A DNA stretch of 64,000 bases from a virus. Where the stretch lies: positions 141,741 through 205,740 of the IMG/VR virus record IMGVR_UViG_3300042465_005589; one strand, given 5' to 3'. Of the stretch, positions 1-64,000 are shown piece after piece. Made by a program: the position numbers and the translations under genes. The first letter of the stretch is position 1, and each line of letters begins with the position of its first letter. The notes beneath the pieces were generated by a model. The model did no database searches and was not told where the DNA came from. It saw only the letters and a list, made by a program, of their open reading frames with translations.

Positions 1-271
1 TCTTTAAAGTATTTGGTTGGATGGTAGCATCTTCAAAAGATTCTGTGGAAACAAACTCACTTTTCATATATTCAATTACGTGTTCAAACATTTCATAATC
101 TTTAAAATCACCTCGTTTGTGTCCAGCCTTCATTAATAATGACATACCCGCAGCCAACATCATTGTTGTTTGCTTGACTGATAATAATTCTTGGTCTTTT
201 GGGAATCCAATATCAAAATAGTTTCTCTTATCTTCTCGTCTCCAAGTTACTCCAACTGTTAAACTGTCCAT
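1..271 (-). CDS. Hypothetical protein, partial. The N-terminal 90 codons are in the window and the gene continues past the window start.
   Basis: Minus-strand ATG at 269-271 opens a frame that runs to position 1 with no stop (MDSLTVGVTWRREDKRNYFDIGFPKDQELLSVKQTTMMLAAGMSLLMKAGHKRGDFKDYEMFEHVIEYMK...). It is not in the ORF track because it has no stop codon. Confidence 0.45.
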   Translation of the reverse strand, partial: MDSLTVGVTWRREDKRNYFDIGFPKDQELLSVKQTTMMLAAGMSLLMKAGHKRGDFKDYEMFEHVIEYMKSEFVSTESFEDATIQPNTLK

Positions 272-276
272 AATTT

Positions 277-702
277 TTATATTTGAATTGGTAATAATCT
301 CTCAGGTAAGTATTGTTCCGGACATACGATGGTAACGCTTTCAATATAATACGGATACTTCAATAAGTAATCCATTGACATTTTAGAAGTATCTCTATAA
401 TTCAAAACTATATACGGAGTGGTTACTTTATTATCAATTTTGATTCTAACCTTTTCAAAATCAAATTGCATAAAACGATATTCCCCATTAACATCCCCCA
501 TAAGTTTTACAACTGTATTGGTTTCAGTATTTGAATTAACCGAACCGGCAATCAAAAAGAACGAACCCGATGTATGGGTTTGTGTGATATCCCGGTTAAC
601 CAACTGTCTTAAATAAATTTTATCACTATGTAAATCTTTATATTCAATTGGTTGACACCCAATCATAAACAACACCACTAATAACCCTAATACTTTTTTC
701 AT
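277..702 (-). CDS. Predicted lipoprotein. Start moved to the internal Met (MKKVLGLLVVLFMIGCQ...).
   Basis: Track ORF 277..750. The internal Met precedes a typical signal peptide and lipobox (FMIGC). A TATCTTTG -7-like motif lies about 19 nt upstream of this Met. Confidence 0.55.
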   Translation of the reverse strand: MKKVLGLLVVLFMIGCQPIEYKDLHSDKIYLRQLVNRDITQTHTSGSFFLIAGSVNSNTETNTVVKLMGDVNGEYRFMQFDFEKVRIKIDNKVTTPYIVLNYRDTSKMSMDYLLKYPYYIESVTIVCPEQYLPERLLPIQI

Positions 703-718
703 CTCTATTATTTTTTCA

Positions 719-745
719 CAAAGATACAAATAATATTTGAAACTA
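719..745 (-). promoter_or_regulatory. Copy of the conserved upstream motif (minus-strand reading ...TATTATTTGTATCTTTGTG...), which contains a TAnnTTTG -7-like element.
   Basis: About 19 nt upstream of the preferred start of 277..702. Confidence 0.45.
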
Positions 746-771
746 TCCAAAAAAAATATTATATTTGTTAT

Positions 772-2178
772 ATGAAAAATGCAATTAATTTATTAATGGA
801 AAAGTGGATTAAAGGTGTGGATACATATACCCACAATGGTTCTACTTGGTTAATATTTACCGATTCCAAAAAATGGGTAATTGAACTAACCGATTCTAAA
901 ACCCTATGGTATAACTACAACTTCTTCAAACAAATATTTGATTTCACTTCGTTGGATGTTGTGGAGAATCAATCATACATCACCAAATGGGTGGAAGATA
1001 ATATTATCAATGGGGTAAACCATACCGGAGCACCTGATTGGAATAGAGATAAGGTTGCCAAATATGCAATTGAAAATGGTGTGAAGAACACCAAACAATC
1101 ACATATAGATAACCGAATCCAAGAACGTGTTGAAGGTACCATTGAAAATGGGGTAAAGAAAACCAATTATAAATCTCTAGTGACAAGAGGTAATATTGAA
1201 GACATCATTGATGGCGGGGTTAAGGAAACTATTAGTACACTACGACGTACTCTTCTTGGGGTTGACGATATCATTCAAAATGGAATAAAAGAAACCCGTT
1301 TGGAAATGAACATTACTGAAGGAGAAGTTGATGACATCATTCAAGATGGGGTGAAACACACCTTTGGTGATAAGTGGCATAAGCATAATTTTGTTGAAGA
1401 CATAATTCAAAATGGTGTAAGAGATACACAGAGTAACCCGTATGAAAATACAAGTTGGATTGAAGGTGTTATTAAAAAAGGTGTAAAACTTACCGGACGC
1501 ATTCATAAAGATTATACTGAAGTTGTTGAATACCTTATTGAAAATGGTGTGAGGAAAACCTATCACGACACAGATAACTATACTGACGATGTGAAAGAAG
1601 TCATTAGAGAAGGTGTGAAAGAAACAAAGGAGATGTTGGATTGGGTTTGTACCGACCGAATGTTATCTAATGTTCTTGAAAATGGTGTGAGAACTTCCCA
1701 CCCACGTGCATATGTAGATGAAAAAATGATTGATAAGGTGATTGATAAGGGTGTAATAGAAACCCACGATGATGTATATCACCACAAAGGAAGAATTGAT
1801 GGTGTGATTAAGAATGGTATTAAAGAAACGTTGAAAGCATCATATCTTAATGTTGATGATGTAATTCAAGATGGTGTTAAAGAAACAAAAACACCCGGTG
1901 ATTGTGACCTTGTATCAACCATTGAATGGATGAATGAAAATAATACCAGTAATGTTCCCATAATGATTGATGATGTTATTGAGAATGGTGTTAAAGAAAC
2001 TGTGGCAGCCGGATGTGTTGACAAAAAGACGGGTATTTTTCATTATCGGATTCAAGAACAAGTTGATGATGTTGTTGACAATGGTGAAAAAGTTAACGGA
2101 ACTTACGCTGGCGGTCAACGTCAAAGTGAAAAATGTAAATCCGTTGTTGAATATGGAACAAAAAACCCCACCGATTAG
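772..2178 (+). CDS. Tandem-repeat protein with about 16 copies of a 22-24 aa unit (core [VI]xxIIxNGVKET). Possible surface or structural protein.
   Basis: Repeat units are visible in the translation (IENGVKNT, IENGVKKT, IIDGGVKET, IIQNGIKET, IIQDGVKHT, IIQNGVRDT, VIKKGVKLT, LIENGVRKT, VIREGVKET, VLENGVRTS, VIDKGVIET, VIKNGIKET, VIQDGVKET, VIENGVKET). A TATATTTG -7-like motif lies 6 nt upstream of the ATG. Confidence 0.7.
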   Translation: MKNAINLLMEKWIKGVDTYTHNGSTWLIFTDSKKWVIELTDSKTLWYNYNFFKQIFDFTSLDVVENQSYITKWVEDNIINGVNHTGAPDWNRDKVAKYAIENGVKNTKQSHIDNRIQERVEGTIENGVKKTNYKSLVTRGNIEDIIDGGVKETISTLRRTLLGVDDIIQNGIKETRLEMNITEGEVDDIIQDGVKHTFGDKWHKHNFVEDIIQNGVRDTQSNPYENTSWIEGVIKKGVKLTGRIHKDYTEVVEYLIENGVRKTYHDTDNYTDDVKEVIREGVKETKEMLDWVCTDRMLSNVLENGVRTSHPRAYVDEKMIDKVIDKGVIETHDDVYHHKGRIDGVIKNGIKETLKASYLNVDDVIQDGVKETKTPGDCDLVSTIEWMNENNTSNVPIMIDDVIENGVKETVAAGCVDKKTGIFHYRIQEQVDDVVDNGEKVNGTYAGGQRQSEKCKSVVEYGTKNPTD

Positions 2179-2192
2179 GATGGGGTTTTAAA

Positions 2193-2651
2193 TTATATTT
2201 CTTCTCCGAAAATATCATCGGTCCAATTCTCGGGAATCATTACAATAATATATCCTTGTCTAACTTCAATTAATGATTCCGGAACCACACCATTAAGTTG
2301 TTCCATTATTTCAGGTCGTTCTTTAAAAACAACTCTCAACTTACCATCAGGAGCAGTATCAACAACTTTGTGGTTAAACCCATCCATAATTTCCTTGAAT
2401 TTATCAAGTCCTCCGAAATCTTCAGATTCTTCAGAATCAATATCCAATTCACCACCCAAAAATCTTTCAGGTACATTACTCTCACCACCACTCTTTAAAT
2501 ATTTAATTTCTTCATCAGTCATACCCTCAAGTCCAACCTCATTATATAAATCTAAAATAATATCGTAGTAGTCATAATCAAATTGTTCATCCAAAAGTTT
2601 TAACACAATTTTTTTTAAATCCGATTCCGTTAATTTTATAATCTTTTTCAT
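2193..2651 (-). CDS. Hypothetical acidic protein with an N-terminus (MKKIIKLTESDLKKIV) related to the ITE family.
   Basis: 152-aa ORF that lies antisense between two plus-strand genes and has protein-like composition. Confidence 0.5.
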   Translation of the reverse strand: MKKIIKLTESDLKKIVLKLLDEQFDYDYYDIILDLYNEVGLEGMTDEEIKYLKSGGESNVPERFLGGELDIDSEESEDFGGLDKFKEIMDGFNHKVVDTAPDGKLRVVFKERPEIMEQLNGVVPESLIEVRQGYIIVMIPENWTDDIFGEEI

Positions 2652-2723
2652 ATCAATAAATATGCAAAAAAAATATTAAAAACAAAGGGGCGTTAATTTT
2701 AAATCTATTAAGTATTTATAGAT

Positions 2724-4310
2724 ATGTCAAATATCATAAAATATAATTTAAGTACATCACCAAATTCAATACAATCAGGTAATTTTAATGTTGCTGTTAA
2801 TAATACTCCAACAAATTTAACCGGATTTTATAACGGAATTTCCCCAATAAATGGGGGTTACACCATTTACATTAATAAAGAGTCTAATGGACCATCCATT
2901 TACGTCCCACAAAATGATAGTGATTTAATTCAAATAGTTAAACAATTGGGGGGTAATGTTTCAACTGCAGCGGAAGCTTTGGTTTGGATTAATTCTCAAA
3001 GTAATATGACGGTTCTAAATAATAATTACCCCTCAATTGTAACCAGTGGACTTGTATTAAATGTAGATGCAGGATTTGTATCTTCATACCCAAAAACCGG
3101 AACAACTTGGAAAGATTTGAGCGGTGGTGGAAATAACGGTACTTTAGTTAATGGACCAACTTATAGTAGTGGGAGTATAGTTTTTGATGGCGCGGATGAT
3201 AGAGTTCAGACAACATATTCTCCAAATTTTGGGGATTTTACAGTTTGTCTTATTTTTAAAGATAATGGTTCAAATGCTTGGGGGAGATTAGTAGATAAAT
3301 TATATACTACAGGTTTTTTCATTTCAAGCTATTTTGCATCATCAGGCGCTAATTACGTAGGCGCCGGAATAATAGAGCCTAATTATCCTTACGGAATAGC
3401 ACTTCCTTATGAATCAGGAAAGTATCACTATTTCGCCTCAGTTAGAAACGGAACAACTCATACAATCTACCTAGATGGTATTACCCAAACCACAAGCAAA
3501 ACAGTATCTTCTAATCTTCTAGATAGTACTTCTATCGCCTTTGGGGATTGGAGCGGGGGGGTAAGTCAACCTTTTAAAGGTGATTTACCATATGTTCAAA
3601 TTTACAACAGAGCACTCTCAGCCGCTGAGGTTCTACAAAACTATTACGCAGGACTACAAAGATTTATACCAACAGACGGATTAGTACTTTCATTAGATGC
3701 TCAAAATACAAATTTATATGCAATCTCTCCAACCACAGCATACGATGTGAGTGGGAATAATATAAATGGTACATTAACAAATGGTGTTCAATATGTTGGT
3801 GATGGAAATGGTTCATGGAGATTTGACGGGGTTGATGATGTGATAACATTAGGTTATCAACCATTATTAAATAATACTGATATAACACAGGAAGCTTGGG
3901 TTAATGGAAATTCTTTTACGAGTTGGCACGGAATTATTTCAAACATGCCTTCTTGGGGGACAGGGTTTAGTTTACAAATTGGTATAATACAAAATATTGC
4001 GGCAATGGTTAGTGGGACTTATTTGAAAACTTCTTGGGCGCCCTCTGTAAATGTTTGGTATCACATTGTGGCAACACATAGAAGTAGTGATAATTTCACT
4101 GCATTATATGTTAATGGTGTTTTAGAAAATACAACAACGCAAGCGGTAACTTATTCTGAAAATGCGATAACAACAATAGGGGTTTTTTATACTTCAGGGT
4201 CATTACCATTTAATGGTGAGATTGGGTCTGTTAAAACATACAACAGAGCATTAACGGCAACAGAAGTAACAACAATATATAACGCAACTAAATCAAGATA
4301 CGGATTATAA
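2724..4310 (+). CDS. Protein with two tandem LamG-like (Laminin_G_3 / concanavalin-like) domains. Candidate receptor-binding or tail-fibre-associated protein.
   Basis: Two repeated modules. The first runs W-KDLSGGGNNGTLVNGPTYSS...FDGADDRV and ends ...YNRALSAAEVLQNYY. The second runs YDVSGNNINGTLTNGVQYVGDG...FDGVDDVI and ends ...YNRALTATEVTTIYN. These are characteristic Laminin_G_3 motifs. Confidence 0.65.
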   Translation: MSNIIKYNLSTSPNSIQSGNFNVAVNNTPTNLTGFYNGISPINGGYTIYINKESNGPSIYVPQNDSDLIQIVKQLGGNVSTAAEALVWINSQSNMTVLNNNYPSIVTSGLVLNVDAGFVSSYPKTGTTWKDLSGGGNNGTLVNGPTYSSGSIVFDGADDRVQTTYSPNFGDFTVCLIFKDNGSNAWGRLVDKLYTTGFFISSYFASSGANYVGAGIIEPNYPYGIALPYESGKYHYFASVRNGTTHTIYLDGITQTTSKTVSSNLLDSTSIAFGDWSGGVSQPFKGDLPYVQIYNRALSAAEVLQNYYAGLQRFIPTDGLVLSLDAQNTNLYAISPTTAYDVSGNNINGTLTNGVQYVGDGNGSWRFDGVDDVITLGYQPLLNNTDITQEAWVNGNSFTSWHGIISNMPSWGTGFSLQIGIIQNIAAMVSGTYLKTSWAPSVNVWYHIVATHRSSDNFTALYVNGVLENTTTQAVTYSENAITTIGVFYTSGSLPFNGEIGSVKTYNRALTATEVTTIYNATKSRYGL

Positions 4311-4576
4311 TGGAAATACAAGAATACGACAACAGAGAATTTATGATTTTTAATGTTAATGAATTATCTAACATTAATTTTGAAGAGGTTTTAGAAACCT
4401 CAATTGACACGGTTAGAAAATCGGTTGACCTAACAAAAACATTTGTTAAATGGGATGGTGTGATGCCAATATGTGTGTCAGATTTAACGACAAAAGAAGG
4501 TCCTTATACATATGATGAGATATTACAAATTCTATCAACACCTGAATGGACTATGCCAATGCCGGATATGTTATAA
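4310..4576 (+). CDS. Hypothetical protein, translationally coupled to the upstream gene through a TAATG overlap.
   Basis: 88-aa ORF whose ATG overlaps the stop codon of 2724..4310. Confidence 0.5.
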   Translation: MEIQEYDNREFMIFNVNELSNINFEEVLETSIDTVRKSVDLTKTFVKWDGVMPICVSDLTTKEGPYTYDEILQILSTPEWTMPMPDML

Positions 4577-4582
4577 TTTATA

Positions 4583-4900
4583 TTACACACATTCCTTATC
4601 GTAAATACCTTGTAGATAATCGGCAAAATTATCTACCATAAAATAATACAAAGTATCTTTGGTTTTAGAATCAATCTTTCCGCCGTTTTCATAATAGTAA
4701 TCATCAATTAAATCCAATACCAGCATATCACACATTTCACCAATAAAATCACCCAAACTTCCATAATCACAAGGATTATAATTCTGTATAACAAAATCTA
4801 AATGACCTTTAATTTCGTCATAATTAAACCTTCTACGAAGTGATGCCGGGATATTCTCCATTAACAAGTTATGCTGTCTTTCAGTGATTATAATTTTCAT
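4583..4900 (-). CDS. Hypothetical protein of the ITE N-terminal family (MKIIITERQHNLL...).
   Basis: Conserved N-terminal MKIIITE peptide. Its stop and the downstream start overlap as ATGA. Confidence 0.6.
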   Translation of the reverse strand: MKIIITERQHNLLMENIPASLRRRFNYDEIKGHLDFVIQNYNPCDYGSLGDFIGEMCDMLVLDLIDDYYYENGGKIDSKTKDTLYYFMVDNFADYLQGIYDKECV

Positions 4901-5259
4901 TCCTCAACAAATTCCTCAATTAATTTATTCAAACTTATTCCCAACATATCAAGACCAAGTATTTTTAAAAAATTATTTTCGCTAATTTTACGATTGTGAG
5001 ATTCACTTAAAACTAAGGTACCATATTCTTTACCTTGAGGGTGAAGATAATAATTATTTCCATTAACCTTAAACAAATACATTGGACCATAATTATTAAG
5101 TAACCACCTAAACTCATCTCTACCATCAGTAAACAAGTTTTGACCTTTAGGACCTAATTCAATCCAATTTGTAATTATTTCAATATTGTCGGATAAGTTA
5201 TAACCCAATATATTATTGATTAACCCTTTTAATCTGTTTTCTGTTATTATTATTTTCAT
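4897..5259 (-). CDS. Hypothetical protein of the ITE family and paralog of 10259..10633. Start moved to the internal MKIIITENRL.
   Basis: Track ORF 4897..5286. About 45% identity to 10259..10633 (NNILGYNLSDNIEIITNW vs NNTLGYDLSDTIEMITNYW; LGLDMLGISL...EEFVEE vs MGIDMFGIPL...DNFVKEE). Confidence 0.65.
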   Translation of the reverse strand: MKIIITENRLKGLINNILGYNLSDNIEIITNWIELGPKGQNLFTDGRDEFRWLLNNYGPMYLFKVNGNNYYLHPQGKEYGTLVLSESHNRKISENNFLKILGLDMLGISLNKLIEEFVEE

Positions 5260-5600
5260 AATTCTTCCTCCACTCTTTTCCACCACCAGGGGTTATCGTC
5301 TCTCGCCGAAACATTATTTGAATGTAAACCATATTCCTCCAATAACCATTTTTTTAATATTGTTTGAACATCAGAAAAATCTAATCCAAATATTTTGGTT
5401 AACCCACTCCATATATTAAACACATCAACATACACATTAGTGTTTGTTAAATGATAGTCAATCATTACCTTACCGTCTTTAACATAGAAAAGACGAGTTG
5501 GGTTGGATTCGCTTGTAACCGAAGGTAACCCTCCAAATTTATCGGTCAACCATTTTAGGACCAATCTATGTAATCTATCTTCAGTAATTATCATTCTCAT
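5256..5600 (-). CDS. Hypothetical protein of the ITE family (MRMIITEDRLHRLV...).
   Basis: 114-aa ORF with the conserved N-terminal peptide, tightly packed with its neighbours. Confidence 0.6.
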   Translation of the reverse strand: MRMIITEDRLHRLVLKWLTDKFGGLPSVTSESNPTRLFYVKDGKVMIDYHLTNTNVYVDVFNIWSGLTKIFGLDFSDVQTILKKWLLEEYGLHSNNVSARDDNPWWWKRVEEEL

Positions 5601-5601
5601 A

Positions 5602-5919
5602 TTAATTTAATCTTCTAGTAAAAAAAGTTGATTTTAATGCTGACGGTTCATTAAATTTAATTGAAACATATTCTTTACAGATATCCACCAAATCAGGTAT
5701 AGACATCCCTAACATATTTTTAGCGGTATAAAAATCATCGTAGTCAAATCGTATTGATTCTTGTTTGGTATCATATTCAAAAGCGGTACGACCATTATCA
5801 TCCATATATTCATATAGAACGTGAGGATACCCCATACGTATCGGTCGTCTCCCGTGTTTCTCATAACCCCTAAAGGTCATATCAAAATATTTAAAGATGA
5901 GTTCTTTCTTTCTGTTCAT
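5602..5919 (-). CDS. Hypothetical protein.
   Basis: 105-aa ORF spaced 2 nt from the upstream gene. Confidence 0.55.
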   Translation of the reverse strand: MNRKKELIFKYFDMTFRGYEKHGRRPIRMGYPHVLYEYMDDNGRTAFEYDTKQESIRFDYDDFYTAKNMLGMSIPDLVDICKEYVSIKFNEPSALKSTFFTRRLN

Positions 5920-5930
5920 AATTAACTACT

Positions 5931-6335
5931 CTAATTTAATCCGGAACAACGTCCACCTTTACACGGGGACTTAGGACCATTATCTCCAGCCCAAAAAGTT
6001 CTTTCTCCTTTAGGTTCAGGATTTTCAGCAGCGTTCTTTTTTGTTCTATCATCAAATTCTTTATACCATTGGTCAAAAGTTTGTCCGGGTTTTTTATACT
6101 TTTCGTAAGATTTTGTCCAAACAAGTTTATTTCGTTCTTTCTTTAAAGAATCTTTAATAGCAAATGCTTTAGCCCGTTCTTGACGTAGAGCCTCCGCTTT
6201 TTCTTTATTAAGTTCAATTTGTTTTAATCTTTGTTGTTGAGGTGTTAAAACGGTAGTTGTCCCCCCACTAGTTACCGGAGGAGTGGTTTGTTCAATCAAA
6301 AAATTATACTGTGATTCTGTAATTAATATCTTCAT
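5931..6335 (-). CDS. Hypothetical Lys-rich protein of the ITE family (MKILITESQYNFLIEQ...).
   Basis: 134-aa ORF with the conserved N-terminus and a basic, coiled-coil-like middle region. Confidence 0.55.
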   Translation of the reverse strand: MKILITESQYNFLIEQTTPPVTSGGTTTVLTPQQQRLKQIELNKEKAEALRQERAKAFAIKDSLKKERNKLVWTKSYEKYKKPGQTFDQWYKEFDDRTKKNAAENPEPKGERTFWAGDNGPKSPCKGGRCSGLN

Positions 6336-6347
6336 ACAAATAAATAT

Positions 6348-6373
6348 CCCCCAACACCGAAATAAAAGGGGGG
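6348..6373 (-). terminator. Hairpin (CCCCC...GGGGGG) downstream of the stop of gene 6379..7416.
   Basis: GC stem in an AT-rich context, with the TTAA/T-rich flank seen in the rest of this terminator family. Confidence 0.4.
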
Positions 6374-6378
6374 TTAAA

Positions 6379-7416
6379 TTAATCTACGTTAGTTATTTCG
6401 GTGGGGTGCTCTGTAAATACAGCAGAATTAAAACTGTGGGTATAATTTTTATTATCAAATTCCAACATTTTATTTGGATTAACAAATAATATTTTATCAA
6501 CCAATGATTTTCCCTTATAATCTCTCATACCATAAGTTTTAATGAAAAAAGGACCTTCTTTTTTACCGGCATACGAGACCAATGGTTTAATTTGATAGTT
6601 TATACCATCAATAGTAGCATCAACCCCTTCATATCTATCCATTATAGAACCCGATGGATAAAATGTAGTATTACTACCTTTTTTTAATATTTTAGCCAAT
6701 TCTTCACTTTTATATCCATTCTCAATGGATTGCCATTGACGTTCAACTAAAGGTTCAATAAAAGATGGATTATCTCTAAGTTCATTAGCCAACCAATTAA
6801 CAATATCCAAATCACTGTCCGATTTAGAGTATCTTTTGTTTATCAGTTCCTGAATTTCTTTTTTGGTATCAAAATAATTTAAAATAGACCAATCATCTTC
6901 ATTACCCAATTTTTCACCAATGGTATAGACACCTCTCACACCAGCAGAAAATATGTTATCTTGATAGTTCCATTTACCCGGACCATCATTATCCGGTGGG
7001 AACGCCAATTCCAAAGCCTTACGAATTTGATAAGATGTTATCTCCTGTTTAATATTGGTTTTAGAATCATCAAGTAAATTGAATAATATGTTATAGTATT
7101 TCCTATCCTTATAATATAATTCATCACTAAAAATAAATGGAACTCCTCCCTTATATCTAATATCATTTTTATCCAATTCAAATACCCCGTTAGGACCTCT
7201 AAAGATTACAAATTGAGGTTCGTTTGGTTTTTTATAATCCGATTTTCCAAATTCAGTACCATTAAAAAATGCAATAAATTTTTTAGGGTATTTTTTATCA
7301 GGAACAACACCGATTGATTTATACTCATATTCAGGATTCTCATCCGAATAATCAAACGCACGATTAACCTCACTAACTAATACTTTATATTGTCGTTCTT
7401 TTATTAATATATTCAT
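6379..7416 (-). CDS. Hypothetical protein (345 aa) with an ITE-like N-terminus (MNILIKERQYKVLV).
   Basis: Long ORF. A hairpin terminator (6348-6373) follows its stop and an intergenic repeat copy lies upstream. Confidence 0.65.
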   Translation of the reverse strand: MNILIKERQYKVLVSEVNRAFDYSDENPEYEYKSIGVVPDKKYPKKFIAFFNGTEFGKSDYKKPNEPQFVIFRGPNGVFELDKNDIRYKGGVPFIFSDELYYKDRKYYNILFNLLDDSKTNIKQEITSYQIRKALELAFPPDNDGPGKWNYQDNIFSAGVRGVYTIGEKLGNEDDWSILNYFDTKKEIQELINKRYSKSDSDLDIVNWLANELRDNPSFIEPLVERQWQSIENGYKSEELAKILKKGSNTTFYPSGSIMDRYEGVDATIDGINYQIKPLVSYAGKKEGPFFIKTYGMRDYKGKSLVDKILFVNPNKMLEFDNKNYTHSFNSAVFTEHPTEITNVD

Positions 7417-7437
7417 AATAATAAATATCTATGTTTT

Positions 7438-7508
7438 CAAAAAAAGGGGCGGGGGGATTTTAATTCGACCGGAGGAAGATTGGGTGGGGAATAACGTTAC
7501 CACCAACC
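7438..7508. repeat. Intergenic repeat copy A (AAAAAAAGGGGCGGGGGGATTTTAATTCGACCGGAGGAAGATTGGGTGGGG...).
   Basis: It shares the AAAAAAGGGGGCGGGGGGATT head with copies B and C. It sits directly upstream, on the coding strand, of gene 6379..7416. Confidence 0.55.
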
Positions 7509-7627
7509 TTTAAATTTTCCATTTAAGAAAACTGTACCCACAATGGGTATTAATATTCGTAGAACTAATAGACCCAAACATATAAAACCTATGGTCTCCA
7601 AAAAATTATATTTCCAAATTATCTCCA

Positions 7628-8458
7628 TTACTTATTTAAATATTCTTTATACTCTTTCTCTAACACTTCTCTACTATCCGTTAAATAATCATTTTTAGAT
7701 AACCAATCAAATAACCACCTTGTTTGGTAATGAAATACATTATTATAAACTTTCTCTTCTCTAATTCTAAATCTCTCATTACTCTCCTCAACAAACTTAC
7801 TTGGTTCCTTAGATACAATCTTTTCCAACTTCTCACTAAGGGTTTCTACTTTACCAAAATATTTCTTTGGAACCATAAGTGGTCTAACTATTTCGTCCTT
7901 AACCTCAATACCCACCTTAGTTATGTACCCATAATCAACTCCAGTACAGTCATTACAATTTTCACACTGAAAACTACATTGTTCTCCGTAGTCAACCTCA
8001 TCACCACAATAGAAATTCTTTATTGGAAGAATGATTTTGTAAAATGAAGATTCATAAAATTCCATTGCCCCATCATAATGACCTCCTGTTCTATATATCT
8101 CAACTTCCTCACATCTTTGATTCTTCACAAACCACTTAAGGAACTCATCACTAATTTCCTGAACACCATCTTTTTGAAGGTCTAAGTCTGTTGTTAATAT
8201 CACTTTGTTTTTAAAATTACCTTCATCTCTTGGTCTTGCTTGAAACACACTTCCTTCATATACATAATAGTCTTTATCATATACGCCTTCTTCATCATTA
8301 GTGATGTACAAATTATGTGTAGATTTAATGTCTGTATGATACTTTGGAAACTCACATAGTTGATATGTTCTTTCTTGGCTATTGTAATATAGCCTACTTG
8401 TGTGTTCCGTTGGTAATACGTGTATGTTTTTCATTTTATTTCTTTTTAAATTGTTCAA
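7628..8458 (-). CDS. Hypothetical protein with a Cys-rich C-terminus, tandem paralog of 8436..9116.
   Basis: It shares a roughly 110-aa N-terminal domain (YDKDYYVYEGSVFQARPRDEGNFKNKVILTTD...) at about 85% identity with the neighbouring gene. The DNA blocks 8187-8299 and 8861-8973 are nearly identical. Confidence 0.65.
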   Translation of the reverse strand: MNNLKRNKMKNIHVLPTEHTSRLYYNSQERTYQLCEFPKYHTDIKSTHNLYITNDEEGVYDKDYYVYEGSVFQARPRDEGNFKNKVILTTDLDLQKDGVQEISDEFLKWFVKNQRCEEVEIYRTGGHYDGAMEFYESSFYKIILPIKNFYCGDEVDYGEQCSFQCENCNDCTGVDYGYITKVGIEVKDEIVRPLMVPKKYFGKVETLSEKLEKIVSKEPSKFVEESNERFRIREEKVYNNVFHYQTRWLFDWLSKNDYLTDSREVLEKEYKEYLNK

Positions 8459-9116
8459 ACCATCCTAATTTAACAGTATCTTTATGTTTTTGTTCAAAGT
8501 AAGTACAGTGCTTTTCAACTATCTCATTAATCATCACTATAACTTCTTCCTCACTATAACTTCTTTTTTGTTGCCATTTAGCACCAAATTTCATAGCTCC
8601 TAATACAAATCCTTTAGTAAGTTGTCCACAAAAATTAGTTTCCATAAATTTTTCAAAAGCTTCTTCAAGTGTTTCTTTAGATTCTTGTTTTGGTTCATCA
8701 GCAAAGTACATTCTTCTAATATGATATTTCCCAAATGTATATTTTCCGTTTATAAAATCTCCTTCTACTATTTCAACTTCCTCACAACTTGGATTCTTTA
8801 CAAAAAATTGTAAAAACTCATCATCAATCTTTTGCACACCATCTTTGATTAAGTCTTGGTCTGTTGTTAATATCACTTTGTTTTTAAAATTACCTTCATC
8901 TCTTGGTCTTGCTTGAAACACACTTCCTTCATATAGATAATAGTCTTTATCATATATACCTTCTTCATCAGATGTTATATACACATACTCGTGGGAACAC
9001 TTGGTACATTCGTTACTATTGGAATGGGATAAATTATCAAACCTCAATTTATTGGAATCCAAATCTCTCCACAATCTACTCTCCTTATCGGTGGGAATTA
9101 AAAATATGTTTTTCAT
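8436..9116 (-). CDS. Hypothetical protein, tandem paralog of 7628..8458 with a divergent C-terminal half.
   Basis: Conserved N-terminal domain. The promoter motif TATCTTTGT lies 13 nt upstream. Confidence 0.65.
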   Translation of the reverse strand: MKNIFLIPTDKESRLWRDLDSNKLRFDNLSHSNSNECTKCSHEYVYITSDEEGIYDKDYYLYEGSVFQARPRDEGNFKNKVILTTDQDLIKDGVQKIDDEFLQFFVKNPSCEEVEIVEGDFINGKYTFGKYHIRRMYFADEPKQESKETLEEAFEKFMETNFCGQLTKGFVLGAMKFGAKWQQKRSYSEEEVIVMINEIVEKHCTYFEQKHKDTVKLGWFEQFKKK

Positions 9117-9128
9117 AAATTATTTTTT

Positions 9129-9152
9129 TACAAAGATAACATTATTTTCCAA
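9129..9152 (-). promoter_or_regulatory. Conserved upstream motif copy (plus strand reads TACAAAGATAACATTATTTT).
   Basis: 13 nt upstream of the start of gene 8436..9116. Confidence 0.45.
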
Positions 9153-9639
9153 ACAATTCAAAAAATTTATCCTTATTTGTTTTCTCGGGTGGAAAAATAA
9201 ATGATTGAACGTGAAAGGTTATATAATCCATATCACTATAGGTCATCTTAAAATAATCATCAATCTCCTTACCGTATTCATTCTTACTTTTCTTCATACC
9301 ATTATGATTATTAAAATAGATATCAATACCAACCAAATACTTATATATCGGATTAAATGTCATAGGGTCATACACAGTTTGTTCTCTATAACCAACTGAA
9401 ACAACATCGTTAATCTCGGGACATAACTTCAAGATAACATCCTTGAATGTTTCGGGGATTGAAATCACCTTATTATCAGGAGACCCGTTGAGGTCAGGTT
9501 CAACACCTTTTTGTAATTCTCGTATAGGTTCATAATAATCCCGATAACATCCAGCAGGTCCGGTATCTATAATCCTATATGCCCCGTTTTCGTCTTCGTT
9601 TTCCATAATAACAATTAGAACATTTCTTTTACTGCACAA
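9142..9639 (-). CDS. Hypothetical protein.
   Basis: 165-aa ORF. Confidence 0.55.
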   Translation of the reverse strand: MCSKRNVLIVIMENEDENGAYRIIDTGPAGCYRDYYEPIRELQKGVEPDLNGSPDNKVISIPETFKDVILKLCPEINDVVSVGYREQTVYDPMTFNPIYKYLVGIDIYFNNHNGMKKSKNEYGKEIDDYFKMTYSDMDYITFHVQSFIFPPEKTNKDKFFELFGK

Positions 9640-9911
9640 ATATCTTGTGTTTCGTTTGTGATTTTATCTCTACGAATATCCATTTCGTTAAGTTGTTCGG
9701 CTAATGAGGCATAACCATATTCATCATTGGTCGGTTTCATTTCCCAAGCATTTACTTCAACATAATTAATAGCTTCCTCTTGAGTCATACCATCTAATTC
9801 CGGATAATCAGAAAGGGTTAATTCTACCGGTTGTTTAGTGATTGATGTTTCATAATATTCTCTTGAGAATACTGCAATTGTTTTTGGGGTTTGTTCTGTT
9901 TGTTCTGACAT
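9615..9911 (-). CDS. Hypothetical acidic protein.
   Basis: 98-aa ORF that overlaps the downstream gene by 25 nt. Confidence 0.5.
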   Translation of the reverse strand: MSEQTEQTPKTIAVFSREYYETSITKQPVELTLSDYPELDGMTQEEAINYVEVNAWEMKPTNDEYGYASLAEQLNEMDIRRDKITNETQDICAVKEMF

Positions 9912-9940
9912 GATATATAATTTTAGATAAAGATATAAAT

Positions 9941-9965
9941 AAAAAACCCCACAATCAAGTGGGGG
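9941..9965 (-). terminator. Intrinsic terminator. The minus strand reads CCCCCACTTGATTGTGGGG followed by TTTTTT.
   Basis: 6-bp GC stem plus a T run, directly after the stop of 9966..10256. Confidence 0.6.
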
Positions 9966-10256
9966 TTAATAAAGTTCCTGGTAATTACGATAATAATCAA
10001 TCCTATTACCAAAATTTTTTCTAATTAAATCAGTTACATAAACTTTCTGTCCTAATGTTAAATCCTGTCTATCCGTTAAGTCGGAAATAACACGACGAAC
10101 AACCTCATCAAAATAATCATCACGATAATAAAATCTGGATACAATTGTAGGTTCACCCATAGAAACCAAATACTTGTCAACAAGTTTTCTGATAAGGTCA
10201 ATTCTTCTCTTAAACCATATGTTATTAAATTGATTCTCTGTAATTATTATTTTCAT
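9966..10256 (-). CDS. Hypothetical protein of the ITE family (MKIIITENQFNNIW...).
   Basis: Conserved N-terminus. An intrinsic terminator follows the stop at 9941-9965. Confidence 0.6.
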   Translation of the reverse strand: MKIIITENQFNNIWFKRRIDLIRKLVDKYLVSMGEPTIVSRFYYRDDYFDEVVRRVISDLTDRQDLTLGQKVYVTDLIRKNFGNRIDYYRNYQELY

Positions 10257-10258
10257 AT

Positions 10259-10633
10259 CTATTCTTCTTTTACAAAATTATCAATAATAGTGCTAAGAGG
10301 AATTCCAAACATATCAATACCCATATAAGATAATAGTCGATGTTCATCAATACGTTCAACATATTCGGGTTTATAACCACCTTCATAAATAAACCATTCA
10401 CGACCTTCACGTTGTTGAGCCAACCACTTGCCATTTCCGGGTGTCTTAATCCAAAACATAGGTCCCCAATGATTTAATAGTGTATTAAATTCTCCTTTAC
10501 TCTCAAACATACGACGTATAAGAACATTAGCTTCCCAATAATTTGTAATCATTTCAATCGTATCCGACAAGTCATACCCCAATGTGTTGTTGACCATATT
10601 CATCAACTTACTTTCTGCAATAATAATTCTCAT
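10259..10633 (-). CDS. Hypothetical protein of the ITE family (MRIIIAESKLMNMV...), paralog of 4897..5259.
   Basis: See 4897..5259. Repeat copy B sits directly upstream. Confidence 0.65.
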   Translation of the reverse strand: MRIIIAESKLMNMVNNTLGYDLSDTIEMITNYWEANVLIRRMFESKGEFNTLLNHWGPMFWIKTPGNGKWLAQQREGREWFIYEGGYKPEYVERIDEHRLLSYMGIDMFGIPLSTIIDNFVKEE

Positions 10634-10656
10634 AATGATAAATATACATCATTCCA

Positions 10657-10704
10657 AAAAAAGGGGGCGGGGGGATTTGAGAACGACCGAAGGGAGTCCG
10701 GGTT
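10657..10704. repeat. Intergenic repeat copy B (AAAAAAAGGGGGCGGGGGGATTTGAGAACGACCGAAGGGAGTCCGGGTTATC).
   Basis: It shares an identical 19-nt core, GACCGAAGGGAGTCCGGGT, with copy C. It sits directly upstream of 10259..10633 and overlaps the stop of 10703..11302. Confidence 0.6.
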
Positions 10705-11302
10705 ATCTTTCATTATAAAAATCATCTAAAAATATTTCCAAAGAAGTTTTAGTATTATTTCTCATCATACTAAGTTTTATTAATCTATTGTAATCATCAC
10801 TCCCCTTAACAAATGTTTTAGAAAGACCAACTTGGGTATTACCCTCATTTGACTTTTTTGTCCCATTTTGATATGTTAAATTAAACTCTTTCACAAATGA
10901 ATATAATGGAATACAGTAGTATTCCGTATTAAAATTATCTAAAGCGTCTACGAAGGTAATTAATAAAAAATCAAAATGTTGATAAGGTCTAATATTCTTA
11001 ACATTAAACTTCTTATTTACACTTATTGATAATTTATTTTCAAAAACAATATTCTCTTTAGTTTTTTTGGTTCTAAGAAAAAAATCACCATACCCTAATG
11101 ATGCGGGAATAGGATACAAATACTTAAAATGATATAATAATTTATCCGTCCATTTATTACCATAAGACTGTGAATTACAATACAAGTAACAATTAATAAA
11201 AAATCTAATCCAATCCCCTTTGAATACAATATCTGAAATTACATTATGACTAACTAATTTCTTATTAGCTAATACCAATTCTTTTAATACGTTTTTTCTC
11301 AT
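10703..11302 (-). CDS. Hypothetical protein, weak candidate for a PD-(D/E)xK-type nuclease. The gene is bracketed by repeat copies B and C.
   Basis: The track ORF starts at a TTG (11308) and the first ATG is at 11300-11302. A possible D...(IVF)ENK motif (GYGDFFL ... IVFENKL) is the only functional hint. Confidence 0.5.
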   Translation of the reverse strand: MRKNVLKELVLANKKLVSHNVISDIVFKGDWIRFFINCYLYCNSQSYGNKWTDKLLYHFKYLYPIPASLGYGDFFLRTKKTKENIVFENKLSISVNKKFNVKNIRPYQHFDFLLITFVDALDNFNTEYYCIPLYSFVKEFNLTYQNGTKKSNEGNTQVGLSKTFVKGSDDYNRLIKLSMMRNNTKTSLEIFLDDFYNER

Positions 11303-11317
11303 TATCAATTTATTTTT

Positions 11318-11345
11318 GACAAAGATATAAATAATATTTTAATTA
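11318..11345 (-). promoter_or_regulatory. Conserved upstream motif copy (GACAAAGATATAAATAATATTTT).
   Basis: About 15 nt upstream of the start of 10703..11302. Confidence 0.45.
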
Positions 11346-11353
11346 TCCAAACA

Positions 11354-11430
11354 AAAAAGGGGGCGGGGGGATTGAACCCGACCGAAGGGAGTCCGGGTCC
11401 ACAGAGGTCCGTCATTCCCGACCCCAACCG
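11354..11430. repeat. Intergenic repeat copy C, the longest (AAAAAAGGGGGCGGGGGGATTGAACCCGACCGAAGGGAGTCCGGGTCCACAGAGGTCCGTCATTCCCGACCCCAACC).
   Basis: It sits upstream of 10703..11302 and overlaps the 3' end of 11412..11819. Confidence 0.6.
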
Positions 11431-11819
11431 TAATGAATAATCTTACCATTCACGTATTCCTTCCAAGTTTTATTCCAACGTCCCGAGAACAATACCGTCA
11501 TACATCCGGAACTATTAGATATCCGATGATAGGAATCACGGGGGAAATAAACCAACACCTTCTCACGTCTAGCAATACGATATTCCCCACTAATCTCATC
11601 ATCCAAGATGTGCTCGTCATACCCCCCAAACAGTTTCACAGACCACGCGTTAAAAGCGTGGGTATGAAACCTATCCTGACTACCAAAGGATTTATGAAAA
11701 TAAAAGAAGATGATGGAGAATAGCCACTTACATTCAAAGACCACGAATTGACTAACGATTTGTTCCCCAAACTCAAACCTGTTGTATTTGAGAAATGAAA
11801 TTGATTTTGTTTTTACCAT
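11412..11819 (-). CDS. Hypothetical protein, locally higher in GC. Its C-terminal codons overlap repeat copy C.
   Basis: 135 aa, preferred over the antisense ORF 11433..11723 because it is longer and matches the strand of its neighbours. Identity unknown. Confidence 0.4.
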   Translation of the reverse strand: MVKTKSISFLKYNRFEFGEQIVSQFVVFECKWLFSIIFFYFHKSFGSQDRFHTHAFNAWSVKLFGGYDEHILDDEISGEYRIARREKVLVYFPRDSYHRISNSSGCMTVLFSGRWNKTWKEYVNGKIIHYGWGRE

Positions 11820-11890
11820 AATTGTTATATACCTTATGGAATTAAATGATAATCAATTATATTCCGGATGTCAACCAATCAAAGCGGGGG

Positions 11891-13153
11891 TTAATGTCTA
11901 TTCCCTTGACTCTTGTTATCAGAACTCTCCTGTAACACCAAGTTATCATACGTACTATCACCACCTTTAGAATGTGGTTTATCCTTATGACCCCCATTTA
12001 TAACCTTACCGTTCTTAACCTGAAGGGGGGTGTAAATCTCAACACTACCATCCAACCTCGTAACAACACCTCCGGTCTCAATACACTTAGCCAACTTCTC
12101 CATCTCAGTGAACAATCTCTTAGAATCCAACTCATAGAAGTATTCCCCAATAAACGGGTGGAAATCATTATACATACACTCAAACTTATATTTCAAATTC
12201 TTAGTCATAGAACGACATAGATATGTCCAATTACTATTCATAGGATTCTTAAAGGTATCAATTATCCTCTGATTGTCCAATTCCAAATACTTATCAACAA
12301 ACTCAGATATCAAATCCTTATTCAATACACAGTTGTATTCACGACTCATATCCAATAAGAACATAAACAAATTAAATGAATTACCCTTAGTAATATCCGA
12401 TTTAGTTTCGTGTATCAAATTAATACACTTACCCCATACCTTCATAATGTCATTGAAATTCTTCTCATTGAATATTTCAACATTCTTATACATCAAATCC
12501 AAATTAGTAGTGTTCAATGTCTTGTCCTTTGATTGGTGATAAGATAAAAACTGACTAACCAATTCCAAATCTTTCATCCTTGAAAAGGTCAACCCACTTA
12601 TCTTTAATAACTCCCCACTATAATCAATACCGTTCTTACGAATAAACTCAGAAATAATCCCCTCCTCAGCATTCCTTCTCTCTTGGGGATTAGCAGATGT
12701 ATTACTGTTCAAATTAATGAAGGTTCTATGTAATTGATTCTTCGTAGCATTGAAAATATACTTTAAACTAATCTCACTATTGAAGAAGTCAAACATCATA
12801 TCACTCAATGGGGAATTCCAATCAATCTCATTATACTTCTCAATCAAAAACTCAGTCCTGTTCCCCCCATCTATTGAAATGTAACGATACCCCTGATTCC
12901 ATAAACTTGAAAAATATTCATAGTCCTTCGTATTATTCTGACTAAAGGAATATTCCATTGAAGACTTAATGTCACACAATACAATGTTACTCGCATCTGT
13001 ACCATCTAACAATGATAAATGATAACTAACCTTGTCGGTTTTCTTCCACACTTTTCTTCTTTGAATAGTTGGGTCATAATATACCCTATTCCCCTTAACA
13101 ATGTGAATGAACCCCTGAATTGTTTTTGACTCGTACTTCTTAATGATTCCCAT
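11891..13153 (-). CDS. Candidate GmrSD-like type IV (modification-dependent) restriction protein, with an N-terminal DUF262 (ParB-like) region and a C-terminal DUF1524 (HNH-like) region.
   Basis: DUF262-like motifs YYDPTIQRRKVW and ISIDGGNRTEF (compare xPxYQRxYxW ... IDGQQR). C-terminal GGHKDKPHSKGGDSTYDNLVLQESSDNKSQGN resembles the DUF1524 H..P...GG...NL.L...N..KGN signature. Promoter motif lies 27 nt upstream. Confidence 0.55.
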   Translation of the reverse strand: MGIIKKYESKTIQGFIHIVKGNRVYYDPTIQRRKVWKKTDKVSYHLSLLDGTDASNIVLCDIKSSMEYSFSQNNTKDYEYFSSLWNQGYRYISIDGGNRTEFLIEKYNEIDWNSPLSDMMFDFFNSEISLKYIFNATKNQLHRTFINLNSNTSANPQERRNAEEGIISEFIRKNGIDYSGELLKISGLTFSRMKDLELVSQFLSYHQSKDKTLNTTNLDLMYKNVEIFNEKNFNDIMKVWGKCINLIHETKSDITKGNSFNLFMFLLDMSREYNCVLNKDLISEFVDKYLELDNQRIIDTFKNPMNSNWTYLCRSMTKNLKYKFECMYNDFHPFIGEYFYELDSKRLFTEMEKLAKCIETGGVVTRLDGSVEIYTPLQVKNGKVINGGHKDKPHSKGGDSTYDNLVLQESSDNKSQGNRH

Positions 13154-13179
13154 AACGTTTATGTTTTAAAGTTTAACGG

Positions 13180-13207
13180 GACAAAGATAATACTTTTTTT
13201 TTAATAA
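13180..13207 (-). promoter_or_regulatory. Conserved upstream motif copy (GACAAAGATAATACTTTTTTTTTTAATA).
   Basis: 27 nt upstream of the GmrSD-like gene start. Confidence 0.5.
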
Positions 13208-13426
13208 CCAAATTTTTTCCAGAATTTTTTTTTTCATATCTCATATTCCAATATACGATATGACCCCATCCGGAAATTTTCCGGATTACTAATCATTATT
13301 TCCGGATACCCAATTAACAGGGGGGATTTTCCCCAATTTTTTTCCAAAAATTTTTTAAGGTTTTTTTTCTCGAATACTTTGTTTAAGGGATTATCCCCCC
13401 TATTTGACTGTCAATATGTCATATAT

Positions 13427-13475
13427 GGAGGGGGGATACGGGGGAGGGAGGGGGTATGCCCCCACATAGGGGGTA
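13427..13475 (+). other. G-quadruplex-forming motif (G6-ATAC-G5-A-G3-A-G5) that overlaps mutually exclusive GC hairpins (GGGGGTATGCCCCC and CCCCCACATAGGGGG).
   Basis: GGAGGGGGGATACGGGGGAGGGAGGGGGTATGCCCCCACATAGGGGG, set in a genome of about 30% GC. Confidence 0.6.
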
Positions 13476-13531
13476 AGATGGGAGGAGTTATCATAAGTTA
13501 TGAACACTCCCTCCGGTATGATGTTAATAAG

Positions 13532-13972
13532 TTATTGCATTATGTAATGGTCACGACGTATTCGTCTTGGTACATTAACTATCTCCCCTCTGAAGTTTTC
13601 GTAAGGGTAATTGATTTGGAATTCTTCCGGTAGTTGTTCATTGACATCAGTCATTAGACGTTCCATGTTATCTGTTGTATCATATGATAGGTCTTTAAGT
13701 TGGGGGTTGTCATCGTAACTGAATAGACCACCCAATGTATATGTTTCATATGGACCTTGTGTATCAAGATGTTCTACCCAATGTTTATTGGTTTCAATAC
13801 CAAAGAAGTTAGCTAACATCTTATAGTCCACCATGAAGTCAATGTTTAACATGGTATCATACTTAAGGAAGTCATTAGATGGTTTCCATCCTAAGATGAA
13901 AGGGTATTTCTTTTTGATAGCGTTGACCATCATGTCCACACTTCTCATTTGTTTTTTAGTTAATTGTTCCAT
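13532..13972 (-). CDS. Hypothetical protein inside the low-coding region.
   Basis: 146-aa ORF with protein-like composition. Confidence 0.5.
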   Translation of the reverse strand: MEQLTKKQMRSVDMMVNAIKKKYPFILGWKPSNDFLKYDTMLNIDFMVDYKMLANFFGIETNKHWVEHLDTQGPYETYTLGGLFSYDDNPQLKDLSYDTTDNMERLMTDVNEQLPEEFQINYPYENFRGEIVNVPRRIRRDHYIMQ

Positions 13973-14054
13973 ATGTTAATAAATATAATGAAATTTGTTT
14001 GTGGATACAAATCTTTTTTGTATCTTTGTACCACAGAATCGGTAATCAGTCCGG

Positions 14055-14096
14055 ATGGGGGCGAACCTTAAGGGTGGAAGAGTAGACTCCACAGCG
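14055..14096. repeat. Degenerate repeat copy D (GGATGGGGGCGAACCTTAAGGGTGGAAGAGTAGACTCCACAG).
   Basis: It shares the GGGGGCG(A/G), AAGGG and CCACAG segments with copy C. Confidence 0.35.
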
Positions 14097-14414
14097 CTCT
14101 ATATTTATATATATCCCCCCATTTACTGAGAATATGATAATGGAGTATATATACTTCTGAAAATAATTGTTAATGAATCCCCCATTTTGTTGAGAATGTC
14201 ATAATTTATTTATATCTTTGTTAATTGACGGTGATTATCGCCGGTAACTATTAAACATTTAAACTATGATGATACTATTTAATATACTAATTGTGATGGG
14301 GGTTCTTATTTTCATTGGTGAAGTTGTGGCTCAGAAACTACCTAAAGACAATTCCTTTGTTATATGGTGGAGGAAACATATCATCGAACATTTATCCGAT
14401 GATGACCCCCGATT

Positions 14415-14744
14415 CTAATTCCCGTTTATAATATAGTCCTCGACACATTGAAGGGAATGTTCCCTTATCTCCATAGTCATCCCTGTTAAGTCATCACTTG
14501 ATAGGGGGGAATCTATATTTATCTTTTCTATAATATCCCCCATCTCACATGCCGTTAGAAGTAAAATCTTTTGACTGATTGGTTTTCTCTGTCCCGGAAG
14601 ACTAACATAATTATACTCACACACTCCTGTGTACTGCTCATAACTATAATTTACAATATACTTTTCCCCCTCACAAACAACCTCAATTGCGAAATTGTTT
14701 AGTAATCTTTGACTCTTATTTAGACTTGTTCTGTTTTGGTACAT
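14415..14744 (-). CDS. Hypothetical protein inside the low-coding region.
   Basis: 109-aa ORF. Confidence 0.45.
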   Translation of the reverse strand: MYQNRTSLNKSQRLLNNFAIEVVCEGEKYIVNYSYEQYTGVCEYNYVSLPGQRKPISQKILLLTACEMGDIIEKINIDSPLSSDDLTGMTMEIREHSLQCVEDYIINGN

Positions 14745-15282
14745 ATTATTAACACTTATTTGTTAATAAATATAAGGGTCTAATGTTTATTCTACATACT
14801 CATGGGGGGAATTGTTGATAACTTAATATGTTAAATTCCTTGATTTTGTCAAAATGTCATGTCTGTTTCACGATGGGGATAATCCTTTTTCCCACTTTTT
14901 CCCCCATTTAACCTACACAGTCTACCACTTTTTACCACCGGATATGGTCATGACGCTATGTCAGTGTCCACTTTTCCCCCTCTGTAGGTAGTGTTAGGAC
15001 CAATAAATTAGGTATAGACGTTTCCCAGTAAATTGTATTAGTTATGGTCTATGATGCGGTGGAACCGTTAGGTGTTAGGAGATTCACTTCAACGACCCGT
15101 TAAGGGTATATAATTGACCACTAATGAACGAATTAAAAATATATAATATGGGACACTATAGAGACATAAAATACCATTAAAACTTACTATTCGTATCACT
15201 CTTGTGAGTTTAAAACTGACTGTAGTGATACAAAACATAACTTTTTAATCGATACCGTAATACAAGTTACCGTAACGTCCAT

Positions 15283-15340
15283 TACAATGTTCATTTAAAT
15301 CTATTGTTCATTGCAAATGAACATACTCTAATAATGAACA
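15283..15340. promoter_or_regulatory. Cluster of TGTTCATT / AATGAACA half-sites, including the palindrome TGTTCATTGCAAATGAACA. Operator-like.
   Basis: Four half-sites within 58 nt at 15288-15295, 15305-15323 and 15333-15340. Confidence 0.4.
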
Positions 15341-15712
15341 CCTCATCCGGATAACTAATCATGTCTGTAGTTTGTGTCGGAGACCGACACATAGTGGAGT
15401 CCCACTCTATATGGGGGGAACTTGTTCCCCCAACATAAATGGGGGGATTGTTTACTTGACTATTAATGGTCAATAGTAAAATGTATATATGGTGAGTAAA
15501 AGGATTATAATATATGATGTGTAAAGTAAAACAGTTATAATATGTAAACTAATAGTATCTGTATAGATTATTGAGTTTTTTATACAGATGGAAGTTAACG
15601 TATATAAATAAATGGATTTCTTATACATAAGAAAATAGTAAAGGATAAAACTATGAGTGAATTCCGGAGTGAAACGCAGGACTATGAACGAATGGTTTAA
15701 TCGTTTAGTATT

Positions 15713-16171
15713 TTACATATTGTATTCTAATGCGTCAACCATAAACAGGAAAATCTCATCTAATGTATTATCATCTAAATCCGTATATCGTTCAGTAAAA
15801 CTACCTTTGTGTCTATCATACTCTTCACCATCATAAACATCTATGGTAACAAAGTCCGGATTGAAATACTCAATTTGTTGTAACTCATAATCAGGAGAAC
15901 CATATGGAATAGCATTCATATTTAATTCATACGTAGATATCCCGGTTGAATTGTATTTTTCTGTTAACTGTTTTATTGCATCTCTAATGAAATTAATTTT
16001 ATCATCAATGGTAAAGTATTTGTGACCAAGAATATTTAATATTGGTTCATATCCACCCATTAACTTAATGGTATGATATAACCCGTACTTGGATATCATA
16101 TTCTTCACCATTTCCTCCCGGTTCTCCGTTAGTAATGATTGGATTCTATGTATGTTCTCGTGTAAATTCAT
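15713..16171 (-). CDS. Hypothetical protein of the MNL N-terminal family (MNLHENIHRIQSLLTEN...), paralog of 16175..16597.
   Basis: Conserved N-terminus plus an internal similar block (LQQIEYFNPDFVTIDVYDGEEYDRHKGSF vs LRQIEYLGKNRAMVDVYDEDMGTHLGDY). Confidence 0.6.
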   Translation of the reverse strand: MNLHENIHRIQSLLTENREEMVKNMISKYGLYHTIKLMGGYEPILNILGHKYFTIDDKINFIRDAIKQLTEKYNSTGISTYELNMNAIPYGSPDYELQQIEYFNPDFVTIDVYDGEEYDRHKGSFTERYTDLDDNTLDEIFLFMVDALEYNM

Positions 16172-16174
16172 ATC

Positions 16175-16597
16175 TTACTTATTGATTAATATCTCAACCA
16201 ATTCATCAAGTATTTGCCCCGGCAAACTTTCATATGGAATATTATAATCACCTAAATGAGTACCCATATCCTCATCATAAACATCTACCATAGCTCGGTT
16301 CTTACCCAAATATTCTATTTGACGTAATTCACCATCCTGTTCACTAAAATGAATTGGTTCTTCATTTATCTCGTGTAAAGCAAAACCACTACCATCATCA
16401 TTTATTTCTATAATTTTCTCTTTAATATAATTTACTTTGTCAATTTCCTTTAAGTATGGCTCAATCACATAGTAATTCCCCGTCATTTTAATGGCGTCAG
16501 CAACACCCATCTTGTCAATCATATTTCTGATGGCTTTATCCCTGTCATTTTCAGAGATTAAGGTATTAATTCTTTGTATGTTTTCTATTAAGTTCAT
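16175..16597 (-). CDS. Hypothetical protein of the MNL family (MNLIENIQRINTLISEN...).
   Basis: Paralog of 15713..16171. Confidence 0.6.
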   Translation of the reverse strand: MNLIENIQRINTLISENDRDKAIRNMIDKMGVADAIKMTGNYYVIEPYLKEIDKVNYIKEKIIEINDDGSGFALHEINEEPIHFSEQDGELRQIEYLGKNRAMVDVYDEDMGTHLGDYNIPYESLPGQILDELVEILINK

Positions 16598-17355
16598 TAT
16601 CCAATATTTGCTCCGGTTATTTGTCTAACCCCATATTCAGGGAAATGTTTCTTAAAGTAGTCCTGAACCGCATACCTGTAATGTCTTGACACATATCCAA
16701 AAGGAACAAATTGAACTAACTCATCATGTAATGAATAGTCCCACCATATTTGTTCGTCCTTTTTATCGTATCTCATTAAAGTTTTTTTAAGGTCTTTATC
16801 ATTAAACAATATAATTACATTATCATTCTCATCATACGCGTTTATTGCCATATCTAAAAACTTAACCATAGTTTTCCCCCACTTTGGATATTCATCTTCA
16901 TACTCTTGGTCAAAAGAAGCTCTTGAAACATAAGCGTCTTTACCCTCGCTCATCATATGTTTAAACACTTGTTTAATATGTTTTGGTAAGGAATTAATCG
17001 GTATTACTTTTGCTCTAATTGTTTCTAATCCTTGTCTTGCGGCTTTCTGTGCTCTGTGGTGCCCATCTATAATCGTTATGAACTCCCCATCATCATTAAC
17101 AAAGATTAATATTGGATATTGTAAGTCAGCGCTTTCTATCTTTCTAACCTCATCTTCATCCCCATCCCACGATAATAAGTGTGACTTTAATTCTTCTACA
17201 GATATTTTCCTCACCGGAATATCTTCTGTGGCGTTTAATAAATCAATAAGGGTGATTTTATCCCCCTCGTCATTTTCCCAAGATGTATCATGCAACCCTT
17301 CATTGATTACCCCCATCATCTGATGGATTCTATGTATGTTCTCTTGTAAGTTCAT
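16597..17355 (-). CDS. ParB-like nuclease domain protein of the MNL family (MNLQENIHRIHQMM...).
   Basis: ParB N-terminal domain signature ...ILIFVNDDGEFITIIDGHHRAQKAARQGLETIRAKVIP... Confidence 0.6.
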   Translation of the reverse strand: MNLQENIHRIHQMMGVINEGLHDTSWENDEGDKITLIDLLNATEDIPVRKISVEELKSHLLSWDGDEDEVRKIESADLQYPILIFVNDDGEFITIIDGHHRAQKAARQGLETIRAKVIPINSLPKHIKQVFKHMMSEGKDAYVSRASFDQEYEDEYPKWGKTMVKFLDMAINAYDENDNVIILFNDKDLKKTLMRYDKKDEQIWWDYSLHDELVQFVPFGYVSRHYRYAVQDYFKKHFPEYGVRQITGANIG

Positions 17356-17356
17356 A

Positions 17357-18130
17357 TTATTTGAAGTCCGGTAATTTAGTATCTTTAATAAACTTCTTGT
17401 GCGAATCTTTATACGATTTTTGAGTCTCGTCAGTCACTTTCTTGGTGTACTGCCAATTCCAATATAAATCATCGTTTGGTTTGAATCCGTAGAATCCATG
17501 TACTTCCTTCTGTGTTTCACTTACTGTCTCCCCGTTCCAATTCTGCCCAACACAAATGAAACCGGTCTCAATATCTTTTACAAGATTTGATTCCCCCAAT
17601 GTTGCGTGTCTATTCTCAATCCAAGTCAGTCTCTCAATTAAGTTCTGATAAAACATATTTGTTTGTCCCCACCTTACCGAACTAAAGAATATAACAGCGT
17701 CAGATTCAAACAACTCTTTGGAAATCTTCCATAACTCATCCTTTGGGTTGTTATAACTTGCCCAACATCTATGGTCTCCCGATGGATTCTTTTTCTTATC
17801 TTTGAGCATCGCTTTCAGTAATCCACAAGAGTTACCATCCTTTCTCGATACATTTCCCTCACAAGAAACAATATTAAGTTCCGAAACATCTATTAGAACT
17901 GACTTATCACCCAACTCATCGTTCAGGTACATCGCAATCATTTTTGACTTTGGAATGTCTATGTTTTTATCATCCCAATTATATCTATTGGAACAACTAA
18001 GTAGTAATACTTTCTTTTTCTTTTTAAGAATATCTAAAGTATTCTTAATTGATTTCCAAGCATCGGACTGAACCATCTCTTCGGAAATCATAATCTCTCT
18101 TATTCTTTGTATATCTTCGTTTAAATTCAT
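17357..18130 (-). CDS. Flavodoxin-like fold protein (NAD(P)H-dependent FMN reductase or quinone reductase-like) of the MNL family (MNLNEDIQRIREIM...).
   Basis: VLLLSCSNR... and SDAVIFFSSVRWGQTNMFYQNLIERL match the flavodoxin-like-fold reductase signature (DAxIFxSPxYWGxMSxxLKxFIDR). Confidence 0.5.
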   Translation of the reverse strand: MNLNEDIQRIREIMISEEMVQSDAWKSIKNTLDILKKKKKVLLLSCSNRYNWDDKNIDIPKSKMIAMYLNDELGDKSVLIDVSELNIVSCEGNVSRKDGNSCGLLKAMLKDKKKNPSGDHRCWASYNNPKDELWKISKELFESDAVIFFSSVRWGQTNMFYQNLIERLTWIENRHATLGESNLVKDIETGFICVGQNWNGETVSETQKEVHGFYGFKPNDDLYWNWQYTKKVTDETQKSYKDSHKKFIKDTKLPDFK

Positions 18131-18243
18131 AATGATAAATATAATGTTTGGTGAAACAGTTTTAATTGTTATATTGACGTATTTTTTTATTTATAAATAT
18201 CTTACTAAGCGGAATAATTAAATATATGTTGTATCTTTGAAGT

Positions 18244-18528
18244 ATGAAATTACTTAAATACTTAATCATCCGTCTAACAACCAAAGGGTCCGATAACGCC
18301 ATTAAAGTATATAATACTTTATACCCAACAACTCAACCGGAAATCAAATACGTTAGAGTTCCCGTAACTGAATCAACTATTCAGGTTCCCAACTCACCTA
18401 TGAAACCTGCCGATAAACGTGAAGAGCTTGAGGAATCATTATCCTACTTGAATAACAAGAAAGTTAAAACCAAACAGGACAAGGAATCCATCGAAATCAT
18501 CAAGTCAATATTGAAGAATATGAAGTAG
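18244..18528 (+). CDS. Hypothetical small Lys/Glu-rich protein.
   Basis: 94-aa ORF. A TATCTTTG -7-like motif lies 5 nt upstream and a hairpin lies downstream at 18543-18578. Confidence 0.45.
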   Translation: MKLLKYLIIRLTTKGSDNAIKVYNTLYPTTQPEIKYVRVPVTESTIQVPNSPMKPADKREELEESLSYLNNKKVKTKQDKESIEIIKSILKNMK

Positions 18529-18652
18529 TTACTTTTTGTGGTAAGATAGACCCCACCTTTTGGGGTTTATCTTGTGGTGATTGGTAATATATTTTATTCA
18601 CGGTTTACTACGCATTGTGTAGTGTTACGCAAATGAAATATATCTGTTGATT

Positions 18653-18712
18653 ACACTTTTTGGTACGAATAAATGTAATAGATAACACTTTTTGGTACGA
18701 ATAAATGTAAAT
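18653..18712. repeat. Two 26-nt direct repeats (ACACTTTTTGGTACGAATAAATGTAA) spaced 32 nt apart.
   Basis: Exact duplication visible in the sequence, adjacent to the 13-bp hairpin. Confidence 0.7.
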
Positions 18713-18762
18713 GTCCGTTATTACAAACATTATTATTGTTTTTGATTAGAATAACGGACATT
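18708..18762 (-). terminator. Long hairpin (13-bp perfect stem AATGTCCGTTATT / AATAACGGACATT with a 29-nt loop) abutting the stop of gene 18762..19097.
   Basis: Perfect inverted repeat with no clear T run, so it may instead be a regulatory or processing site. Confidence 0.4.
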
Positions 18763-19097
18763 TAATCCTCATTGTGATACCCCATCAAATATACTTCTTC
18801 GGGTTCTAACCTTATTCTATCTTTAAACCACCAAAAAATAACTCTTTGTAGTTCTTCCTCACCAAATGAGAAAACCGATAGAGGTAACCAAAAATCCCTA
18901 TAAACATATAATCCCCCATTATTCTCTAACCATTTCAATATAATTTTACCATCACTATCTTTGAATAACACTCGGTGATTACTAAACACTGAATTTACAT
19001 TCATATCTTTATCTTCACGTGTTAATTTACTCAAGACATTATCTAATACCTTATAGGATAATTGTCTTCTTTTATCTTCTGTAAGAAGTACTCTCAT
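18762..19097 (-). CDS. Hypothetical protein with an ITE-like N-terminus (MRVLLTEDKRRQL).
   Basis: 111-aa ORF. A 13-bp stem hairpin abuts its stop codon. Confidence 0.55.
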   Translation of the reverse strand: MRVLLTEDKRRQLSYKVLDNVLSKLTREDKDMNVNSVFSNHRVLFKDSDGKIILKWLENNGGLYVYRDFWLPLSVFSFGEEELQRVIFWWFKDRIRLEPEEVYLMGYHNED

Positions 19098-19483
19098 ATA
19101 TAATCATTAGTTATTTGAGCAACATTTAATCCTGTGTTTTCTTCAAACCATTCCTTAAATACCGGTAACCATCTATCACCAAATAAAGATGTTAGTTCTT
19201 GACCAACTCTCGGATATATAGATAGTAAAGGACATTTATAATTATGTAAGTGACCATAACCAGCAAAGAATTCATCTTCCGGACCAGCATTTGCGTTACA
19301 CCCATAGTAAATGTAGCTATCAGCATCATCTATAAAGAAAACAATATCACCCCACTTATCAACATCTCTTTGATATGAACCGTGTCTTGTATTTTCATTC
19401 CACCCATAATCCGGATAAAATTCTTTGTCTAAATACTTACGTATAATCTGATTAACTTTATTTTCTGATATAATTACTTTCAT
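19094..19483 (-). CDS. Hypothetical protein of the ITE family (MKVIISENKVNQII...).
   Basis: 129-aa ORF whose start and stop overlap with its neighbours. Confidence 0.6.
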   Translation of the reverse strand: MKVIISENKVNQIIRKYLDKEFYPDYGWNENTRHGSYQRDVDKWGDIVFFIDDADSYIYYGCNANAGPEDEFFAGYGHLHNYKCPLLSIYPRVGQELTSLFGDRWLPVFKEWFEENTGLNVAQITNDYI

Positions 19484-20091
19484 TCTTTTATAATTCTAAA
19501 TCTCAATAATGGTTTACCATTAATTGTGATGTCACCTTTATCATTTTTTTCTATTGTCTTAACAATAACTTTTTTGTTTTTAAATTTACCCCCCATTAGA
19601 GTATCACCAACTTTAATATCTAACTTAATCATTTCACTTAATGTTAATTCTTCTTCATCATGATGATTCCAAGTATCACCACCTGTTCCTTTGTATATTA
19701 ATCTAACGGCATTCGCCGGAATATCCCCAAAGGTAACGATATGTTTAGTATCACCACCCTCAAAATGAGCGTCTTTATACCATTGCACACCAGCTCTTTC
19801 AGTATCAATCACCCATATGTCATCATCATAAGTTGAATCAAACATATCTTTCTTCTTTAAACTATCTGTTGCAAACACAGCAGGAATACATTCTTCATCT
19901 TCACCATAATTACTATCGGCATAAATCAAATAACATTCCCCCAAAGATACCTGAAGACCTGTAGTTGAAATATTATCTCTATTTGATGGATTTGATGAAT
20001 GAACAATAAATCTTCCGGGAGTAATCTCTTCCCCCTTCACTCGTTGTTCTTGTAGTTTTCTATATTGTGTTTCTGTTATAATTACTTTCAT
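19480..20091 (-). CDS. Hypothetical protein of the ITE family (MKVIITETQYRKLQ...).
   Basis: 203-aa ORF. Confidence 0.6.
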   Translation of the reverse strand: MKVIITETQYRKLQEQRVKGEEITPGRFIVHSSNPSNRDNISTTGLQVSLGECYLIYADSNYGEDEECIPAVFATDSLKKKDMFDSTYDDDIWVIDTERAGVQWYKDAHFEGGDTKHIVTFGDIPANAVRLIYKGTGGDTWNHHDEEELTLSEMIKLDIKVGDTLMGGKFKNKKVIVKTIEKNDKGDITINGKPLLRFRIIKE

Positions 20092-20399
20092 TAGTCCCTT
20101 ACCATTTTAACTTCCATACCCCAACTTGCACCATATGTATTAATATAAAGACCAAACATTGAATTAATATCATTTCTTATTTGTCTAGCCATATAACTTG
20201 GACTATGTGTCATCTTACCATCAATGAAGTCAATGTTTAGTATATTTCTAACAATATCATTCTCACCTTTTTCATTTGGTTCACCGGCTAAACGAATTAA
20301 CTTTGTTGTAAAAAACACCCTTTTAACCATAGGATATCCTTTAAGAATATATTTCTCAATTGAACTATTTAACCTATTTTCTGTGATTATTACTTTCAT
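20091..20399 (-). CDS. Hypothetical protein of the ITE family (MKVIITENRLNSSI...).
   Basis: 102-aa ORF. Confidence 0.6.
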   Translation of the reverse strand: MKVIITENRLNSSIEKYILKGYPMVKRVFFTTKLIRLAGEPNEKGENDIVRNILNIDFIDGKMTHSPSYMARQIRNDINSMFGLYINTYGASWGMEVKMVRD

Positions 20400-20992
20400 T
20401 ATGTACCTATATTATTCAATCGTGCGTTATAAACACTTCTGTAGTCAGATTTTAGTTTATCATCAGGTAATTCTTCCAATTCACTTCTTCTTTTTAATGT
20501 TTGAGTATCTAAATAATCAATCATATATTCTCTACTCAACTTATCAGTATCAACCATCTCATAACATTTACGAGGGTCATCAGTTTCCAAAGTTTCATAA
20601 ATTTCAAATTCCGGATGACCGGTCTCTTGTCCAAATTTGGGTGTGTATCTATCATCATACCATTCGGTTATCACATTATAAATAAATGTCTTTCTAACCT
20701 GTAACATTTTGGATAAAAACTCAATCTCCTCCGCATCAACATACAAATCACCTGTGAAAAATTCATCAGTTTCATCATCAATATGATATCTGGCTTCAAT
20801 AACTTTCTTACCACCTTTACACCACTCTTCAATAAAGATACCATAGTTATCTTCAGGTGGTGGAATAATTCTTTTTGAATTGGAGATTATACTCTCCATA
20901 TGTTTAATAATAATACGTTCAAAGTTCGGATTAGATTTTGTAAATCTCTTCTGAACTTCCTCTCGTAATATTTTTCTAATTAAATTTTTCAT
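20399..20992 (-). CDS. Hypothetical protein with an N-terminus (MKNLIRKILREE) of the ELIRRILRE type.
   Basis: 197-aa ORF. Confidence 0.6.
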   Translation of the reverse strand: MKNLIRKILREEVQKRFTKSNPNFERIIIKHMESIISNSKRIIPPPEDNYGIFIEEWCKGGKKVIEARYHIDDETDEFFTGDLYVDAEEIEFLSKMLQVRKTFIYNVITEWYDDRYTPKFGQETGHPEFEIYETLETDDPRKCYEMVDTDKLSREYMIDYLDTQTLKRRSELEELPDDKLKSDYRSVYNARLNNIGT

Positions 20993-20993
20993 A

Positions 20994-21323
20994 TTAGTTT
21001 AATATATGTTTATTTACGTGATGAACTTTTTCAACCGGTAACTCAAAAAACTCCGAGAACCATTTACCAACTAACCTTTTTACTTCAGGTGGAGTATAAC
21101 TAAAATATGTAATTGGTTTTACCACATCTTCACAAATATATAACGTTTTATTTCTATCACCATAAAGCATAATAACACCATCACCATTACGAAATTCGAT
21201 TTTTTTTTGTTCTCCAACACTATCTGTCATATAACTAACATCTTCATACATATTAGAGAAGGCTTTATCTAATTCTTTTTTAGCTAATTGGTCTCTTCGG
21301 CTTTCTATTATCAAAATCTTCAT
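20994..21323 (-). CDS. Hypothetical protein of the ITE family. Start moved to the internal MKILIIESRRD.
   Basis: Track ORF 20994..21338. The terminator hairpin at 21351-21369 lies just upstream and favours the internal start. Confidence 0.55.
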   Translation of the reverse strand: MKILIIESRRDQLAKKELDKAFSNMYEDVSYMTDSVGEQKKIEFRNGDGVIMLYGDRNKTLYICEDVVKPITYFSYTPPEVKRLVGKWFSEFFELPVEKVHHVNKHILN

Positions 21324-21344
21324 ATTAATAAATATCATATAAAT

Positions 21345-21369
21345 TAAAAACCCCCACGTTTGTGAGGGT
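21345..21369 (-). terminator. Intrinsic terminator. The minus strand reads CCCTCACAAACGTGGGGG followed by TTTTT.
   Basis: Hairpin plus T run after the stop of 21375..21569. Confidence 0.55.
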
Positions 21370-21374
21370 TATTA

Positions 21375-21569
21375 TTATTGGATGTTGATTTCAGTATATT
21401 CTTCATCAGCACCATCATATTCTTCCTTTGTGGATTTGAGTAAGACGTAACCATTATCAGCAACATAGTCCAACACCGCCACCTCATTCTCTGTATCAAT
21501 CTCCATAGCAATATATCCTACGAGCTCACCATCTATTGTCTCTATCTTCGCATAATTATACTCTGACAT
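21375..21569 (-). CDS. Hypothetical small acidic protein.
   Basis: 64-aa ORF followed by an intrinsic terminator. Confidence 0.45.
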   Translation of the reverse strand: MSEYNYAKIETIDGELVGYIAMEIDTENEVAVLDYVADNGYVLLKSTKEEYDGADEEYTEINIQ

Positions 21570-21904
21570 TACAATACTTCAGTCAATATTCTCCAACTCT
21601 TTAACATATTTCCATCAAGGGTTACCTCAACCGGCTTTCCTTTTAATTTGTCAACTGAATCGACCTTAGCGTCTTTGAGTAAAGATGAAATATATCTCAT
21701 AATCTCAGCGTACCAACCATCTCTGTCTTCTTCAGACCATTTACTATGTTCTGACCACTTTATTTGTTCCGCATCCCAATTTGATTTTGTATCTCCAACA
21801 CCCCAACTCCCATTACCTAGTGTAACGTGAAGCCCTAACATTGCTCCTTGATATCCACCAAGACCAAAACTTACCGACTCAATTTTTCCTAATTTCTTTT
21901 CCAT
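21569..21904 (-). CDS. Hypothetical protein.
   Basis: 111-aa ORF. Confidence 0.55.
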   Translation of the reverse strand: MEKKLGKIESVSFGLGGYQGAMLGLHVTLGNGSWGVGDTKSNWDAEQIKWSEHSKWSEEDRDGWYAEIMRYISSLLKDAKVDSVDKLKGKPVEVTLDGNMLKSWRILTEVL

Positions 21905-21906
21905 AA

Positions 21907-22515
21907 TTAATCTTTTAATCGTTCACCTGTTTCTTTAACTTTGAATTGTGATAGGTTGTTTGTACCACTACCACCTTTAACTCCCTTAACGAATTTTACC
22001 ACTCCGTTATTATATAACTTGTTTGGTGTATCAAAATACTCCCCATTGAAGACCAACATCCCCTTTGTTGTTAGTATCACTTCATAATCATTCCCCAAAT
22101 AAGTTCTGATTAATACTGTATCTTTACCAAATCCATTTGCCAAGTCAATTAATCTTGTGTCCGGAGTTGATTGTAACGATTCTCTCGATTCTTTAATCTC
22201 ATTGATGTCACACACAACTCCACCATACGTATTCATAAAGTTAATGAACTCACCGGTTAATGTGTCCTCATCATCTTTAAACCACTCACCAAATACTCTA
22301 CGACTATCCAATATGGAATGTAACATCTTCTCAACTTTATTCATATCATCAACCTTATACACAGCAATGATTGAATAACCTATTGGTGACTTGGTCCTAT
22401 TAAGTTGATATTCTCTCGATACAGGGTCTTTGGACAATCCAATTTTCTTATCCGATAATGTTAAGGTTCTACCCAACACATCGTAGTATTGACCTAAATA
22501 AATGTAACCTTCCAT
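21907..22515 (-). CDS. T5orf172 (GIY-YIG-like) domain protein.
   Basis: N-terminal MEGYIYLGQYYDVLGRTLTLSDKKIGLSKDPVSREYQLNRTKSPIGYSIIAVYKVDD...EKMLHSILDSRRVFGEWF matches the T5orf172 signature. Confidence 0.55.
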   Translation of the reverse strand: MEGYIYLGQYYDVLGRTLTLSDKKIGLSKDPVSREYQLNRTKSPIGYSIIAVYKVDDMNKVEKMLHSILDSRRVFGEWFKDDEDTLTGEFINFMNTYGGVVCDINEIKESRESLQSTPDTRLIDLANGFGKDTVLIRTYLGNDYEVILTTKGMLVFNGEYFDTPNKLYNNGVVKFVKGVKGGSGTNNLSQFKVKETGERLKD

Positions 22516-22769
22516 TACTTTCCTCTATTTTTACTTACAAAATCTATTAATTCATTTGCCAATCTCAACGCCTCATCATAAGACATATATAATCTTGCTG
22601 AACCCGGTTCTTCCACCTCAACGATGTTTAAGACAACCGAATTCTGTGCCGGACTTGGTTGGATGATTGCCTCTTGGTAACCTCCATCCATTACTAATTT
22701 AGTTTCTACCCACATATTATTCAATTGATTTATATAATTTATCTCTACGTTCCTGAGCATCTTTCTCAA
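22515..22769 (-). CDS. Hypothetical protein.
   Basis: 84-aa ORF. Confidence 0.5.
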   Translation of the reverse strand: MRKMLRNVEINYINQLNNMWVETKLVMDGGYQEAIIQPSPAQNSVVLNIVEVEEPGSARLYMSYDEALRLANELIDFVSKNRGK

Positions 22770-23133
22770 TAAGATATACTCTCATATCATTCATAGCTTT
22801 TCTTAATCGTCTTGACTTATTACTAAACGGATTATGATACACCCAAAATGGAATTTCCCACGCAAATTCACCATCAATATAAGCACTAACGTAGTCCCTA
22901 TCAGAAAAAGATAAAGTCCCTTCGTTTGTTGTTGGATATTTTGGACTATAGTAATCCACAAAACATCCATCCATTCCACACATCACTTCTCTCTCCCAAA
23001 GTTCTTTATCATTCTCTAATGACCCAATAATACGATTAACATATTTCTCGTTAATCTCCTTCATAGTTAAACCCTGAGGTTTATCACCCATTTCATTCGC
23101 TGTGTAAGAATACTCACTCATAATCGTCTTCAC
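22717..23133 (-). CDS. Hypothetical protein.
   Basis: 138-aa ORF. Confidence 0.55.
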   Translation of the reverse strand: MKTIMSEYSYTANEMGDKPQGLTMKEINEKYVNRIIGSLENDKELWEREVMCGMDGCFVDYYSPKYPTTNEGTLSFSDRDYVSAYIDGEFAWEIPFWVYHNPFSNKSRRLRKAMNDMRVYLIEKDAQERRDKLYKSIE

Positions 23134-23704
23134 TTTTTTTTATTGAAACAGGCTCTTCGTAGTCCCACTCAATTGTTTCTAATTCATTTCTCCACCCAAG
23201 AATATCTTGTTCTGTCCACATCGGAGCAAAGGTTGGTCTTGAATGGAATGGAATGTTATCTCTATCTTTCCATTTTGACAACCTCTCCTCAGCACTTTTT
23301 ATTGAAGATATTAATTTCTCACTATCTTTCCACTTACGGTATTGTTCCTCCGATTTGATGTAGTTAACCTCACCGTAGTTATTAATATCTGCATCCGGAT
23401 TGGTTGTATATACATCCACAATACCATCATAACCATCGTAATCGGCACACAAATCATTCACAGCAAGTTCATTGGTGTATTTATTCACCCAATTTTTACC
23501 ATACGACCTAATCTCACAGATATAAACAAAATCATCATTACGAGTTTGTAAATAATAACCAATCTTATTTTGAAGTTCTCTTAATTCTTCTACCGAGTAT
23601 TTTGTAAAGTCCATTTCCATAGCACAAATGTAGGCATAAAAAAAGGAACTACAAAATAGTTCCTTACTTTTTTTACTTTTTATTGAAGTCAGTATTACTA
23701 ACAT
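23114..23704 (-). CDS. Hypothetical protein.
   Basis: 196-aa ORF. Confidence 0.55.
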   Translation of the reverse strand: MLVILTSIKSKKSKELFCSSFFYAYICAMEMDFTKYSVEELRELQNKIGYYLQTRNDDFVYICEIRSYGKNWVNKYTNELAVNDLCADYDGYDGIVDVYTTNPDADINNYGEVNYIKSEEQYRKWKDSEKLISSIKSAEERLSKWKDRDNIPFHSRPTFAPMWTEQDILGWRNELETIEWDYEEPVSIKKSEDDYE

Positions 23705-24047
23705 ACTTCATGTCCCGGATTTCGTCAGGATATATTACACTCTTAAATCTTTTAGTGAATTTTTTATATATTCTTTTAATAATTTCATCTTTAATTATAT
23801 CATATAATTTATATGAACTAACCCATACACTAACCAAATCATAAAACTTTTCATCATTCACCACAACTCTATTTATGTCAGGGTAATATCTTGAAATAAC
23901 ATCACGTCTATTTCCCGGAGTCAGAAATTCCACATAACGTAAATTAATACTTCTTGTTTGAAACGAATCTCTACTATCCACACCAATACTATTAACTATG
24001 GTATCAATTATTTTTTCTAATTTCTCTTCACTAATTTTAATTTCCAT
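23673..24047 (-). CDS. Hypothetical protein with an ITE-like N-terminus (MEIKISEEKLEKII).
   Basis: 124-aa ORF. Confidence 0.55.
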   Translation of the reverse strand: MEIKISEEKLEKIIDTIVNSIGVDSRDSFQTRSINLRYVEFLTPGNRRDVISRYYPDINRVVVNDEKFYDLVSVWVSSYKLYDIIKDEIIKRIYKKFTKRFKSVIYPDEIRDMKYVSNTDFNKK

Positions 24048-24130
24048 ATCTATAAATATAACATGAGGGTAAAAATTACCCCCGTCTTTTGAACGAGGGT
24101 AATTATTTTATTTTTTTACTCTCATTAAAT

Positions 24131-24154
24131 AAAAAACCCATCCGGAGATGGGTT
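24131..24154. terminator. Hairpin AACCCATC-CGGA-GATGGGTT with A and T runs on both sides, so possibly bidirectional.
   Basis: 8-bp stem. A T run on the minus strand follows the block that ends at 24047. Confidence 0.5.
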
Positions 24155-24376
24155 TGATATTAGTACTTATCTTTGTTGTGTTTTGGTTTTCGATTGTAAG
24201 CTTTTTTACTTTTTTGAACAGATGGACGAGATGCTGCCCATATTTCTTGCATTGTGAAGGTAATTGTTTTCATAGTTTCTGTATGTGTTAAGGTTATTGT
24301 TTCATTTTGACAAGACAAAAGTAATTCTTTTAATCGAATTATACAAGTATTTATTAAAATATTTATATTTATTATT

Positions 24377-24862
24377 ATGAAAGAATTAATTAGACGGATA
24401 TTAAGAGAATATACAGAACCAAAACCTATTTTAGTATACGAAATTGTTGTAAACGATATTTTAAGTGAACAAGAGTTTATTAGACAAATATATAGAAATA
24501 ACGACAATTTAATTAATTTATATAAAAACCCACATTCTCAGGAATTCATAGGAAATAAAACCTCATTTCAAAGAGTTGACCCAGATGAGATTAACGATTC
24601 AATAATGGATATTGAACCGGCAATAATCAGTTCAGCTAAAAGAGTAATGGAAACATGTATTACAAGATGTTCAATTAATGTTATCGATAATATAGCAGGA
24701 ATTGATTACCACATGTGGTTAAATGGAACAAATAATAGGATTAAAATAATAATTAACACATCAATCAGACATCCCAACCATCTAAAATTTAGAGTTAATG
24801 AATCTCCAACAATAATAGTGGATAGGTACGGTGACATATCAACAAGAAACATATATAATTAA
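24377..24862 (+). CDS. Hypothetical protein of the MKELIRRILRE N-terminal family.
   Basis: Its N-terminus MKELIRRILREYTE is near-identical to MKELIRRILREEQEG of the minus-strand gene 41152..42072. A hairpin terminator follows it. Confidence 0.6.
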   Translation: MKELIRRILREYTEPKPILVYEIVVNDILSEQEFIRQIYRNNDNLINLYKNPHSQEFIGNKTSFQRVDPDEINDSIMDIEPAIISSAKRVMETCITRCSINVIDNIAGIDYHMWLNGTNNRIKIIINTSIRHPNHLKFRVNESPTIIVDRYGDISTRNIYN

Positions 24863-24890
24863 AAAAGGTCCCCGAAGGAACCTTTTTTTT
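24861..24890. terminator. Bidirectional hairpin AAAAAAGGTCCCCGAAGGAACCTTTTTTTTT.
   Basis: Ends the plus-strand gene 24377..24862 and, from the other side, the ORF-free unit that starts at the 25048 motif. Confidence 0.6.
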
Positions 24891-24895
24891 TATTT

Positions 24896-25035
24896 CACCA
24901 TAAGTTGAGGTTGTTAACCCGAATCATAACACTTGATTCTTAGCAGTTAGGTTTTAGGATTGCCTAACATTCCTTGTCACCATCTTTCGATGTATTTGGG
25001 TTTCCGCCCCTCTTTTTCGACATAATCTTTTATTC
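24896..25035 (-). ncRNA. Candidate small non-coding RNA of about 130 nt, running from the upstream motif to the hairpin terminator.
   Basis: No ORF longer than 19 codons. The segment is GC-richer and contains a GAGGGGCGGAAACCC segment related to the intergenic repeat head. It is bounded by the promoter-like motif at 25048-25072 and the terminator at 24861-24890. Confidence 0.25.
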
Positions 25036-25047
25036 CTTATTTGTTTG

Positions 25048-25072
25048 ACAAAGATAATACTTTTTTTAATAC
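25048..25072 (-). promoter_or_regulatory. Conserved upstream motif copy (GACAAAGATAATACTTTTTTTAATA) with no protein gene downstream on the minus strand.
   Basis: An ORF-free, GC-richer stretch of about 140 nt follows, then a hairpin terminator. Confidence 0.45.
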
Positions 25073-25167
25073 TACCAAACTTTTTTAAAGTTTTTTTTAT
25101 TTATTATCTAATTAACTTTAATGTCAGTAGTTATACGTATCATACATTAAAAAAGTTACAAAAACAT

Positions 25168-25353
25168 TCATTTCTTTTTCATTAATTCTTTAACAAATTC
25201 TTGTAGCTCAAATAGTTCAGGGTCCGTATCCAAAAGATAACGAGATTTCATATCATTATAGTTCTCTCGGATATCTGATATACACCATCCGAAGAACACA
25301 AACAATAATTTAACCTTTATTTTTATCTTTTTTAAACTCATCTTTAATAACAA
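25168..25353 (-). CDS. Hypothetical small protein with an uncertain start (TTG at 25353; ATGs further in).
   Basis: 61-aa track ORF. It overlaps, in another frame, a possible 34-aa membrane ORF. Confidence 0.3.
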   Translation of the reverse strand: MLLKMSLKKIKIKVKLLFVFFGWCISDIRENYNDMKSRYLLDTDPELFELQEFVKELMKKK

Positions 25354-25420
25354 TTAACGCAAAAACACAAACAATACCAATCAATAATGGTAGTGGTGCA
25401 GAAGGGTCTAATGTTTCCAT
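25316..25420 (-). CDS. Possible 34-aa single-pass membrane peptide (METLDPSAPLPLLIGIVCVFALIVIK...).
   Basis: Hand-translated. Its start overlaps the stop of the upstream small ORF as TAATG. Too short to be in the track. Confidence 0.25.
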
Positions 25421-25578
25421 TATTCCTCCTTAGATTTCTTTTTATTCACTTTTTTTTTCTTGACCGATGGTTTAACAACCATTTCCTCTTGAGCAATTCG
25501 TTTAGGGGTTTTCTTCACTAAATAAAGAACAAGTGATACTAAAATCACAAGGGTTGCGGCAAGTGCAATGAATTTCAT
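25420..25578 (-). CDS. Possible 52-aa membrane protein (MKFIALAATLVILVSLVLYLVKK...), Lys-rich at its C-terminus.
   Basis: Hand-translated, with a hydrophobic N-terminal helix. Confidence 0.3.
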   Translation of the reverse strand: MKFIALAATLVILVSLVLYLVKKTPKRIAQEEMVVKPSVKKKKVNKKKSKEE

Positions 25579-25593
25579 TTTTGTTGGGTTTGC

Positions 25594-25914
25594 TTATAGA
25601 TTAGGGAAGATTAATACATCTTCATCGGATAAATAGTCGTCTATTTTGCTTTGTTTTCTATTTTGATAAGTTTTTCCAATTTTTCTCATATTTTCACACT
25701 CTTCTTCCGAATATTCGTGAGTTATTCTATAAATAAGACCATCTTCACTAAGATTTAACGCAATTCCGTTCTCATTTCTAATGTGGGGAACTTCATATGA
25801 GACACAATTCTTGGTATCAACACAAATTGTATTAAAAACCTCACTAACAACACCTCTGTTTATCCCACCATACTTGGTAAATTGAACGTACTTATCCCCT
25901 TCTTTGAAATCCAT
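25594..25914 (-). CDS. Hypothetical protein.
   Basis: 106-aa ORF. Confidence 0.5.
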   Translation of the reverse strand: MDFKEGDKYVQFTKYGGINRGVVSEVFNTICVDTKNCVSYEVPHIRNENGIALNLSEDGLIYRITHEYSEEECENMRKIGKTYQNRKQSKIDDYLSDEDVLIFPNL

Positions 25915-25919
25915 CTTTT

Positions 25920-26318
25920 TTATTTACTAGGTTTACAAACATAGAACCACACATAGTCACTGAATTCTACCGTTAACGACAGATATCCCGGACTACTTTT
26001 TAGTGCTCCCAAATAAATGTTACAAGTTCTACCTAATAAATCAGAGCAATACCATCTACTTGAACCATTCGATAATTTACCATCAAATTTAATTACGTGA
26101 TATTCTTGTCTTGTTTGAGAATAAATTGTGATGTCAGTCTCGTTTAATTTAATTAAAATATCACAATCTCTATATGTTGTTGTGTCCCAAGTCACTTTAT
26201 TTTTAGAATCTTTACTACCCATTTCAAATGTCTCAGCTCTAACATAATAAGGAGCGTCTTGACCAAAGGTTAGTAATGTCGTAAGTAGTAATACGAATGT
26301 AATTAATAGTTTTTTCAT
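25920..26318 (-). CDS. Secreted protein with a Bacteroidota-type signal peptide (MKKLLITFVLLLTTLLTFGQ).
   Basis: N-terminal signal peptide ending LTFGQ. Confidence 0.6.
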   Translation of the reverse strand: MKKLLITFVLLLTTLLTFGQDAPYYVRAETFEMGSKDSKNKVTWDTTTYRDCDILIKLNETDITIYSQTRQEYHVIKFDGKLSNGSSRWYCSDLLGRTCNIYLGALKSSPGYLSLTVEFSDYVWFYVCKPSK

Positions 26319-26322
26319 TTTG

Positions 26323-26790
26323 TTATTTTAATAGTTGTATAATTGTTTCAATGATTGCCGATAATATAATTCCTGTTAACACACCTAAAGCAAATCTATG
26401 TTGTTTCACAGGTTCCGGAGTAACCTCAACAGGTGTTGGTTTATTGTATTTCTTTCTGTAGTATGGTTTTTTCTTTTTAACCGGTTTATCTTCAGAGATT
26501 CCCAATATGGATTCTTTTACGATTTTAGGTGTTGGTTTTATTACCTTTTCAGGGTCTACAGTTACTCTTTTTTCTTTGTTGAATAATTCTCCTTCAACAT
26601 GTTCGCTTAATTTTCTTGACGACATTTCTTTTGTTTTATTTATTAAATTTATTGGTGGTAGTGGGATAAACTTACTACCTTTTTTTGATGGCTTTAAAAA
26701 ACTCCAATAGTTATTTTGGAAATCAATTAATTGCTTTCTATATTCATCCATTGATTGACCGGGATATGGTACAGGTAATAGTTTTCCCAT
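26323..26790 (-). CDS. Lys/Pro-rich protein with a C-terminal transmembrane anchor.
   Basis: C-terminal hydrophobic segment FALGVLTGIILSAIIETIIQLL. Confidence 0.5.
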   Translation of the reverse strand: MGKLLPVPYPGQSMDEYRKQLIDFQNNYWSFLKPSKKGSKFIPLPPINLINKTKEMSSRKLSEHVEGELFNKEKRVTVDPEKVIKPTPKIVKESILGISEDKPVKKKKPYYRKKYNKPTPVEVTPEPVKQHRFALGVLTGIILSAIIETIIQLLK

Positions 26791-27038
26791 TAATGTTTTG
26801 ATTTACTTGCTCCGATTACAAGAAAAAAAAGTGACGGTATGGCAAATACCGCACTAACAGAGAACATTAAAATTATACAACCTAAAGATAAAAGGTCGTA
26901 TTTATTCTTTACTATAAAGTTTATTAAATTATCCATAGCACAAAGATAAATAAAAAACCCCAAGAACTCAACTCTTAGGGTTATTTTTTTTTTAACATTT
27001 ACAAATTCCATCACCACCTTTGGAAGGATTACAAACAC
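26790..27038 (-). CDS. Small membrane protein.
   Basis: Two hydrophobic segments. Confidence 0.45.
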   Translation of the reverse strand: MFVILPKVVMEFVNVKKKITLRVEFLGFFIYLCAMDNLINFIVKNKYDLLSLGCIILMFSVSAVFAIPSLFFLVIGASKSKH

Positions 27039-27160
27039 ATTCCCTCTTTGGTGTTCCCGTTTTTAGGGTATAATCCGGAAATAGTTTCATTAATGATTTA
27101 ACCTCATCAACTTTTCCGATACTATCAATAATTGTGATAGTTTTCTCTTCTGTATTAATT

Positions 27161-27283
27161 TTATATTCCACTGTACTGATTTATTACTAAGGCTCCGATA
27201 ACAATTATTATAAACATAATTATTAACATTTTTGTCCCTCTTTTATATTCTTTTTCCATCTCCATATAATCTTTCTTTTTCAT
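27161..27283 (-). CDS. Possible small membrane peptide (MKKKDYMEMEKEYKRGTKMLIIMFIIIVIGALVINQYSGI).
   Basis: Internal Met of track ORF 27161..27367, chosen so that it does not overlap the upstream gene. Confidence 0.3.
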   Translation of the reverse strand: MKKKDYMEMEKEYKRGTKMLIIMFIIIVIGALVINQYSGI

Positions 27284-27284
27284 T

Positions 27285-28004
27285 TTATTTTTTGTGGAAT
27301 TCAATAACTTCCCACACACCTTTTTTTGTCTCAACAAGAGCGGTACAATTTTCACACCAATCCCCACTATTCATATAATTATCTTTTAACTCCGGTTGAT
27401 GAATGTGTCCACATACGGCAACATCACATCCTTTTTTGTAAGCCAATAGTATTGCGTTATGTTCAAAATCATTTATAAAGTTAACGGCTTTCTTAACACC
27501 ATTCTTAATATCTTTAGAGATGGAATAATAAGGTAACCCTCTCATCTCACGATATTTGTTATAAACTCTATTCATCCATAATGCTAAGTCATAACCTATT
27601 GAACCAATGTGAGCCAACCATTTTGCTTTGGTTATAAATACATCCAACACATCTCCGTGAAACACATACATCTTACGACCATCTATAGATGTGAAAGTAT
27701 AATCCTCCGTGATTGTTAGATTGGATAATTGGAATGGAATAAAATCTTTTAGGAACTCATCGTGATTTCCTCTGAGCCAAATAACATTCACACCTTTCTC
27801 ACTCATCTTCATTATCTTTCTCAATACTTTGGTATGACTTTCCTTCCATTTCCCACCTCTTTTAAGAGCCCAACCATCTACGATATCACCATTTAAAATT
27901 AAGGTCTCTGTGGTGTTGTTTTCAAGAAATTCTACCACATCTTCAGCTCTACTTGATTTAGAACCCAAGTGAATGTCTGATAGAATTATTGTTTTATATT
28001 TCAT
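27285..28004 (-). CDS. Calcineurin-like metallophosphoesterase, possibly LpxH-like.
   Basis: Motifs ILSDIHLGS, LNGDIVDGW, LRGNHDEF and CGHIHQP. Confidence 0.7.
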   Translation of the reverse strand: MKYKTIILSDIHLGSKSSRAEDVVEFLENNTTETLILNGDIVDGWALKRGGKWKESHTKVLRKIMKMSEKGVNVIWLRGNHDEFLKDFIPFQLSNLTITEDYTFTSIDGRKMYVFHGDVLDVFITKAKWLAHIGSIGYDLALWMNRVYNKYREMRGLPYYSISKDIKNGVKKAVNFINDFEHNAILLAYKKGCDVAVCGHIHQPELKDNYMNSGDWCENCTALVETKKGVWEVIEFHKK

Positions 28005-28714
28005 TATGTCCAGTAATTATGTTCCTTTGTGAAGAACTCATCGTTATTTCTATTAAACCAAGATTTAATCATCATCTTAACCATATAGAATAAACCTTTG
28101 TTCTTAAATCGTCTTGATGTGGTATAAACAATTTTGTCCGCTACATAAAACTTATTTGGTTTTATCTTTGAACTTAAATGATAATCCTCAGCGAACTTGT
28201 CATCCGGATTAAATCCTCCCAATGAATTAAATTCCTCTAAATTAAATAACATAAATCCTCCAACCGCAAATGGTGTAGAGAATTTGGTTAAGTATTGGAT
28301 AACATCAAATGATTTATACACATAATTGTAATCACCATCGTCAGTTCTCATTTTAGTTGTTGACAAATGATAATCATTTTCTTTCATAACTTCAACCATA
28401 CAATTTAATAGGCAATATTGGTTGATGAATATGTCGGCATCCAAAAATAAAACATAAGGAGTTTTTATCTTTTTGGTTCCGTTGTTTCTGGCTTCGGCAG
28501 GAAATCCCCCTTTAACTATTTTTACATTGATATTGGTATGGTATGAACCAAGAATACATTTCTGTGTGAATCCATCGTCCGTTGAAGAATCGGCAACCAT
28601 TACATTTACACCTTTAATATTATTTTGCAAGTTTAACAATCCTAAAGTTTTCTTTATGATTAATCCCTCATTTTTACAGGGGATTACAATTGTTAAATCC
28701 TTACTTAAACTCAT
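28004..28714 (-). CDS. Glycosyltransferase family 2.
   Basis: TIVIPCKNE (N-terminal GT2 signature) and the DxD motif in LFLDADIF. Confidence 0.7.
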   Translation of the reverse strand: MSLSKDLTIVIPCKNEGLIIKKTLGLLNLQNNIKGVNVMVADSSTDDGFTQKCILGSYHTNINVKIVKGGFPAEARNNGTKKIKTPYVLFLDADIFINQYCLLNCMVEVMKENDYHLSTTKMRTDDGDYNYVYKSFDVIQYLTKFSTPFAVGGFMLFNLEEFNSLGGFNPDDKFAEDYHLSSKIKPNKFYVADKIVYTTSRRFKNKGLFYMVKMMIKSWFNRNNDEFFTKEHNYWT

Positions 28715-30405
28715 ATACTTATATCATCTAATCTATAATTAACATTTTCATTTACAACACTATCATCAGGTGATGGATACCATCTGTCATCGGGGTCAAA
28801 GTCAGGTTTATCAATATGACTTTCAGATAATAATTCATTAAATATTCCTTCTAAATCATACTTACCATCCCTATTCATATGATTTTCAAATATTTCATCA
28901 ACCCAACCTTCATCAATATCAACTAAATTAGCTAAATCGACTTGAATTTTGGCTCCGGTGTCATTAAATTCATATACATTACCATAAAACTCTAACGCCG
29001 ACTCAATTTCTTTCTGTAGAAAATCTACATAATCATTTGCGTCAGCATCATTTATCGCACCACCAATAGCATTTCTTATTTCCCAATCATCATCCACTTG
29101 TTTGATAGAATCTTCTAAATCTAAATCCTCATCTAATTCAACACCATCTCTTTCTGCCATTTTTCTAACAATATCCCACAATCTTTCTTCGGTTGGTTTG
29201 TCTACTGTATATTGGAAATAACTACCAAAATCTTCGTAACCGTCTTGATTCCACAAATCCCAAGCATCACCAGCCATTATTTCAACAAAAATACTTGTTC
29301 TTGTTTGTTTTCCGGTTGTTCTATTAGTATAAGTACGATAGGTACATCCATCAACATAATCATCAAAATCCTCAGGTTTAATTTCTAATGAGAATCCTGT
29401 TGGTAATGGTTCCATTTCAATAATACCCATCTTATCTAACAATCGTTGCATAGGTCTTGACGAGAACAACTCCGGTCTATTTTGATACAATTCTTTGATT
29501 GTTTGTTCCGGTAAGTCAGACAATTTAAAATCCTGTTCTGATGCGTACTCCGTTCCAAATCCTTGAATTAAATAATCATCTTCTTCACCTTCACCACCTA
29601 ACACGTAGAATAACGGTTGAATGTATTGATGGTATTCATCTTTTGGTTTTGAGTTCTTAACACCCTTCAACTGATACATAATACCATCCTCACCAATTGC
29701 CGCAGTTAGAACTGATTTGTTTAATTTATATTTGTTGTTAATCGGAATTACTTGTCTTAATGAATAAAGATATCCATAAGAACTTCTTCCACAATGCCCC
29801 ATTCTATTACATTCTTCTGATGAGTTTTTTGTATTCAAATCAGCCCAATAAAACCCATTTCCATTTTCATCAGTGAAATCTAATATAGTTGGGTTTTCTT
29901 CCTTATAATTAATATCACCCTGACCAATTTCCAAACTATCGTGCCATTGTTTTGATTTACGATGTAATTCATTCAAATTTAACTCTTTATTTTCACCTAA
30001 ATTACCATTCAAACCAACTCTAATCCAATCCATTATTGATGTAATATCTTGTCTATGTGAATTAATAGCTAAATTATTGTTCATATTTTTAATCGTAGCT
30101 CTTTTATATTCTTTATCATCGTCAAATTCCGGAAGGATTGATACTAAACGTTTAGAATAAAAATCAATAAATTTATTACCCATCCAAACAGATAAAGGAC
30201 CACATAGTTTATCCAATAGGTCAGCATTCTCCTCATTAAACCCAATCTTATCCATTAAGATTTGTTTCTTGGATGCCTCCGTAATGATTTGTCTTATACT
30301 CTCAATTAATTTCATACCTATATAAATATAACGAAAACAAAAAACCCCCAATGAGGAGGTTTTTTTATACTGTAAATTTGAAATGATTAGTTTCGTCAAA
30401 ATCAA
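28711..30405 (-). CDS. Hypothetical large acidic protein.
   Basis: 564-aa ORF. Confidence 0.65.
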   Translation of the reverse strand: MILTKLIISNLQYKKTSSLGVFCFRYIYIGMKLIESIRQIITEASKKQILMDKIGFNEENADLLDKLCGPLSVWMGNKFIDFYSKRLVSILPEFDDDKEYKRATIKNMNNNLAINSHRQDITSIMDWIRVGLNGNLGENKELNLNELHRKSKQWHDSLEIGQGDINYKEENPTILDFTDENGNGFYWADLNTKNSSEECNRMGHCGRSSYGYLYSLRQVIPINNKYKLNKSVLTAAIGEDGIMYQLKGVKNSKPKDEYHQYIQPLFYVLGGEGEEDDYLIQGFGTEYASEQDFKLSDLPEQTIKELYQNRPELFSSRPMQRLLDKMGIIEMEPLPTGFSLEIKPEDFDDYVDGCTYRTYTNRTTGKQTRTSIFVEIMAGDAWDLWNQDGYEDFGSYFQYTVDKPTEERLWDIVRKMAERDGVELDEDLDLEDSIKQVDDDWEIRNAIGGAINDADANDYVDFLQKEIESALEFYGNVYEFNDTGAKIQVDLANLVDIDEGWVDEIFENHMNRDGKYDLEGIFNELLSESHIDKPDFDPDDRWYPSPDDSVVNENVNYRLDDISI

Positions 30406-30667
30406 AGGTAGCTATCACATCATCTGTACCCCACACAAATCTAATAAAAAAACTAATGTCGGGATAAAGATTACCTGAATTTCCGGGAAATGAAATCACA
30501 ATTTCATGTTTTTGTGAATTATAATTGAGTTCTGCCCTCATCCTACCATCACCACCTAAATACTGTTTATAATTGGAGTAAGCACTAATTTTAATACCAA
30601 CTTTATCCCAAAGTGTAGGGTATTTGTGTTTTAATAACCTTTGGAAATAATTAACCTCGTGTGTCAT
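30365..30667 (-). CDS. Hypothetical protein.
   Basis: 100-aa ORF. Confidence 0.5.
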   Translation of the reverse strand: MTHEVNYFQRLLKHKYPTLWDKVGIKISAYSNYKQYLGGDGRMRAELNYNSQKHEIVISFPGNSGNLYPDISFFIRFVWGTDDVIATFDFDETNHFKFTV

Positions 30668-31208
30668 TCCCTACCCAATCAATCTTTGGACAATACTTGT
30701 TGTATTTCGCTTTGATAAATTCTGTGGTTAAATTAACTTTGGTTTTTTCATAAACCCATTTGTTCTCTGTTTCAGAATAATATGATTTATCTGTGGTAGA
30801 ATATTCTCTCAAATATTTAATACCTTCAATGATTCCAATCACAATTAACCCCAACCATACCATACAACCTAAGATTTGACAAAACTCCCAAAAACTTTTT
30901 GTTTCAATAGGTGTGAAGAAACCAGCAATCGCGGTGATTAAAGAGGTAACCAACAATATTCCAATATAAACACCACAACTAACTCCTAATCGTTCTCCTG
31001 TACCTCTATCACCATTCTCATATCGTTTATCAAACAAATCATAAACAACCACCGGGATTGATATTAATGTATATGGAATGATTGTTAGGTACATCAAAAC
31101 CACTTTCCAAAAGTAAGGACACAAGTTATTTGGTAACCCTTTCCACTCACTAACACCATAAAACCATTTGTATAGTTTTGAACTAACTGAATTTTTATTT
31201 AATCTCAT
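30651..31208 (-). CDS. Multi-pass membrane protein.
   Basis: Several hydrophobic helices. Confidence 0.55.
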   Translation of the reverse strand: MRLNKNSVSSKLYKWFYGVSEWKGLPNNLCPYFWKVVLMYLTIIPYTLISIPVVVYDLFDKRYENGDRGTGERLGVSCGVYIGILLVTSLITAIAGFFTPIETKSFWEFCQILGCMVWLGLIVIGIIEGIKYLREYSTTDKSYYSETENKWVYEKTKVNLTTEFIKAKYNKYCPKIDWVGNDTRG

Positions 31209-31558
31209 AATCCTAATTTTTCTTTTTTTGTTTTACCACTTTTTGCTCCCAACTCAACGTATAGTTTTTGAATCTCTCCATACGACTTATACCATCTCGG
31301 TATTGCACCAACATCTGAAATATAATAACCCATCAAACAAGTACTTAAACTTGAAGAGATATACGGGTTACCACTTGAACTAATCATACAATCCGGATTT
31401 TTTCCGTCTAAAAGGTATGGGTTACTTTTTCTAACTTTCTCAATGAACTCTAAAACATCCCCATCTTTTGGTGGGAACCCTGTAACACTTATATTTACAA
31501 TCTCATACACCGAGAAACACACAAACCCAACAATCAACAATATTACTAATCCTATCAT
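31205..31558 (-). CDS. Membrane-anchored protein.
   Basis: N-terminal transmembrane segment MIGLVILLIVGFVCFSV. Confidence 0.5.
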   Translation of the reverse strand: MIGLVILLIVGFVCFSVYEIVNISVTGFPPKDGDVLEFIEKVRKSNPYLLDGKNPDCMISSSGNPYISSSLSTCLMGYYISDVGAIPRWYKSYGEIQKLYVELGAKSGKTKKEKLGL

Positions 31559-31564
31559 AACCTA

Positions 31565-32422
31565 TTATTTTCTATTTAATAATATTCCCTGAGCCGAACC
31601 AAACACATTATTATGTCCGTATTCTGATGTACCATTCGTAGCTCTTATTCTCTCGGTCTCCGCTCTATACAACTCTAACAATTTAGGTTGAGATAAAATT
31701 TCCTTTGTTTTAGCGTCGTATAGTGCTGCCTCATAGTTACCTTTCGCATTTGCCACTTTCTTAAGTGCCGTTTGTTCCGCTTGTTTTGTTTGAGATATAA
31801 TGGTTGCCGTCTCCTGAAGAACCGCAATCTTTCTCTCAATAGCCGCCTTATACGAAGCCGGTAATGCCATTTTAAGGATTGCGATGTTATTCAATGTAAA
31901 CCCTTCTTTCTCTAACGCCACAGTCAAGGTCTTAGTCACGTTCGACTCATACACATTTCTATGTTGTAATAAACTATCCGATGCGAACGATACAGCATTT
32001 TCCAATAATTCCTTTCTAACAATCGTTCTTACTCTTGAATTAATTAAATCCTCCATACCCACTCGATACTTAATAAATAAGTCAGCCGCTCTCGCTCTCT
32101 GTAATTGTAAGTTAATCGACACATCTAACCCGAATGTCGCACCATCCGCAGATGTTACATCAATATGTTCATCCGTTGGGGAATCTTCATTTGAATCTGC
32201 TGACCATACTTTGTGTTGAACCGATGTTGGATACATAAACACATCCTGTGTTGGTGGGAAATAAAAGATAAACCCCGAAGCCATTTCAATATTGGGAATA
32301 CCCTTGTTAGTCCCAATTTGGTCCACCACTAACGCAACCTCAGCCGAGTCAGCAATCTTACAAGAAGCTACTCCAAAAATAAACAATAACACTACACCTA
32401 CTACTACTAAAATTCTTTTCAT
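31565..32422 (-). CDS. SPFH/band-7 (HflK/C-like, prohibitin-like) protein with a lipobox.
   Basis: N-terminal MKRILVVVGVVLLFIFGVASC (lipobox), an SPFH core, and an Ala/Glu/Lys-rich coiled-coil tail. The promoter motif lies 38 nt upstream. Confidence 0.6.
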   Translation of the reverse strand: MKRILVVVGVVLLFIFGVASCKIADSAEVALVVDQIGTNKGIPNIEMASGFIFYFPPTQDVFMYPTSVQHKVWSADSNEDSPTDEHIDVTSADGATFGLDVSINLQLQRARAADLFIKYRVGMEDLINSRVRTIVRKELLENAVSFASDSLLQHRNVYESNVTKTLTVALEKEGFTLNNIAILKMALPASYKAAIERKIAVLQETATIISQTKQAEQTALKKVANAKGNYEAALYDAKTKEILSQPKLLELYRAETERIRATNGTSEYGHNNVFGSAQGILLNRK

Positions 32423-32457
32423 TTTTTTTCTATTTTAATTATTACTTTTTTAATTGG

Positions 32458-32485
32458 GTACAAAGATATACCATTTTTTTTAATA
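32458..32485 (-). promoter_or_regulatory. Conserved upstream motif copy (GTACAAAGATATACCATTTTTTTTAATA).
   Basis: 38 nt upstream of the SPFH gene start. Confidence 0.45.
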
Positions 32486-32496
32486 CACAACTTTTT

Positions 32497-32739
32497 TTAT
32501 TCTTTTTTTTCTTTATCAAAGAAAACACCCTTCATATTCTTTAAGAACATTGCAATGTTATCCCCAAAATAGATTATTGGTCCGATAGTTGTTAACACCA
32601 ATAATAAAAACCCACCATAGAATACAAAGGTATTAGGTAGTTTCATAAGGTAAAACGATAATTTAATCAATTCTACCCAAGCGAAGATTCCAATTAGAAC
32701 TCCCATAAATTTCAATAAACTTTTCATACTTTTAATCAT
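32497..32739 (-). CDS. Small membrane protein.
   Basis: Three hydrophobic segments. Confidence 0.5.
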   Translation of the reverse strand: MIKSMKSLLKFMGVLIGIFAWVELIKLSFYLMKLPNTFVFYGGFLLLVLTTIGPIIYFGDNIAMFLKNMKGVFFDKEKKE

Positions 32740-33298
32740 TAAATAAATTATTCAAATATCTAAACATTTCACCATATGGGTGATTCTCTTTTCTATCCCA
32801 TCCTAACTGAACGATGAAATTATCATTCTCATTTTTATACATCTCAAACATACGAGATTTAGTCATCTTACCATACTGAACGTTTGCTATTCTATCACAT
32901 AGTTTCACAAACACTGCTCCCGGAGTATTTCTAATACCTTCGTAGTATTTGTCTCCAGCTCTCTCTTTACGATTCTTACCTTTGTCGTTGGTAACTGCGT
33001 AGATAATATCTGTAGCCTCTTCACCCAACTCAGTTTTAACATCGTTGTAAGACACTCGTGTGTCCTCAATTAAATCGTGACCCCAACTAGCTTTACGACA
33101 AGCATCTCTTAACGTGATTTGAAATGGTGGATGAGTAACTTTGTCACCGGTCTTCATATCAAATTCTCCATCCAATAGATGTTGGAAATCCTCACACACA
33201 TTATTCACCATTCGTAAGTGAAATTCATACGGTAAATATCTGTCGTATTGATGATTTGTTTTGCGGTGTTGTTCTATACACCAATCTACATAGTTCAT
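32732..33298 (-). CDS. HD-domain phosphohydrolase resembling the SpoT/Mesh1 (p)ppGpp hydrolase HD domain.
   Basis: SWGHDLIEDTRVSYNDVKTELGEEATDIIYAVTNDKG matches the RelA/SpoT hydrolase signature LHDvvEDT...FG..va.lV.gvTK. Confidence 0.55.
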   Translation of the reverse strand: MNYVDWCIEQHRKTNHQYDRYLPYEFHLRMVNNVCEDFQHLLDGEFDMKTGDKVTHPPFQITLRDACRKASWGHDLIEDTRVSYNDVKTELGEEATDIIYAVTNDKGKNRKERAGDKYYEGIRNTPGAVFVKLCDRIANVQYGKMTKSRMFEMYKNENDNFIVQLGWDRKENHPYGEMFRYLNNLFND

Positions 33299-33299
33299 T

Positions 33300-33509
33300 T
33301 TATCTTTGAATTAACATATTTGTATTTGCCATTGGTACTCTTAACACCGGAACTACTCCTCCGGTATCACCTGATTTTTGCATTACCTCGTAATACCCGT
33401 TTTCAACTTTCACAGTTGGAACATCTTTAAAGTTTAATAATTCCAACCCTCTTAACCCATCTTGGAGTACAACTGTTTTATCTGTACTGTTAAACACTAA
33501 TGTTTGCAT
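33300..33509 (-). CDS. Hypothetical small protein.
   Basis: 69-aa ORF. Confidence 0.45.
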   Translation of the reverse strand: MQTLVFNSTDKTVVLQDGLRGLELLNFKDVPTVKVENGYYEVMQKSGDTGGVVPVLRVPMANTNMLIQR

Positions 33510-33515
33510 AATTTG

Positions 33516-34301
33516 TTATTTTAATTTTAATTTATTCATCATTCTTTTAAATACACTCTCTTTTTCAACTTTTGGTCTTTCAATTATTCTTGGTTCTATA
33601 GAATAACTCATTTGTTGTTCACCACCAATATATTGTTTCATTCGTTCTTGTTTTCTATAATCAGAAACAAAATCATCTCTTAATTGAAGGAACTCTCTCT
33701 GTTCTCTACCTCTATCCATATAAGAATATGGGTCAGCCGCTAATGGGGCTTTTTGTGTTACTCTATCATATTCTCTGTTTCTAACTACCCATTCTTTCAT
33801 TTGTTGAATTCTTGGATGGGTTTCAATCACAACCCTAACATCCGACCATCTACGACTTTGACTCATCGTCACATATTCATACAACAAATCCAAATAAGTT
33901 TTTCCAATGGTTCTATGTGGCGTGATGATAAGGATATTGAAATTAACTATAGTAGTCAAGTCATACCAATCTAATACTTTATCCGTTGATTCCATAATAG
34001 CACCAATTAAAACTTCAGTTTGATTATATTCCTCCTTCATTTTATAAACAAAACAATAATTCCCAACACCCCAATATTTTGTAAAATAAACCTCCGATAA
34101 CATTGTATTGTCTTTATCAATATGATGACCCAACTCTATATCAAGAAGTCTGTTGATAATTTTAGTTCTTCTATCTTCATCCTCACGGAAATTACGATTC
34201 CAATCGGGGTTAATCTTATAACCTCGTGAAACTAAATTTAAATAATCCGTATATTTTAATTCTCTTGCCATATGAGGCAAATATAAGACAAAAAAAATCA
34301 C
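33516..34301 (-). CDS. Hypothetical protein.
   Basis: 261-aa ORF. Confidence 0.6.
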   Translation of the reverse strand: MIFFVLYLPHMARELKYTDYLNLVSRGYKINPDWNRNFREDEDRRTKIINRLLDIELGHHIDKDNTMLSEVYFTKYWGVGNYCFVYKMKEEYNQTEVLIGAIMESTDKVLDWYDLTTIVNFNILIITPHRTIGKTYLDLLYEYVTMSQSRRWSDVRVVIETHPRIQQMKEWVVRNREYDRVTQKAPLAADPYSYMDRGREQREFLQLRDDFVSDYRKQERMKQYIGGEQQMSYSIEPRIIERPKVEKESVFKRMMNKLKLK

Positions 34302-34345
34302 CTAACAAATTATTAGGTGATATTATTATAAAAAAAGTTATTAAA

Positions 34346-35470
34346 TTAAGGGTTGTAATGTCTTTGATATGATTTAAATCTTTGTTGACTAACATCATCA
34401 GTATCAATTATATTAAAATACTTCTCAACATTTGGATTGTTAAGTAACTTAAGAAAATAATTATTTACTTGACCTCTAGAGATAGATAATCTTTTTAATT
34501 TGGTATATCGTCTGATAGATAATTCTTTAGACATTTTTTTATACAACCAATACGGTATTTTAATAAATTCAAACCCTTCTTTACCTTCAACCGGTCCTAA
34601 CATTTCTATTTGAGATTTTGGTAGTTTAGCAAAATGAATGTCAATGTTATATGATTCCGCACCATCCATAAATAATCCTGAGCGGTCTAATTGTTCGTAA
34701 ATATTTAAAACATCAATCATCGTCCCACTGTCACCAACTATCATATAAGCACCTATCATCGTTTTTTCTTCTGGAAGATAAACTAACTTATTAAAGTCAG
34801 GTGTTGTATCAATTGGTTCTTCTTGTTCATTAATTCTTGAAGACAATGGTGGGTTTAATAAAAACTTATCATTAACCCAACGTCTTAATTCATTCTCAAC
34901 AAAATATTCAGGTACTTCCTCATCGTCCGGTTTTTCAGTCGCCAACTCAGCAATGTGTTTAGCAAATTTAACTTTATATTTATCATCCAACATGGTCATT
35001 AAACCATCTGAAATAAAGAATATCTTAGAGAAGGGGTCATCTAAATGTATGTCGCCTTCCGCAATTTGAAATGATTTAAGAATTGCTCTTCCCCAAAAAG
35101 TTTTATAACTTTCTGTTTCAGTTAAACTTGGTTTCAATATCTTATTGATAGCTCTAACAACACTACCAACAACACCCGGAATCATAAGTTGTGGTAAAAA
35201 CCAAGGCAATAATCTAATGGTCGCCTTAACACCTCCCTCACCAATGTGTTTGAATATTCTTTTCTTTGTCGCACTTTCAACAATCGCCCGTAACTGACCA
35301 AAGGTAATTTTACCCTGAGCATGACAAAACTTTTCACTATCACAAATATTTTTGACTGTAGTTTTTGAAGGTTCTACATCAATATTCTCAGTTAATTTCG
35401 TATATTGCGGTCCTGTAATCTTAATTTTCATAATTATAAATATCTTGAATATATTTATTGTTAAACTCAT
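34346..35470 (-). CDS. Hypothetical protein.
   Basis: 374-aa ORF. Confidence 0.6.
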   Translation of the reverse strand: MSLTINIFKIFIIMKIKITGPQYTKLTENIDVEPSKTTVKNICDSEKFCHAQGKITFGQLRAIVESATKKRIFKHIGEGGVKATIRLLPWFLPQLMIPGVVGSVVRAINKILKPSLTETESYKTFWGRAILKSFQIAEGDIHLDDPFSKIFFISDGLMTMLDDKYKVKFAKHIAELATEKPDDEEVPEYFVENELRRWVNDKFLLNPPLSSRINEQEEPIDTTPDFNKLVYLPEEKTMIGAYMIVGDSGTMIDVLNIYEQLDRSGLFMDGAESYNIDIHFAKLPKSQIEMLGPVEGKEGFEFIKIPYWLYKKMSKELSIRRYTKLKRLSISRGQVNNYFLKLLNNPNVEKYFNIIDTDDVSQQRFKSYQRHYNP

Positions 35471-35473
35471 ACA

Positions 35474-36286
35474 ATGGAAAAATACAAATTAATCAATTTA
35501 GTTAAAAAAACCAGTAGGTCATTCAGGAATCAAAGTCCGACCGGTATATATAGATTAATAATTACTGACAACAGTTACGAACCATTATCTTATGTACTAA
35601 AGGCTAAAGATTTGGTAATCTTTTCTCTATTAGTACCACGTTTTCATATGGGTTCCGATATCGACGAAGATTATGATAGAATTGAATTTAATATGTTCTC
35701 AGTTGAATTAGTTGAAGTTTATGATTCTGAACCTGAATTAGATTGTCCCGAATGTAATGACGGACATGTTAATTGTGATAATTGTGATGGTACAGGAGAG
35801 ATAGAATGTGATAGATGTGACAATACAGGTCAAGTTGATTGTTCTTCTTGTGGTGGTGATGGTGTTGATGATGAAGGTGAAGAATGTTCTGAATGTGAAG
35901 GCATGGGTAAAGAAAGTTGCAATTATTGTTACGGTAGTGGATACGAATCTTGTAATTATTGTGGTGGAGATGGAGATAATATTTGCCCAACTTGTGATGG
36001 TGAGGGTAAAAAATATTCTAAAGAAAAATCTGAAGTAATTTATTCTGATTTTATTTCTTGGAGTGGTCGTTGGAAATTATTTTTTTCCAATATTAAACAG
36101 GAAGAACAAATAGACCGTGAAGATTCTGATAATTTTCTTAACAATAACCAAACATTATTATTGAAAACTTATTATGAGATGTCTGAAGAATATGAAGGTT
36201 ATGAAAATGGTGACACTTTTTTATTTAAAATGAATGAAAAACCTGAAATAATAACTAGAGATAAAGAAGGTATTGTCAGAATTTAA
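35474..36286 (+). CDS. Cys-rich protein with repeated CxxCxGxG (DnaJ-type zinc finger) motifs.
   Basis: CPECNDGHVNCDNCDGTGEIECDRCDNTGQVDCSSCGGDG...CSECEGMGKESCNYCYGSGYESCNYCGGDGDNICPTCDGEG. Confidence 0.6.
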   Translation: MEKYKLINLVKKTSRSFRNQSPTGIYRLIITDNSYEPLSYVLKAKDLVIFSLLVPRFHMGSDIDEDYDRIEFNMFSVELVEVYDSEPELDCPECNDGHVNCDNCDGTGEIECDRCDNTGQVDCSSCGGDGVDDEGEECSECEGMGKESCNYCYGSGYESCNYCGGDGDNICPTCDGEGKKYSKEKSEVIYSDFISWSGRWKLFFSNIKQEEQIDREDSDNFLNNNQTLLLKTYYEMSEEYEGYENGDTFLFKMNEKPEIITRDKEGIVRI

Positions 36287-36307
36287 TAATAAACTATATT
36301 TATAATT

Positions 36308-36979
36308 ATGGTATCAGAAAGATTAATAAAATTATATTACGACAAACTTAAAAAACCCACAAATATGTTTGGGTTATTATTACACCCATTCATGTCTAAT
36401 AATAAAATAAAATGGGAATATGAAAATCCTAACGATGTTTCTTTTGCAACTACCGTAGTTGAAGGTCATCTTGAGGAGATGTTACACGACTTTTTACAAT
36501 TAGCTGGTATAACAAATGGGTTTAACCCTAATTCAGGACTTGATTGGTCACAACTATCTAAAGATTATTGTAAATTAACTAAATCAGATGTTTATATCAA
36601 TAAAGAAATTAGAAATAAAATAAATAGGTCATTTAATAATCTTAAAAAGATTGGATTATATGATAATGGAGAACTTTTAACCTCCGAATGTTCTATAAAA
36701 AATTGGTCTCTTGAATATCTTGATAAAGAAGCTCTTGGATTTCATTTAGATTTAGAATTATATAATCCTAAAATTGAAGGTAAAGAGGTTGATAATGATA
36801 CATTACAAGATTATATTCAAAGTTTTATATATGATGATGATGCTCACGAACAAGAATATGAAATCATAGGAAATGTATCGTCAATAGTTCGTGATGAAAA
36901 AAATCTTTTTGATAATGATTATATGTTTGTCCAACCAATAATTGGTTATTACGATTCTTTTGGAAATGGTTTAACTTAA
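36308..36979 (+). CDS. Hypothetical protein.
   Basis: 223-aa ORF. Confidence 0.55.
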   Translation: MVSERLIKLYYDKLKKPTNMFGLLLHPFMSNNKIKWEYENPNDVSFATTVVEGHLEEMLHDFLQLAGITNGFNPNSGLDWSQLSKDYCKLTKSDVYINKEIRNKINRSFNNLKKIGLYDNGELLTSECSIKNWSLEYLDKEALGFHLDLELYNPKIEGKEVDNDTLQDYIQSFIYDDDAHEQEYEIIGNVSSIVRDEKNLFDNDYMFVQPIIGYYDSFGNGLT

Positions 36980-37338
36980 TCAAAAGTTAAATCAACACAC
37001 ACCATAGGTAAGTATTGTTCTATATTATTTAATATTTTATCTTCAATATCATCTTGAACCCAACTTGGTAAATCCCCCATACCGTATTCTTCCCAATCAC
37101 CTTCAAACCCTACCATAACATCCACATCAAGATAAACAGTACCACTATAGTTACAACCAGGTTCAGATTCTTTTGAGAAAATCACAACACGTTTTACTTT
37201 AAACTTAACCTTCCAATCAGCGTAATCATCCTCTGAATGACTGTATGGCATACTATATTGACCTTCCATAGTATTATCACTATTAACAATTTTGTTAATT
37301 AATACCGCAATTTTTTCAATCTTTTCTTGTTTAGTCAT
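36976..37338 (-). CDS. Hypothetical protein.
   Basis: 120-aa ORF. Confidence 0.55.
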   Translation of the reverse strand: MTKQEKIEKIAVLINKIVNSDNTMEGQYSMPYSHSEDDYADWKVKFKVKRVVIFSKESEPGCNYSGTVYLDVDVMVGFEGDWEEYGMGDLPSWVQDDIEDKILNNIEQYLPMVCVDLTFD

Positions 37339-38372
37339 TATATATAATCAGGGAAAAACTCATTTATATATTTATCTACTAAACGACTATCAGGATAATC
37401 CGGTATTCTAAAGTCAAGCCAAGGCTCATCACCATTATCCATAAAAGTATTCATCATATTTAACCAAGTACTAACATAGTCAATGTTATTAGCATAATAT
37501 CCCCAATTACTAGTGTCCGCAACAAATTTCTTAATAGAATTTGATACTTCGTTTGGATTAAATTTAATGTAGTAGAACTCAGTAAGTTTGGTAGAATCAC
37601 CATACAAAGGAACTGCCTCCCACTTAGCTGATTTCATATCAAAAAAAGTTTCCAACTCATCTATAGCCATATTATATATTTCTGTTTCATGAGCAGTATT
37701 ATAAGCATTACTATGAATACTATATAAGTCACCTGTTAAGTCAGGTAAATAATCATTGTCAAGCAAGTATTGAAAAGATTCTTCATCACCAATAACATCA
37801 CTAACATTCTCCGGTGTTAAATAAAAAATACCCTCATCGTCAGCATAATTACGAAATAAATCAGGTGTCTCATCATCAACTTCTATTTTCCAATTAGTTA
37901 ACACATCTAACATATGTTGTTTTAATCGTTCCATGTTCTCGGGGTTCAATTCTTCAATAACATCTCTATGTATATCATCGGTAGTATTGTCATGATATTC
38001 CCAATTATCTTCACCAAATATAGATTTAACATAATCTCTCGCACTTAAATCACGACCACCACTATAAAATAATTCGGATAAGTCCTCTCTATCTTGAACT
38101 CTTAAATAATAAACCCCATCTTTAGGTATTATATCCGATAGTTGAGCAACACAATACTCTAAAGTTTTTTTATCATTTAAAACGTTTAAAAGATAATTTA
38201 ATATTTCTAACTGATAATCACTTACATCATCATCAAAAGGGTCGACATATTCTAATAAATTTTGTCTATGGAAAAACTTTAAAATATTTCCCACATTATC
38301 AAACATATCAATAAGATGGTCAATATCACCACCGTTAAAATCATTAACATATTTTAAATATTTTTCATTCAT
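37338..38372 (-). CDS. Hypothetical acidic protein.
   Basis: 344-aa ORF. Confidence 0.6.
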   Translation of the reverse strand: MNEKYLKYVNDFNGGDIDHLIDMFDNVGNILKFFHRQNLLEYVDPFDDDVSDYQLEILNYLLNVLNDKKTLEYCVAQLSDIIPKDGVYYLRVQDREDLSELFYSGGRDLSARDYVKSIFGEDNWEYHDNTTDDIHRDVIEELNPENMERLKQHMLDVLTNWKIEVDDETPDLFRNYADDEGIFYLTPENVSDVIGDEESFQYLLDNDYLPDLTGDLYSIHSNAYNTAHETEIYNMAIDELETFFDMKSAKWEAVPLYGDSTKLTEFYYIKFNPNEVSNSIKKFVADTSNWGYYANNIDYVSTWLNMMNTFMDNGDEPWLDFRIPDYPDSRLVDKYINEFFPDYI

Positions 38373-38374
38373 AA

Positions 38375-38905
38375 TTAATTCATTTGGAAATATCGACTAG
38401 AGTATTTAGGTCTGTCAAAAATAATGTTTATACCTGTCTGTGATGTAATGTTGTCCTTAAAATAATCATTGATACCCCAATTAACTTCATCTTCAACTTC
38501 CCATCCGTAATCATCATTGTCTAAAGCATCCTCTAATGTCTTGTGGTCACCACCTACATCAACATGACCACCCAAATCATCAACCTTAATTTTAACAACA
38601 ACATTTGGTTCTGAGCTATCTAAATACCAATTACCAATACCAATAACCTCAAAGAAAAAATTATAACCACCAAAATTATCTATATGGTGTGGGTTCTGAA
38701 GTAATAAGGTTTTAGCAAGTTCTTTCGATTCTTTTTCACCTCTCCACTCAATTAAGTATTTGTAGGCTTGGTTATAAGTAATGTCACTATCACTATTATC
38801 TAACCCAAAAAAAGAAATGAAATTCTTATCTACCTTACCAGCTGTTTTGTCCCAATACTTAAAAAGTATATTTTTGTATTTAGATTCAGTTATTATTAAT
38901 TTCAT
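38375..38905 (-). CDS. Hypothetical protein of the ITE family (MKLIITESKYKNIL...).
   Basis: 176-aa ORF. Confidence 0.6.
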   Translation of the reverse strand: MKLIITESKYKNILFKYWDKTAGKVDKNFISFFGLDNSDSDITYNQAYKYLIEWRGEKESKELAKTLLLQNPHHIDNFGGYNFFFEVIGIGNWYLDSSEPNVVVKIKVDDLGGHVDVGGDHKTLEDALDNDDYGWEVEDEVNWGINDYFKDNITSQTGINIIFDRPKYSSRYFQMN

Positions 38906-38955
38906 TTATTATTTTGTTTCTTAAATTATAATTATAAATAGTTAAAACTACAGAA

Positions 38956-39306
38956 ATGGCACACCCAATAATTCACGCGAAATCATCCGCCAAAAAGTTT
39001 GGTGGAATATGGGAAGATTATATCCACTTACATAACTGGCTTGACCACACAAAATCGTGGTATGGACATTCATTACATAGAATGTTCAGACATCACAGCG
39101 AGGGTATATTTGAAATGGAAGAGAAGTTTGGTCCAATGTTTACAAATAGTGACGGAAAGGTTGTCTATACTCGTTATGTGGGAGAACAACACGTTAAAGA
39201 GGATTGTTATAACTACATTCCAACAGCTCGTGAATGGATAATAGCTTTGGATTCCAAAGAAAAACCTATGTGGATGATTCGAACTATGGAAATTAACGTA
39301 GATTAA
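38956..39306 (+). CDS. Hypothetical His-rich protein.
   Basis: 116-aa ORF, preferred over the nested ORFs 38999..39241 and 39073..39309. Confidence 0.5.
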   Translation: MAHPIIHAKSSAKKFGGIWEDYIHLHNWLDHTKSWYGHSLHRMFRHHSEGIFEMEEKFGPMFTNSDGKVVYTRYVGEQHVKEDCYNYIPTAREWIIALDSKEKPMWMIRTMEINVD

Positions 39307-39328
39307 CATATTTATAATAAAAAGATTT

Positions 39329-40030
39329 ATGACACCACAAATAACAGAAGAACAATTAAAATCATTAAAACTTTTCGCATACTACTGTCGTTCACACGGT
39401 GCCGAAACTGTTCACAAAGAATATTATATAGAAAATTGTAATTTAGATTGGGAAGAAGAAAATTTTCAATCACCACAAATACGTACAAGTATCGAAAGTT
39501 ACTCTAAAATAGATGAAGTTCTTAATGAAATTATTGAAACTAACGAACTAATTGAAAATTCTACTACAGATTGTGACTTCAGAGGTCAGTTAACCATTGA
39601 AATTGATTGTGTTGAAAGAATACTAACTACGGACGCAATGGAGTGGCAATTTTCAAGTAATTTTAATGATTTTTCCAAAGACTTAACCGAGATTGCTGAA
39701 GATTATACTGAAGAAATATATAATGAAGTTTTAAGATTATTTGAACAAATTGGTGAAGATGGTGATGCTGAGTTAACATTTAATGGTGGTGGAGATAGTG
39801 GAGCTTTAGATGATTATATTAACATCAATGGGTCCACTGAGAACATTCCAAAACTTATTGAAGATATGTCGTATCAATGGTTAGAAGAAACCGGTTTAGA
39901 TTGGTTTAACAATGAAGGTGGTCAAGGTAGATTTGTGTTTAGCCCAAAGGATAATCAAATTATATTAGAAGTCGAAACAAACTACGAAGAAGATGTTAAT
40001 GTTCCTTTAAATTTTAAAATACAATTTTAA
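39329..40030 (+). CDS. Hypothetical acidic protein.
   Basis: 233-aa ORF followed by an intrinsic terminator at 40041-40067. Confidence 0.6.
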   Translation: MTPQITEEQLKSLKLFAYYCRSHGAETVHKEYYIENCNLDWEEENFQSPQIRTSIESYSKIDEVLNEIIETNELIENSTTDCDFRGQLTIEIDCVERILTTDAMEWQFSSNFNDFSKDLTEIAEDYTEEIYNEVLRLFEQIGEDGDAELTFNGGGDSGALDDYININGSTENIPKLIEDMSYQWLEETGLDWFNNEGGQGRFVFSPKDNQIILEVETNYEEDVNVPLNFKIQF

Positions 40031-40035
40031 AATAC

Positions 40036-40067
40036 AAAAACCCCCCGATTTCTCGAGGGGTTTTTTT
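40036..40067 (+). terminator. Intrinsic terminator AAAAACCCCCCGATTTCTCGAGGGGTTTTTTT.
   Basis: 8-bp stem with one mismatch plus a T7 run after the stop of 39329..40030. Confidence 0.65.
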
Positions 40068-40256
40068 ATAGTCAGGTTGGAAGTTCAATAAGTAAATCAA
40101 AAAGAGTTTTAAGTTTTGACAAATTAATTTTGAACTGCTGAGTGTTGAGGTTTGAGTACTTCATCATCATCAAAACGTCGACGACTTTCATAATGAGTTT
40201 GTAGGTAATACGGAATAGTCCATATATATTACATTATATCCCTTCCGGACACTGAA

Positions 40257-40694
40257 CTATATTTCGGTGATTTGGTTATGGTAATCCAAAATATCTTGAA
40301 TCTCTTCAATTTGTCCTTCCATATGTTTAACCATCTCGTCTCTCTCAACAATTGAGATTTCCGTTTCTTTCACAGCAGGTGTCTCACGATTTCTTGAGTA
40401 GTAATCTTGGACAATACCCTCATTACAATCCAAGTTTTTAATTCTCGCAATCATAGATTTCAATTCCGACAATCTAAAAATGTGTTGATACACCAAATCA
40501 TTTGCTCTGTGGATTTTAGTTTTAAGTTCCACTAACTCATTACTTTTTTGGTTAAGTAATTCCATTGATTCTTTAGCCGAATATGGTCTAACATTCCCAA
40601 CCTCAACTGAGTTGTATGTCGCCACTCTAGTGTGTAAATCTAAAATCTCTTTAACCAATCGGTTTTTCTCTTTTAAAGCTTTCTTTATGTTCAT
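40257..40694 (-). CDS. Coiled-coil protein.
   Basis: 145-aa ORF with heptad-like composition. Confidence 0.55.
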   Translation of the reverse strand: MNIKKALKEKNRLVKEILDLHTRVATYNSVEVGNVRPYSAKESMELLNQKSNELVELKTKIHRANDLVYQHIFRLSELKSMIARIKNLDCNEGIVQDYYSRNRETPAVKETEISIVERDEMVKHMEGQIEEIQDILDYHNQITEI

Positions 40695-40753
40695 AATAAA
40701 ATTGTTTTATTGTTTGTTTGTATAGTATAATTATTTTTTATTAAGAAGTCAAA

Positions 40754-41089
40754 TTACCACACCTCATATCCAAAACTTTTATACTCACTACCCCGTAAAT
40801 CTTTTATATTCTCATTTATTGGTTCTAAAATAAATTTTTCAAAATCGTCCGGTTTCATCAATGCCGCCTCAATAAAACCAAAAACAGGTGCCATTTGATT
40901 TATGTAAGAAACAAGGTCATTGTCATTGTAAGATTCAGGTATCAAGTTTGTTAGAACAAGGAAGTACTCCTTTGTAGGATATCCGTAATGTAAATAATAA
41001 AAACGATATTCAGGATGTCTCCTCAAGTGAGGAAACTCCTTATATATCTCTTTTAATAATAATTGTAAAGGTTTTGGATACGGATTCAT
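40754..41089 (-). CDS. Hypothetical protein.
   Basis: 111-aa ORF. Confidence 0.5.
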   Translation of the reverse strand: MNPYPKPLQLLLKEIYKEFPHLRRHPEYRFYYLHYGYPTKEYFLVLTNLIPESYNDNDLVSYINQMAPVFGFIEAALMKPDDFEKFILEPINENIKDLRGSEYKSFGYEVW

Positions 41090-41151
41090 AGTACAAAGAT
41101 AATACTTAATCCCATATAAACAAAAAAAAGGAACTAAATGTTCCTTTTTTT

Positions 41152-42072
41152 TTAATCTAATAATTCTATCTCAGTGTTATCATCCGTTAAGTATTTCGGA
41201 TAAGTTCTTAGTATGTCTTGTTTAATTGTATTTGTAATATTGTTCAATAACTCAGGATTGTCTCTAAAATTGGAATCCGGTATCATTTTCCTGTCAACCA
41301 TTTTACCAGCTTTAAGAACTTTGACAGATATTTTAATTTTACCATCAACATCCTCAATGTCTTTAATCATAAAATTAACTCTGTGAGCATTATCCCCCCA
41401 ACCTCCACTGATTAATTTTGATTGATTAGTTATTTTATCTTTATCTTTTACAAAGTTTGAAACTCTACTAGATTTAACCGTTTCAATGTTACGACTTCCT
41501 CGAATAAGACCTTCCATCTCATCTTTGGTAATACTCATAACATTTGCATTTAAGTTTGAATCAAATTTAACAGGGTTAACCTGACTCATTTGTTTTCTTG
41601 TAGAACTTGAATACGTTTCTAATGTTCTGTACCATTGGTCATTAATAAATAAGAACACTGGATACCACCCATATGATGTAATAACATAATACCAATCATT
41701 ATTATTATTTACATTCCACTGACCTTCAATATTTGAACCCTTAAACGGCATTCTAGCCGACGCATATTCATAAGCCGTATTATTAGTAACTTTTCTCTGT
41801 TTGAATTGTCTGAAATCCTTGAAATTCTCGTTTGTTAAATTTTCATAATCCCCTTCCGGTCTGAAGTTAGCCGTGTATACTTCATAATAAAAATGAGAGT
41901 CGTTTGGTGACATTCCAAGTACCGGTAAAATAGACCTTAAAAATTTTAAAAATTCAGGTTGAGTCTTAGTTTCCCTTTTATGTTTGTCAATATACTTAAA
42001 TAACATAATTTCCTTTTTAGTTAAAGGACCTTCTTGTTCTTCTCGTAGTATACGTCTAATTAGTTCTTTCAT
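41152..42072 (-). CDS. Hypothetical protein of the MKELIRRILRE family.
   Basis: 306-aa ORF with the conserved N-terminus. Confidence 0.6.
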   Translation of the reverse strand: MKELIRRILREEQEGPLTKKEIMLFKYIDKHKRETKTQPEFLKFLRSILPVLGMSPNDSHFYYEVYTANFRPEGDYENLTNENFKDFRQFKQRKVTNNTAYEYASARMPFKGSNIEGQWNVNNNNDWYYVITSYGWYPVFLFINDQWYRTLETYSSSTRKQMSQVNPVKFDSNLNANVMSITKDEMEGLIRGSRNIETVKSSRVSNFVKDKDKITNQSKLISGGWGDNAHRVNFMIKDIEDVDGKIKISVKVLKAGKMVDRKMIPDSNFRDNPELLNNITNTIKQDILRTYPKYLTDDNTEIELLD

Positions 42073-42076
42073 TATA

Positions 42077-42535
42077 TTATTTTAAGAATCTTAATTTATA
42101 TAATGTGGAATATATTAATTCTTGAACTGTATCAATTTGATTTTGAAGAAATGATTCTTTCACACTTTTTCTGTTTTTTTCAACCATTGAATCCAATGAT
42201 TTGAAGTACTTAATAACTTGTTCAGAACTTTTATACTCTTCAGTTTTGATTGAATTGTATCCAGTAATCACATCGTGTTTACCTTGATAACTTTCAATAA
42301 TACCATCTATAAGTGCATCAATCCCTTCATAATACCCTTGTAGAGCCTTATGTTCTGAATATGATTTTGTTTGTAAATGAAAAATGTGTACTTGAGTTTG
42401 TGAATGCAATAAAATAGACACCATATCTTTAAACCCTGAATTGGTTTTTGTATCATCTACCTCAATTTCACCCTCTTCTTTTTGCTCTCTCATTAAGTTT
42501 TTTTTCTTAACTTCTAATAATACATTGTTTCCCAT
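42077..42535 (-). CDS. Dps/ferritin-like protein (candidate).
   Basis: VHIFHLQTKSYSEHKALQGYYEGIDALIDGIIES resembles the Dps helix pattern (LKThNyHWNV.G..F..LH..fEeqY.el...iDeiAERi). Confidence 0.4.
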   Translation of the reverse strand: MGNNVLLEVKKKNLMREQKEEGEIEVDDTKTNSGFKDMVSILLHSQTQVHIFHLQTKSYSEHKALQGYYEGIDALIDGIIESYQGKHDVITGYNSIKTEEYKSSEQVIKYFKSLDSMVEKNRKSVKESFLQNQIDTVQELIYSTLYKLRFLK

Positions 42536-42577
42536 AATAAAGTTTTACATATAAATATATCGTTTAATTGTAATTTA

Positions 42578-42895
42578 TTATTTACCAATTATAATTTCAT
42601 CGTAATTTAATTTACCCATTCCATCATTGTTTTGGGACTCACCCTTAAATTCATCATACATAAATGTTTTTACAACACCAATAATACTTTGTTCTGCTTG
42701 AGATATTTTAGATTCCATCCAATCTTCAAGTTGCTCCCCATTTTCCATTTTTTCCCACATAGCGTTAGCTAATGTTGCAATAGTAAATAATTGTTGTTTA
42801 GCCATGTAAGAACCTTCTTCATGATTCTCGTTAACTGTTCTCATTTTACTAATCAACTTTTCAAGTTGTTTTTCTGTTAATATAACGTTACCCAT
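42578..42895 (-). CDS. Hypothetical protein. Start moved to the internal MGNVILTEKQLEKLI, an ITE-type N-terminus.
   Basis: The track ORF 42578..42928 would run through the terminator hairpin at 42933-42951. Confidence 0.5.
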   Translation of the reverse strand: MGNVILTEKQLEKLISKMRTVNENHEEGSYMAKQQLFTIATLANAMWEKMENGEQLEDWMESKISQAEQSIIGVVKTFMYDEFKGESQNNDGMGKLNYDEIIIGK

Positions 42896-42926
42896 AATTC
42901 TTTTATTTATAAATATCCGATTAAAC

Positions 42927-42951
42927 AAAAAACCCCCACTTTATGTGAGGG
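42927..42951 (-). terminator. Intrinsic terminator. The plus strand reads AAAAAACCCCCACTTTATGTGAGGG, a near-copy of the 21345 terminator.
   Basis: Downstream of the stop of 43007..43507. Confidence 0.5.
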
Positions 42952-43006
42952 TTAATTTTGGACCGACATAAAGTCGGCGACTCCACCATCCTATTTTTAA
43001 AGAGAA

Positions 43007-43507
43007 TTAGGAAAACTCAGTTGATGATGATACTCGAAGTCCATCAACTTCTTTATCATAATATTTTGACATATCGGTAAAAGGTTTGTAATGAGCCAAC
43101 TTACTTTGTTCGTCCATATAATTCTTATCCAACACATAACCATCCGGTTGACCCCACTCCAAAGCCATCTTAATGAACTCTTCGGTGTCTTGTAATTCAC
43201 CATATTCGTCCACAACTCTACCTGAACGGATGAACTTAAATAGTTCTTCCTTATTAGTGTAAAATTTGTTATCTTGGAAATTCCATAAGAATTTCCACCC
43301 TGAACTTCTTTTACCAATATGAATTTTCATACCATCAAGGAATTCATCCCAAGCAGACCATCTCTCATAACCCTTTTCAGTGGTTCTAAATTCATTATAA
43401 ATGTTTTCCGGACTCCATATGTCCAAATCGTTTATTTGTTCAACCAAGTTAAGGTATTTGACTCTAACCTCACTTGCTTTTGGAATTTTGTAATAATTTG
43501 TGCTCAT
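43007..43507 (-). CDS. Hypothetical protein.
   Basis: 166-aa ORF containing HIGKRSSGWKF. Confidence 0.55.
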   Translation of the reverse strand: MSTNYYKIPKASEVRVKYLNLVEQINDLDIWSPENIYNEFRTTEKGYERWSAWDEFLDGMKIHIGKRSSGWKFLWNFQDNKFYTNKEELFKFIRSGRVVDEYGELQDTEEFIKMALEWGQPDGYVLDKNYMDEQSKLAHYKPFTDMSKYYDKEVDGLRVSSSTEFS

Positions 43508-43516
43508 ACCTTACTA

Positions 43517-43792
43517 TTATTTAGTTACTAATGCTTCTACTTTACTTCTCATATGGTCAGCCAAGTCGTAATCGTTAACTGATGTAACAATAATTGAATC
43601 AACTAAGTATTTGTGTGGGACGTGAATTAAGAAGTCACTCCCGTTGAAGAATGTTAAATCATTTTTCAACTCAATACAACCCTGGACCATCTTCAAGAAT
43701 AATTTGAATTGAATTGCGTCCACGAATGTCTCGTGTAATAGTTTTCCGAACTTTTCGTTCTCAATTCTAATAGAGTAAGTATTTGTTTTCAT
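43517..43792 (-). CDS. Hypothetical protein.
   Basis: 91-aa ORF. The promoter motif lies 20 nt upstream. Confidence 0.5.
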   Translation of the reverse strand: MKTNTYSIRIENEKFGKLLHETFVDAIQFKLFLKMVQGCIELKNDLTFFNGSDFLIHVPHKYLVDSIIVTSVNDYDLADHMRSKVEALVTK

Positions 43793-43810
43793 ATGTTTAA
43801 TTTTCTATGG

Positions 43811-43836
43811 GACAAAGATAATACTATTTTTTTAAT
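43811..43836 (-). promoter_or_regulatory. Conserved upstream motif copy (GACAAAGATAATACTATTTTTTTAATA).
   Basis: 20 nt upstream of the start of 43517..43792. Confidence 0.5.
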
Positions 43837-43850
43837 ATACAAATTTTTTT

Positions 43851-44105
43851 TTAATATTCTGTAATGTTATACATACCACATATTCTATGTGACCTACCAA
43901 ACTCATCTTTGAATGTTATACATCCATCTTTCTCCACATACTTTTCAGTATAGAAACTTGTCTCTTGTCGTCTGTTACCCGGAATGGAGATTTCATATAA
44001 ATGACCCCCCTTTTTTATTCCACTAACCAAATAAACTTTATAACCTACAGAGGTTACGATAAGTAATAAAATTATCACCATAAAACCTAACACACTATTT
44101 CTCAT
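43851..44105 (-). CDS. Small membrane or secreted protein.
   Basis: N-terminal hydrophobic segment MRNSVLGFMVIILLLIVTSVG. Confidence 0.45.
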   Translation of the reverse strand: MRNSVLGFMVIILLLIVTSVGYKVYLVSGIKKGGHLYEISIPGNRRQETSFYTEKYVEKDGCITFKDEFGRSHRICGMYNITEY

Positions 44106-44106
44106 A

Positions 44107-44616
44107 TTATCTAAATTTTTCCATTCTTTTTTTAATCAACTCAGCGGTGTCATAATCTTCTTCTTCCAAAGCTTTCTTCAAATAAACCTCACATTCAACC
44201 TCATTCATTAAGTCAATAGGTTTACCATCAACTTTTTTACCTGTAGTTTCTAATTCATCACCAATAGTACCACTAAAACCAGGATTAACACCCATTACTT
44301 TTTTAGCCTCTTCATAGTTTTGTCTCCATAAGTCGGATTTATTAGTAAGTAATACATTCCAATTTACTTTATAAGTGGAACCATCACCACAATCAATATA
44401 TAAATCAGTCAAAGACCAACCTTTAAGGGTTGCGAATTCTTTTCTATTTTGTTTTAATATTGAAACGTAATCACCAACTCGGGTTAGAATCAGTTTATCA
44501 CCAACCTTCCAATTTTTACATTTTTTCTTTCTATAGTTATCTTTACCTGAACCGTTAACCCCAATTATCATTAACACTACTAAAATAACCCCCAATATAA
44601 TCCCTAATACTACCAT
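44107..44616 (-). CDS. Membrane-anchored protein.
   Basis: N-terminal transmembrane segment MVVLGIILGVILVVLMIIGV. The promoter motif lies 20 nt upstream. Confidence 0.55.
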   Translation of the reverse strand: MVVLGIILGVILVVLMIIGVNGSGKDNYRKKKCKNWKVGDKLILTRVGDYVSILKQNRKEFATLKGWSLTDLYIDCGDGSTYKVNWNVLLTNKSDLWRQNYEEAKKVMGVNPGFSGTIGDELETTGKKVDGKPIDLMNEVECEVYLKKALEEEDYDTAELIKKRMEKFR

Positions 44617-44636
44617 AATTTAAGATTTAAATTCCC

Positions 44637-44663
44637 GACAAAGATAATACTATTTTTAATATA
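44637..44663 (-). promoter_or_regulatory. Conserved upstream motif copy (GACAAAGATAATACTATTTTTAATATA).
   Basis: 20 nt upstream of the start of 44107..44616. Confidence 0.5.
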
Positions 44664-44665
44664 AA

Positions 44666-44705
44666 CAAAAAAAACCTCAACAAATTTTACTCTGTTGAGG
44701 TTTCA
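44666..44705. terminator. Strong hairpin AACCTCAACA-AATTTTACTC-TGTTGAGGTT flanked by A and T runs.
   Basis: Perfect 10-bp stem that separates the plus-strand RHH/HNH module from the minus-strand block. Confidence 0.6.
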
Positions 44706-44849
44706 ATGTGTCCAACCGTAAGAAAGGGGTTGTTGGCTTATGAGATTATAAATATATCGTAAAATTAAAAAAGTTAATCTTTTTTATAATTATATTTACA
44801 AAAGTATAACTTTTCATACTTTTCGTGATATTTATATATAAAGACAATT

Positions 44850-45002
44850 ATGAAACCAAGAAAAAACGAAGAAGATAAGAAAATTAAATTCGCTATTAGT
44901 TTAGACCCAAAACTTTTTAAGAGAATGGATAATGAAATGATAAACAAATCAAGATTGATTGAAAATTTATTAAAAGAGTATTATGGAAAGAAAGATTTGT
45001 AA
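44850..45002 (+). CDS. Possible ribbon-helix-helix (CopG/Arc-like) DNA-binding protein of 50 aa.
   Basis: Hand-translated as MKPRKNEEDKKIKFAISLDPKLFKRMDNEMINKSRLIENLLKEYYGKKDL. It shows a beta-strand then two-helix pattern and overlaps the start of the HNH gene by 20 nt. Confidence 0.4.
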   Translation: MKPRKNEEDKKIKFAISLDPKLFKRMDNEMINKSRLIENLLKEYYGKKDL

Positions 45003-45657
45003 AAAATGTGGTAAAGAAAAAAATGTTTGTGAATTTTATTCTGACAAAACAACCAAAGACGGTAAAAGAGGTTCTTGCAAACTATGTATGTCTTTATACG
45101 ACAAAAATTGGAAAATAAATAACCCAAATAAGGTATTAGAATTGTCTCGTAAATATAACTCTGAAAATAAAGAATTAGTAAATATAAAAACGAGAAAATG
45201 GCGAGAAAAAAATAAAACTTCAGAAATTATTAGAAATCGTGAGTGGAAAAAACTTAATAATGAAAAAATAAAAGAATCAACAAAAAAATGGAGAGAAAAA
45301 AATAAAGAAAATATAAAAGAATATAAAAAAAATTATGAAAAATTAAAAATAAAAACAGATATATTATACAAATTAAAAAAAACATTACGAAATACAATAT
45401 TACGATACCTTAAAAATAAAAGATTTACAACTACCGAAATTATTGGTTGTGATTATGATTCATTCAAGATTTATTTTGAATCATTATTTACCGAAGGTAT
45501 GTGTTGGGACAAATTAGGTTCTGAAATCCATATTGACCACATTATTCCATTATCATCAGCAAAAACAGAAGATGAGTTATATAAATTAAATCATTATACT
45601 AATCTTCAACCATTATGGGCGAAAGATAATTTAATAAAAGGTAGTAAATTATTGTAA
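44983..45657 (+). CDS. HNH endonuclease.
   Basis: Cys-rich N-terminus (CKKCGKEKNVCEF...CKLC) and the HNH core HIDHIIPLSSAKTEDELYKLNHYTNLQPLWAKDNLIKGSK. Confidence 0.7.
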   Translation: MERKICKKCGKEKNVCEFYSDKTTKDGKRGSCKLCMSLYDKNWKINNPNKVLELSRKYNSENKELVNIKTRKWREKNKTSEIIRNREWKKLNNEKIKESTKKWREKNKENIKEYKKNYEKLKIKTDILYKLKKTLRNTILRYLKNKRFTTTEIIGCDYDSFKIYFESLFTEGMCWDKLGSEIHIDHIIPLSSAKTEDELYKLNHYTNLQPLWAKDNLIKGSKLL

Positions 45658-46068
45658 AATTCTTTTAATTAAACGACATAGTTGGTCATTTTTGTCCTCA
45701 AATGGTAGGTTGTTAATATTGAAGTATGAGCACATAGAATGTTCATCACCATCGATAGCATTTTCCAAGTCAGGGTTGATTCTCTCATCCGTCTCCATCA
45801 TAAACACATACATCAATCCTTTAATCTCAGAACCATCACGATTATATCTTTTAACAAATCCAACTAAATTTAATTTATTATCTAACGTATAATTTGTTTC
45901 TTCTTTGAACTCTCTTTGGACCCCATCCATTGGATGTTCATCGTTTTCCAAATGACCACAAGGTATACTCCATTGTCCGGGCAAAGTACCTGTAGCATTT
46001 CTTTTACAAAGTAATACTTCATCACCACATTTAACAATTACACCGGAATATCGTTTAACTTCTTTCAT
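45649..46068 (-). CDS. NUDIX hydrolase.
   Basis: Nudix box GHLENDEHPMDGVQREFKEETNY. Confidence 0.7.
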   Translation of the reverse strand: MKEVKRYSGVIVKCGDEVLLCKRNATGTLPGQWSIPCGHLENDEHPMDGVQREFKEETNYTLDNKLNLVGFVKRYNRDGSEIKGLMYVFMMETDERINPDLENAIDGDEHSMCSYFNINNLPFEDKNDQLCRLIKRILQ

Positions 46069-46079
46069 TTTATATTTTT

Positions 46080-46445
46080 TTGTGTATTTATAAGTATATG
46101 GAACTAACTATAAACAAAAATAAATTCAAAGTCAAAACTGTTATATCTCCCAAAGACACTAGTCGTGGTATGATGAATAAAAGATTTGACGATACTTTTA
46201 ATGGTATGTTATTTATTATGTCAGATGGTCATCACTGTTTTTGGATGAAGAATTGTATAATTTCATTGGATATCATTATGATTGAAGACGATATTATAAC
46301 AAAAATTCACCACAACTGTCCTCCTTGTAAAACCAAAGATTGTAGAAACTATTGTGGTGAAGGTGATATGATACTTGAACTTCAAGGTGGTACCTGTAAA
46401 AAATTAGGGATTAAGTCCGGAGACAAAATCATTCATTACGATTGA
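46080..46445 (+). CDS. DUF192 (COG1430) family protein.
   Basis: RGMMNKRF...GMLFIMSDGHHCFWMKNCIISLDIIMIEDDIITKI...ILELQGGTCKKLGIKSGDKI. Confidence 0.5.
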   Translation: MCIYKYMELTINKNKFKVKTVISPKDTSRGMMNKRFDDTFNGMLFIMSDGHHCFWMKNCIISLDIIMIEDDIITKIHHNCPPCKTKDCRNYCGEGDMILELQGGTCKKLGIKSGDKIIHYD

Positions 46446-47842
46446 TTTATCTTTTCCTGTAACAATTTCACAAACTCATTCTGAATCATTTTTGTAAACT
46501 TAATATAAGGAGCATCTTCCGATTCTCTATTATACCCACCACTTCCTTTTGGTGGACGAGTACTTCTACCCATAAAGTTTAATCCTGAGATATTTGTAAT
46601 ACATTTGTGTCCACCACTATTTGCTTGAATGAAATCCCAAGCGTTTACCTTAATATCATCTAACATTTGTCTATGTTCTTCTGGCAATTCAGAAAATGGT
46701 TTTTCCATCATCTCACCAATATGTGTTAGTTTTTCTCTACCATTATCCATAGTTTTGAAATCTTTACCATATAACGCAACAAAGTCTTTAAATGTAAATC
46801 CTGTTGATTCAGGGTTAAAATCTTTTGAAGATTCCGATATCCACTTAATTGTTGAAAGGGATATTTCTCTTTGTTTTAATTGGTCTTCCCATTTTGATAA
46901 TACTTCTTGAGCAATCTCACCTAAGTTAACACCTTTCAATTGACGTTCACCTTTAAATGGGTTACAAGACGCTTGAACTAAACCTAAAGGCCAAGCAATT
47001 ACAATAAAATCAGCGTCAGGATTGTTTTTAAATGGTGTATATCTATCGTATGAACCGGGTTTAAACATTGAACCACCTCCGTATTGAACAATAACATTAC
47101 CTAATACCTTAACATTAGGATTTGTTTGCATTGATTTAACGTAATCTTCTTTATTTTTTTCAAGCTCTTCCGGTTTAGCATATCCCTTTTCAACCATTAT
47201 TCGTTTAATAGTTTGAAGGATATTTAATAATGATGGCGTACATTCCATAACCAACGTTTCTAAGAACCCTGGCTTATTTTTAAATGCTAATAATAGTTTG
47301 TTTGCAACTAACCCCATTAACATTTTATTTTTCTCTAACGATTTGTCCTTATCCAATTTAAATAAATAAGAAATTACTTGGTCTACTGAAATTTCATTAA
47401 CCGCATAATTTGCAGAATCCACTGTTGAAATAAGTAATATATCTGAAGACGGGAATAATTCTTTTGGAGAAACTACTTGAGATATTGTTTCAACATTTGA
47501 ACGAGAACTTCTAAATGATGTGGATTTAGTTTCTTCAGCTCCCGCTTGTCTATCGTGGTGGTCCGTATGAATCACAAACATTGGTTTTCCGTGAGCAAAA
47601 TCTACCAATACTGGCATAACATCACCGGTTGCGTCATTCTTCTTTACAGCAAACTCTTTATCGCCATATTGAATAATATGAGCATCCACCACTTTAATAC
47701 CGTTGTTCTCAAGATATTGTTTCATAGCAATTGCCGTCGTTACCCCATCCAAATCTTGATGAAAATATATTTCAGCTTTGGGGTATCGTTTAGCAAGAGC
47801 ATTAATATCTCTTAAACCACTTTCTTTTATAAGTTTTTTCAT
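46436..47842 (-). CDS. DHH/DHHA1 family phosphoesterase (NrnA/RecJ-like).
   Basis: DHH motifs YFHQDLDGVTTAIAM and MFVIHTDHHDR, plus the DHHA1 GGH motif (QANSGGHKCI). Confidence 0.7.
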   Translation of the reverse strand: MKKLIKESGLRDINALAKRYPKAEIYFHQDLDGVTTAIAMKQYLENNGIKVVDAHIIQYGDKEFAVKKNDATGDVMPVLVDFAHGKPMFVIHTDHHDRQAGAEETKSTSFRSSRSNVETISQVVSPKELFPSSDILLISTVDSANYAVNEISVDQVISYLFKLDKDKSLEKNKMLMGLVANKLLLAFKNKPGFLETLVMECTPSLLNILQTIKRIMVEKGYAKPEELEKNKEDYVKSMQTNPNVKVLGNVIVQYGGGSMFKPGSYDRYTPFKNNPDADFIVIAWPLGLVQASCNPFKGERQLKGVNLGEIAQEVLSKWEDQLKQREISLSTIKWISESSKDFNPESTGFTFKDFVALYGKDFKTMDNGREKLTHIGEMMEKPFSELPEEHRQMLDDIKVNAWDFIQANSGGHKCITNISGLNFMGRSTRPPKGSGGYNRESEDAPYIKFTKMIQNEFVKLLQEKINQS

Positions 47843-47843
47843 A

Positions 47844-48197
47844 TTACATTGAAGGTAAAATAGTTATTGCTATAACATCTCCACCTTTAAGACCTTTACC
47901 TAAATTACAACTTCTATTTGTTGCGATAATCTCATCAACACTCGAAACACCAGGATATTTTGATGCAATATCACTTAACGTATCACCTGATTTAACTTTA
48001 TATAGTTTAACATTGTAACCATAAGTTGCTTGAAGTCGTTTTGGGTCACCAAAACAATATTTACCCCCCATTTCAGGTTTAATTTTCCCCATTTGAACAT
48101 CAACACCTTTTTGTTGATTCATTTGTTCATTAACTAATCCGTATTTTGAAAGGATATCGCCTTTTTCTTCTTCTGAAATTATAAATCTTTTTGCCAT
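47844..48197 (-). CDS. LysM domain protein.
   Basis: YKVKSGDTLSDIASKYPGV. Confidence 0.55.
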   Translation of the reverse strand: MAKRFIISEEEKGDILSKYGLVNEQMNQQKGVDVQMGKIKPEMGGKYCFGDPKRLQATYGYNVKLYKVKSGDTLSDIASKYPGVSSVDEIIATNRSCNLGKGLKGGDVIAITILPSM

Positions 48198-48240
48198 AAT
48201 AAATCTTTTAGTTATAAATATACCGAAAATAAAAAAGAGG

Positions 48241-49104
48241 TTATAACACCTCTTCTTTTAATTCTAATTTTGTTTGTTTATGTTCATCAATTAACGATTG
48301 GACTCTTTTTCTCGCAATCTCTGTATAGTCCGGAGATAACTCAATCCCAATCCATCGTCTATCCAATAACTCAGCAGCAAATGCCGATGTTCCACTTCCC
48401 ATAAAAGGGTCAAGAACTATATCATTTTTATATGATAATATCTTAATTGCTTTTGATGGAATATCCATTGAGAATGTTGCTTTAGTTAACGACCTAGTAT
48501 CTGCAAAATATTCCCATCTACCAAAAACCAAGTTCATAAACTCTTTCTTATCTTCGTCCTGATAAACCATTTTATTTTTAGTTTTACCATCTTCTGTAGT
48601 TACTTCAGTTGGTGTACCTAACCACTGAGACTCCCCTTTGGTTAATTTCTTATTAGTTTTCTTGTAAGCTAGAATAATACATTCCTTAGGATTATAGATG
48701 TAAGGACAACTTGCGCTCATCCAAGAACCCCAAGCTGTTTGTCTAACTCTATGTGGGCTATCTTCTGTAAGGTCAACCATTCCATAAAATTTAAACCCAA
48801 CCTCTTTCATTTTCATCCAAAACTCTGCGTTGAATAATATTCTACCACCTCTTTCCTGTACGTTAATTTCTATAGGAACGTTGATTGCTATCCGACCATC
48901 ATCTTTTAATACTCTATAAGATTCTGTTAACCACTGCGTTGTAAAATCCCAATATTCATCCATAGGAATACTATCATTATAAACATCATATTTGATGTTA
49001 ACTCCGTAGGGTGGTGATGTCACCAATAAATCAATTGAACCTTCCGGGAAAGTTTTCATTACCTCAATACAATCTCCATTAATTATCTTTCCTGTTTCTA
49101 TCAT
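48241..49104 (-). CDS. Beta-class DNA methyltransferase (N4-cytosine or N6-adenine). The SPPY motif favours N4-cytosine.
   Basis: Motif IV LLVTSPPYGV near the N-terminus and motif I DPFMGSGTSAFAA near the C-terminus. Confidence 0.8.
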   Translation of the reverse strand: MIETGKIINGDCIEVMKTFPEGSIDLLVTSPPYGVNIKYDVYNDSIPMDEYWDFTTQWLTESYRVLKDDGRIAINVPIEINVQERGGRILFNAEFWMKMKEVGFKFYGMVDLTEDSPHRVRQTAWGSWMSASCPYIYNPKECIILAYKKTNKKLTKGESQWLGTPTEVTTEDGKTKNKMVYQDEDKKEFMNLVFGRWEYFADTRSLTKATFSMDIPSKAIKILSYKNDIVLDPFMGSGTSAFAAELLDRRWIGIELSPDYTEIARKRVQSLIDEHKQTKLELKEEVL

Positions 49105-49108
49105 TTTA

Positions 49109-49459
49109 TTATTTTGCGTGGTATTCCCACTCGTTTTCTTTATTTTTAATTGGTTCTAAACTTTGGTCCAAGAAAACCGCATTCTGTTCACCCGCGTATA
49201 ACCCTAATATATTATAATCATAAAACTCTTCCGCTTCTCCATAAAGCATTAAATCCCTTTCTTGTAGAATATCTAATATTCTTTGTTTTGAATATAAGAT
49301 TTTTCTTCCCGGAGAACCAAAGTCCTCAACAATACCTATAATAGCACTTTCTAACCCATCCAATAGAATCGCACCTTCCGCATATTGGTCAATATCGACA
49401 GTCACTTTACTCATCAAGTAAATTAATTTCAGTTGGTATTGAATCCACATCCTCATCAA
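49109..49459 (-). CDS. Hypothetical protein.
   Basis: 116-aa ORF. Confidence 0.5.
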   Translation of the reverse strand: MMRMWIQYQLKLIYLMSKVTVDIDQYAEGAILLDGLESAIIGIVEDFGSPGRKILYSKQRILDILQERDLMLYGEAEEFYDYNILGLYAGEQNAVFLDQSLEPIKNKENEWEYHAK

Positions 49460-49589
49460 CTAATTCCCAATTTTCTTCAAACGTACTCCAAAACGCATCT
49501 TCGTCTTCTAAATATTGTTGATACTCGTCATCTGATAACTCATATTCATAAACATAAGTTGTTGTCTCAATTTTTTCTAATTTCGCCAT
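49407..49589 (-). CDS. Hypothetical small acidic protein.
   Basis: 60-aa ORF that overlaps the downstream gene by 53 nt. Confidence 0.35.
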   Translation of the reverse strand: MAKLEKIETTTYVYEYELSDDEYQQYLEDEDAFWSTFEENWELVDEDVDSIPTEINLLDE

Positions 49590-49594
49590 AATTT

Positions 49595-49834
49595 TTATAT
49601 TTTGTTTTTTTCTAAATTTTCAATTTTACGATTTAAATACCATAAAGCTTTCTTCAAATCTTGTATTTCTTTATCCGAATCTTTTAATCCCGCTCTTGCA
49701 ACATACTTTACGACATTGAAGATATAAGCATCGTGGTCAAGACCCCAAGCCTCACATACTTTAACAACCTCGTATGGGTTATCTTCACCACCATAATGTA
49801 ATGGATGGTTCACCATTTCTTTATTTTCACTCAT
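49595..49834 (-). CDS. DUF3310 family protein.
   Basis: VNHPLHYGGEDNPYEVVKV...FNVVKYVARAGLKD...DLKKALWYLNRKIE. Confidence 0.5.
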   Translation of the reverse strand: MSENKEMVNHPLHYGGEDNPYEVVKVCEAWGLDHDAYIFNVVKYVARAGLKDSDKEIQDLKKALWYLNRKIENLEKNKI

Positions 49835-50085
49835 AATTTTACTATATAATATTTACCCAATTTAAGGGATTTTTTATAACCATTTCTAACAGAGAATAGT
49901 GGTTTTGTGGTTACATTAATTCCGAACCCACCATTAAATCTAATTGACCACCCAACAGGTGAAATACTAAACAATACGGAGTAATTAAAAATTTTAATTA
50001 TTGTCTGACTACAACCACTACCGATGTAATATGTTTTTTTAGATAGCCACATAATACCCTTCACTAATACCACTTTCTTTAACAT
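49831..50085 (-). CDS. Hypothetical protein.
   Basis: 84-aa ORF. Confidence 0.35.
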   Translation of the reverse strand: MLKKVVLVKGIMWLSKKTYYIGSGCSQTIIKIFNYSVLFSISPVGWSIRFNGGFGINVTTKPLFSVRNGYKKSLKLGKYYIVKL

Positions 50086-50221
50086 ATCCTTCAGATATTA
50101 AAATATCCAATTGTTTTTTTGTTTCTTCAAGATTCTGTCTAAGAATATATTTTGAAACGTAACTAATATGAATTGGTCGTCTCAACTTATCCATTAATAC
50201 TTTAATTTGTTTTTTGTCCAT
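50039..50221 (-). CDS. Hypothetical small protein, possibly DNA-binding.
   Basis: 60-aa ORF. Confidence 0.4.
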   Translation of the reverse strand: MDKKQIKVLMDKLRRPIHISYVSKYILRQNLEETKKQLDILISEGYVKESGISEGYYVAI

Positions 50222-50988
50222 TATGATAATAGTTTTCTTGTTATTTTGACATTTTGATTAATATATGATAATATTTTTCTTTTAAAAATTGGAACTAATG
50301 TTTCCTTTAACGGAAAGATGTCACTACAAAAAACTTCAAATATTGGATAATCCATTTCGTTATTTTTTTCGTATGTTTTTGAAAATGTAGAGATAATTTC
50401 CGGAATAGTCAAACTACCCTGTTGTCCTTTGAAAATTAATTTTAAAGATGTTTTTGTTTGATTTTTGGTCTTATACACCTTTCTTGTGGTATATTGCCAT
50501 ATAAACATTTCTTCAGGTAATTTAAAGTAAAAAAAACCTGATTTATTTTGTAAATTATTTTTGTTTTTCTTTACAACAACATCAATAGAATCATAAACAA
50601 TACTCCATATTGATTTTGCAAAATTAAAATAGTCATGTAGTTGTGGTTGACTATTTTTTAATATTTTTTGATATTCAATAATTTCCTCATCGTCAAGAAC
50701 AGGAATATCTTTAACCTTTAAATCAGACAATACTAGTTCATCATCATTTGATGTTAATTTTTTATCAACATATAAAATTTTGTTTTGCGTTAGTAAGGTT
50801 TGTATATTACCCAAGTGTAATGAAAGCTCAATAAACATTGGGTAGACCTCCATCCTTTCAAGATGTTTGTTCATCTTTTGGAAGTAATCTAATAATACAT
50901 ATTGTTTTTGTTCAGCGTCTAAAATGCCGTCAAATAACCAATCGGTGTCCATTATAAATTTATTCTTATTTTTCTGTTTCATTTCCAT
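50221..50988 (-). CDS. Hypothetical protein.
   Basis: 255-aa ORF. Confidence 0.55.
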   Translation of the reverse strand: MEMKQKNKNKFIMDTDWLFDGILDAEQKQYVLLDYFQKMNKHLERMEVYPMFIELSLHLGNIQTLLTQNKILYVDKKLTSNDDELVLSDLKVKDIPVLDDEEIIEYQKILKNSQPQLHDYFNFAKSIWSIVYDSIDVVVKKNKNNLQNKSGFFYFKLPEEMFIWQYTTRKVYKTKNQTKTSLKLIFKGQQGSLTIPEIISTFSKTYEKNNEMDYPIFEVFCSDIFPLKETLVPIFKRKILSYINQNVKITRKLLS

Positions 50989-51036
50989 ATTATATTATTT
51001 AAAATATACGGGAAAAGATTGGAAAAAGGAATAGTT

Positions 51037-52407
51037 TTAATTAATTCTCATTACGTAATAAGTCTCACCGGCAATATCAACACTATCATAATTACCATCA
51101 TAACTATTCATAAAACCCCAACCTTCGGAATCAACTAATCCCTGAGCTAAAGCTGATTCATCAACATATTCTTTAACAGGTAACCCATAATCATTAAGAT
51201 ACCCAATAGGGTCTCTTCTTACGTCTCTAACTAAACTCTCAACCATATTATCAATCATATCTTCGGTTGGTTCAGTATCAACTTCAATATTATCTAATTC
51301 CTCTTGGAGTGCTTCAATTTGATTATCTAAATCTTCTTCGTAGTCATAATAATTTTCATCATCCGAATCTAATTCAAGTTTTTGTTGTTCCAAATCCTCA
51401 ATTTGAGATTCAAGTTGTTCTATTCTTTCTTCTTGCTCCGAAGTCAATTCATAATCATCATCATTAAAATAACTTTCAGGATTCTCCCTCACTTGATATT
51501 CATAATCTTCTCTAGCAAATTCAACAATAGCATCTTCATCTAAATAATCATCAATAAAACCTTTACTAAACCCATCAACACCAATATCATCAACATAACT
51601 TTCAGCATACTCTAATGCAGCTTTATCCATTTCATCGTGGGTTCCCACCGAATATTCCTCATCTCTAAACCCATCAACTAAAACTTCGAATGAGGTTAAA
51701 CCATAATGACTATATTTTGATACTGGATACATATCATATATGTCAGCAACATCCTCTGTTAATTCACTAATTCTCTCCTCAACATCTTCAATTTTATTTA
51801 ATATTTCCACATTCTCATCTGGGTCACCATCTCTATGTTCATCATCATAATCCGCATTAAGTTCTTCTAATTGTTGAGTTAACAAACTTAATTCTTCTTT
51901 TTGTTCATCATTCAATACTGTAACTCTACCTTCACCTTCAAGCCATTCTAATAACGCCATAGCCTTTAATCCCTCTTCATCATGGTTTTGAAAATTCCAT
52001 TCATCATCTTCTCTTTTAGAATCCATCTCAGCTTGTTTACCCAAAAGTTCTTGTCTCTCTCTAATTTTCTCACGAGGAGTGTCCCTATCACTAATATATG
52101 ATTTAACTCTCATATCACCAAGATTAGATACCTTAGTATTACTAATATTTAATGAACCATCAACATAAGCAACATTTCCCAAGTTATCTGTTGGGGTTCC
52201 TTCAAGACTTAAATCTCCGGTTATCCATAATGGTTTACCTTCAAATCTTTTCATTTTAGTTATTGCTTTACCGTGATAACTACCTAACGACATTAATTGC
52301 AAATATTCTTCAGGAGATATTTTATAATATTCTTCCTCAACTTGTTCAACAATTTGTTTTACAACTTGTAATAATTCTTTATTTGTTAAAATCATTTTCT
52401 TATTCAT
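51037..52407 (-). CDS. Highly acidic coiled-coil protein.
   Basis: 456-aa ORF, rich in Glu and Asp with long helical stretches. Confidence 0.6.
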   Translation of the reverse strand: MNKKMILTNKELLQVVKQIVEQVEEEYYKISPEEYLQLMSLGSYHGKAITKMKRFEGKPLWITGDLSLEGTPTDNLGNVAYVDGSLNISNTKVSNLGDMRVKSYISDRDTPREKIRERQELLGKQAEMDSKREDDEWNFQNHDEEGLKAMALLEWLEGEGRVTVLNDEQKEELSLLTQQLEELNADYDDEHRDGDPDENVEILNKIEDVEERISELTEDVADIYDMYPVSKYSHYGLTSFEVLVDGFRDEEYSVGTHDEMDKAALEYAESYVDDIGVDGFSKGFIDDYLDEDAIVEFAREDYEYQVRENPESYFNDDDYELTSEQEERIEQLESQIEDLEQQKLELDSDDENYYDYEEDLDNQIEALQEELDNIEVDTEPTEDMIDNMVESLVRDVRRDPIGYLNDYGLPVKEYVDESALAQGLVDSEGWGFMNSYDGNYDSVDIAGETYYVMRIN

Positions 52408-52497
52408 ATTAATAAATACCAGTAATTAAAAATAAATCTTTACAATTAACGTAAAAGGTAGATATTTATTGTTATAAACGTTTAAATAAAAATTATC

Positions 52498-52656
52498 ATG
52501 GGTTGCGGATGTAAAAACAAAGCACAACAAACACAAACGACACAACAATCAAGTCAATCTCAAACTCTACAGCAGGTTCAGGCTCAAGCACCAAAAACTC
52601 AGCCAATACAAGAATCTATTCGTAAAGTTGTTGAGAGATATTATACTAAAAAATAA
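52498..52656 (+). CDS. Possible 52-aa Gln/Thr-rich peptide starting MGCGCKNK.
   Basis: Hand-translated, locally higher in GC, followed by a hairpin plus T run at 52678-52700. Confidence 0.3.
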   Translation: MGCGCKNKAQQTQTTQQSSQSQTLQQVQAQAPKTQPIQESIRKVVERYYTKK

Positions 52657-52671
52657 TATTATGTGTTTAAA

Positions 52672-52700
52672 AAAATAAAGGGATTTTTTGTCCCTTTTTT
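52672..52700 (+). terminator. Intrinsic terminator AAGGGATTTTTTGTCCCTTTTTT.
   Basis: 6-bp stem plus a T run after the small MGCGCK ORF. Confidence 0.5.
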
Positions 52701-52749
52701 CATTTATAATTAAATTTAATTTGTATATCCTTTCATATAATTTAAAAAT

Positions 52750-53571
52750 ATGAAATACGTAAATGAAAATTCAAATAAAGGGATTGTAAACCTATTCGCA
52801 GACTTTTTAGTAAAAGAGATAAACAAAACCAATCAATATGATGTTGTTATTGAAGTTACCGATTGTGGTAAATTTTTCATAGTAAATGGATTAACCAATT
52901 CAGATAAAATATTGGATATGGTAATCATTAAAGAGGGATTCTATAAAGAATATCAATCCTTAATGGAAGAGTTTGGATATAAAAATTTAAATATTATTGA
53001 TGTTATTATATATAATACTGAATTATCCAAAAAACTTGAATATATTTTTGATTTCCATAATTCTTCACGACCAATATATCATTCAGGTATAATCAAAGAT
53101 TTAATTGATAATCCCCAACCTAAATTTAATTCAATATCGTATAATAACAATAGATTAGAATACGAATTAGATTATTCTGAAGATGACACCTCTAATTTAA
53201 ATTATTACACATACTCACCATTAAATATTTCATCGGAGTTTCCTCACGGATATAGTTTAAGTATGGGTAGACAAGAGTTATACTATTCAGAATACATCTG
53301 TAATCAATTATTTGATGTACTACTAACAGACAAGTTAACTTTTAAATATTCTTCCGTTAAAGTGGACGATGATAATCAAATTGACATTGTTAGTAATTCA
53401 ATACATCCGAAAAAAGATATCATATCAATGGTGTTAGATGTTTTTGATTTTGATATGTTGGTGTTTAATAATAAAATTGAAGATTACGATATAATTGAAG
53501 ACACCACTTTACCATTTGATAAAAAACCTTGGCTAACAAGAGATAAAATTAAAGACCTTATATTATTTTAA
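52750..53571 (+). CDS. Hypothetical protein.
   Basis: 273-aa ORF followed by a bidirectional hairpin. Confidence 0.55.
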   Translation: MKYVNENSNKGIVNLFADFLVKEINKTNQYDVVIEVTDCGKFFIVNGLTNSDKILDMVIIKEGFYKEYQSLMEEFGYKNLNIIDVIIYNTELSKKLEYIFDFHNSSRPIYHSGIIKDLIDNPQPKFNSISYNNNRLEYELDYSEDDTSNLNYYTYSPLNISSEFPHGYSLSMGRQELYYSEYICNQLFDVLLTDKLTFKYSSVKVDDDNQIDIVSNSIHPKKDIISMVLDVFDFDMLVFNNKIEDYDIIEDTTLPFDKKPWLTRDKIKDLILF

Positions 53572-53572
53572 A

Positions 53573-53607
53573 AAGAAAATCCCCAATCAAGGGGATTTTT
53601 TTATTTT
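53573..53607. terminator. Bidirectional hairpin AAAATCCCCAATCAAGGGGATTTTTTT.
   Basis: Lies between the convergent genes 52750..53571 and 53601..53885. Confidence 0.6.
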
Positions 53608-53885
53608 CCAAAATGTTCTTTAATTATGTCAATACCTTCATCAATTTCATTAAAATCTCTTTCAGGTGCGAATAAATAACTCTTTGGTGATTCATCCGGA
53701 GATTCTACAATCATAAATGCCGGTACAAATTCGTTTTCAGTAATTTCAACAAACATATCGTATTCATCTTTGTGTTCGTTTATATCTCTTATAACAAACC
53801 CAATGTCATTTTTAATAAGTTGTTCCTTCATCATATCACAATATGGACAACCTTTCATCGTGAAAAGAATCAGTAACTTATCCAT
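53601..53885 (-). CDS. Glutaredoxin-like (NrdH-like) protein.
   Basis: CPYC active site (FTMKGCPYCDMMKEQL). Confidence 0.65.
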   Translation of the reverse strand: MDKLLILFTMKGCPYCDMMKEQLIKNDIGFVIRDINEHKDEYDMFVEITENEFVPAFMIVESPDESPKSYLFAPERDFNEIDEGIDIIKEHFGK

Positions 53886-54201
53886 TGATTAAATTAGTCA
53901 CTAATTGTTTAATTTGTGATTCCATTTGCATTCCCGGTTGAGAATAAACTTCTTTACCTGCGGAAAATGATTTAACTGTTGGAATTGCTCTAATACCTAA
54001 TTGAGCGGCAAATTCTTTATTTTCCTCAACATTCAATGTGAATAATTGAACTTCTGAATTTTCATTTCTGTATTGTTCGGAAACTTTTTCAAACGCTGGT
54101 TTCATAACTTTACAAGGTCCACACCATGGCGCCCAAAAGTCCACTACTAATTTTTCACCATTGTTAATTTTTTCCTGTAATAATTCTTGTGTAATTTCCA
54201 T
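53878..54201 (-). CDS. trx: Thioredoxin.
   Basis: VVDFWAPWCGPCKVMKP. Confidence 0.8.
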   Translation of the reverse strand: MEITQELLQEKINNGEKLVVDFWAPWCGPCKVMKPAFEKVSEQYRNENSEVQLFTLNVEENKEFAAQLGIRAIPTVKSFSAGKEVYSQPGMQMESQIKQLVTNLING

Positions 54202-54203
54202 TC

Positions 54204-54524
54204 TTAATCTTTTTTTGTTAATCGTTTTATTTGTAGTAATAAATACTCTACTACGTTTTGTTTATCCACCTTTGTTAAAATAAATATCTTGGTTTTTGAC
54301 TTCCGTAAAATTAAAATACCAGTCGCATCATATTCATATAATCTATCTTTATAAACTATCTCATGTTCATTATTTACAAAATAGTCAAACCATAGTAAAA
54401 GTGATTTATTTAATAATTTATCTGTATCTTCATTAGACATATTTGGATACACCTCTACAATATTAGGGTAACTCTTAAACCTTTCTTTAAAGGTATCTAT
54501 ACAATTTTGTGGTATTTCTATCAT
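54204..54524 (-). CDS. Hypothetical protein.
   Basis: 106-aa ORF. Confidence 0.5.
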   Translation of the reverse strand: MIEIPQNCIDTFKERFKSYPNIVEVYPNMSNEDTDKLLNKSLLLWFDYFVNNEHEIVYKDRLYEYDATGILILRKSKTKIFILTKVDKQNVVEYLLLQIKRLTKKD

Positions 54525-54525
54525 T

Positions 54526-56301
54526 TTAAAATCCTAAATCGTTCTCATCATTATAGACAGGAACAAGGTTATAATTATTATACGAATTTAATTTCATAAT
54601 TGAATCGTTTTCCCAACATAACCCCAATTTAGTTACATCTTTTCCTGTCTTAGTCACCGAATATGTTTTCACACTCATAGTACCCCAATCAGAGAACAAT
54701 TCTTTATTTTTAAACTCACCCTTAATTTGTAAGGTATCAAACAAATCCTCATATTGGTAAATTTTATTATCCAATTTGACTAACACTTCATTCCAACTCT
54801 CATCTAAACTACGATTGTGTTTACCCAAAGTTTGAACTCTCTCTAAATCAAAAGTATTATGTAGTGAAGGTAAAGTTATACGATATTCAATTGACGCTCT
54901 CTCTTCCGTTTCACCCTCACCTCGTCTCATAGAGATTAATAAAGAATCCACTCGTCTAACATATGTCTTAACACAATTGGACTGGAATGATGACTCATTG
55001 TTGTATCGTTTGGATGTTGTCAATACCTCCGGGAAGTACGGACCATCTTTGGTTAAGATAACCTCATTCACCTTATCCACAAACTCTTGGTTGTAAATTC
55101 TAGTAAAGTCACCATTGGTATAATGGTTGTATTTCTCCGACCAATCGTAGTGTTCTTGAACAAACTCATCGTGAGTTCTTGATGTCCATTTAACTGTCTC
55201 CATTTGGTCTAACAAACGATAAAATCTAAAGTGGTCTTCAATCACATTGTAGTTAATCAATCCTTTTTGAAATAATTTAAATATCTCAAAAAAATTGGAG
55301 AACTCTTTTTTAGTTAATAATCCTTTTCCAATATTATTATGAAATGTACTTTGTTTATTATGTTCCAATAATAATTGGACAAACTCATCCGGTTGATTTA
55401 AAATAAACTTCTCACCAAATATTGAACAAGCGTTATTAAAATTAAGAACACCCTCAAATGATTTAACGTTATGTAATACCCTTTTAACCTTATCCCCCTT
55501 TAATCCGTTAACCCTCATTAGAGCATCAATATACTTATAGTCACACTTCACCAAATCTTTCTTCTTTGGTTGGGGATAGACATTCATAAGTTCAAACCAA
55601 TTGTTTGGAACTTTGGTTCCTTGAGCATCCAAATATCTTTTGTAGATTCTTTGTTCAGGAAGTAAGTCGGCATATAATTCAGTTCCGGGAATGGCATTCA
55701 CAAAGGTTGAGATTACCTGATTAATAATTGTTGGGACATCCACCACTTTTTTATCAACTATTGAGTTCAACGAATCTCGTAAATGTCGTCTCATATTATT
55801 AATAGGGTCACTATTAAATAAAACTCTTCTAATTTTTTTACGACATTTTGTTTTCAAATGATAATTCTGTAATGAACCGGTATATAACGCATTTGTTTTA
55901 TAGTTGAATGTAATGAACTGACATTTAGTTCTTAATTTAAACCACTTACCCGCAACACGTCTTGTTTTACTATAATCAAATATCTTAAAAGAAACTTTAT
56001 CATTCTCTTTAGTCACACAAATAATTACCCTGTTCAAATATAATTGAGTCAGTGGGTTTCCGTAATGTTCTACGAATTTTTCTTCTGTATCATAATCCGC
56101 ATTAAAAGTATAGTCACCCCAAGGCGTATAACTTGTATGTCTACCAGAACTTAAACTAGTTTCTATTGTCCCCCAAAAATCATCCTCAACTTCTTTTTTA
56201 AGAGGTCGAATAGGATTGGTATCCAAGTATTCAGATACTTGATACTTCTTTACGGTATAGTTAAATAATTCTTCTTTCATCAGGTTTATTTTGAACCACA
56301 A
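54526..56301 (-). CDS. Hypothetical large protein.
   Basis: 591-aa ORF. Confidence 0.65.
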   Translation of the reverse strand: MWFKINLMKEELFNYTVKKYQVSEYLDTNPIRPLKKEVEDDFWGTIETSLSSGRHTSYTPWGDYTFNADYDTEEKFVEHYGNPLTQLYLNRVIICVTKENDKVSFKIFDYSKTRRVAGKWFKLRTKCQFITFNYKTNALYTGSLQNYHLKTKCRKKIRRVLFNSDPINNMRRHLRDSLNSIVDKKVVDVPTIINQVISTFVNAIPGTELYADLLPEQRIYKRYLDAQGTKVPNNWFELMNVYPQPKKKDLVKCDYKYIDALMRVNGLKGDKVKRVLHNVKSFEGVLNFNNACSIFGEKFILNQPDEFVQLLLEHNKQSTFHNNIGKGLLTKKEFSNFFEIFKLFQKGLINYNVIEDHFRFYRLLDQMETVKWTSRTHDEFVQEHYDWSEKYNHYTNGDFTRIYNQEFVDKVNEVILTKDGPYFPEVLTTSKRYNNESSFQSNCVKTYVRRVDSLLISMRRGEGETEERASIEYRITLPSLHNTFDLERVQTLGKHNRSLDESWNEVLVKLDNKIYQYEDLFDTLQIKGEFKNKELFSDWGTMSVKTYSVTKTGKDVTKLGLCWENDSIMKLNSYNNYNLVPVYNDENDLGF

Positions 56302-56330
56302 AAGTAAGACATTAAATTTAGATATACAAA

Positions 56331-56621
56331 TTAATTAAGGGAAAAGTGAGCGAATTTTGTGTGATAAATTATGGACTTAATCTTATCCATATCAACCTCA
56401 TCGTTCTGAGATTGTTTAAGAGCCACAACTATAGATATGATTTGTTTTTGAGTTAAGGAAACATCCTCACCATTATCAATATTATTTAAAGATTGTTGTT
56501 TTACTCTGTCGTAGAAGTCATCCTTCAAAACATCCCCAATTAACTCAAGTAAGTCATTGGGGTTGTTGTTAAAGAAAGTTATAAATTGATTAATGTAGAT
56601 TTCAACGTCAACATTTTTCAT
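56331..56621 (-). CDS. Hypothetical protein.
   Basis: 96-aa ORF. Confidence 0.5.
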   Translation of the reverse strand: MKNVDVEIYINQFITFFNNNPNDLLELIGDVLKDDFYDRVKQQSLNNIDNGEDVSLTQKQIISIVVALKQSQNDEVDMDKIKSIIYHTKFAHFSLN

Positions 56622-56644
56622 TTGTTTATTTTTAAGTATTAGTA

Positions 56645-58003
56645 TTAGTTAAAATAATAGAACCCCATTCCTTCATCTGTCAATCGTTCTTTTAATTTCT
56701 CAGGAATTTTAACATTCGGATTACTATCCTTTAAATTAATAAATGCCAATTCAGGTAAAGTCATTAAACATTCGGGCAACGATTCTAATTGTTTGTTATT
56801 TGGTAACGCCAAGAAATTTAATAATTTTAAATTACAGATTGAATCAGGAATACTTTTACAAATCTTCTCTAATTTTAACGCTTCTAAATTTTTAAATCTT
56901 CCAATAGATTCCGGAACCACCAACGCAATATCCTCGTTTGATTTATTACTAATTAATAATCTTTCAATCGTGTCCGGTAAACTATCAAATAATTCATCAA
57001 AACCATATAACGCAATGAATTTACCGGCAGCATTATCAGGGTATGCAATATCCACAACATTACCTGAACCACCTTTAACCAATCCTTTCGCAAACTGTGG
57101 TTTAAAATATTCTTTAAGTTCTTCACCTTTACCATTTAAAAATTCAACCAAATTAATTTGTCTGTCTCTCCTATCCATATATTGGTTTGAAGGGAAGTGA
57201 AATTGATATCTTTCTTTAGGTAATCCAGTCTTCTTACCAAATTCCGTAGCATTATTAGGTAAAATAACATATAATGGACCGTCTTTAATATAAGTGTAGA
57301 AATAACTACCACCAACGTTTGACGTACACCAATTAGTTTCATCAAACTCATCTCTCGTATCGTAGTAACCACCAAAGTAATCAGCCGCAGCGTCACCAAT
57401 TTTTGTTTTATCCTCTATTTTAACAATAGTCCAATTAGGACCAACGAAATCAATAGTAGACCCTTCAAATTTATAAGGGTTTTCTTTAGTAATTCTTTCT
57501 TCTTTTGCCGATTTAGAATCTTTAGTTAATTTGAATTCATCAACCGCTAATGATAAAGTTTGAGGAGTATACTTATTAATGTCTCTTTCACCTACAGGTA
57601 ATCTACTTTTAAATCTTTCAAATTTTAGTAAATCAACATTTAACTTATCCATATCTTCTATGAATAAACGTCGATATTCTTTAGCGTTTTGCTTATATTC
57701 CGGAGTACCTACTTCATCTTCTAATTTAGGTTGAATAAAGTTCTTCAACATCCATTGAACATATTTACCAACATGTATTTTACCCATGTCTTCAAAAGTC
57801 GCACTTTCTTTATCAAACCCTTGAGGGACAGTTGTTGAAGGGTCCCCAAAGATAATATTCTTTAATGTTTCAAAATCCATAGCGCCTTTAGGTTTTTCAC
57901 CAGGTTTTCTTGGTTTGTCAGAAGGTTTCACCAATTTGTCATATAAGACTTGGAAACGTGATTGTTCTGTAATTAAAGTTGATAGTGTATTAGTTAGTCT
58001 CAT
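56645..58003 (-). CDS. Protein with C-terminal leucine-rich repeats.
   Basis: LxxLxLxxN-type repeats (LEALKLEKICKSIPDSICNLKLLNFLALPNNKQLESLPECLMTLPELAFINL). The promoter motif lies 74 nt upstream. Confidence 0.55.
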   Translation of the reverse strand: MRLTNTLSTLITEQSRFQVLYDKLVKPSDKPRKPGEKPKGAMDFETLKNIIFGDPSTTVPQGFDKESATFEDMGKIHVGKYVQWMLKNFIQPKLEDEVGTPEYKQNAKEYRRLFIEDMDKLNVDLLKFERFKSRLPVGERDINKYTPQTLSLAVDEFKLTKDSKSAKEERITKENPYKFEGSTIDFVGPNWTIVKIEDKTKIGDAAADYFGGYYDTRDEFDETNWCTSNVGGSYFYTYIKDGPLYVILPNNATEFGKKTGLPKERYQFHFPSNQYMDRRDRQINLVEFLNGKGEELKEYFKPQFAKGLVKGGSGNVVDIAYPDNAAGKFIALYGFDELFDSLPDTIERLLISNKSNEDIALVVPESIGRFKNLEALKLEKICKSIPDSICNLKLLNFLALPNNKQLESLPECLMTLPELAFINLKDSNPNVKIPEKLKERLTDEGMGFYYFN

Positions 58004-58076
58004 TTTAATTGTTTTTATTATAAATATTTGTTTTTTCTAAATAATTCGCCAAAACCCATTTACTTTTGTTCAGCGG

Positions 58077-58103
58077 GACAAAGATAACGCTTATTTTTTG
58101 ATA
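58077..58103 (-). promoter_or_regulatory. Conserved upstream motif copy (GACAAAGATAACGCTTATTTTTTGATA).
   Basis: 74 nt upstream of the start of 56645..58003 and just after the stop of the Dam gene. Confidence 0.4.
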
Positions 58104-58109
58104 TCCAAT

Positions 58110-58958
58110 TTATTTTCTATAATTCATAATTAGTAATTCTTCCCCCATGTTCTGAACTTTACCTTTCTTAGCCGCAGCAGCTTTAGCAAATTCTTTCTTC
58201 TCCCAAACATATTGAAGAGGAGGGAACCAAGTATGTAATTGTGGGAAATCATAATACGATAATGAGAACTTCCCCTGAATACCTTTTAGACAATCAGCTA
58301 ATCTCTCGTGGTCTTTACTATCAAAGTCGTGGTTGTTATAATAGTTCTCTGTCTTCCAATATGGGGGGTCAGCGTAAACATAAGTAGATGGTCCATCATA
58401 CTTTTGAATAACATCTTGAAAGTCTAAATTTTCAACTTTAGTAATCTTTAAGAAATGTTCCACCCAATCCGGTTTAGATAACTTATCTCTGAAGGTAAGA
58501 TACTTTGATTTATATTTCCCTTTCAAGTCTATAAATGAACTTGTTTCCGGTTTAGACCCTGAGAATACCTGAGCTAGTACATAAGCGTATTTAGCTGCAA
58601 CCTGATAATCGTAAGCCTCTACCCTGAAATCTGTTTTAAATATTTCAGCTTGGAAGCTGATAAATTGTTCTTTATAGATGTCCGGTGTTGGGAACTCATC
58701 TCTTTGTTGACACGGAATTGAGTTAACAACCTCTAACAATCTCTCAGGATTCTGAAGACATTGAAATAAATTATAATTAAGTGGATTGAAGTCGTTATAT
58801 ACAACTTCTTTTAAGTTTGGGTATTTGGTTAGGTCCATATTAAAGAACACCCAAAACATACCTGAAAATGGTTCCACGTATGTTTCAATGTCTTGAGGTA
58901 TGAATGGAACAATCCACTTACCTATTTTTGATTTTCCCCCGATGTATGATAATGCCAT
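58110..58958 (-). CDS. Dam-like (D12 class, alpha) N6-adenine DNA methyltransferase.
   Basis: N-terminal YIGGKSK, motif I VEPFSGMFWVFF and motif IV VYADPPYW. Confidence 0.8.
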   Translation of the reverse strand: MALSYIGGKSKIGKWIVPFIPQDIETYVEPFSGMFWVFFNMDLTKYPNLKEVVYNDFNPLNYNLFQCLQNPERLLEVVNSIPCQQRDEFPTPDIYKEQFISFQAEIFKTDFRVEAYDYQVAAKYAYVLAQVFSGSKPETSSFIDLKGKYKSKYLTFRDKLSKPDWVEHFLKITKVENLDFQDVIQKYDGPSTYVYADPPYWKTENYYNNHDFDSKDHERLADCLKGIQGKFSLSYYDFPQLHTWFPPLQYVWEKKEFAKAAAAKKGKVQNMGEELLIMNYRK

Positions 58959-59050
58959 AATTTTCTTTTTTTAAAGTATAAGAAATAAAAAGTGAAAAAG
59001 CAAGTTTCTCTTTCATTTTTTTTCACTATACTTATTTAAAATATATTATT

Positions 59051-59254
59051 ATGGAAACAATCGAAGGACAAATTATTGAGGAAAAGGATATTATTTACGC
59101 CACTCCTGAACAACCTAAAAAAGAATGTAAATCTTGCAAACGTAAAACATTATCAAAAACACATTGGACGATGGTAATATCATCAGTTTATTTATTATTC
59201 GCATCAATATACGGGACTATTAAATTAGTTGAGAAAATAATAAGTCTTTTTTAA
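59051..59254 (+). CDS. Small protein with a C-terminal transmembrane segment.
   Basis: 67-aa ORF. Confidence 0.4.
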
Positions 59255-60168
59255 TTACGTTTAAATTTAACGTGTAACTTAACAAATAAGTCACCCGTAT
59301 TATGAAACCCTTTAGATTTTACTCTAAGGGGTTTTTCTGTATCAAACTCTTCAGGTAATTTTATTGACATAACACCTTTAGGATGTTTCAAGTCTAATTT
59401 TTCATTTTTTAATGTATTCAAATCAAAATAAGCATTATAAATTAAATCATCCCCCGATTTTTCAAAATTATCTTCAGGAGCAACTTTAACTCTAATTACC
59501 AAATTACCATACACACCATTAACATAATCACCTTTACCCTGTAATTTTAAAAATTGACCCTCATCAATTCCATGTGGGAGTTTAATTGTAACTGTTTCAG
59601 TTTTAGTTGATGTTGTTTCACCATTACATGAACCACACACAGTTTTATATGAGAATCCTTTTCCACCACATGAATTACACGTTTGTCTTATAAGTTGGAC
59701 AAATAATCCGGAACCCACTCTTTGAGTTATAAACCCTTCTCCACCACACGAAGTACAATTTATTCTTTCACCACCATTACCATTACATGGTTCACACTTA
59801 TGTTTTCTATTATATGTAAAAGTTTTTTCCGAACCGTTATACGATTCTATAACACCTATTTTAACTTCAATAACCTTATCAGGTGCCGACCTTCTTCTTT
59901 GTTGGTGAAAATGATTCTGAAACATATCCTCAAAAGGATTAAATCCTCCACCACCCATATTAGAAAATGGATTATTTTTTTGACTATCATATTGTCTTCG
60001 TTTATTATCATCACCTATCGTATCATAAGCTTCCGATATTTTTTTAAATGTCTCTTCATTACCCCCTTTATCAGGATGGTGTTCAATCGCTAATTTACGA
60101 TATGCCTTTTTAATCTCATCTTGAGTTGCGTTTTCATTTACACCTAGTGTTTGATAAAAATTCTCCAT
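59251..60168 (-). CDS. dnaJ: DnaJ co-chaperone (J domain, four CxxCxGxG zinc fingers and a C-terminal domain).
   Basis: [30 protein letters not shown] with the HPD motif, and the zinc fingers [31 protein letters not shown]. Confidence 0.85.
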
Positions 60169-60223
60169 ACTTATTTACTTATATTTAATATAAAACTAAC
60201 TTATTTATTATTATATATCCAAC

Positions 60224-60865
60224 ATGAACTATCAGATAGTATTATTCAAAAATAAAACAAAAAAGAAAATAATCAATAAATTTAAGACTCATAAAAGGGC
60301 AAATAATTATTTTGAATCTCTAATAAATGTTAGCGATTCAGTAATTTTTGATAGGAAGTACGAAAATGGTATTGAATGTAGTTATGAAATAGCATTAATT
60401 GAAAAAACTTCGGGAACTTTTCTTCCAATTTTTTTAAAAGATGAATTTGGTAGAAAAATTAAAGTGAGTTTGGATGATGATGATTTTACTATTTTAAAAA
60501 TAATGAAATATCGAATTGAGGAATCATTTTTAGATTATTCAAAAAATAAAAAAATTACTTTAAATGAATTATTAAAAACTTATCTAAAACAAGATGGTCT
60601 TAAATTAATATCCAAATTGAACAATAAAATAATTATTCAAAATGATGATAAATTTAAATTATTCACCTTTAAAAATAATGACGATGGTATAAGGTTTATA
60701 GATAATTTATCCAGTCATTTTATAAACGAAAAAAGATACGACTGTATGTTTGTTAAAGATTATACAACATCACAAAGAAAATACCTGTATGATTTATTAG
60801 TTGAAAATGGGTTTTCTAAGAATTATTTGATTCGACATTCGACGACTCATCCAATAAAAACATAA
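60224..60865 (+). CDS. Hypothetical protein.
   Basis: 213-aa ORF. Confidence 0.55.
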   Translation: MNYQIVLFKNKTKKKIINKFKTHKRANNYFESLINVSDSVIFDRKYENGIECSYEIALIEKTSGTFLPIFLKDEFGRKIKVSLDDDDFTILKIMKYRIEESFLDYSKNKKITLNELLKTYLKQDGLKLISKLNNKIIIQNDDKFKLFTFKNNDDGIRFIDNLSSHFINEKRYDCMFVKDYTTSQRKYLYDLLVENGFSKNYLIRHSTTHPIKT

Positions 60866-61067
60866 ATTCATTACCCGATATCTCTATTTTAAATTGTTTG
60901 TGTAAACGGTCAATTTCTCTAAAATTTTCTTGAACTTTTTTAAACTCAACTTCTTTTAATTCAAAAGCTATTGCCATTTTCCCATTAGGGAATAATTCAT
61001 CAGCAGCATCTGCAATCATTGCTAATTTTTCAATTATCCCATCAATACTTTTTTGATTCTCTGCCAT
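60816..61067 (-). CDS. Hypothetical protein.
   Basis: 83-aa ORF whose end overlaps the convergent upstream gene. Confidence 0.4.
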   Translation of the reverse strand: MAENQKSIDGIIEKLAMIADAADELFPNGKMAIAFELKEVEFKKVQENFREIDRLHKQFKIEISGNEFMFLLDESSNVESNNS

Positions 61068-61228
61068 AACGTTAATTTCTTAGGTGGTTTTGGAAGAATA
61101 TCTTCCCTTTTTAATTTTTTAATATTTTCAATTAATTTTGATTTTTCTTGGTCAAGGACAATTTTATCCTTTGTTAACTCATTCTGTAACCACTCGAGTT
61201 GTTGTAAGCTCTTCTTCATTATCTTCAA
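61034..61228 (-). CDS. Hypothetical small coiled-coil protein.
   Basis: 64-aa ORF. Confidence 0.35.
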   Translation of the reverse strand: MKIMKKSLQQLEWLQNELTKDKIVLDQEKSKLIENIKKLKREDILPKPPKKLTLWQRIKKVLMG

Positions 61229-61616
61229 GTTTTAATTTAGTTAATTGTTTAGTCTTTAAATCAAATTTTAAATTTTGTAAACTTTCTAAATTTTGTTTTT
61301 CAAAAATACTTTTTAATTCATCAACTTTGTTTTGAAACAATTTATCTTTTTCTTCTCTCTCAAGATTATACTTAATAATATTTTGTAAATTTTCTGTCAC
61401 TTGTTCAATATCGTTTTCATTTATTTCAGCAACAAATGAAAAAGTACGATTACCAGGAACCTTATTCTCCTGTTCCATTACTTTGTCTTCTTGGACATAT
61501 TTTTTAGGTAGTTTCCACGATATCGGAAAACTAATATCAAACGATAAATATTTTTCAATCTTTCTTACTGATTGAATATAGGGTAATAACTCCGAAAATT
61601 CTTTATACAAACTCAT
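61179..61616 (-). CDS. Hypothetical coiled-coil protein.
   Basis: 145-aa ORF. Confidence 0.5.
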   Translation of the reverse strand: MSLYKEFSELLPYIQSVRKIEKYLSFDISFPISWKLPKKYVQEDKVMEQENKVPGNRTFSFVAEINENDIEQVTENLQNIIKYNLEREEKDKLFQNKVDELKSIFEKQNLESLQNLKFDLKTKQLTKLKLEDNEEELTTTRVVTE

Positions 61617-61618
61617 AA

Positions 61619-61807
61619 TTAATTTTTAATAATATAGGTTAAACAATACGATATTGCCAATCCAAGATAAATAAGTTCCCCTTTATTCCATAAGAATCTC
61701 TTTGGTGGGTTTGAGAACAGGGAACTTACCAATCTAGCAACTGTTCTAAAAACAGTTAAAACTGAAAAGATAAATACAAATAAAAAAATTGTATCAATAC
61801 TATCCAT
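61619..61807 (-). CDS. Small membrane protein.
   Basis: 62-aa ORF with two hydrophobic segments. Confidence 0.4.
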   Translation of the reverse strand: MDSIDTIFLFVFIFSVLTVFRTVARLVSSLFSNPPKRFLWNKGELIYLGLAISYCLTYIIKN

Positions 61808-61983
61808 TACTCGTCTTTTTTTCTTTCAGATAAAATCTCTTTTCTCAAGACATCTAATAATTTTTTCAAATCTTGTGCAGATTTTCGTGCTCTTGTTCCT
61901 GCACTTTTATTACCTCCAAAAAATTTTGAAGTATCGACTGATAACTCTTCGGTTAAAGATTTAATTTGTTCTAATGTTTCCAT
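61807..61983 (-). CDS. Possible small basic histone-H1-like DNA-binding protein (Bacteroidota type), 58 aa.
   Basis: Hand-translated as METLEQIKSLTEELSVDTSKFFGGNKSAGTRARKSAQDLKKLLDVLRKEILSERKKDE. The GNKSAGTRARK motif is recalled from small Bacteroidota histone-like proteins. Confidence 0.35.
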   Translation of the reverse strand: METLEQIKSLTEELSVDTSKFFGGNKSAGTRARKSAQDLKKLLDVLRKEILSERKKDE

Positions 61984-62065
61984 TTCAAATTGTGTTAATT
62001 AATTTATTTTTAATACTTATAAAGTAATTTTTTTAATCGTATAGTAAACACTATAAAGGATTTTT

Positions 62066-62533
62066 TTATTTTTTAAGATTTTTATCTAATGTTTTATAAA
62101 TGGTTAAAATCATATCTAAATCTGATTTTGTAAAAGATTTCTTCATATTAAATAAATCTGTAAAAAAACTACTTATTGAATTTTTTATTTTATTTTCTAT
62201 TTGATTATAAAATATTTCATCAAAAAATGATTGGAAGTAATCAAAATGTTCCCCTTTTTTGTGAAAAACAATATTTTCTTTTTGGAAGTTGTTAATAATT
62301 TTTATCCAACACCATTCAAAGTGTTTTTCATTATCATCATCTGTTAGCCTGATTTTAGTTTCCGTAGATACATTATCTTGACCTAAGTAGGTCTCATGTA
62401 TTAAAATATATAATGTATGGCAAAAATCAGAATACAACTCCAATTTTTCAGAAGTTATATTATTCATTTTAAACCAAATATCTATATCTTCCGGTTTTAA
62501 AGGTTTTGTTATGTAGTTAAAAAAATTCTCCAT
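62066..62533 (-). CDS. Hypothetical protein.
   Basis: 155-aa ORF. Confidence 0.5.
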   Translation of the reverse strand: MENFFNYITKPLKPEDIDIWFKMNNITSEKLELYSDFCHTLYILIHETYLGQDNVSTETKIRLTDDDNEKHFEWCWIKIINNFQKENIVFHKKGEHFDYFQSFFDEIFYNQIENKIKNSISSFFTDLFNMKKSFTKSDLDMILTIYKTLDKNLKK

Positions 62534-62580
62534 AGATGTTGTCTATGGAGAAATTATAATTGAATTTATGTATTTGTAAA

Positions 62581-63945
62581 TTATTGAGTTTTTTGATTGT
62601 AACCAATTAATGATTTCATTCTTTCAAACTCTTCATTAATTTGTTTCGCTTTTTTAGGTTCAGTAGATTCTAATTTAGTCATAATATCGCTAGCTTTACT
62701 ACCACCATCCTTATCATTAACCACAGGTTGTGGCGATTTATTATACGCCATTCTTTTAAGTTTTGCTAACATATTATCTTTTCTAATCTTATTACGTTTT
62801 TTGTTAACATCTGATTCTCCTGTATTCGCCCAATCAGGGTTATTACCTGTTTTGGAAGAACCTTCAATATTATTTGTCACCCATTCCTCATTTGGATGGA
62901 TTTCATCATAGTCTAAATTTTCTAAAGCCGCCGCAGTAAAATTATCAATATAATCTTCAACAGCCTCTGATGGGACATACGCCTTTTTATCCATTTTAGC
63001 TAATTCACCATTTCCTTTTGGGAAAAATTTTGGATTTGTATTATATTCTCCTTTAGAACCATCCTTTAAATAATCTTTCATTTTTTGAGCAACCGCCTTA
63101 AGACTATCTTCATTTTCTTTCCCATCTTTTTTATGGATTTGTTCATATTTGTTATATCCCGGAGTATTACCTATTATTTTTGAGTTGGTTTTTTCCGCTG
63201 GGTCTTTAACGTTTTTAGATTTTTGTTCTATTATAATTTTTTCAATTAAATTAACCATTTCACTTTCACTCATTCTAACAGAATTACTTTCTTCCATCCC
63301 ATGTTTTGTAGAAATTTTATTTACTTTTTTAATAGATTTGTCAGATTTTGAATTTTTAAGTTTAACACCTCTACCAACTAAAACATCTTTACGAGTAACT
63401 TTACCATCACCGGTTAAATCAGGGAATTTTTTACCTTCCTTAGTTTCAAATTTTTTACCATCAACCTCAAAATCTTTATCACCTGTTTTTCTAGCTTGAG
63501 ATAATGCACCGGTAAAAGCATTTCCTTCATCTGTTTCAGATTTTTTACTTTGTCTTCTTTGACGACCTTTTAAAGATTCATTCATCGAATCACCACAAAA
63601 TTGTTTTGTTCTATCATCATCCGGACCAAATTTATCCATATGGTATTTACAAGACTCTTCATTCTCCACATTTGTTTCTGTTTCAATATCTTCTTCTTCT
63701 TGAACATAATCAAATTCATCTTTATTATTAATGTCTTCAACATCATAAATCCCTTCATCCATCATTTTACTACCACATTCGGTACATTCCCCCTCATACA
63801 TGTTACCACCACATTCACAAACTTCAGAATCTTCTTTGATTGATGTTTTAATTTTAGAAACTAAAGTTTCGGCTTTCTCCCCTAAATTTTCTTTTAAAAC
63901 TTTAGAAATCATTTTCTCTAAATAAGTTATATTTAATTTTTTCAT
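62581..63945 (-). CDS. Lys/Glu-rich protein with an N-terminal Cys cluster (CECGGNMYEGECTECGS).
   Basis: 454-aa ORF. Confidence 0.6.
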   Translation of the reverse strand: MKKLNITYLEKMISKVLKENLGEKAETLVSKIKTSIKEDSEVCECGGNMYEGECTECGSKMMDEGIYDVEDINNKDEFDYVQEEEDIETETNVENEESCKYHMDKFGPDDDRTKQFCGDSMNESLKGRQRRQSKKSETDEGNAFTGALSQARKTGDKDFEVDGKKFETKEGKKFPDLTGDGKVTRKDVLVGRGVKLKNSKSDKSIKKVNKISTKHGMEESNSVRMSESEMVNLIEKIIIEQKSKNVKDPAEKTNSKIIGNTPGYNKYEQIHKKDGKENEDSLKAVAQKMKDYLKDGSKGEYNTNPKFFPKGNGELAKMDKKAYVPSEAVEDYIDNFTAAALENLDYDEIHPNEEWVTNNIEGSSKTGNNPDWANTGESDVNKKRNKIRKDNMLAKLKRMAYNKSPQPVVNDKDGGSKASDIMTKLESTEPKKAKQINEEFERMKSLIGYNQKTQ

Positions 63946-64000
63946 TGTTGTTTTTTTATTATAAATATATTAGTTTTTTACTTTATTTGTTTGATTTTAA

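Follow-up and report, generated by a model that had tools for sequence, protein, structure and literature searches.

A gene-poor 2.5-kb module common to many uncultured aquatic giant phages of Bacteroidota as a candidate control cassette

The gene-poor 2.5-kb stretch at positions 13154 to 15712 of the window (the 64-kb piece of viral DNA analyzed in this study) is a real module common to many uncultured aquatic giant phages of Bacteroidota. It had been described in an earlier note as a single feature, a candidate origin, regulatory hub or RNA locus. The region itself is real, but it is a mosaic of three small genes, at least five candidate promoters, two conserved non-coding blocks (A and B) and lineage-specific filler. 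We tentatively suggest, with somewhat less than even confidence, that it is the conserved cis-regulatory control cassette of a widespread uncultured aquatic jumbo-phage family infecting Bacteroidota. Of the three options, the regulatory hub is the best supported, by promoter matches in both directions, dyad-symmetric sites and short boxes, although no recognizable regulator gene was found in or beside it.

The low coding content that had drawn attention to the region was borne out. In a greedy gene call, about 30% of 13154-15712 is coding versus 87% across the window, the largest gap of the gene call in the window (968 nt) falls inside it, and no long ORF appears in the region when TGA, TAG or TAA is read as sense. 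Its density of GC hairpins and G runs is also genuine: the region holds 22 of the 70 runs of five or more G or C in the window (binomial p = 2e-14), which corresponds to 9.8 per kb of its non-coding DNA versus 2.1 per kb of non-coding DNA elsewhere, and it holds 15 perfect hairpins of at least 7 bp versus 3.3 +/- 2.2 expected from Markov simulations, of which 0/300 reached 15. The word GGGGGAT occurs 19 times in the window versus 6.6 expected, with 7 of the 19 copies in the region. Most of the individual elements were found where they had been reported (13269-13306, 13320-13334, 13387-13397, 13430-13454, about 14230-14242, the iterons starting at 14892, 14925 and 14968, 15374-15390, and 15413-15431). 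Two hairpins exist but had been misplaced: GATACAAA/TTTGTATC lies at 14004-14024 rather than 14027-14047, and ATCTGTATA/TATACAGAT at 15558-15589 rather than 15563-15600. Among all these elements, the iterons, the GGGATTATCCC palindrome and the G-rich motif are conserved even in distant relatives; the TCCGGA palindrome, GTCATGAC, the 15374-15390 hairpin and the AT-rich tail are specific to the lineage or to the window.

Over 140 contigs of metagenomic or viral origin, up to 323 kb long, carry Blocks A and B; they come from many freshwater and a few marine metagenomes. The blocks are conserved in 16 non-redundant viral contigs and in at least 80 metagenome contigs, in which the surrounding non-coding DNA has diverged. 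What is conserved is a set of short words that do not vary, set apart by spacers that do; in Block B, the orientation varies as well. This is the signature of protein-binding DNA. The blocks are about 1.5 kb apart in the window, and Block B lies 1.1-3.5 kb downstream of Block A in the relatives. Common to both are a 13-bp palindrome, GGGGAT(T/A)ATCCCC, the TGACAnnnTGACA pair, which has only two copies in 64 kb, one per block, and 9-bp boxes.

Block A (about 14770..15075, minus strand) is documented by 16 aligned non-redundant copies and 80 metagenome copies. Read on the minus strand, it contains the words ACACCTAACGGTTCCACCGC (about 15075) and CTGGGAAA, three iterons, GGGGAAAAGTGG (14968-14980, 14925-14937 and 14892-14904), the palindrome GGATTATCCCC (14875-14885), the word TGACATTTTGACA (14847-14859), after which comes an A/T tract, and the box GTTATCAACA (14813-14822). 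These motifs are unique to the region within the 64-kb window. The iterons, which are 13-nt CCACTTTT(T)CCCC repeats with a spacing of 33 and 43 bp, roughly 3 and 4 helical turns, recur across lineages. Beyond the block lie an unstranded imperfect palindrome of 67 nt (15179..15245), which has opposite-strand matches in some relatives and scores higher in flipped orientation in the contigs L015, L056 and L096, and four ATGAACA half-boxes (15288..15340), two on one strand and then two on the other. These four copies lie within 53 bp, and the region holds 6 of the 24 copies in the window. Of the closer relatives, L093 and L096 conserve the cluster, in which L096 has one symmetric double change. 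In the third closer relative, the 208-kb contig L095, neither the iterons nor the ATGAACA cluster is present, and half of the palindrome is gone. Despite the loss of the distal iterons, L095 keeps the proximal part of Block A, which together with the promoter of the adjacent gene p109 is nearly invariant among L093, L095 and L096.

Repeats of this kind raise the question of whether the region is a replication origin or replication-control region of the iteron and DnaA-box type, a reading that we consider less likely than regulation but a serious rival to it. The GTGG iterons and the boxes would assemble an initiator, which would be host DnaA in lineages carrying TTATCCACA boxes and another factor here, the nearby A/T tracts would melt, and initiation may be activated or primed by transcripts from the embedded promoters; Block B would play the part of a second cis-acting site, comparable to P4 crr or P1 incA. 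The three spaced iterons conserved across lineages, the clustering of the ATGAACA half-boxes, the A/T tracts of 22-26% GC that adjoin the repeats, the presence of two site clusters separated by 1.5 kb, and the gene-poor character and uniqueness of the region within 64 kb all agree with it. The roughly helical-phase repeats, the A/T tracts and the DnaA-type boxes of sister lineages are also features of P1 oriR (incC/repA/incA), F oriS, pSC101 and P4 ori/crr, and P4 ori and crr additionally resemble the cassette as two separated cis sites with one common short repeat in both orientations. However, classic iterons are 17-22 bp long and those of Block A are shorter, and unlike the known origins the cassette has no rep or initiator gene and no change of skew, its copy in the window has no canonical DnaA box, and L095 has dispensed with the iterons altogether. 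Cumulative GC skew was one of the checks proposed for an origin, and it came out negative: over the 64 kb examined of a genome of about 320 kb, the skew declines steadily and merely levels off at 13-16 kb, where it has no extremum. The genes on both flanks are co-oriented, here and in the relatives, which also counts against an origin, as does the absence of an adjacent initiator, helicase or primase gene; no replication family occurs among the top matches listed for the 82 ORFs of the window.

The 9-bp boxes bear on both readings. Their class is TTATnAACA in the window, and some lineages carry the perfect DnaA box TTATCCACA instead; in these lineages, the site homologous to the box zone of the p109 promoter reads TGTGGATAA. 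Counted inside and outside the span from Block A to Block B, TTATnCACA gives 7/0 in L007, 6/0 in L017 and 4/2 in L034, and TTATnAACA gives 6/15 in the window (about 10 times the outside density), 5/1 in L048 and 4/0 in L088. The perfect TTATCCACA boxes (six in L007, six in L017 and four in L034) are all within the span, and the 13-20 kb of sequence of these three contigs have none elsewhere, and TTATCCACA stands at a fixed position in 26 of the 80 metagenome copies. The box class is thus coherent within each genome and differs between lineages, which is a concerted switch. Such a pattern is what one would predict if an operator and its cognate protein evolved together. The confinement of 4-7 DnaA-type boxes to this region in the sister lineages speaks for an origin. 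In the window, the region has no site for the canonical DnaA box TTATNCACA and no enrichment of boxes with up to one mismatch, and TTATnAACA departs from the conserved C6 of TTATNCACA, the box of E. coli DnaA. A more specific version, which we regard as rather unlikely, is that the cassette is the replication and copy-control center of a large, globally distributed family of such phages, with switched initiator specificity: host-oriC-like DnaA boxes in some lineages would be replaced in others, all in concert, by TTATnAACA read by another factor. Most boxes are at or beside predicted promoters and the ends of genes and do not surround one unwinding element, which counts against an origin: in the window, an inverted TTATTAACA pair lies beside the p109 ATG and single boxes at the ATG of p146 and just past its stop, and in L007 the small genes have the perfect boxes 56-100 nt ahead of their starts.

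The candidate promoters were recognized by the pattern of the Bacteroidota sigma-A, with TTTG at -33, a spacer of about 19 nt and TAnnTTTG at -7. A pattern scan with TTTG-N17-21-TAnnTTTG returned 20 matches across the window; those of the extended form TATTATCTTTG sit upstream of minus-strand genes. Canonical matches are only about three times denser in the region than in the rest of the window, and neither the -7 motif by itself nor a generic sigma-70 scan showed enrichment in the region. At least five candidate promoters of the Bacteroidota type, in both directions, lie in it. At 13182..13212 on the minus strand, an exact match (TTTG-N19-TATCTTTG) is the predicted promoter of the downstream 420-aa HNH-family gene, and this match is conserved in L008. 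The zone 13973..14030 holds two predicted promoters back to back and is among the best-conserved stretches, matching L034: the minus-strand promoter of p146 (TTTG...TATATTTA, with a TTATTAACA box at the ATG) and the plus-strand P+1 (13998-14028), an exact consensus match of the form TTTG-N19-TATCTTTG, whose spacer is the GATACAAA/TTTGTATC hairpin. A GTATCCACA box (14000-14008) lies inside this zone. The 30-nt direct repeats pointed out previously are two tandem predicted promoter modules on the plus strand (14113..14220). Both combine a C run with -33 and -7 elements, which are degenerate in the first module (14113-14160) and near-canonical in the second, P+2 (TTG at 14190, TATCTTTG at 14213-14220, TTG-N20). 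They are conserved only among L093, L095 and L096, and are duplicated modules that would drive the small plus-strand ORFs. Near the predicted P+2 start lies GGTGATTATCGCC (14229..14243), a variant of the block palindrome that is present in L093 and absent from L095 and L096. The predicted promoter and operator zone of p109 (14746..14775, minus strand) is nearly 100% conserved in L093, L095 and L096; it contains the inverted box pair TTATTAACA-N6-TGTTAATAA (14746-14769) beside the ATG and a -7-like TATATTTA. An upstream module, TTATATTTATTAAC, is common to the starts of p146 and p109.

Downstream of P+1 lies a GC-rich leader on the plus strand (14035..14112, 47% GC) with the invariant word TGGAAGAGTAGACTCCA, possibly a 5' UTR or a short transcript if P+1 is active. 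This conserved segment of about 80 nt without an ORF, the several stable hairpins, and the double change in the ATGAACA palindrome of L096, which preserves pairing, are what could be cited for a non-coding RNA locus, in which the GC hairpins would be sRNAs, a riboswitch or an attenuator expressed from the embedded promoters. We consider this very improbable, and the earlier suggestion of an RNA locus was not borne out. Rfam gave no hit in the window at the gathering threshold, the best permissive hits (E = 0.19 and 0.67) scored far below gathering, and no tRNA or tmRNA was detected. RNAalifold, run on 15 copies of Block A (both strands) and 10 of Block B, predicted 5 pairs in Block A, all in the invariant palindrome and with no compensatory change on either strand, and 13 pairs in Block B, 10 of them invariant and a single one, within a 3-bp helix, compensatory. 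Several of the hairpins are lineage-specific or insertions, and the orientation of the motifs differs between genomes, which also counts against an RNA. With neither a conserved RNA structure nor an Rfam hit, the blocks are arrays of binding sites at the DNA level.

The two ORFs noticed previously, p146 (13532..13972, minus strand) and p109 (14415..14744, minus strand), are real genes for small conserved proteins with about 100 homolog clusters each, but a third conserved ORF had been overlooked: p50 (14266..14418, plus strand), convergent with p109, encodes a small protein that is hydrophobic and has a predicted membrane helix. In relatives, p50 is preceded by another ORF, p44, which the window has lost through a 128-nt deletion at about 14265. 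p109 comes after Block A in every relative whose downstream sequence could be checked. No sequence match to p109 or p146 was found in Pfam, PHROG or PDB, and p146 has only weak KH-like matches. Neither protein shows a Rep-like fold, which is a further point against an origin. A confident structure model of p109 shows no HTH, RHH or winged-helix fold, and no protein of these types was found among p109, p146, p50 and the flanking ORFs; the cassette has no repressor-like or other recognizable DNA-binding gene.

Block B (about 13385..13530, minus strand), defined by alignments and conservation maps, comprises the palindrome GGGATTATCCCC (13387-13400), the word TGACATATTGACA (13409-13421), the invariant C-rich core CCCCCTCCCTCCCCCGTATCCCCCCTCC, a CCCCC/GGGGG hairpin (13459-13473) and the box sequences GTTATGAACA / AGTTATCAT (13489-13506). 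The plus strand of the core is a G-quadruplex motif, GGGGGGATACGGGGGAGGGAGGGGG (13430-13454), with four G runs of at least 3 and short loops, whose complement shows no variation between lineages. In several relatives, the gene that immediately follows Block B offers a possible reader of the palindromes, which would then be parS- or OB-like sites for a protein with a ParB N domain, serving partition or ParB/KorB-type loading. This gene encodes 287 aa in L093, L095 and L096, the one copy tested (L093) weakly matches ParB_N (E = 3e-4), and a comparable gene, of 291 aa and with a DGQHR motif, is present in L008. An invariant 13-bp palindrome with just 2-3 copies near promoters also resembles the RK2 OB sites and parS (KorB/ParB operators are 13-16 bp). 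However, the ParB_N score is under the Pfam cutoff, the 291-aa protein of L008 has no Pfam hit, no ParA partner was seen, and the window keeps both palindromes yet lacks a homolog of either gene. We give partition a small probability.

The remainder of the region is variable filler, with islands of conservation. The TCCGGAAATTTTCCGGA palindrome with a third TTCCGGA (13269..13306) is poorly conserved in L093, L095 and L096, and a 17-nt repeat found there and at 15346-15362 is specific to the window and not conserved. The terminator-like hairpin GGGGGGATTTTCCCC, followed by a T run (13320..13334, plus strand), has a similar counterpart, GGGAAAATTTCCCC, in L008. Among the GC hairpins at 15374..15448, GTGTCGGAGACCGACAC (15374-15390) is an insertion peculiar to the window; L093 and L096 also have the G-run/C-run hairpins of 15401-15448. 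An AT-rich spacer (15460..15640, 22-30% GC) that includes the 9-bp hairpin at 15558-15589 has a conservation of 0.33-0.50. It is followed by a conserved minus-strand segment (15640..15712) with two TTCACTC repeats (CGTTTCACTCCGGAATTCACTCA) just past the stop of the upstream 152-aa gene; the segment is kept in L095 despite the deletion of flanking DNA, and a similar motif occurs in L008.

The region could also be a recombination or mobility module, with the blocks as boundaries of a moving, inverting or swapped cassette (att, invertase or PeSL-like), for which a recombinase such as the tyrosine recombinase adjacent in L008 would help. The palindrome and TGACA modules are mirrored at the cassette ends in most lineages, the genes flanking the cassette differ among relatives, small inversion, deletion and insertion polymorphisms occur in the region, contig breaks pile up at blocks A and B, and in L008 a gene of the Phage_integrase family lies about 1.1 kb from Block A. 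The orientation of the cassette relative to the downstream genes is nevertheless identical in every genome examined, the end modules within one genome are alike over only about 14 nt, the 17-nt repeat that brackets the cassette is peculiar to the window, the L008 recombinase has no homolog in the 64-kb window, and the contig breaks may also come from microdiversity or by G/C homopolymers that sequence poorly. Mobility is thus improbable, if slightly less so than partition. In T4-like phages, PeSL cassettes consist of a terminator hairpin, an upstream motif and an early-type promoter between small accessory genes. The cassette resembles them in having repeated regulatory modules between small genes in a plastic arm, with indels at module borders, but each of its blocks occurs once, is much larger and keeps a fixed position. 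A CGGTCG...CCCCCCGCCCCCTTTTTTT motif occurs genome-wide, and the PeSL description suits this motif better than blocks A and B.

In the reading that we prefer, a switch-like control cassette, two mirrored blocks of putative protein-binding DNA sites flank p109, p50 and p146 (and p44 in relatives), with Block A upstream of p109 and Block B between the end of p146 and the gene that follows. The cassette genes would be transcribed in both directions from promoters of the host-sigma type, putative DNA-binding proteins would occupy the 13-bp palindrome, the TGACAnnnTGACA pair and the 9-bp boxes, and occupancy of both blocks, about 1.5 kb apart, would jointly set the expression of the cassette and of the flanking gene. 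The identity of these proteins, looping between the blocks and a role in regulating transcription rather than replication are elements that we infer. Dyad-symmetric sites in at least two clusters fit this arrangement: the palindromes at 13387-13400 and 14875-14885, the inverted boxes at 14746-14769 and the box in the P+1/p146 zone. The arrangement would be akin to the pair of operator clusters in phage immunity regions or to dispersed operators of the KorB/ParB type, although in the latter comparison the ParB_N match is below threshold, its gene is absent from the window and ParA is lacking. Like the lambda immunity region (OL/PL ... cI, rex ... OR/PRM/PR), the cassette has two clusters of dyad sites, separated by 1-2 kb, with a few small genes between them, promoters in both directions, and site sequences that are lineage-specific, as in immunity specificity. 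Unlike lambda, it has no HTH repressor gene, its promoters are Bacteroidota-type, its sites are of unrelated kinds (palindrome, tandem TGACA, GTGG iterons and 9-bp boxes), and the 64-kb window shows no evidence of lysogeny. The lack of a recognizable DNA-binding gene and a density of canonical promoter matches only about three times that elsewhere count against this reading, as does the fact that the GTGG iterons, the 4-7 DnaA-type boxes in sisters and the AT-rich stretches fit an origin at least equally well.

To our knowledge, neither a control region nor an origin has been mapped in any uncultured jumbo phage, and a literature search found none for Bacteroidota phages. If the region were an origin, it would be the first for such phages. 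The cassette is a sharply defined non-coding landmark, unique within 64 kb, and can be used as a marker to recruit and orient the fragmented contigs of this phage family. Its ordered invariant words are concrete targets for binding assays, and the switch of the box class is a natural experiment through which the cognate DNA-binding protein may be found by phylogenetic profiling. If the cassette is a regulatory switch, it would point to the early regulatory logic of the family.

The region at 13154-15712 is confirmed as gene poor: about 30% of it is coding, compared with 87% of the window, and the largest gene-free gap of the window lies inside it. Reading TGA, TAG or TAA as sense codons opened no long ORF, and an alternative genetic code was rejected. 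The richness in G runs and hairpins that the earlier note had described also held, as 22 of the window's 70 runs of G5+ or C5+ fall here (p = 2e-14), the non-coding DNA carries 9.8 such runs per kb in the region versus 2.1 elsewhere, and 15 perfect hairpins of at least 7 bp were observed versus 3.3 ± 2.2 in simulations. Its coordinates stood except for two misplaced hairpins, whose true positions are 14004-14024 and 15558-15589.

GC content of the window is 31%, and almost all genes are on the minus strand. The majority of its proteins have no family match, and those that do match have accessory roles of the sort usual in large phages (DNA methyltransferases, DnaJ, thioredoxin, NUDIX, endonuclease VII, a virion structural protein, and a Laminin_G_3 protein). 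Identical proteins occur on many public contigs, some of 0.2-1 Mb, and contigs of relatives measure 208, 321, 322, and 323 kb; long contigs include Ga0480340_0000001 (320,782 bp), IMGVR_UViG_3300031951_000001 (322,372 bp), and Ga0315902_10000007 (322,892 bp). Judged from contig names, the sources are many freshwater and a few marine metagenomes. A megablast search for cultured relatives returned no phage record, and the sole tblastn match among cultured phages was a 23%-identical HNH protein of a cyanophage. The Bacteroidota promoter consensus TTTG-N19-TAnnTTTG, mostly as tatTATCTTTG, stands upstream of many window genes. A search of about 186,000 reference genomes for the element gave a single match, a contig of 3.6 kb assigned to a Bacteroidetes MAG; a prophage in sequenced bacteria was rejected. 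We conclude that the window belongs to an uncultured jumbo phage of Bacteroidota.

The region was compared with near-identical contigs (L001 to L005), with intermediate relatives at about 75% DNA identity (L093, L095, and L096), and with distant ones, namely, L007 and L008, whose flanking 420-aa protein is 69-77% identical, and the IMG/VR and metagenome copies. The latter were recruited via a DNA core motif, which succeeded where IMG/VR queries with protein patterns of the 420-aa protein and of p146 gave no match. Read on the minus strand, the direction of the surrounding genes, the region holds three real small genes, named here by their length in aa. p109 (14744->14415, minus; 96 homolog clusters) comes after the conserved Block A in every checkable relative; p146 (13972->13532, minus; 101 homolog clusters) has weak KH-like matches only; and p50 (14266-14418, plus), whose product is small and hydrophobic, is conserved in L008, L088, and L093 to L096. 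A 44-aa ORF lies directly upstream of p50 on the same strand in relatives (L002, 457-584; L093, L095, and L096, 10479-10613) and is missing from the window through a precise 128-nt deletion at ~14265. The 420-aa flanking protein (11891-13153, minus) comes from a family that includes members with HNH endonuclease domains (PF01844, PF13395); the window copy has no Pfam match. Directly after the conserved Block B, L008 and L093 to L096 carry a different gene, weakly ParB-N-like, of 287-291 aa. At its contig start (3-326), ~1.1 kb from Block A, L008 also encodes a tyrosine recombinase, of which the C-terminal part is present (Phage_integrase, E = 9e-20). The 64-kb window contains no homolog of this recombinase or of the ParB-like gene.

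Two conserved non-coding blocks delimit what we call the cassette. Block A (~15075->14770), whose copies number 16 on non-redundant viral contigs and 80 in metagenomes, is a fixed order of short invariant words with variable spacers. It begins with a distal conserved segment and two to four repeats of the GGGGAAAAAGTGG type (the iterons of the earlier note), continues with the palindrome GGGGATTATCCCC and the pair TGACATTtTGACA, both invariant, and runs through an A/T tract and a 9-bp box to the predicted p109 promoter. Block B (~13530->13385) follows downstream at a median distance of ~1.5 kb (range, 1.1-3.5 kb) and mirrors Block A in most lineages; it comprises boxes within a G/C hairpin, a CCCCC/GGGGG hairpin, an invariant C-rich core, which on the plus strand is the G4 motif noted earlier, a TGACA or TGTCA pair, and the same palindrome as in Block A. 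Two other large gene-free gaps of the window, 24863-25593 (731 nt) and 61617-62065 (449 nt), have neither this palindrome nor the TGACA-pair motif.

The distal part (15100-15712) is variable between relatives. It contains an imperfect palindrome of 67 nt (15179-15245; 33-nt arms, 73% complementary), four ATGAACA half-boxes, two on one strand and then two on the other, G/C hairpins, of which the copy at 15374-15390 is an insertion unique to the window, an AT-rich spacer, and a conserved 70-nt segment after the stop codon of the upstream gene. The 67-nt palindrome is reversed between collinear flanks in L015 (221-283), L056 (5520-5582), and L096 (upstream of Block A), which is a small flip-type inversion polymorphism. 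The cassette itself has the same orientation in all genomes compared, and an invertible segment was rejected; att-like direct repeats around it (13280-13296, 15346-15362) were also rejected, as the pair is not conserved in relatives. With constant orientation and no conserved bracketing repeats, a recombination or mobility module is improbable.

Promoters are predicted at several places between the blocks and beside them. A back-to-back zone would serve both strands at 13973-14030, two tandem modules on the plus strand at 14113-14220 coincide with the 30-nt repeats of the earlier note, and the next gene has its predicted promoter at 13212->13182 (minus). A generic sigma-70 scan gave no enrichment (19 versus 15.6), the Bacteroidota consensus being the informative one.

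A separate intergenic motif, CGGTCG-N7-8-AATCCCCCCGCCCCCTTTTTTT, recurs in the window at 7440-7475, 10650-10690, and 11345-11385 (minus) and in L006 (1484-1500), L007 (~11027 and 12103), and L008 (4244, 5672, and 6265). It abuts the upstream side of the -33 TTTG of a Bacteroidota-type promoter at 11351 in the window and at 4273 in L008, and in relatives a CCCCCGC...GGGGGTTTTTT terminator hairpin often stands ~40 nt before it; the first half of the motif is similar to a tRNA T-arm (GGTTCAAATCC). The motif looks like a reusable cassette of terminator, upstream element, and promoter between accessory genes.

The suggestion of an RNA locus fared poorly. Rfam gave no match in the region even at permissive thresholds, and no tRNA or tmRNA was found. 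For 15 Block A copies, RNAalifold predicted on either strand only the invariant palindrome, with 0 compensatory pairs; for Block B it predicted a 10-bp inverted repeat, which is invariant, and a 3-bp helix with one compensatory pair. Short exact words are conserved at variable spacing, and in Block B at variable orientation as well, a sequence pattern that indicates protein-binding DNA rather than folded RNA. We give the RNA locus scarcely any credence.

In a set of 80 copies, the 9-bp box that stands at a fixed position behind the TGACA pair is TTATCCACA, a perfect DnaA box, in 26 and TTAT[C/G/T]AACA in 39; each genome uses one box class. TTATnCACA sites inside and outside the cassette number 7 and 0 in L007, 6 and 0 in L017, and 4 and 2 in L034. 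The window has 0 inside; its TTATnAACA boxes number 6 inside versus 15 in the other 61.5 kb, a density ~10 times higher. Homologous positions have switched in concert, so that TGTGGATAA upstream of the p109 homolog of L017 corresponds to TGTTAATAA in the window. Boxes of the window are placed at predicted promoters and gene ends or adjoin them: two, inverted to each other, beside the p109 ATG, single boxes at the p146 ATG and just after the p146 stop, and one in the zone of p146 and P+1, a predicted plus-strand promoter. Canonical DnaA boxes are absent from the region and are not enriched at up to one mismatch.

We tentatively suggest that the region is a cis-regulatory control cassette, a reading that we place just short of an even chance. 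DNA-binding proteins would occupy the palindromes, TGACA pairs, and boxes of both blocks and would act together to set how host-type promoters transcribe the small genes and the flanking gene. This arrangement may be likened to the two operator clusters of a lambdoid immunity region or to the dispersed operators of KorB-type regulators. The main rival, a replication origin as the earlier note had also proposed, is possible if doubtful: the iterons, the DnaA-type boxes clustered in sister lineages, the A/T tracts, and the layout with two sites are in its favor, but the window has no canonical DnaA box, skew and gene orientation do not change in a GC-skew check within the window, and no initiator gene was found nearby. 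Moreover, L095 (208-kb contig, ~9756-10000) lacks ~700 nt relative to window 14880-15540. The iterons and the ATGAACA cluster are gone, and the breakpoint lies inside the palindrome of Block A, whose left half is missing as well, yet the promoter-proximal part of L095 is intact; L096, with an identical p109 protein, has a full Block A. The regulatory and origin readings may both apply in part, since there are origins that transcription activates. ParB-type sites, suggested solely by the weak ParB_N gene of relatives, which the window lacks, have little chance of being the explanation.

Several contigs end in or next to the region. Among 66 full-length metagenome contigs, 19 stop upstream of the Block A palindrome, no more than 300 nt from it, and 27 stop downstream, 1.3-2.0 kb away, at Block B; the metagenome loci L098 to L177 tend to break within Block A and at Block B, the cassette often forming an isolated contig of 1.5-2.5 kb, and p109-bearing contigs are mostly <2 kb. 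This pattern fits a conserved core between variable flanks and could also stem from poorly sequencing G/C homopolymers; we do not take the breaks for genome ends. Separately, L093 (320,782 bp) and L094 (88,116 bp), two independent contigs of different sample origin, stop at nearly the same point, with ends no more than ~70 nt apart, ~6.2 kb downstream of p109; this could be a repeat or a genome end.

Nothing resembling the element is in Rfam or annotated phage records, and nothing on it was found in the literature searched on jumbo phages, Bacteroidetes, and DnaA-box origins. A phage control or origin region of repeats, palindromes, and promoters is a familiar kind of thing. The element is well defined, widespread, and testable, and the concerted switch of its boxes provides a handle for finding the binding protein.

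Follow-up and report, generated by a model that had tools for sequence, protein, structure and literature searches.

A conserved non-coding module with a strand-specific G/C tract in probable Bacteroidota jumbo phages is a candidate DNA control site and possible replication origin

We identify a conserved non-coding core of ∼90 bp (about 13387-13475) in a 64,000-nucleotide stretch of viral DNA (the window throughout), where it lies inside a 378-bp intergenic region (13154-13531). The core combines an inverted repeat and a palindrome with a G/C tract able to form a G-quadruplex (G4) motif, and at least 128 distinct variants of it occur in jumbo-phage contigs, with one copy per locus. Judging from its sequence and from that of its relatives, the core is most likely a DNA control site and possibly a replication origin. 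To our knowledge, jumbo phages of Bacteroidota, from which the window probably derives, have been seen in metagenomes alone, and no cis-acting DNA has been described for them.

A sequence-only reading of the window had described G6-N4-G5-N1-G3-N1-G5 as a canonical intramolecular G4 motif. The motif is real: sequence inspection, motif scanning, G4Hunter, folding and the C-rich tract of relatives all point to GGGGGGATACGGGGGAGGGAGGGGG (G6-ATAC-G5-A-G3-A-G5; 13430-13454, plus strand), which is the single match to the pattern G3+N1-7 (x4) when both strands of the 64 kb are scanned. G4Hunter, the scoring that the same reading had proposed, gives 2.88 in a 25-nt window, compared with a membership threshold of 1.2-2; this is the maximum of the window and lies above all 300 first-order Markov simulations, whose maximum scores average 1.76 and never exceed 2.52. 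Some canonical G4 or C4 motif nevertheless appears in 38 of the 300 composition-matched simulated windows (13%), because GG/CC dinucleotides are enriched in this sequence (G+C is 31.2% in the window). The motif was thus called extremely unlikely by chance with good reason as far as its strength is concerned, but not with regard to its mere presence. Of the 28 G5+ runs in the window, 27 cluster within its first 15.5 kb, and most belong to intergenic G-run/C-run hairpins.

Directly 3' of the G4 motif, sequence inspection locates TATGCCCCCACATAGGGGG (TATG-C5-ACATA-G5; 13455-13473, plus strand), so that the C5 tract at 13459-13463 is flanked on each side by G5. The resulting G5-TATG-C5-ACATA-G5 arrangement (13450-13473, plus strand; C5-TATGT-G5-CATA-C5 when read on the minus strand) allows alternative 5-bp hairpins, in which the C-run pairs with either neighboring G-run as had been noted, and an equivalent C-run/loop/G-run is present in most relatives. 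Folding without a G4 option returns these hairpins together with the long inverted repeat on both strands; for the plus strand it yields C5/G5 pairing (13459-13473) and a long hairpin (13392-13438). When G4 formation is allowed (RNA parameters, isolated plus strand), the energy model favors a five-layer G4 (-35.6 versus -18.8 kcal/mol), predicted to be built from the G5 runs at 13431, 13440, 13450, and 13469.

The gene-sense complement of the G4 motif on the minus strand is a C-tract (CCCCCTCCCTCCCCC-GTAT-CCCCCC), and the core reads on this strand as C-tract, GTATCCCCCC, a spacer of 26-32 nt, and GGGGGGATAATCC. Its two invariant family blocks, TATCCCCCC (13392-13400) and GGGGGGATA (13430-13438), form a 9-bp perfect inverted repeat around a 29-nt spacer (13392-13438). 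A palindrome, GGGATTATCCCCCC (GGGGGGATAATCCC on the minus strand; 13387-13400), occupies invariant columns in the family alignment, and the palindrome GGGGATAATCCCC overlaps the TATCCCCCC/GGGGGGATA inverted repeat. Sequence and family comparison define a further palindrome, TTGACTGTCAA (13404-13414), and a minus-strand direct repeat, TGACAtatTGAC (13410-13421), in the spacer; relatives carry TGTCAgaaTGTCA, TGACAtttTGAC, or G-run/T-run variants there, with short direct repeats including TGACAtatTGACA, and their spacers end in GTCA plus 4-5 A/T bases, followed by G6. Just past the stop codon of the adjoining 146-aa gene, sequence and folding reveal a hairpin (GGGAGGAGT...ACTCCCTCC; 13480-13513) with two 10-mers, GTTATCATAA and GTTATGAACA, in tandem within its loop (box GTTATNNACA, 13497-13506). 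On the other side of the core lies an A/T-tract region (T7CC A5 T6 ... T8; 13320-13386), bounded by GGGGGGATTTTCCCC (13320-13334) and equivalent to aaaatttttgggaaaaaa in relatives. The A+T enrichment is modest, amounting to 74% at +50 to +175 in the family compared with 62-69% in the flanks.

The family shares this order on the gene-sense strand: one or more G-rich/C-rich hairpins, whose loops contain GTTATNNACA 10-mers, often as tandem pairs; a C5-6/loop/G4-5 hairpin; a pyrimidine tract such as CCCCCTCCCTCCCCC; the invariant GTATCCCCCC; the 26-32 nt spacer; the invariant GGGGGGATAATCC(C); and A/T tracts like aaaatttttgggaaaaaa. On family average, the 16 nt preceding GTATCCCCCC are 63% C, 15% T, 13% G, and 8% A. 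What is invariant is not what a G4 requires: the fixed positions belong to the 9-bp inverted repeat and the palindrome (GTATCCCCCC and GGGGGGATAATCC), not to the G4 loops.

Two distant relatives located via an HNH protein (L007 and L008) revealed that the G4 tract is the complement of a conserved, gene-sense C-rich tract within a larger module. A search with the two most conserved blocks (TATCCCCCC, N15-45, GGGGGATAATCC) matched 58 IMG/VR contigs of up to 326 kb and at least 120 metagenome contigs, with about 114 of the metagenome matches listed being true. Although 15-45 nt were allowed, the spacer measures 26-32 nt across the 128 unique relatives among the matches listed. The sequence-only reading had tied its proposal to conservation of the tract in related genomes, and there the tract is kept: among the matches listed, at least four C3+ tracts fall within 54 nt in 127 of 132 unique modules (96%), and 94 of the 132 (71%) retain the strict G4 motif. 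The potential to form a G4 or an i-motif is therefore selected, or at least preserved. One exceptional lineage (L008/L009) has CCTCCTCCTC in place of the C-runs, and in one subtype (e.g. L011 and L087) the C-tract is shifted to the 3' side of GTATCCCCCC. The strand that bears the C-tract is identical in all relatives and the exact tract sequence is variable; near-identical strains show no variation in the core.

Conservation of the module is far stronger than that of the surrounding proteins. We also find it in three loci (L073, L075, and L076) that were picked via the 146-aa protein (52-64% amino acid identity) rather than via the DNA pattern, and the core is 96% identical to that of L076, compared with 75% for the adjoining 146-aa gene. 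In 34 loci without tblastn similarity to the upstream protein, the core is still 68-91% identical. The module is always located 3' of the 146-aa gene and in the same orientation in the loci compared, and conservation of the core is far above that of the other promoter regions compared. Four relatives at ∼30% identity to the 146-aa protein were found, all without the module, and the 420-aa protein encoded on the other side yielded no loci when used as a seed. GenBank phages returned no match by megablast, blastn, or tblastn, and the exact 34-mer has no match in IMG/VR. Scanning 185,579 bacterial and archaeal species genomes gave one true match, on a 2.5-kb binned contig, the rest being chance inverted repeats. 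We thus reject an attP site or a host gene as the source of the core, which is absent from host genomes apart from this contig. We also reject a coding role for a plus-strand ORF overlapping the core (13379-13633), because the tract carries non-triplet indels among relatives. The databases and literature that we searched hold no description of this element. As a marker of the lineage, GTATCCCCCC, 26-32 nt, GGGGGGATAATCC is compact and easily spotted, and it could recruit fragmented contigs.

The 146-aa gene (13532-13972, minus strand) encodes an acidic protein, is conserved by family comparison, and abuts the module with its 3' end. On the opposite side, the 420-aa gene (11891-13153, minus strand) has homologues with HNH domains, and its product contains an N-terminal DGGNR (ParB/DUF262-like) motif. 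It is probably a mobile or defense-type insertion; it lies 3' of the module in only nine sampled loci, with different genes there in other relatives, and the gene downstream of the module is not conserved. A motif scan assigns to the 420-aa gene a Bacteroidota-type promoter, TTTG-N19-TATCTTTG (13182-13212, minus strand), and promoters of this type (TTTG-N19-21-TAnnTTTG) recur in intergenic regions of the window. Upstream of this promoter, a perfect 17-bp palindrome (TCCGGAAATTTTCCGGA; 13269-13285), with a related copy upstream of the L006 homologue, looks like an operator.

The same scan finds a consensus Bacteroidota promoter, TTTG-N19-TATCTTTG, directed away from the 146-aa gene (13998-14028, plus strand). 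The ∼90 nt behind it, up to C6 (14115-14120), show no change in the mosaic strain L002 and are also conserved in L076; they may represent a small RNA, with a fold z-score that is not significant. A second plus-strand promoter is located near 14213, ahead of a 50-aa ORF (14266-14418). Strain L002 is a recombination mosaic with a ∼125-nt insertion and a diverged upstream block (alignment columns 193-325, ∼14270 in the window); from about 14110 down it matches the window exactly, and the mosaic boundary falls in non-coding DNA. Elsewhere in the window, ACCCGGACTCCCTTCGGTCG..TCAAATCCCCCCGCCCCC with T6-8 behind it forms an intergenic repeat placed between a stop codon and the -33 TTTG of the next promoter (7440-7485, 10658-10703, and 11353-11398, minus strand; also at ∼3880-3930 in L008). 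It holds a T-loop-like GGGTTCAATCCC, ARAGORN reports no tRNA, and an acceptor-like partner is present in one copy only. At 6345-6380, 7417-7460, and 10634-10680, several genes start 3-12 nt past a TATTTAT-type box, itself 12-19 nt after TTTG, which suggests that mRNAs here have very short leaders or none at all.

The contig sizes, the Bacteroidota promoters, and the DnaJ gene indicate that the source is probably a jumbo phage of Bacteroidota from the moraphage lineage. The recently described moraphages infect Bacteroidota and have jumbo genomes of up to 307 kb; they are T4-like in their structural and replication genes and encode DnaJ/DnaK, a reported hallmark, as well as PolB, primase, UvsW, SSB, and a sigma factor, while RNA polymerase is reported to be lacking (PMC12619734). 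The window, which encodes a full-length DnaJ (59251-60168) and has relatives on contigs of up to 326 kb, fits this lineage. Other products of the window include an N6/N4 DNA methylase and a DHH-domain protein (48241-49104 and 46436-47842).

Box repeats accompany the core. In 55 unique loci, we count 69 GTTATNNACA boxes within 200 nt upstream of the core, against a background of ∼0.02 per 100 nt; the enrichment spans -60 to -200 in either orientation, and a second cluster is found at -1100 to -1500, beyond the conserved 146-aa gene. Between relatives the boxes flip their orientation and keep their position, which fits double-stranded protein binding sites and not a function in RNA sequence. In one subclade (L007 and L016) they are perfect copies of the DnaA-box consensus TTATCCACA, present two or three times, whereas most boxes (TTATCAACA, TTATTAACA, and TTATGAACA, including those of the window) break the conserved C at DnaA-box position 6. 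Measured against TTATNCACA, the boxes of DnaA type in the window are TTATGAACA and TTATCATAA only.

Beyond the 109-aa and 146-aa genes, the motif set is present a second time (14804-14859, minus strand); this copy comprises TGACATTTTGAC (14848-14859), the box GTTATCAACA (14813-14822), and ATTCCCCCC (14804-14812); the recurring set can be written as TGACAnnnTGAC, box, and (A/T)TTCCCCCC. The 2.6-kb low-coding region 13154-15712 is dense in repeats: TCCCCCC occurs eight times there, compared with six times in the other 61 kb. Four copies of TGTTCATT (15288-15340), which form two inverted pairs, lie together with AAAGTGG in three copies (14892-14974) in ∼1 kb without a long ORF (14745-15712); this stretch is 84% identical to L076, a conservation equal to that of the neighboring coding sequence.

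The localized boxes, their orientation flips, the DnaA consensus in one subclade, the tight spacing, and the recurring motif set favor a function at the level of DNA rather than RNA. We tentatively regard the core as a protein-assembly site on DNA, for which a replication origin is the likeliest role. Proteins would assemble on the GTATCCCCCC/GGGGGGATA inverted repeat, the GGGGATAATCCCC palindrome, and the upstream GTTATNNACA boxes; the strand-asymmetric G/C tract could adopt a non-B structure (a G4 on the plus strand, an i-motif on the minus strand, or a stable R-loop); and the A/T-tract region would be the easiest place to open. The replication signal named as one option by the sequence-only reading is thus the alternative that we infer to be the best. 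The reported gene content of the lineage, with UvsW, PolB, primase, and SSB but without an RNA polymerase, would allow host transcription to fire the origin in the manner of T4. The cumulative GC skew passes 13.4 kb monotonically, with no inflection, and is confounded since skew follows gene strand; the module sits within a long same-strand gene array and not at a divergence point. A promoter scan of the window located none at the module that would transcribe the G-rich strand, and we found no Rep or DnaA-like initiator. The more specific proposal, that origin firing depends on a conserved G4/i-motif or G-rich R-loop throughout these Bacteroidota jumbo phages, together with DnaA-box-like repeats, appears doubtful to us. 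Few structures of the G4, i-motif, or R-loop kind are under clear long-term selection in a bacterial virus, and the tract would join them if it does act through one.

A close rival is a transcriptional control hub, in which (A/T)(A/T)TCCCCC(C) and the palindromes would bind a phage regulator or a sigma factor/activator that controls the promoters of this early-type region, the G/C tract being a dense array of such sites. WWTCCCCC is found 28 times in the window compared with 10 expected, a number reached in none of 100 shuffles, and its gene-sense copies are intergenic and directly upstream of a -33 TTTG (e.g. at 10670, 11366, and 14176). In many relatives a gene starts ∼100 nt past the palindrome, preceded by a TATTTATA-type box, and moraphages encode a sigma factor (PMC12619734). 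A promoter or operator class should, however, recur, whereas the full module is present in a single copy, the gene downstream of it differs between relatives, and the module is far better conserved than the other promoter regions in the comparison. We consider a control hub possible, with a lower probability than an origin; the two do not exclude each other, because T4 origins are promoters.

Function could also reside in RNA, as an element 3' of the 146-aa gene: a terminator or processing cluster, a structural switch, or a C-rich, single-stranded landing pad for Rho or a C-binding protein. The minus-strand RNA is predicted to form three hairpins that leave the C-tract unpaired (-70.6 kcal/mol, z = -3.4), and the constant position and orientation behind the 146-aa gene and the conserved strand asymmetry would be accounted for. 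Among the matches listed, 27 of 128 relatives contain a textbook C6-loop-G5-T6 terminator in the spacer, and G-run/C-run hairpins act as intercistronic terminators elsewhere in the window (e.g. 9947-9964). Yet a terminator scan of the window returned none at 13380-13520, where no T-run follows any hairpin, and the T-run is absent in 101 of the same 128 relatives. There is no leader peptide, and the stems, being homopolymeric, leave no covariation that could be tested. From one relative to another the loop boxes turn into their complement, a change that a function in RNA sequence would not tolerate, and a simple terminator would not outdo the surrounding proteins in conservation. We therefore judge an RNA-level element to be rather unlikely. 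The attenuator-like switch put forward from the sequence is not supported: alternative pairings exist, but we detect no terminator, no leader ORF, no U-tract after the hairpins in the window, and no Rfam aptamer.

A free-standing structured non-coding RNA gene, on either strand, would explain strong conservation without coding potential, C-tract indels that are not multiples of three, and the stable fold. We think this improbable: Rfam gives no match at the gathering threshold and no family even at a permissive one (the best hit reaches 24 bits against a cutoff of 78), ARAGORN finds no tRNA, no Bacteroidota-type promoter precedes the module on either strand, no compensatory changes are seen, and the boxes flip in orientation.

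Still less probable is a packaging (pac/cos) site, a physical genome end, or a recombination hotspot. The module is single copy and highly conserved, strain L002 is mosaic around this region, and, among the matches listed, 10 of 69 whole metagenome contigs end ≤60 nt from the module compared with 3.3 expected, so that the core acts as an assembly break point. Six contigs start (L086, L098, L101, L102, L116, and L154) and four end (L096, L099, L130, and L131) within ∼50 nt of the core. The breaks fall at both core borders (-3 to -26 and +16 to +53), the module is ∼60 kb from the end of a 209.7-kb contig, and there is no terminase gene nearby. Rather than genome termini, the breaks more likely reflect branching of the assembly graph at a sequence common to co-occurring phages, or low coverage of G/C homopolymers; the module thus explains some assembly breaks. 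A T7-like phage RNA polymerase promoter, suggested by a TATA-GGGGGG resemblance, is rejected, since the module occurs only once and RNA polymerase genes are reportedly absent from the lineage (PMC12619734). Complementary 7-11-mers at -76 to -100 would let the upstream G-rich arm pair with the C-tract over a long range, but they are uninformative because of the low-complexity composition.

With the candidate origin as the preferred reading, the module can be compared with known systems; it resembles known origin architectures as well as G4-bearing viral and organellar origins, and it cannot be assigned to any family. Like Rho-independent terminators and attenuators, it places G/C-rich hairpins with alternative pairings right behind a gene, with a true stem and T-run in some relatives. 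Unlike these, it has no leader ORF, the window and most relatives carry no T-run, and its conservation goes far past the needs of a terminator. T4-type R-loop origins (oriF/oriG) consist of a promoter and a downstream unwinding element. The module likewise pairs promoter-like motifs with an adjacent A/T tract, in a T4-like lineage that has UvsW; we know of no G4-type tract and no comparable conservation in T4 origins. As in DnaA-box and iteron origins (bacterial oriC; P1 and iteron plasmids), TTATNCACA-type 9-10-mers are clustered, in tandem at ∼11-bp spacing, and the boxes, which flank a small conserved gene, precede a G/C-rich block and an A/T-rich region. In contrast to DnaA-box origins, consensus boxes are confined to one subclade and those of the window deviate at position 6; bacterial core origins also have just a short GC cluster, which the G/C block greatly exceeds in length, and the A/T region shows mild enrichment only.

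The G/C tract itself is reminiscent of HCMV oriLyt (PMC11350156) and mitochondrial CSB II (PMC4176368), where strong, conserved, and strand-specific G-tracts lie in a non-coding control region beside A/T-rich DNA, in a genome of otherwise different composition. In CSB II, the replication primer arises from a hybrid G4 or R-loop made up of the G-rich transcript and the non-template strand (PMC4176368). Both of these systems are experimentally proven, whereas the module is known from sequence; in contrast to them, its invariant bases belong to an inverted repeat and a palindrome instead of the G-tracts, and a promoter for the G-rich strand is not found at the module. The module nevertheless provides a concrete target in the search for an origin or master control region in these phages. 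If its firing did depend on a G4/i-motif element or a G-rich R-loop, the candidate origin would be a prokaryotic-virus counterpart of the G4 elements in mitochondrial CSB II or herpesvirus oriLyt.

Follow-up and report, generated by a model that had tools for sequence, protein, structure and literature searches.

A portable N-terminal leader on unrelated proteins of an uncultured jumbo phage lineage as a candidate capsid-targeting tag

The N-terminus shared by four adjacent genes of an uncultured phage is probably a portable capsid-targeting leader, which would be analogous to the T4 CTS while using a different motif and serving a much larger cargo repertoire. The genes lie in a window of 64,000 nucleotides, the whole stretch of viral DNA analysed here, from a lineage of uncultured, T4-related jumbo phages with genomes of ~300 kb and probably a Bacteroidota host. 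We propose that the leader core is a copy of the C-terminal tail found on the phage’s own head-scaffold protein and prohead protease. The leader might thereby dock its cargo in the prohead during head assembly, using the site that these tails occupy. The S77, gp21-like prohead protease could then cut after [I/L]-x-E, releasing the cargo within the capsid, and the packaged cargo would enter the host along with the DNA. The four genes themselves are best explained as independent cargo cassettes in one transcription unit and not as a co-operating system.

The cluster spans positions 15713-18130 and consists of four minus-strand genes, here called p1 (15713-16171, 152 aa, starting MNLHENIHRIQ), p2 (16175-16597, 140 aa, MNLIENIQRIN), p3 (16597-17355, 252 aa, MNLQENIHRIH) and p4 (17357-18130, 257 aa, MNLNEDIQRIR). 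That all four open with MNLxE[ND]IxRI had been noted in an earlier, sequence-only reading of this DNA and is confirmed by the list of open reading frames, as are the internal strings cited there, IIDGHHRAQKAARQG in the 252-aa p3 and DAVIFFSSVRWGQTNMFYQNLIERL in the 257-aa p4. Agreement at eight of the first ten residues among otherwise unrelated proteins is far beyond chance. Nucleotide identity among the four genes sets in exactly at the ATG and extends for ~30 nt, with unrelated regions upstream, and the p1 and p3 leaders share an identical stretch of 20 nt. The junctions within the cluster are TAAtATG, TAATG (an overlap) and TAAgatATG. A promoter-like ATATTTAT motif (18135-18142, minus strand) precedes the p4 start codon by 4 nt; this single putative promoter, the sole copy within the cluster, is consistent with one transcription unit running from p4 to p1. 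The same motif sits 4-6 nt ahead of many start codons across the window and is also found upstream of many leader genes in relatives. Scanning the cluster for sigma-70 promoters and terminators gave nothing above shuffles, and an Rfam search of the window produced no match.

PADLOC, Pfam and NCBIfam searches with the four proteins returned no significant family or system match, a PDB sequence search with them gave chance matches only, and Pfam and PHROGs searches of the large window proteins and the cluster neighbours came back almost entirely empty. DNA similarity to 50,697 phage records was likewise absent (blastn of 15000-19000; megablast of 1-25000), and tblastn against phage records found no match for p4 or for the leader consensus peptides of 21-29 aa. 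A full-text literature search for leader strings yielded noise only, and IMG/VR contained no copy of an exact 45-mer taken from the window. The leader DNA pattern matched 80 times in a scan of 185,579 prokaryotic species genomes, always by chance (for example UvrA, MNFFENIPRI) except for one stray 3.3-kb contig with the leader (L200); it follows that the motif is not a cellular one, and the scan yielded no host assignment. Two loci encoding a MNLKENIIRIWKAKG zinc-finger protein (L186, L197) were set aside as chance pattern matches in a different phage, and a giant-virus MAG contig with Hsp70 (L090) was discarded as a pattern match without a leader-type open reading frame.

The leader is an amphipathic helix of ~17-20 residues with two conserved faces, a core of the form hydrophobic-x-R-[I/M]-K-x-[M/L]-M-(G) and an [I/L]-x-E end. 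A search of relatives for the same leader ahead of different cargo, as the sequence-only reading had suggested, recovered at least 69 families: in 1.97 Mb of related contigs, 187 distinct leader-bearing open reading frames fall into 69 unrelated cargo clusters. Most leader proteins carry one cargo each, and some are fused, with internal leaders; these lie at domain junctions and there lack the Met, and leaders are also found at C-terminal positions. Within the cluster, too, the idea of unrelated domains behind a common leader is borne out, since p3, p4 and the p1/p2 pair are unrelated past residue 20. The possibility that the four genes form one diverged family was rejected because, beyond that residue, only p1 and p2 are similar, and p3 and p4 resemble no other cluster protein. 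An origin of the leader as an integral part of each fold was also rejected: several leader types precede the same cargo, the leader in the predicted p3 model has a pLDDT below 50 and is detached, and alignments of distant p4 homologs begin only at residue ~24-28, with some of these homologs starting directly at strand beta-1. Among 69 leader representatives, over which the codon and boundary statistics were taken, 63 have an [ILV]-x-E end within residues 13-24, compared to 21% of background windows (p = 2.6e-36); the motif is short and frequent in helical sequence. The window leaders end in LTE (p1), ISE (p2), INE (p3) and ISE (p4), all of which fit (L/I)-x-E. Three of the four have degenerate cores, with LLT in p1, LIS in p2 and IMI in p4 instead of MMG, which counts against capsid targeting.

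The canonical form (type A) is represented by the p3 leader (residues 1-19; 17299-17355, minus strand; MNLQENIHRIHQMMGVINE), which has an R-I-x-x-M-M-G core and an I-N-E end. It is followed by a ParB/sulfiredoxin-fold domain with a DGHHR motif (residues 23-136; 16948-17289, minus strand) and by a C-terminal domain with a confident predicted fold and no known relative (residues 150-252; 16600-16908, minus strand), which in relatives occurs as a free-standing protein with its own leader. The ParB-like domain proposed earlier is thus present, with a ParB/Srx alpha+beta fold and a conserved Arg-containing motif. A nuclease role, suggested by this fold and motif, is putative; the ParB/Srx superfamily also includes CTPases, kinases and sulfiredoxins (PMC5512222). 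Conservation of the p3 cargo begins sharply at E19-G20, and the same ParB domain is found behind three leader types, MNLQENIxRIKxMMGVINE/, MNLRQTIRKVLRE/ and MKKIIRLTESELISLVKRVINE/ (the slash marks the leader end). In relatives, it is fused to Pterin_4a, zinc-ribbon-like and other modules. A function of p3 as a ParABS partition ParB was rejected, given a TIGR00180 score of 12.2 bits versus a cut-off of 58, no HTH-type match in the C-terminal domain and no ParA-like neighbour.

In p4, the leader (residues 1-17; 18080-18130, minus strand; MNLNEDIQRIREIMISE, ending I-S-E) forms a predicted helix over residues 1-19, which leads into a flavodoxin-like alpha/beta domain with a SCSNR loop after strand beta-1, five invariant Cys and a Cys-rich insertion at residues ~90-126. 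The earlier assignment of p4 as a flavodoxin-like FMN reductase stands as far as the three-layer alpha/beta fold is concerned, but found no counterpart in Pfam (FMN_red, Flavodoxin), NCBIfam or PDB sequence searches; the only name match for p4 relatives is the JGI annotation ‘multimeric flavodoxin WrbA’. On the modelled fold, FMN binding and NAD(P)H-dependent reductase activity are putative. A redox flavoprotein would be a non-obvious ejected effector, which counts against capsid targeting. The remaining two proteins are paralogs, as had been claimed, with 31% identity past residue 20 (E 1e-17). Their leaders comprise residues 1-17 in both cases and end in L-T-E (p1) and I-S-E (p2). In p2, the leader is followed by a small helical ‘IK..GxY’ module, after which comes a C-terminal domain without assigned function. 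We found 125 homologs of p1, and its cargo family occurs in relatives behind three leaders, MNLxENIxRIxQMMGxINE/N, MNLxENIxRIQSLLTE/N and MKLIGTIKSIINE/N.

The connection to head assembly comes from related p4-bearing contigs, which encode Peptidase_S77 (PF03420, 77.9 bits) and Gp23 (PF07068, 246.6 bits). Their head gene order, a 141-aa protein, the S77 protease, an acidic coiled-coil protein and the MCP, mirrors gp68-gp21-gp22-gp23 of T4; the scaffold is assigned by gene position and composition, and neither Pfam nor PHROGs gave a match for it. A point against capsid targeting is that the genes for the S77 protease, the scaffold and the MCP are located in these related contigs, outside the 64-kb window and its closest relatives (L001-L012), in which p4 lies among accessory genes. 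A variable island adjoining the head block harbors p4 in ~45 of 80 loci. The motif R[IM]K.[LM]M is found at 54 positions in N-terminal leaders, 30 in the last 12 residues of a protein and two internally. Scaffold-position proteins or S77 proteases account for 26 of the 30 C-terminal cases, where 0.015 are expected, and the exact hexamer RIKEMM stands at the end of six scaffolds, with 0.006 expected in the whole set. A leader profile HMM gave weak individual E-values (0.7-4) against the scaffold and protease tails, as expected for a match of 7-10 residues; the argument for a shared motif therefore rests on positional specificity, counts and co-variation and not on the HMM E-value. The scaffold of a cultured relative, Flavobacterium phage immuto_3-5A, ends in SEQVSRWQKLAGIIK, and the only two other copies of that motif in the 160-kb immuto genome are in the N-termini MKKQILSEQF[KR]RMQ.LAGIITE/ of proteins with unrelated cargo (immuto35A_42 and immuto35A_187). 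Judged by these sequences, leader and scaffold tail co-vary between lineages.

Other explanations of the leader have to be weighed against this evidence. It could be a generic docking or oligomerisation helix that directs proteins to a non-capsid hub, such as a chaperone, a replication/transcription factory or a membrane complex. We consider this unlikely, although an amphipathic helix with two conserved faces would suit such a role, as would its occurrence at N-terminal, internal and C-terminal positions, the presence of some leader class on ~20% of window genes, and the location of the window leader genes among accessory and not structural genes. A docking helix of this kind leaves unexplained why, leaders aside, the motif is carried solely by the prohead protease and the protein in the scaffold position, why leader and scaffold tail co-vary in immuto, and why the [I/L]-x-E boundary is conserved. 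Alternatively, the leader might be an S77 pro-peptide or recognition exosite, through which potentially toxic enzymes would be kept inactive or activated by late proteolysis without packaging or ejection. The motif common to the protease tail and its main substrate, the scaffold, is in line with this idea, as are the cleavage-type [I/L]-x-E at the leader end and a cargo that contains ARTs, kinases and nuclease-like domains. Yet T4-type prohead proteases work in the assembled prohead (PMC9026906), so that a substrate must be there anyway, and the leader does not occlude the cargo in AF2 models; we consider a purely proteolytic function quite improbable.

Conservation could also reside mainly at the DNA or RNA level, with the first 30-60 nt serving as a start optimised for translation initiation or as a recombination handle that lets cassettes shuffle, and the peptide having no role. 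Codon usage in the leaders is uniform and biased, with CTA at 52% versus 9% in the background, AAC at 72% versus 26%, and ATA over-used as well, which indicates that shared DNA ancestry or nucleotide-level constraints contribute too. The 20 nt identical between p1 and p3, the absence of a Shine-Dalgarno sequence, a promoter-like motif that abuts the ATG, and the hyperplastic arrays point in the same direction. However, L3 is encoded by CTA, TTA, TTG, CTG or CTT and the residue is kept in 68 of the 69 representatives, and R9 is kept in 64 of 69 by means of four Arg codons. This synonymous variation at invariant residues, with almost no amino-acid replacement, points to selection on the peptide. 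Met-less leaders conserved inside fusion proteins, non-homologous leaders that swap on the same cargo, and the recurrence of the motif at scaffold and protease C-termini further argue against a nucleotide-level account, to which we assign a very low probability. Equally hard to credit is a dedicated system in which a ParB-like nuclease and a redox flavoprotein act with two accessory paralogs. Tight co-directional packing with one promoter-like motif would be expected of such a system, and the identical order of the four genes is called in three independent NCBI metagenome assemblies, but these represent near-identical genomes (p1 99% identical). In more distant relatives, the neighbours of p4 vary, other modules are fused to the ParB domain, and members of the p1/p2 family also lie elsewhere; the co-occurrence that had led the sequence-only reading to regard the ParB-like protein and the flavoprotein as one system is not conserved, nor did PADLOC, Pfam or NCBIfam yield a system match.

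A capsid-targeting leader has its closest precedent in T4. The internal proteins of T-even phages are diverse and have only the CTS in common (PMC3012670), and T4 gp21 cleaves after L/I-x-E (PMC9026906). Like the CTS of IPI, IPII, IPIII and Alt, the leader described here is a short N-terminal peptide on otherwise unrelated proteins that ends at a prohead-protease motif L/I-x-E. Both phages combine a gp23-type capsid with an S77 (gp21) protease, here in related contigs, and in both the tagged genes form variable tandem loci with host-modifying or anti-defence cargo. The peptide resembles a scaffold terminus in either case, the C-terminal tail here and the N-terminus in T4, where MKTYQEFIAE/A of IPII and IPIII resembles MLKEQLIAE/A of the scaffold gp22. 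In contrast to T4, MNLQENIxRIKxMMG has no similarity to MKTYQEFIAE (compared with the IPII and IPIII N-termini), the leader has ~17-20 residues instead of 10, the leader comes in at least three or four interchangeable types and is found internally and C-terminally too, and the repertoire is far larger, since the DNA sampled contains no fewer than 69 cargo families. Giant phages of the phiKZ-like group, such as SPN3US and 201phi2-1, provide a further parallel: their gp21-related protease cuts after Glu, and the paralogous SPN3US head proteins gp53 and gp54 have identical N-termini (PMC5694885). Cleavage in these phages, however, follows S/A/G-x-E, and most of the propeptides are longer than 100 residues, quite unlike short portable tags distributed over dozens of unrelated enzymes.

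Polyvalent proteins, MuF toxins and the Dar proteins of P1 overlap with the present cargo in their ParB/Srx, ART-PolyVal and 2H/Acb1-like domains, and they are predicted to enter the host with the DNA when infection begins (PMC5512222), as the leader proteins would here. Such effectors are fused in a giant polypeptide or to a MuF/portal domain, whereas the leader proteins are mostly small and have their own short leader. Polyvalent proteins in the sense of Iyer et al. (2017) combine 2-15 biochemically disparate domains in one polypeptide and are encoded beside virion genes; the domains of p3 number two, and a single cargo is the usual case among leader proteins. In encapsulins and bacterial microcompartments, a short terminal amphipathic peptide with a linker sends enzymes inside a protein shell, much as we propose for the leader, and the encapsulin shell has the HK97 fold. 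Unlike the process envisaged for the phage, these are cellular nanocompartments without DNA, protease removal or ejection. To our knowledge, their peptides have no sequence relationship to the leader.

Among the cargo are ART-PolyVal domains (3 clusters), the anti-CBASS protein Acb1, GNAT, P-loop kinases and ParB/Srx proteins, and such domain types have been described for virion-packaged injected effectors (PMC5512222). It is conceivable, though we hold this broader view only tentatively, that an abundant, uncultured group of ~300-kb T4-related phages uses interchangeable scaffold/protease-tail tags to load dozens of enzymes, some as polyproteins cut at internal tags by the prohead protease, and that the tag marks a very large injected arsenal. 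This would comprise ADP-ribosyltransferases, the anti-CBASS protein Acb1, kinases, ParB/Srx proteins and flavoproteins. Should the MKIIITE, ILREE and LTESDL leader classes act alike, up to about one fifth of the genes in such regions could encode packaged proteins; as seen in the window, where ~20% of genes carry some N-terminal leader class, this would be many proteins to package, which counts against capsid targeting.

If the tag is what we propose, injected proteins could be read straight from sequence. These proteins are the counter-defence and host-takeover tools of the first minute of infection and usually come to light only when the virions of cultured phages are studied by proteomics. 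A candidate catalogue of anti-defence effectors would follow, with at least 69 cargo families, mostly of unassigned function, and new short tags might become available for loading foreign proteins into phage capsids. The data further suggest a general rule by which a targeting tag mimics a scaffold terminus; it fits both T4, with its scaffold N-terminus, and immuto, and could guide the search for packaged proteins elsewhere among phages. As a cultured phage that encodes two tagged proteins, Flavobacterium phage immuto makes the idea directly testable.

The cluster comprises four consecutive minus-strand genes, p1 (15713-16171, 152 aa), p2 (16175-16597, 140 aa), p3 (16597-17355, 252 aa) and p4 (17357-18130, 257 aa). 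The N-terminal strings quoted in the sequence-only reading, MNLHENIHRIQ, MNLIENIQRIN, MNLQENIHRIH and MNLNEDIQRIR, are all exact in ORFs of 15713-18130, and its description of the first two genes as paralogs was confirmed (35% identity over the full length, E 3e-25; 31% without the leader). Past the leader, p3 and p4 resemble no other cluster member. Nucleotide likeness among the genes sets in at the ATG and fades beyond ~30 nt; the upstream regions are unrelated. The genes are joined by the junctions TAAtATG, TAATG and TAAgatATG. The motif ATATTTAT (18135-18142, minus strand) precedes the p4 start by 4 nt, as it does for many other genes, and is absent ahead of p3, p2 and p1, which suggests a single transcription unit made of independent cassettes. 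Curated family libraries gave no significant match for any of the four proteins. Adjoining the cluster downstream is a ~970-bp ORF-poor gap (14745-15712) with C- and G-runs, lying in a 14-16 kb bin where GC skew is ~0 versus about -0.2 elsewhere; it has no Rfam match and may hold regulatory sequence, an uncharacterised RNA or the remains of a gene.

The common N-terminal leader is a portable module. Relatives of p4 were found on 263 contigs in IMG/VR, the longest ~325 kb, and a degenerate leader DNA pattern added more than 119 loci. Across 200 loci (1.97 Mb), 187 distinct leader-starting ORFs fell into 69 cargo clusters without mutual similarity. The leader consensus is M-N-L-Q-E-N-I-x-R-I-K-x-M-M-G, followed by 2-4 residues and Glu; a second type reads MNLQESIRRILREE. 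Conservation of the ParB domain begins sharply at E19-G20, and ahead of this same domain stand MNLQENIxRIKxMMGVINE, MNLRQTIRKVLRE or MKKIIRLTESELISLVKRVINE, with ILREE and LTESDL classes substituting for the MNL leader in relatives. Three leaders were found ahead of the p1 cargo family, each ending [I/L]-[N/T]-E, and Met-less leaders are conserved at domain junctions of fusion proteins. This portability and interchange, together with a leader that is detached in the p3 model, argue against the two outcomes that would have undercut the idea of a common leader, namely that it is integral to each fold or that the genes are one diverged family. In 185,579 prokaryotic species (one genome each), true leaders were confined to one stray 3.3-kb contig, and none was found in cultured phages of the searched phage collection.

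Residues 30-128 of p3 match phrog_17560 (1e-13), several ParB-like PHROGs weakly, and small hypothetical or 'ParB' proteins from jumbo phages. The AlphaFold2 model (29 sequences, pLDDT 79.5) places leader residues 1-22 apart at pLDDT below 50, followed by two confident domains (23-136 and 150-252) joined by a loose linker; no relative was found for the second. The earlier label 'ParB-like' is thus correct for the fold, with 'nuclease' a putative activity; a partition ParB was rejected on a curated family-model search. Each half of p3 is also found on its own behind a leader, and fusions join the ParB half to many other C-terminal modules. For p4, described earlier as a flavodoxin-like reductase, 3844 metagenomic homologs were retrieved, many named 'multimeric flavodoxin WrbA' by JGI. 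Its model (pLDDT 66.8, pTM 0.73) shows a leader helix (residues 3-19) and one further helix ahead of a five-stranded parallel alpha/beta core. Among 1.84 billion representatives searched, distant homologs align only from residue ~24-28, and some start straight at the first beta-strand. Five cysteines are invariant in the family (C46, C90, C102, C122 and C193); a low-confidence insertion holds three of them, spaced C-x11-C-x19-C and ending RCW. One distant homolog, P0379, is fused to a GxFxPxHxGH nucleotidyltransferase; the cysteines and this fusion may point to a metal or Fe-S centre and to some connection with nucleotide cofactors.

The window is AT-rich (~31% GC), with genes mostly on the minus strand and no tRNA genes; its large proteins have almost no matches in Pfam and PHROG, and head genes were found neither there nor in the nearest relatives. 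Related p4-bearing loci encode a Gp23-type major capsid protein (MCP; PF07068, 246.6 bits), a Peptidase_S77 prohead protease (PF03420, 77.9 bits; phrog_207, 6.5e-40), tail sheath and baseplate wedge. Their head genes form a T4-type module: a 141-aa protein, S77, an acidic coiled-coil protein of ~400 aa and the MCP, the same order as T4 gp68 (141 aa), gp21, gp22 and gp23. The third of these, the scaffold-position protein, is identified as a scaffold from position and composition only. Among cultured phages, Flavobacterium phage vB_FspM_immuto_3-5A has the nearest capsid protein (41.6% identity). Shine-Dalgarno sequences are absent, and three window ORFs (277-702, 31565-32422 and 25920-26318) carry lipobox-type (..MIGC, ..VASC) or Bacteroidota-style signal peptides, consistent with a Gram-negative host, probably of the Bacteroidota. 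Taken together, the head genes, the capsid likeness, the signal peptides and the lack of Shine-Dalgarno sequences point to a T4-related jumbo myovirus of ~300 kb that probably infects Bacteroidota.

The leader core is shared with the tails of two head proteins. The motif R[IM]K.[LM]M was counted in a set of 2000 distinct proteins (402,377 residues) drawn from the window and its related loci; it occurs 54 times in N-terminal leaders, 30 times in the last 12 residues and twice internally. The C-terminal copies belong in 26 of 30 cases to the scaffold-position protein or the S77 protease, against a composition-based expectation of 0.015. Scaffold tails read ...AYENPQFRRMKDLMGKIK or ...ENPQFSRIKEMMRKIK and the protease tail ...DDRMKKLMGKLDSFLSK; the leader consensus hexamer RIKEMM ends six scaffolds, versus 0.006 expected in the whole set. 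In phage immuto this pairing co-varies: the scaffold-position protein ends SEQVSRWQKLAGIIK, and elsewhere in the complete genome [RK][MW]Q.LAGII has only two sites, the N-termini MKKQILSEQFKRMQFLAGIITE| and MKKQILSEQFRRMQKLAGIITE|, on proteins whose cargoes show no significant similarity. From its position between S77 and Gp23, its composition and its N-terminal likeness to the lineage scaffold, the immuto protein (sampled locus L280:7707-8948; MW353176.1 125582-126823), which carries the annotation 'DNA polymerase phi-like protein', most likely serves as head scaffold.

Leaders also end in a cleavage-type boundary: 63 of 69 have an [ILV]-x-E that ends between residues 13 and 24, versus 21% of control windows (p = 2.6e-36). 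T4 gp21 cuts after L/I-x-E, and head targeting needs no more than the first 10 residues of IPIII (PMC9026906). By eye, the MKTYQEFIAE|A start of T4 IPII and IPIII resembles the MLKEQLIAE|A start of the scaffold gp22 (NC_000866; T4 loci L288:4118-4927 and L289:3417-4416), so that a rule by which the tag mimics a scaffold terminus may extend to T4. Near residue 60 the lineage MCP reads ...SYLINE|AA, which by eye can be compared with ...FLTE|AE of T4 gp23. The lineage S77 protease carries G-I-L-I-E at residues 12-16 (L018:10670-11353, alignment A4), parallel to the LIE-9 site of T4 gp21, which by analogy suggests N-terminal self-processing.

We favor, with reasonable though not strong confidence, a leader that acts as a capsid-targeting peptide, mimics the scaffold and protease tail and is removed by S77, which would make p1-p4 candidate internal head proteins that are ejected. 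Mimicry would dock the protein in the prohead, S77 would cut the leader off, and the cargo would be packaged in the head and later ejected. ParB/Srx, ART and 2H domains are characteristic of proteins for which packaging and injection alongside the phage DNA has been predicted or demonstrated (PMC5512222); Pfam searches with one representative per cargo cluster returned ART-PolyVal (3), Acb1 anti-CBASS, GNAT, Pterin_4a and P-loop kinases, and most had no match. Counting against this reading, the core is degenerate in three of the four window leaders, some leader class fronts ~20% of window genes, and the head genes come from related loci. A docking helix for another hub is unlikely. We likewise give little credence to a protease-dependent pro-peptide without packaging, which would share the cleavage-type boundary.

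A signal at the DNA or RNA level is very improbable: the invariant leader residues draw on several synonymous codons and are almost never replaced. Leader codon choice is biased relative to cargo, which shows that shared DNA ancestry contributes too. It is just as hard to credit a dedicated four-gene system. The order p1-p4 is also called in three NCBI metagenome assemblies; p4 neighbours vary from genome to genome, with different leader-bearing cassettes on either side, and in ~45 of 80 loci p4 stands alone in a variable island, with a tail/baseplate block on one side and a convergent head block on the other. The cluster is not conserved as a system.

Since the 1990s T4 has supplied the principle that a capsid targeting sequence can sit on internal proteins of diverse kinds. 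Compared with T4, the present candidate tag is non-homologous and longer, originates in the C-terminal tails of scaffold and protease, comes in several interchangeable types and also at internal positions, serves a very large cargo repertoire and is carried by an uncultured jumbo T4-related lineage. Capsid targeting by this leader would be of interest because it would make the injected proteome readable from sequence, and it is testable in a cultured relative.

Three further N-terminal leader classes front tandem arrays of unrelated small genes in the window: MK[IV]IITE (4583-6335, 9966-10633, 18762-20399 and 38375-38905), MKELIRRILREE (20399-20992, 24377-24862 on the plus strand, and 41152-42072) and MKKIIKLTESDL (2193-2651). 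With the MNL class they account for ~22 of 104 window genes. A 203-aa MKVIITE-class protein (19480-20091) has a ~120-residue domain (53% identity) in common with a 1057-aa leader-bearing protein (L176:178-3351) that has no Pfam match and belongs to the largest blast cluster in the sampled loci, of 111 members, in which single linkage at E 1e-10 may pool several families.

Further minus-strand copies of ATATTTAT lie at 2656, 6340, 7421, 10638, 13979, 24052, 30322, 58020 and 63961, and plus-strand copies at 24365 and 36296. Its 31 copies compare with 20 expected, yet it is strongly positioned, a fixed 4-6 nt ahead of many start codons, and may be a phage promoter yielding mRNAs that are leaderless or have a very short leader. 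Head genes of related loci have TATTTAT ~20-30 nt upstream in its place. Finally, a Cys-containing basic motif, CW.GY.QKGMKTMFGKRYPNC(VKK), is absent from the window and present in 39 distinct lineage proteins (e.g. L002:5402-6001, L018:4064-4711 and L092:63-893), C-terminally in 20 and internally in 19; the majority of these 39 proteins have an N-terminal leader too.
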